Position numbers and translations under genes: made by a program. Below the pieces are notes generated by a model. That model did not search any database and was not told the origin of the DNA. It was given only the letters and a program-made list of their open reading frames with translations. Below are positions 1-64,000 of a stretch of DNA of 64,000 nt, one piece after another (the first letter of the stretch is position 1; every line of letters begins with the position of its first letter). This stretch comes from Salpingoeca rosetta. Lineage: Eukaryota > Protista > Choanoflagellata. The stretch lies in contig JAWQFM010000029.1 of assembly GCA_033442325.1 (NCBI GenBank), positions 842,332-906,331 of the forward strand, read 5' to 3'.

Positions 1-10
1 TGCATGGCAG

Positions 11-1120
11 TTTGACTCTTCCTCGCCGCGCGCCAAGAGCCAGCACACGCACGCGGACACCACGGAGGCCACTACTACCGCTATTGTTGAAGACGGCGAC
101 ACTGCCGACATGGATGGTGATGGTCATGGTGATGGTGAGCTTGTGGCGGATGCTGCTGCCATTGATGATGACGACGAGCAAGGCGATGCTGCTGCTGCTG
201 CTGATGATGATGATGTGCGGGCGACTGAGGTGATGGTTCGCGACATGGAATCTGCGGCATCTGCAGACACGGGCAGTGACGAAGACGAGGATTTGCACAC
301 CGCCACCACTGTTGACGAGGAGCAAGAGCAAAAGGAGCACGCAGGGGAGGACGAGCAAGGCAAAGAAGGTGAATACGATGATGACGATGATGACGATGAT
401 GGTGGTGAGGAGGAGGGACAGGCAGACAAGACACCGACAGCATCGACATCAGCGCCGCCAGATGACGACGACTTTGTGATTGTGTCCAGCGAGAACAAAG
501 GAGAAGGTGAAGCGAGGGAAGAAGAGGGGAACGAAGAAGAGGAGGAAGAGAAGAAAGAGGGTCACGGTGGCGACGGCGACAGCCGCTTGGATGTGGTGAC
601 GCGTTGGCAGAATGCAACGCGCCTGAACAACGTGCTGCTGTTCCAGAAGCAGCAGCTGCAGGCCGAGCAGGAAGGGCTGAAGCAGAGCATGGTGCGGGTG
701 CGGCTCGAAGCAAAGGAGAAGGAGAGGCAGGCTGCTCGCACGCAGCAGCGGCTGGCAGCGGCAGAGCAGGCGACGAAAGACGCGCAGAAGCAGCTTGAGG
801 AGATGAAGGCTCAGGTGGAGGCGCTCACGTGCATGACCGCAACTGGCGGGGATGGCACGACCGGCACCTCGCCATCTATGGCAGACGTGCACCGCCAGCT
901 GCTTGAGCTTGTGAGGGCGAAGCGAGCCATGGAGGCCGAGAGCAAGACGCAGCGCGAGCAGTATGAGAAGGAGGTGATTGCGCTGAGGAAGCAGCTGGCA
1001 GGGCTCAAGCTGATGCAGGCCACCACCATTCACACGCTAAATGGCGCCGCCAACGGGACCAGTGCTTCTGCTGCTGGCAATGACGACGATGACGAGAAGA
1101 CCGTGTCCGTGCCGCTCTAA
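11..1120 (+). CDS. Terminal exon of an uncharacterised acidic, coiled-coil protein (gene begins upstream of window)
   Basis: CAG acceptor at 8-10 is followed by an open frame (FDSSSPRAKSQ...) continuous with ORF 110..1120. D/E-rich region, then heptad-like coiled coil (LLFQKQQLQAEQEGLKQ...YEKEVIALRKQLAGLK), TAA stop. Confidence 0.6.
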   Translation, partial: FDSSSPRAKSQHTHADTTEATTTAIVEDGDTADMDGDGHGDGELVADAAAIDDDDEQGDAAAAADDDDVRATEVMVRDMESAASADTGSDEDEDLHTATTVDEEQEQKEHAGEDEQGKEGEYDDDDDDDDGGEEEGQADKTPTASTSAPPDDDDFVIVSSENKGEGEAREEEGNEEEEEEKKEGHGGDGDSRLDVVTRWQNATRLNNVLLFQKQQLQAEQEGLKQSMVRVRLEAKEKERQAARTQQRLAAAEQATKDAQKQLEEMKAQVEALTCMTATGGDGTTGTSPSMADVHRQLLELVRAKRAMEAESKTQREQYEKEVIALRKQLAGLKLMQATTIHTLNGAANGTSASAAGNDDDDEKTVSVPL

Positions 1121-1826
1121 TCAAAGCGTGTGTGAGTTGTGAGAGTGTGTGCGTGTGTGTGTGTGTTTGTATGCCGGTTTTGTTGCTGTTGCTGTTGTTG
1201 TGGTTGACGTTACAACATTGCGTTTTTGTTACGTCCCGTTGGTTGCACATTCATGCGCATGCTTCTTTTGAAGCGCGTGATCTGGCATTTGTTTTGTTCA
1301 AGTTGCGTTCTTTCGTTCTTCCTGCTGTTCCTTGCTTACCGCATTAATTTCAGTGCGTGGACCTTTGAGCCGTACTGCCCACATCTTGTCGGCGTTGTGC
1401 GTTATGTCTCGTTTCACAAGCAAATACACGCCAAAAGCCATCAAGCACACACAGAATGCTCATGCGAATGACAATGACATCACAACCACCACCAACACCA
1501 CCATCACTGCTATTCAGCTATCATGATTGTATTGCGTTGGACGTGTCATGGGTCAAACTTTGCGTCGACATTCACGTCCGTATGTAACAACTTTGCGTCA
1601 GCAACACACACACACACACACACACACACAGCAAGTGCACAGATGAATGGATTAACAGCAACAAATTGCAAGACAATGGCCTTAACCAAACATATCACGT
1701 TCGACTAACAAGCTTCGCAAAACCCAAGATACACAAACACATGGAACACACCGGGACAAACCACGACACGAACACGAACGGGAAGTGATGCACTTTGTTT
1801 GCAATGGCACGGGAGTGCGTGCATGT

Positions 1827-8444
<6,618 letters not shown>

Positions 8445-9637
8445 GTCTGTTGCTGCTGCTGTCTCCTCTCTATTGTACACCCGGTGACAGACACGCACGC
8501 GCTCGCGCTGATGTTGGAAGAAATGGCTGGGGTTGGCACACGTCGTGCACATAAGCTTTTGCGCGCCGGGAGAAGCAACAGCAGTCAGCGAAAAGCCGCA
8601 CATCAAGCACACGCAGGTCACGCCTTGTTGGCGGTGGTGTTAGGGTGCAACGCACACCCTACGTCCGGTCAGCACATGCTTGCGGCGATTCCTCCATGCC
8701 AACCACGCGTCTGGTTTTGTGTGTGGTTGTCGAAGAAGCAGAAGACGCAGAAGGAAAGAAGCCGCACAAGGAGAATACGCGGTGCAAAAAGGCCACTCGC
8801 CAACCAAAACTTCATTCATCTTTGCCTGCAAGCAAGCAAGGCTGAGCAAAGGTGGGGAGTTGAGGCTTTGGGTGAGGGGGGGGGGCGATGAAGCAAACAC
8901 GCATGTCTCGCAGATGCTCAGCACTGCTCAGCTGCAAAGCCATCAGCACGTGTTGTTGTGATTGAAATCAGCACAACAAAAAAAAACCGGACGCGAAAAA
9001 AAACAAAAACAGCAAGGCAACAAAAACAGGTTTGTCGTGTTTGCATCATTGACATCAACAGAACACGACACCACATAACTTTCGGCGCACAGCATACACC
9101 GCGCCAGCAGAACCGCAACATGCAACGAAACGAGGTTGGTGTGTGGTTGGTTTGGCCGCTGTCCTCGCTCGCTGGCTGGTGCTTGTTGGTTGTCTCTTGT
9201 CGATTGGGAGGAAGGGCAACAGCTCGGCCCAGCTTGTGCACGGTTGAGGTGTCTTTCTTGTCGAAAGGGCACGACAAGTGCACACCCTGCGCTTGTGTGT
9301 CACGAAAGCAGCTGAGCGCATGTGTGGATGGAAATGTATTTCATCAGTAGTGCGTTTCGTGCCTGCTTGTTGTGTACACTTTCTTGTTCCACCGTCGTTC
9401 GCTCGAGTGGCGTGTGACTAAGCCAGCTTGCAGGTCGCAGTACATTTCCATTCAAAATTCACACACCCCCACACACCCCCACCCACCCCCACACACCCAC
9501 ACACCCACACACCCACACCCACACACACACCCACACACCCACACACACACACACACCACACACCACACACACACCACACACACACCACACACACACACCA
9601 CACACACACACACACACGCACGCACACGCACACACAC

Positions 9638-9697
<60 letters not shown>

Positions 9698-9751
9698 GCA
9701 CACACACACACATACACACCTGCACAGAAGAAGAAGAAGAGGAAGCAGAGG

Positions 9752-16885
<7,134 letters not shown>

Positions 16886-17864
16886 AGTGGTGGAGGGGTG
16901 AGGGATAATTACATCAGAAGCAAGGGTCGGCGATGGTAACCGTGTGTTTGTCGTCGTGTTTGCACCGTGTTTGCGTGTGTATCGTGGGGTGTGCTCAGTT
17001 AACGTCTGCTGCATCATGAGGAACCTGCTGCCCTTCCGACTCACCCTTGCTGTCCTGTCACGTGTCGGGCTTGCGTGCATTGTCTCAACAGACCTCCTCT
17101 GCCAGCACCACGGCAGCAACTGGTGACGGTGTGTCGGGCCGTGGCCGCCGCCGCCGCAACCCACCAGCCCATCTCGACGGCTACGTCCTCATCTCGTGAT
17201 GGCAGCGACAGCGGTGGTGGCGGTGTGGAGAGAGGTGCTGTCGTGCGTGCTGCATGTACACACGCTGCTGACGCGCTGTGCACAATTCATATCTGACTGA
17301 CTTATTTGCGCAAAGTTGTTGCTGCTTGGCAGCGTGTTGTATGTGCATTTCCGTGTTCTTGTGATGGTTCGCTGTGTCGAGTATTTCGCAACGTTTCTTC
17401 CCCCCAGATATGTGCTTGCTTTGTTCTTCAGGTGTCACATTTCTTTGTGCCTAGCATGTGTCTTTGTATGCACGTGTGATTGTGTCCCGAGAAAAATATG
17501 ACTTGAGTGTCCCGTCGAGTGTGTGCGTGTCAAGAACAGGCAAGTAAGTAAACCAACTTCTTTGAAAACGACCAAACCACGTGTATGCATGTGCGAATGA
17601 CCATGACTTGAACGACTGAGAACGTGGTAGACTGGGCAGAATTCCCGTTGCATCAAACACCAGCGACAAAGGCACGAGACAAAGGCACGATTTAAGCAGT
17701 TGAAACTTGGATCGAAAGGAACACGGGAAAAAAACAAAAACAAAAATGGAAACCTCTAACATATGAATTGTCCAAACACAAGTGCGTGGAAACAGTGAGT
17801 GGCGTTCACCTTTCTGTGTGTGTGTGAGAGAGAGAGAGAGTGTGTGTGTGTGTGTGCGCGCAGC

Positions 17865-22931
<5,067 letters not shown>

Positions 22932-23579
22932 GCTTCTTGCTTGCTTCACCTCTCCTCCTCGCTTGCTTGTTGTCGCTGTTCGTCTTCGTCGTCGCCAAAG
23001 CCGTTTTTTTTCCCTTCCTTCCTTCGTTTCTTCGCTGCGCTTTCGCCGTGAAATTTTGGCTTGAGGAAAAATGGCCGAAGTTGTTCACAATTCCTCCAAC
23101 CCAGCCACAACCCAGGTGCGACATCATAAAAACCAGAATCGCTGAGTCATCCCTCTGCTGGTTGTTTTGCGCGCTGTCTTTTCTCGCTTGCTGCGGCGGT
23201 GCGACTGACACCCCCATTTTGCTCTCCCAGCTTCCTGTGGACACCTTGTGTTGTCTTGTGTCCTGCGGAGAGAAGAAGAGCACGGCAATAGAGGTGAGTC
23301 AAAGGGCGTGCGCGTGTGTGTGTGTGTCACACTGGGGCTGACTGCGATGGCGGCGGCGGGGGTATGTTATGCCATGGCGCAGCCGCTGCACTTACTCACG
23401 AACCCTTTGTTGTTGTGCTTCTCTCTTCTGTGGTGGCGATCGCTTGCCTGTAGCTGCTTGTGCGGACAGCACTTTCCTTGCTTTAATTTGTTCCTTTGTT
23501 TGTATTGGTTCTGTTGTGTGTTTTGAAGACGCACCAGCACACCTGTCCTGATCACGGGTGATAGGCAAGACCGGGCACC

Positions 23580-42526
<18,947 letters not shown>

Positions 42527-42853
42527 TGTGTGTGGTGGGGGGGGGGAGGGGTTGTGGGTTGTGTGGGTTGTGTGGGTTTGGTGTGTGTGTGACTTTTGGG
42601 AGTGTGTAGATGATTGTTGCTTTCAGTTGGTCGTGTTACTTTCTTGCTTGCTTGCCTGTGTTACTGGCATTGTAGTTGTGTTGTTCAAGTTTCAATAGAA
42701 GGTCGTTCCCATTGAAGTACAAGACGAGGAGGACATGAGGACAAGAGATCGGGGAGAGCGGGGTGGAGGAGTTGCTTGGACGGTGTTCGCGTGTACTGGA
42801 ACACAGCTACACATGCTTCACAACGAGGCATGTGGTTGCTTGCTTGACCCGCA

Positions 42854-43603
42854 TTGGCTGCCGTGATCGTTGATGAAACGCCTGTCGCGATGCTTTGTGC
42901 TCACCCACAAGCAGTGTTGTCACGCTCGTACATGCGGAATGTGAGTGCTGCGAATGGGTCGCGCGTCCGTGGCATCGTTCAAGTGAACACACCGGTACCG
43001 CCTTGTGTGAACGAGCTGCATGGCCTTGTCAAAGGCGAGCTTCACTCTCACCGCGAGTGGATTGGGCCGGCGGTGCAGTCGTTGACTCTCCGCGGGCGAT
43101 TCCAGTACCCAATGCACGGTACCCACCTGCTTCTGACGGACATTACCTTCGCTTCATGCCTTGCACGCTCGAACAAGGCATTGCGCGCTGCCCGATGACC
43201 TCGCTACACAGTTGTTGTGGGCGGATTGGCTTTGCATTTACATATTGGCACGCTAATGCTTGACGAGATGGCCCAAAGTGTGCCGGTCATTGACTCCTAG
43301 TCTGTTGTGTCAGATGGTACTGGCAACCTGTCGATCACAGGCTGTAAAGAAGTGTTCAAATGCCACCTTTACAAGTGTGTCATCTTGGAATTTGATTGCT
43401 TTCAAGGCATTCAGCGGCTGGTTGTGCAAAGTTGCGCCTTTGACAACATGCACGGGCTGTCGGACGTTGGCTGCGTTGTGCTGCGCAACTGCTTCTTCAC
43501 AAACTACCATCAGCGGTGGCCTGACGTGGATGAGTGTGAGCAGGGTGGGCTGGGGGATGAAGTTGTGTTGAATAGTGGAAGGGTTGTTCATTTGCTTTGT
43601 TGA
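42854..43603 (+). CDS. Possible small or degenerate LRR-like protein (fragment)
   Basis: ORF 43307..43603 has LRR-like periodicity (NLSITGCKEV, IQRLVVQSCAFDNMHGLSDVGCVVLRNC) after a CAG acceptor at 43311-43313. Upstream ORF 42854..43198 contains VQSLTLRGRF. No microsatellites here. Confidence 0.3.
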
Positions 43604-44030
43604 CGTGTCATGTCCAAGTATTCAATACACATTCACATTCAAAGGCAGGCTGCGCGGGCAAAGGTATGTGGGCGTGTGGTGGTATGTGGGTGGATGGTGC
43701 GGATAACCCATGTGCGGTGGGTGATGCGCATGTGGATTCTGAATCGAAGGAGGATGTATTGTGGAACAAAGGTGCAGCAACAAGTGGCGGCATGACACAG
43801 GAGGGGCAACGAAAGCACGGAAGGTGCAGAGCAACAAGAAGCACGCCTTGGCGCCACGTCGGCAAGGAGTGAGAGGAGGAGAAACAGGGGACAGAAGCGC
43901 TGCAAGCGGTGGTCTACGACAGTCGGGCACATGGAATGATTGAAAGGCGTAAAGACGGAAGGGCAGAAGTAACTCAGCGCAGAACAACAACGGCAAACAT
44001 GAGAGGTAACAGGGCCGATAACGCGTCACA

Positions 44031-44488
44031 CTACACAGAACTGTCCACGTCACACTTCTTTGCCTCCCGAATCAGCTTCATGGCGGGACCCATCGGCACA
44101 CTCGCCGCCTTTAGGGTTTGCATCGTCAGCTCTCCCTCCTGGACCAGCGCCGCCAGCACCTCCAACGTGTCAATGCCGTGCTCCATCAGCACAGATTCGA
44201 CGTGCGGCAGCAGCGAGTGGCGGTTGAGCCATTGAATCAGCTTGGGCTCAAATGAGCTTGAGGACGAGGACGATGGAGTGGCAGGCAGCAGCCTGCCAGG
44301 AGTTTCGGAGGAGGAGAAGGAGAAGGACGACTGTATGACACACAAGTCAGTCGCGTTGGGTGAGGCACAGCACGCGTCAAGTGGAAGGGAGAAGGAGTCT
44401 GACTGCTGCATGTACGAAAACAACCACTCACGAACACACAGCCACACATAGACAAGCGCACAACCACACACACCCACACACATACACC

Positions 44489-44546
<58 letters not shown>

Positions 44547-46959
44547 GCCATACCTGCGTGGAACGACGTGCAGTTGTTGGTCCCTGCGCTGCTTGCTCCT
44601 TGCTCCTGGCGGAGACGGCGACCTGGCGCACCTTCTCCGCAATGTCGTGCAGCTGCGACGTGTGGTCCACGCCGGCATCCATCGCAATCACTGCGTCAAT
44701 GTCAAACAGAGACAGCACCACTTTGCGCACGCTCTTGTGCTGCTGGGGCGGTGGCAGGTGCAGCACTTGCGAAAAGAACTGGTCGAGCTCTGCTGCCATC
44801 TCCTCACTCACAACATCCGGCAGCTTCGTTGCCAGCCGCTTCAGGCGGTCAAACGAGTCGTACTCGCTCACCTCTGCCCTGCTCATAACATGGTGACTGC
44901 TGTCGTGCCAGCCACTGCCAATGAAGAGCGGAACGATGCGGCGGAGGTGGATCTTGTCTGGATGCTGGCGAGCAATCTGCTGCAGCTCTAGCATCGCCAT
45001 CCACTCCAACAAGACGTTGTCGCACGTGTCAGTGTGGCCGAGCGAGCGCATCTGATGGATGGCACCCACGGAAACGACGGGACAGGCGACAGTACTGTTG
45101 TGCAGGGCTGTCATGCACGCGTGCTTGAAGTTGACGCCTGTCTCCAAGTTGTTGGCGTCCACAAAGGTTACCAGTCCGTGCTGCTCCAACTTTGGGTACA
45201 ATGTCATCACCAAACCCCGGTTGCCGCGTTGCCTGTGACGTGGTGGTCAGTGTCGAAATAAGAAAGGAAGAGAGAGGGAAGGAAAGACACCCAGTTCGCA
45301 CCGGACATTCATGCACACACACACACACACATACACACACACACACATGTCCCACCTGTAACTGATGAAGGCATCATATTTGTCCTGCTGACCCATAACT
45401 GGCAAGAGTGGACCATATTTGGCGACCAGATCCCCTGGTGACAGCAGCTGTGAGCGGCCAACGCGAAGCGCTTTCTTGTTCATGTGGTGGGTGTGCACGT
45501 CCTCGAAGAACAGCAGTCTCGTGTCACTGAATGGCAGCAGCAACGTGGCCTTGAGCTCGGGGTAGCGCTGCGTGACAGCTGTTGTGATGGTGTCGTACAG
45601 CATGTGCAGCAGCGTGCGAGGACGTGCAGCCATGACCTTGATCTTGATGCCGCCGACAGCCGGCACGAGCTGCATCTCGATCTCAGCAGCATCCATGAAG
45701 ATCACGGCGTCTGTGCGGCTCAACATGGGCGGTTCCGTTGCACCGTGCTGCATGTGTGCCATCACGCGTGCCAACACCATTGGGAACAGGCCCTCTGGCA
45801 GGAAGGAGGCTTGCTGCGTGTCTGCAATCTTGACGCTCACACCCCTCTTGAACTGCGTCAGGCTGAAGGCGACGTAGGCCGTCTTCTCCTCATATCCAAC
45901 ATACGGATTGGCTTGCTGTGCTGCTGCCGTGCTCAGCGAGACTGATGACGCCTGTTCATCCTCCAAGGTCATCGGCAGGATTGCTGGGACGAGGTACTGT
46001 TGGTGGTGTTGTTGTTGCTGTTGAGGACCGGTCAGCAGCACCATTGGCGCCGTGTACTGGATACACAACCCGTACTCCATCATGAGTTGGAGGAAGGGCT
46101 CAATCGTGCCACCTTCCAAATCCTTCCACAACACCTCCAGCAGACGACGGTGCAGGATACCGCGGTCAACGAGGTCGTCCCACACGTTGGCGCCAACGGC
46201 CCTCGCCTCACCATCACGCACGTCGTGATGCAGATCAAAGTTTCGGATAACGCGCGTCATCGTGTCCACCGCCCACTGCGGACTCAGGATCACATAGTCC
46301 TCCATGCCCGGCACGCTGTCAAAGTACAGCACCATGGAGTAGAGGTGCAGGAACTGAAGGCAGGCTTTCGTCTCCTCACGTGTGCGCAGCCCACAGGTGC
46401 GCGCAATCGCCACCACCTCGTCAAAGGTGAGCAGCGGTCGCTTCTCGTCGCGGGCGATGGCGTTGAGCTTGTCATAGAGATGGAGGTATGGCACAGCTAC
46501 CTCCTGGCTCACGTACTCCTGCGCCAGTGCTGTGGAGGAGATGGTCTGGCGCAGGTCCTGGATCATGGGATCGTGAATGGACTTGGTGTTGTCGACGGGC
46601 CAGAACCACAGGCCATGCTTGTCGTTGTGAATGACACCAGGAAAGGCTGGGTTGTGGCGCAGGCGACTGTGGATGTCGCGTGAGATCTGCTCATGTTGCT
46701 TCCGCTGACTGACCACATCAGCGAAGGTGCCGACGATGAGGACGGGTGCGCCCTTGGCGTGGAGGTGGAGGGAGGAGAGCCAGTGCTCCATAAATTCCCA
46801 CGCCTCTGCCCGATGGCTCTCATCTTGGTGCAACAGGTCCTCCATCGAGAACACCAGCAGGTACACCGCGTACCTGTTGGGTGGGTGGGGTGATGAAGGG
46901 AGAGGTGAATGAATGAGAGGTGGTGGAGGGACTGCAAGCAGACAAACGCACACACACAG

Positions 46960-47046
<87 letters not shown>

Positions 47047-47598
47047 GACCCACTTTGTGAGGAAGAAAGGGTGGAAGATGTAGAAGGTGGACTGGCCACC
47101 CAGGTCAAAGATCTTGAACGTGACCCGCGCTTTGCCCTCGCCCATGACGGCATCCATGTTGAACTCCTTGATCGCTTTCTCCATTTCCTCAGCAGACATG
47201 CCGGGCGTGGTGCTGCTGCTGTTGTCACGCGCAGCAGCATCACTTTGGCTGGAAGGGTTTAGGGTGGCCTGCTTCGTGGGCGCAGATGCTGACATCTGAG
47301 ACGTCTTGCTGGGCTTTGGGACGGTCGATGATGACGTGCGGGAGGATGGCCGTGGCCGCGTCTCCTTTGCATTCTGTAACTGCTTCTGCTTCTGCTTGGC
47401 AGCCGTTGCTTTCTCTGCCTTCTCGGCTTCCTGCTGCCGTTGTTGCTGATGGTGTTGGGTGATGCGGCTCTTCAGGTCTGCCTTTACCTTCATCATCGCC
47501 TGCTTCATTTGTAAGTCCACGCCGGATTCCTGCGCCAGCGCCGTGCCGCAGAGGCTGCGCATCAACTCCGAGATCTCCGCATCCAGCTCCTGCAAAGG

Positions 47599-47665
<67 letters not shown>

Positions 47666-50600
47666 CGCTTCTGCGAGGAGATGATCGTGTCAACCACCAC
47701 CTCTCTTCACACCCATGCGTCGCACACATCACATGCTCGCACCAGACAAGGGTACACACCTGCCAGTCGTGAACGTCCATTGATTCGACAATGACGGTGA
47801 GGTCGGTTGAGGCAACGCCATGCGTGGAGTGCTCGTGCTTGTTGAACATGTGACCCATGAGCGAGTGAAACGTGCTGGTTTTGCCGGCGCGCCCTTGGCC
47901 TATGAAGATGAGCTTGGCCCTGCTAGCCATGGTCGCGTTGAAGCGCGCAATGATCTCCCGCATGTGCTGCTGGAGGCGCTCCCTGCGCGCCTGCTCGGGC
48001 TGGTGGTGGTGGTGGTGGTGGTGGTTGTGTGAGACATCATGATTATGCTTGATACGAGACCACGGACAGCGTGATGAAGGAATGGTATGGGTGACGTGAT
48101 GCATTTGCTTGTGCGTTGCTGGCAAGCACTTGTCAAATCACTCACGTCTTGCGCTGCTTGTTCTTCTTGCTTCGGTCCGGCGGCAGGAGTGGGCGCAGGT
48201 GGCTCTTGTTGCGGTTGCTGTTGCTGTTGTGGTTGCTCCGAAGGCTTGCCGCCTGGCTTCAGCCCTTGGATGCTGGTGATGGCAGCGTGGCCGTTGGCTT
48301 GTGCCACATCGTAGGGCGTCTCTCCCTGCGTGTGTTGGAAAGGTAAAGCGCATGAGTTGAGGAAGGAGGGAAGCAGGGAGAGGGGAGGACACAGCGCAAA
48401 GCAAAGAAGCAGTTGTGTCACGTCTTCAGAAACAGCCACACGACGCGAAGCACACCTTCTTGTTCTTGATGGAAGCGTCTGCGCCCTTCTCGAGGAGCAG
48501 CTTCACAATGGCGGGTTGGTTGTGCCTGCAGGCAACATGTAGCGGCGTGTCGCCCTGTGGTTGGGTGGGGGAAGCAAGGGGCATGGCACGTGTGGTGAGG
48601 ATCTGTTGGAAACGAGCACACGGCCGGTGCAACCATGAGCGAGCGCCGTTCACAACAAACACACCCAGACACACACATGATGAACATACCTGCTTGTCCT
48701 GTTGGTTGATGTCTGCATTGTCCTGTTCGATGAGGGACGTGACAGCTGGAGCGTCGCCATCCCTGCAGGCGGCAAACAGTTGCTCATGCTGCCGCTTCTT
48801 CTCCGCGCGTGCTTCGTTAAAGGCGGCCCTGCCCTCACCGTCGCCAAACCTGTGATCCCACGCGACATTGGACGCAAGCATCACGCAGCATGTGTGTGTG
48901 AGGCGAAGGGTCGAGAGAAAGCAGGGAGCAAATGACTAGAGTGGAAGCACGCATTGACTGACCAGTATGTGTCGAGTTCTCGGTTGACGGGCAGCGCGGC
49001 ACCAAAGGCGCGGGCAGTGGCGGTGGAGTTGTATTTGATCCTAAACGAGGACACGTGGTGGTAGCGTGTGGTTGGGAACAAGCAGCAAGTGCGGTGCGTG
49101 GGTCAGGAGGGTTGGTGGTTAGGGTTGTGGAGAAATGCAAGCAAGCAGAGAGGAACACACAGTGTAGCGTGCACTCAAAAGAGTGGCGTTTGGTCACACA
49201 AATCTACAACAGGACACAGGCGCATGAGGCAGGCGCAACGCAATTGACGTACTCAAGCCGAGACATGGTGCGGTTCTGGTCCAGTGCGGCACCCAGCGCC
49301 GCACCGCCAACCGGGGTGATGGAGTTGTTATACAAGCTGCAAGTGGCAAGAAATGCATGTTGGAAGAGCAGGGGAACGGGTGGGCAAGCAACACGTGTCA
49401 GTGTCATGGATAAAAGTGGGTTGCAGATGGATCACGTGCACGCGTACTCGCTCGCACATCAGGTCCTACGACTTTTAAGGCACAATGGCGGAAGCAAAGG
49501 GGGCAAATGCAAATTGCACAGGATGTGGCAGCACTTGTGGCACAGGTGAAGGATGGAAGCATTTGTTGGTTAGTCAAACAAGCAAGTCGCACAGACATCG
49601 TGGGTGGCTTGCGGTGCCTCAACCTGCACATGTGTACTGCAGAAGAAGCGCCTAAAGACACACATTGCAAAGAGGAGCTTCCACTCACTCGAGTGCTGTG
49701 AGGGTCGTGTTGTGCTTCAGCATCTCCGCCAACGCCACGGCGCCCTCAGGGCCGATGGAGTTCTCACTCAGGCTGTCAAGACGGTATGGTGGATGCCACA
49801 CAGGGGGATGATGCCACATGGGTGAGAAAGAGTGAGTGAGTGCGTGATGATGATTGTTGTGGGTGGCAACACAGTCATCAATCCACACATGGGCACATGT
49901 GCACGTGATAAAGGTGCAGCAGCAGTGACGCAGCATACATGTGTGTGCGTGTGTGCGTGTACACACGCACTCGAGTCTTTCGAGGGTCGTGTTGTGCTTC
50001 AGCATCTCCGCCAACGTCACCGCGCCCTCATCGCCGATGGAGTTGTTGTGCAGGCTGTGCAGGCACACAAGAACCGCAGGGAGCGACGGTGAACACACGT
50101 CCAAACATGCGCAAGCAGGGGAGGAGAAAGGGGTGCAACATGCAACACCGCCACCCCAGTCAACCATGCATGTCACACGAAGCAGATTCATCATCACCAC
50201 GCACAAGAGCGTTTTGAGGCAGGTGTTGTCCTTGAGCGCCTCGGCCACCGCACGCGCCCCAATGTCGCCGAGGCCATCATCATCCAAGCTGTAATTCCAA
50301 ATGGTGTGTGTCATGAAATGAGCAAGAAGACTGAGGATACACAGAGCAAAAACATGAGGGTGCCAGTCCCAACCTGCCACAAACACACACAGTGTGTCCA
50401 GGCGGTGCGAGGGGACAGGACACGCACATGTGAACACCCAACAGCAAGCCACACCACGCCCATGGCAACACAAGGACAAGCCAAGCAGAGAGAGGGGGGA
50501 AGAATAAGCACAATCACAAGAAGTGTCGAAGTGTCCTTCTGTCCAACACATGCATGCATGTTCCAACACGTCGTTTTGGTTGCCTTTGCACTCACTCTGC

Positions 50601-50732
50601 TATCTCCCCACATGTGTTGTTGGCGATGGCCCTAATCTGGTCCTTCACCCGTTTCTCCTTCTTTGCAGGCAGCTTCGTCTGCGCCAGCAACGCCTCCACC
50701 TCCTCCCTCGCTCTCTTCTCTCCGCCGGACAT
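44031..50732 (-). CDS. ROCO-family protein: RI-like LRRs - ankyrin repeats - Roc GTPase - COR - TIR - SAM
   Basis: ATG at 50732 (MSGGEKRAREEVEALL...IRAIANNTCG). LRRs LHNNSIGDEGAVTLAEMLKHNTTL. ANK GDTPLHVACRHNQPAIVKLLLEKGAD. Roc KLIFIGQGRAGKTS, IFDLGGQSTFYIFHPFFLT, LIVGTFAD. COR LQFLHLYSMVLYF...VILSPQW...YLVPAILP...FLPEGLF. TIR YDAFISYR...TFVDANNLETG...DNVLLEW. SAM WLNRHSL...GIDTLEVL...MGPAMKL. Confidence 0.9.

Positions 50733-64000: not shown

What the first reader, a model, noticed from the sequence alone, without database searches (positions are those of the whole stretch)
44031..50732. LRR-ANK-Roc-COR-TIR-SAM: a ROCO protein built like an NLR, with a TIR-SAM output instead of a kinase
Seen: five LRR exons, two to three ankyrin repeats, Roc-COR, then TIR and a C-terminal SAM, with no kinase domain. 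Established: animal ROCOs (LRRK1/2, DAPK1, MFHAS1) lack TIR; LRR-Roc-COR-TIR proteins occur in prokaryotes; SARM1 uses SAM oligomerisation to activate a TIR NADase. Inference: ligand-gated Roc-COR dimerisation plus SAM polymerisation could switch on the TIR.
Basis: partly seen in the sequence, partly recalled or inferred. Interest (0 to 1): 0.75.

Follow-up and report, generated by a model that had tools for sequence, protein, structure and literature searches.

The report
Choanoflagellate ROCO GTPase with TIR-SAM tail
This is a real 14-exon gene of the choanoflagellate Salpingoeca rosetta that joins sensor-like repeats, a Roc-COR GTPase switch, an enzyme-type TIR domain and a SAM domain; it is one of about 40 copies that look like an immune-receptor repertoire, but the kind is already in print and a sister copy's TIR has been assayed.

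Summary
On the minus strand, 50732 to 44031, 14 exons with GT-AG introns encode the 1420-aa Salpingoeca rosetta protein PTSG_08933. It has five one-repeat LRR exons, 2.5-3 ankyrin repeats, Roc split by a ~148-aa insert, COR-A/COR-B, TIR and a C-terminal SAM. There is no kinase domain.

TIR passes Pfam's cut-off and keeps the catalytic Glu (E1171). SAM is below cut-off in this copy, but 20 of 22 paralogous exons match SAM_2, and a pLDDT-92 five-helix model matches almost only SAM domains.

The gene is not unique. About 40 loci in this genome carry the TIR exon. Other choanoflagellates encode Roc-COR-TIR, some with SAM.

The NLR-like reading of LRR-Roc-COR-effector proteins is published for bacteria. 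A 2026 preprint found that the TIR of a paralog 89% identical over this region makes cADPR.

The scan met this family before on other DNA of this genome (s1-432458, s1-442096, s1-436162, s1-436021).

Added here:
- LRR variability is concentrated on the concave face.
- The eight closest copies all lie 18-76 kb from contig ends.
- SAM exons are about four times more diverged at silent sites than TIR exons.

Verdict: a new member of a known kind, of moderate interest.

The parts
50596..50732 (-). Exon 1: start codon and N-terminal 45 aa (charged, no Pfam match)
   Evidence: Exon walk of P0001, donor GTGAGT; no family
48963..50288 (-). Exons 2-6 (50205-50288, 49971-50054, 49689-49772, 49253-49336, 48963-49040): five ribonuclease-inhibitor-type LRRs, one per exon, all phase 2
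   Evidence: Exon walk; LRR_6 5.5e-14 on P0001; per-position entropy shows hypervariable concave-face positions
48146..48849 (-). Exons 7-9 (48690-48849, 48456-48554, 48146-48325): linker, 2.5-3 ankyrin repeats (aa ~204-300), Q/P-rich linker
   Evidence: Ank 3.9e-14 on the exon piece; Ank_2 4.8e-14 aa 208-286 on P0001
47760..47999 (-). Exon 10: N-terminal part of Roc with P-loop GQGRAGKTS (47874-47900)
   Evidence: Roc profile positions 1-48; P-loop nearly invariant in paralogs; read from sequence
47161..47589 (-). About 148-aa low-complexity insert inside Roc (aa ~406-553), within exon 11
   Evidence: Roc matches in two stretches, profile 1-48 then 43-117; conserved in paralogs at 83%
47054..47160 (-). 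End of exon 11: Roc G3 motif DLGGQ (47092-47106)
   Evidence: Roc aa 554-639; D572-Q576 invariant in 13 family members
45382..46873 (-). Exon 12, main part: Roc C-terminal half (G4 GTFAD), COR-A (45976-46488), COR-B (matched part 45523-45813)
   Evidence: COR-A 3.8e-18; COR-B 6.3e-5, under cut-off; weak LRRK2 match E 0.009; paralog model matches C. tepidum Roco COR, Foldseek E 1.2e-5
45356..45381 (-). End of exon 12: first strand of TIR (KYDAFISYR), in the same exon as COR-B
   Evidence: TIR Pfam match starts at aa 1087; exon walk
44554..45232 (-). Exon 13: rest of the TIR domain (about 226 aa, long C-terminal extension); catalytic Glu E1171 = GAG at 45004-45006
   Evidence: TIR_2 30.1 bits, cut-off 28; E1171 nearly invariant and aligned to E1118 of the assayed paralog; dN/dS 0.22
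44259..44330 (-). Exon 14, first part: Ser/Thr/Pro-rich linker
   Evidence: Exon walk; least conserved region among close paralogs with SAM
44031..44258 (-). Exon 14, rest: SAM domain (aa 1346-1420) and stop codon (44031-44033)
   Evidence: SAM_2 18.8 bits here and in 20 of 22 paralogous exons; AF2 pLDDT 92, five helices; SAM domains fill the structural hit list; dN/dS 0.25

Best explanation
This is PTSG_08933, a cytosolic multidomain ROCO protein of Salpingoeca rosetta, and one of about 40 paralogs.

Shown here:
- The domain order is LRR x5, ANK, Roc-COR with intact G1/G3/G4 motifs, TIR with the catalytic Glu, then SAM. There is no kinase.
- The TIR and SAM exons are under purifying selection.
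- LRR variability is concentrated on the concave-face positions.
- The family is lineage-expanded, with Roc-COR-TIR(-SAM) relatives in other choanoflagellates.

Shown by others for a paralog 89% identical in TIR: the isolated TIR makes cADPR from NAD+ in E. coli.

Inferred: the protein works as an NLR-like sensor. The variable LRR face (perhaps with ANK) holds the protein off until it binds a ligand. The Roc-COR GTPase/dimerisation module acts as the switch, in the place a NACHT or NB-ARC ATPase takes in NLRs. Activation brings TIR domains together, helped by SAM self-association. The assembled TIRs then turn NAD+ into cADPR as a signal, or deplete NAD+.

Whether the trigger is a pathogen, a bacterial cue or an internal signal is not known.
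For: - Gene model and identity.
- Domains.
- GTPase motifs conserved.
- Catalytic Glu conserved and aligned to E1118 of the assayed paralog P0005/F2UB80.
- SAM fold.
- COR and TIR folds in paralog P0020: C. tepidum Roco COR at E 1.2e-5, plant TNL TIRs at E ~2e-4 and TMt 0.6-0.68.
- About 40 TIR-exon loci and about 22 close SAM-exon loci in the genome.
- dN/dS of 0.22 and 0.25.
- LRR entropy of 3.2-3.6 bits at positions 4, 6, 8 and 9 against 1.5 bits or less at most other positions, and LRR number varying by whole 28-aa units.
- Transcript-derived single ORFs with Roc-COR-TIR-SAM in S. infusionum, and gene models in Barroeca monosierra.
- The published concept for bacterial LRR-AP-GTPase-COR-effector proteins.
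Against: - No full-length member has been tested.
- No RNA evidence for this particular locus could be examined here.
- SAM is below Pfam's cut-off in this copy, and its oligomeric state cannot be predicted.
- The paralog's isolated TIR was active without SAM or any trigger, and the NAD+-depletion column of its row in Table S4 is empty. The need for SAM-driven assembly and a cell-death outcome are therefore both unproven.
- High variability at exposed LRR strand positions also arises under relaxed constraint. I could not run codon site models on the LRR exons because paralog DNA was no longer retrievable.
- COR-B is under the Pfam cut-off.
Confidence: 0.6

Rival explanations
1. The protein is a sensor for signalling or development rather than for immunity. 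The family reads environmental or bacterial cues, or internal signals, and uses cADPR as a second messenger (for example for calcium release) rather than as a defence or death signal.
For: The paralog's TIR is marked for cADPR, and the NAD+-depletion column of its row is empty. Roc-COR proteins such as LRRK2 act in signalling and trafficking (established knowledge). That S. rosetta life-history switches respond to bacterial molecules is my own knowledge, not tested here.
Against: These features are more typical of conflict-driven receptor families: about 40 copies, concave-face LRR hypervariability, variable LRR number and clustering near contig ends.
Confidence: 0.25
2. The TIR of this copy acts as a protein-protein adaptor, as classically described for TLR/MyD88 TIR domains, and SAM is a docking module. 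Enzyme activity would be irrelevant in vivo.
For: The isolated-domain assay was done in E. coli and on a paralog, not on this copy. By plain sequence, this TIR exon finds no solved TIR.
Against: The catalytic Glu and the surrounding DNVLLEW motif are nearly invariant across the family and in the distant Roc-COR-TIR relatives. This copy is 89% identical over the region to the active paralog.
Confidence: 0.1
3. The gene model is an artefact, or the copy is decaying. TIR/SAM would belong to another transcript, or this subtelomere-like copy would be a non-functional duplicate.
For: Some family loci do carry stops (for example C13:1705548, C30:59296 and C5:856678).
Against: - All 14 exons are open, with GT-AG at all 13 introns.
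- The first TIR strand shares an exon with COR.
- dN/dS is 0.22-0.25.
- The same domain order occurs in about 20 paralogs and in transcript-derived ORFs of another species.
Confidence: 0.05

Closest known systems
S. rosetta paralog PTSG_12359 (UniProt F2UB80; P0005), assayed in bioRxiv 10.64898/2026.04.20.719644
   Same: It belongs to the same family and has the same domain order. Its TIR region is 89% identical and has the same catalytic Glu context (E1118 there, E1171 here). The preprint's Figure 3 legend lists LRR, Roc and COR among the domains drawn.
   Different: It is another locus (1352 aa), with a shorter N-terminus in its model and fewer LRRs. Only its isolated TIR was tested. SAM and ANK are not in the preprint's list of abbreviations.
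Invertebrate ROCO-TIR proteins: sea-anemone NG1 (LRR-Roc-COR-TIR, PMC5094078), Aplysia ROC/COR-TIR proteins (PMC9334734), brittle-star Death-Roc-COR-TIR-Macro (P0213)
   Same: They are Roc-COR GTPases fused to TIR, often with LRRs, and are discussed as candidate innate-immune genes.
   Different: No ANK or C-terminal SAM is reported for them, and other accessory domains occur (Death, Macro, MBT, EF-hand). In the quick Roc-COR tree the two animal sequences sampled lie outside the choanoflagellate clade.
Bacterial AP-GTPase (Roc)-COR conflict systems (Kaur, Iyer, Burroughs, Aravind 2021, PMC8195603)
   Same: They have N-terminal rapidly evolving LRRs, a Roc-COR switch and a C-terminal variable effector position, and are explicitly compared with NLRs.
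   Different: They are prokaryotic. I found no close relative of the two metagenomic Roc-COR-TIR proteins I used as queries in the bacterial species genomes. The nearest named relatives of this gene are eukaryotic.
SARM1 / TIR-1
   Same: It combines SAM-mediated oligomerisation with a Glu-dependent TIR NAD+ hydrolase/cyclase whose major product in the same assay is cADPR. The SAM model here aligns to SARM1 SAM at Z 7.2, rmsd 2.1.
   Different: The order is reversed, and there is one SAM instead of two (ARM-SAM-SAM-TIR in SARM1). This protein has no ARM domain and carries a GTPase switch. It is not an orthologue; choanoflagellates have separate SARM1 homologues (PMC6040629).
LRRK2/LRRK1 and Chlorobium tepidum Roco
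   Same: They share the LRR-(ANK)-Roc-COR core. There is a weak ANK_LRRK2 match and a weak LRRK2 sequence match, and a COR fold match.
   Different: This protein has no kinase or WD40, carries a ~148-aa insert inside Roc, and has a TIR-SAM output.
Plant TIR-NLRs (TNLs) and animal NLRs
   Same: The logic of sensor repeats, an NTPase switch and a TIR enzyme is shared. The paralog's TIR model is closest to plant TNL TIR domains such as RUN1, SNC1 and RPS4. Ribonuclease-inhibitor-type LRRs are as in animal NLRs.
   Different: The switch is a Ras-like GTPase with COR, not a STAND ATPase, and the domain order is reversed (LRR at the N-terminus, TIR near the C-terminus).

Membership tests
ROCO proteins | Roc (Ras-like GTPase) domain immediately followed by a COR domain | tested here: met
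   Roc 58.9 bits (cut-off 27) and COR-A 66.2 bits (cut-off 35.3) in that order on P0001. A paralog's COR model matches C. tepidum Roco COR.
ROCO proteins | COR-B half of COR present | tested here: inconclusive
   COR-B scores 23.3 bits, under the cut-off of 27. The region is the most conserved among close paralogs, at 96%.
ROCO proteins | Nucleotide-binding motifs G1, G3 and G4 intact | tested here: met
   GQGRAGKTS, DLGGQ and GTFAD were read from the sequence and are invariant or nearly so in 13 members. Actual GTP binding is not testable here.
Enzymatic TIR domains (NAD+ cyclase/hydrolase) | TIR fold or profile match | tested here: met
   TIR_2 scores 30.1 bits against a cut-off of 28. Paralog P0020's model matches plant TIR structures at TMt 0.6-0.68. 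Plain sequence search of PDB found nothing.
Enzymatic TIR domains (NAD+ cyclase/hydrolase) | Catalytic glutamate in the active site | tested here: met
   E1171 in DNVLLEW is nearly invariant. It aligns to E1118, the residue listed as catalytic for F2UB80 in Table S4.
Enzymatic TIR domains (NAD+ cyclase/hydrolase) | Measured NAD+ turnover | not testable with these tools
   Only the paralog F2UB80 was assayed (active, cADPR).
SAM domains | Profile match above the curated threshold | tested here: not met
   This copy scores 18.8 bits (E 0.0019) against a cut-off of 20.5. Paralogs P0003 (20.9 bits) and P0019 (29.6 bits) pass, and 20 of 22 paralogous exons match at E 0.1 or better.
SAM domains | Five-helix SAM fold | tested here: met
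   The AF2 model has pLDDT 92 and helices at 5-13, 17-26, 32-40, 46-51 and 56-68. The VIA-align wide search is led by p73, EphA2/SHIP2, CASKIN2, Tric1, SARM1 and tankyrase SAMs at Z 7-8.4. Foldseek alone was not significant.
SAM domains | Self-association (polymer or ring) | not testable with these tools
   No prediction was attempted.
NLR / STAND receptors | NACHT or NB-ARC STAND ATPase domain | tested here: not met
   No such Pfam family was found on P0001 or on any exon. The resemblance is one of logic, not of membership.
SARM1 orthologues | ARM - tandem SAM - TIR order | tested here: not met
   The order here is TIR then a single SAM, with no ARM.
LRRK/DAPK kinases (the name UniRef gives these proteins) | Protein kinase domain | tested here: not met
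   No Pkinase family was found at E 0.01 or better. The UniRef name 'non-specific serine/threonine protein kinase' is not supported.

The most novel reading that the evidence does not exclude
The roughly 40-copy family would be a germline-diversified cytosolic receptor repertoire in the sister group of animals. It would be an NLR analogue in which a Roc-COR GTPase replaces the STAND ATPase and cADPR from TIR is the output. Ligand specificity would be written in four concave-face positions per exon-sized LRR unit. The copies would sit in chromosome-end regions, where the Roc-COR-TIR core is homogenised by gene conversion. Their SAM tails would stay old and distinct, giving each receptor its own self-assembly code.
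Probability: 0.3. Interest if true: 0.7.

Novelty: new member of a known kind. Interest (0 to 1): 0.35.

Why it matters
[quoted passage not shown] A published survey did not detect the NLR family in them (PMC6040629). A large family of LRR-GTPase-TIR proteins with an active TIR enzyme is therefore a candidate for how these cells sense intruders. It could also show whether cADPR-type TIR signalling predates animals.

For this particular locus the value is modest. The gene is annotated, a sister copy's TIR has been assayed, ROCO-TIR fusions are in print, and the scan has already reported the family.

The details added here give concrete, testable handles for anyone who takes the family up in S. 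rosetta:
- the concave-face LRR variability;
- the clustering of copies near contig ends;
- the contrast between a young Roc-COR-TIR core and old SAM tails.

Tried and rejected
**The joined step**
Exons were sent by reference.
- Full-length checks used the database protein P0001 that the search returned. Its match to the 14 exons was verified.

**Searches that gave nothing useful**
- A whole-family profile against PDB sequences was swamped by ankyrin proteins.
- Sequence searches of PDB found nothing meaningful with the SAM exon, the SAM-exon profile or the TIR exon.
- Foldseek on the small SAM model gave no significant match. The wider VIA-align search did.

**Bacterial origin: no support obtained**
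- An alignment of metagenomic Roc-COR-TIR proteins was too diverse to scan with.
- P0054 and P0022 found no relative in the 185,579 bacterial and archaeal species genomes. That method finds only close relatives.

**Checks that were cut short**
Four loci (C4:2149352, C4:2360955, C26:1046451, C32:760492) have unknown distances to an end, and no contig end was inspected for telomere repeats.
- The careful tree search did not finish in the time allowed, so only the quick tree (SH-aLRT support, midpoint root) is reported. Sequences covering fewer than 250 positions of the query exon were left out of it: hamster LRRK2 P0214 and the ~755-aa metagenomic proteins P0023, P0025, P0027 and P0030. P0048 gave no match in the extraction step.
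- The window's own TIR could not be folded whole, because its first strand is in another exon and P0001 exceeds 1200 aa. Paralog P0020 (64% identical in TIR) was folded instead, at a mean pLDDT of only 66.

**Readings rejected**
- SARM1 orthology (wrong order, no ARM).
- NLR membership (no STAND domain).
- Kinase annotation (no kinase domain).

Full report
**What is there**

The window is Salpingoeca rosetta DNA. The best match of the large exon is NCBI's hypothetical protein PTSG_08933 (P0001, 1420 aa). The window is C29:842332-906331 of the assembly.

P0001 can be walked codon by codon along the minus strand from the ATG at 50732 to the stop at 44031-44033. The walk covers 14 exons, and all 13 introns have GT-AG ends (tblastn map). 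Several introns are filled with (TG)n or (CA)n runs.

Exons were sent by reference, and full-length checks used P0001 as returned by the search.

**Domains**

Pfam on P0001 gives:
- LRR_6, 5.5e-14
- Ank_2, 4.8e-14 (aa 208-286)
- Roc, 7.3e-16, in two stretches
- COR-A, 3.8e-18
- COR-B, 6.3e-5 (23.3 bits, under the cut-off of 27)
- TIR_2, 7.4e-7 (30.1 bits against a cut-off of 28)
- no kinase

Exon pieces scanned alone give the same picture.

- **LRR.** Exons 2-5 are 84 nt and exon 6 is 78 nt. All start in phase 2 and each encodes one ribonuclease-inhibitor-type LRR.
- **Roc.** The domain is split by an insert of about 148 aa of low complexity (aa ~406-553). The P-loop GQGRAGKTS, G3 DLGGQ and G4 GTFAD are present and conserved across 13 family members.
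- **TIR.** The first TIR strand, KYDAFISYR, lies at the end of exon 12, the exon that encodes COR. TIR therefore cannot belong to a different gene. The rest of the TIR is exon 13.
- **Catalytic Glu.** The glutamate of DNVLLEW (E1171, GAG at 45004-45006) is nearly invariant in the family.

**SAM**

This is the weakest call, so I tested it separately.
- The exon alone scores 18.8 bits for SAM_2, under the cut-off of 20.5.
- 20 of 22 paralogous exons taken from the genome match SAM_2 (best 5.7e-6).
- With those exons as the alignment, AlphaFold2 gives a five-helix bundle at pLDDT 92.
- Foldseek was not significant for so small a domain.
- The search against 48,161 chains returned almost only SAM domains in the first 36 rows. 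These include p73 SAM (Z 8.4, rmsd 1.9, 61 residues), EphA2/SHIP2, CASKIN2, Tric1, SARM1 SAM (Z 7.2) and tankyrase SAM.
- The exon is under purifying selection (dN/dS 0.25), which a non-coding stretch would not be.

**Family**

- The TIR exon matches about 40 loci in this genome, and the SAM exon matches about 22 closely. The protein searches list about 30 annotated paralogs.
- Most paralogs have the same domain order. Variants include one with a PARP catalytic domain (P0048) and a branch without LRR/ANK (P0019).
- Among nine close paralogs, identity is lowest in the LRR (77%), the S/T/P linker (67%) and SAM (65%). It is highest in Roc and COR (91-96%).
- LRR number differs between copies by whole 28-aa units.
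- Over 50 LRR units, entropy peaks at positions 4, 6, 8 and 9 of the unit (3.2-3.6 bits). These are the x positions of xxLxLxxN on the concave face. Most other positions are at 1.5 bits or less, including exposed helix positions. Ligand-binding LRR surfaces show this pattern, but it does not by itself prove positive selection.

**Relatives elsewhere**

A HMMER search of 1.84 billion representatives with exon 12 gave 1674 hits at E 0.001 or better.
- The nearest outside S. rosetta are other choanoflagellates:
  - S. infusionum (Ras-Roc-COR-TIR-SAM and LRR-Roc-COR-TIR, as complete ORFs of transcripts)
  - Barroeca monosierra (LRR-Roc-COR-TIR and Roc-COR-TIR-SAM)
  - Hartaetosiga balthica
  - Mylnosiga fluctuans
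  - Didymoeca costata (Roc-COR-SH2-TIR)
- Next come unnamed metagenomic Roc-COR-TIR proteins, and protists: Hondaea, Paulinella, Cymbomonas and Guillardia.
- In a quick tree, 13 choanoflagellate sequences form one clade (SH-aLRT 99). The S. rosetta LRR-ANK group is sister to Barroeca P0194 (100), and S. rosetta P0019 pairs with Barroeca P0197 (95).
- So the Roc-COR-TIR module predates S. rosetta, and most of the copy number arose within its lineage.
- I obtained no support for a recent bacterial origin. The scans used could only find close relatives, so an older transfer is not excluded.

**What is already known**

- ROCO-TIR fusions are described in sea anemones (NG1, LRR-Roc-COR-TIR) and in bacteria, oyster and Trichoplax (PMC5094078). 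They are also described in Aplysia (PMC9334734). A brittle-star Death-Roc-COR-TIR-Macro protein appeared in my own search. The statement that animal ROCOs lack TIR therefore holds only for the four vertebrate ones.
- Kaur et al. describe bacterial proteins in which rapidly evolving LRRs, the AP-GTPase (Roc) with COR, and a variable C-terminal effector are compared with NLRs (PMC8195603).
- A 2026 preprint (bioRxiv 10.64898/2026.04.20.719644) expressed 154 eukaryotic TIR domains in E. coli.
  - Row 33 of its Table S4 is F2UB80 of S. rosetta: 1352 aa, TIR 1034-1255, catalytic residue 1118. It is marked active, with cADPR.
  - F2UB80 is P0005 (PTSG_12359). The length, residue 1118 = E and three short motifs all agree.
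  - Its TIR region is 89% identical to this gene's.
  - The Figure 3 legend lists LRR, Roc and COR among the domains drawn. SAM and ankyrin are not listed.
- Richter et al. 2018 noted Ank associated with TIR in choanoflagellates and did not detect the NLR family there.
- The scan itself has reported this family from other windows of this genome. I reached the preprint independently, before reading those notes.

**How it probably works**

Shown: the architecture, the intact motifs, selection on the TIR and SAM exons, the patterned LRR variability, and (for a near-identical paralog) cADPR synthesis by the TIR.

Inferred: an NLR-like sensor, working in these steps.
1. The LRR face binds a ligand.
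2. Roc-COR acts as the nucleotide-dependent switch and dimeriser.
3. SAM helps bring the TIR domains together, and the TIRs convert NAD+.

I put this at about 0.6. The main rival is a signalling rather than a defence role (0.25).

**Extra observations**

- **Location.** The eight copies closest to this gene (86-100% identity in the TIR exon) all lie 18-76 kb from a contig end. Among all loci with a known distance, 15 of 37 lie within 80 kb of an end, where 19.6% would be expected (binomial P 0.003). Contig ends are not proven chromosome ends, and repeated families can themselves break assemblies. The check for telomere repeats was cut short.
- **Age of the parts.** Within those eight copies, silent-site divergence is about 0.26 in the TIR exon but about 1.0 in the SAM exon. 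The ranking of copies by TIR identity does not match their ranking by SAM identity. This fits gene conversion of the core, or shuffling of 3' exons.

**Verdict**

This is a new member of a known kind. Interest is moderate (0.35).

The contig is not human.

Noticed in passing
G000 loci C29:886885, C4:76049, C14:1676479, C23:1193635, C30:18911, C26:20805, C13:1705970, C36:42512 (the window gene is at window 44031-50732): The eight closest family copies all lie 18-76 kb from a contig end. Of all TIR-exon loci with a known distance, 15 of 37 lie within 80 kb of an end, against 19.6% expected (P 0.003). This suggests a subtelomeric family, but the contig ends were not shown to be telomeres.
   Followed up: partly
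window 44034-44258 versus 44554-45231, and loci L002, L003, L007, L011, L012, L016, L017: Among the eight closest copies the SAM exon has about four times the silent-site divergence of the TIR exon (dS 1.0 against 0.26). The two exons also rank the copies differently. This is a mosaic history, fitting gene conversion of the core or exchange of 3' exons.
   Followed up: partly
L009 (G000:C4:38899-39204) and L010 (G000:C26:1046011-1046316): The SAM exons of two copies on different contigs translate identically, and their TIR exons score alike. This looks like a very recent duplication between two contigs. The C4 copy is 38 kb from its contig start; the distance of the C26 copy from an end is unknown.
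   Followed up: no
window 47161-47589 (aa ~406-553 of the protein): An insert of about 148 aa, K/Q/S/T-rich and of low complexity, splits the Roc GTPase between the switch I region and G3. It is kept in the paralogs at 83% identity.
   Followed up: no
P0001 and most paralogs (database names): UniRef names these proteins 'non-specific serine/threonine protein kinase' although no kinase domain is detectable. The label was probably carried over from LRRK-type proteins.
   Followed up: yes
P0048 (PTSG_12997, 2282 aa, another locus): One family member has a PARP catalytic domain among its precomputed Pfam families, besides LRR, Roc and COR, and its TIR-like region is 58% identical to this gene's. 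It may combine a second NAD+-using domain with the same switch.
   Followed up: no
window 27476-39199, + strand: A single open frame of about 3900 codons runs into an N gap at 38475-39041. It has 61-63% G+C, and its only Pfam signal is weak AAA/dynein-type P-loop matches near residue 2030. It may be a giant intron-poor ATPase gene next to the ROCO gene.
   Followed up: partly
window introns 46874-47053, 47590-47759, 44331-44553, 45233-45355: The introns of this gene are largely made of (TG)n or (CA)n microsatellite runs.
   Followed up: no
G000:C1:2745611-2745652 (contig of 3,591,424 bases); also C7:1538283 (contig of 2,229,637 bases): TTAGGG telomere-type arrays lie far inside some contigs. 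They could be interstitial telomere repeats or scaffold joins of chromosome ends.
   Followed up: no
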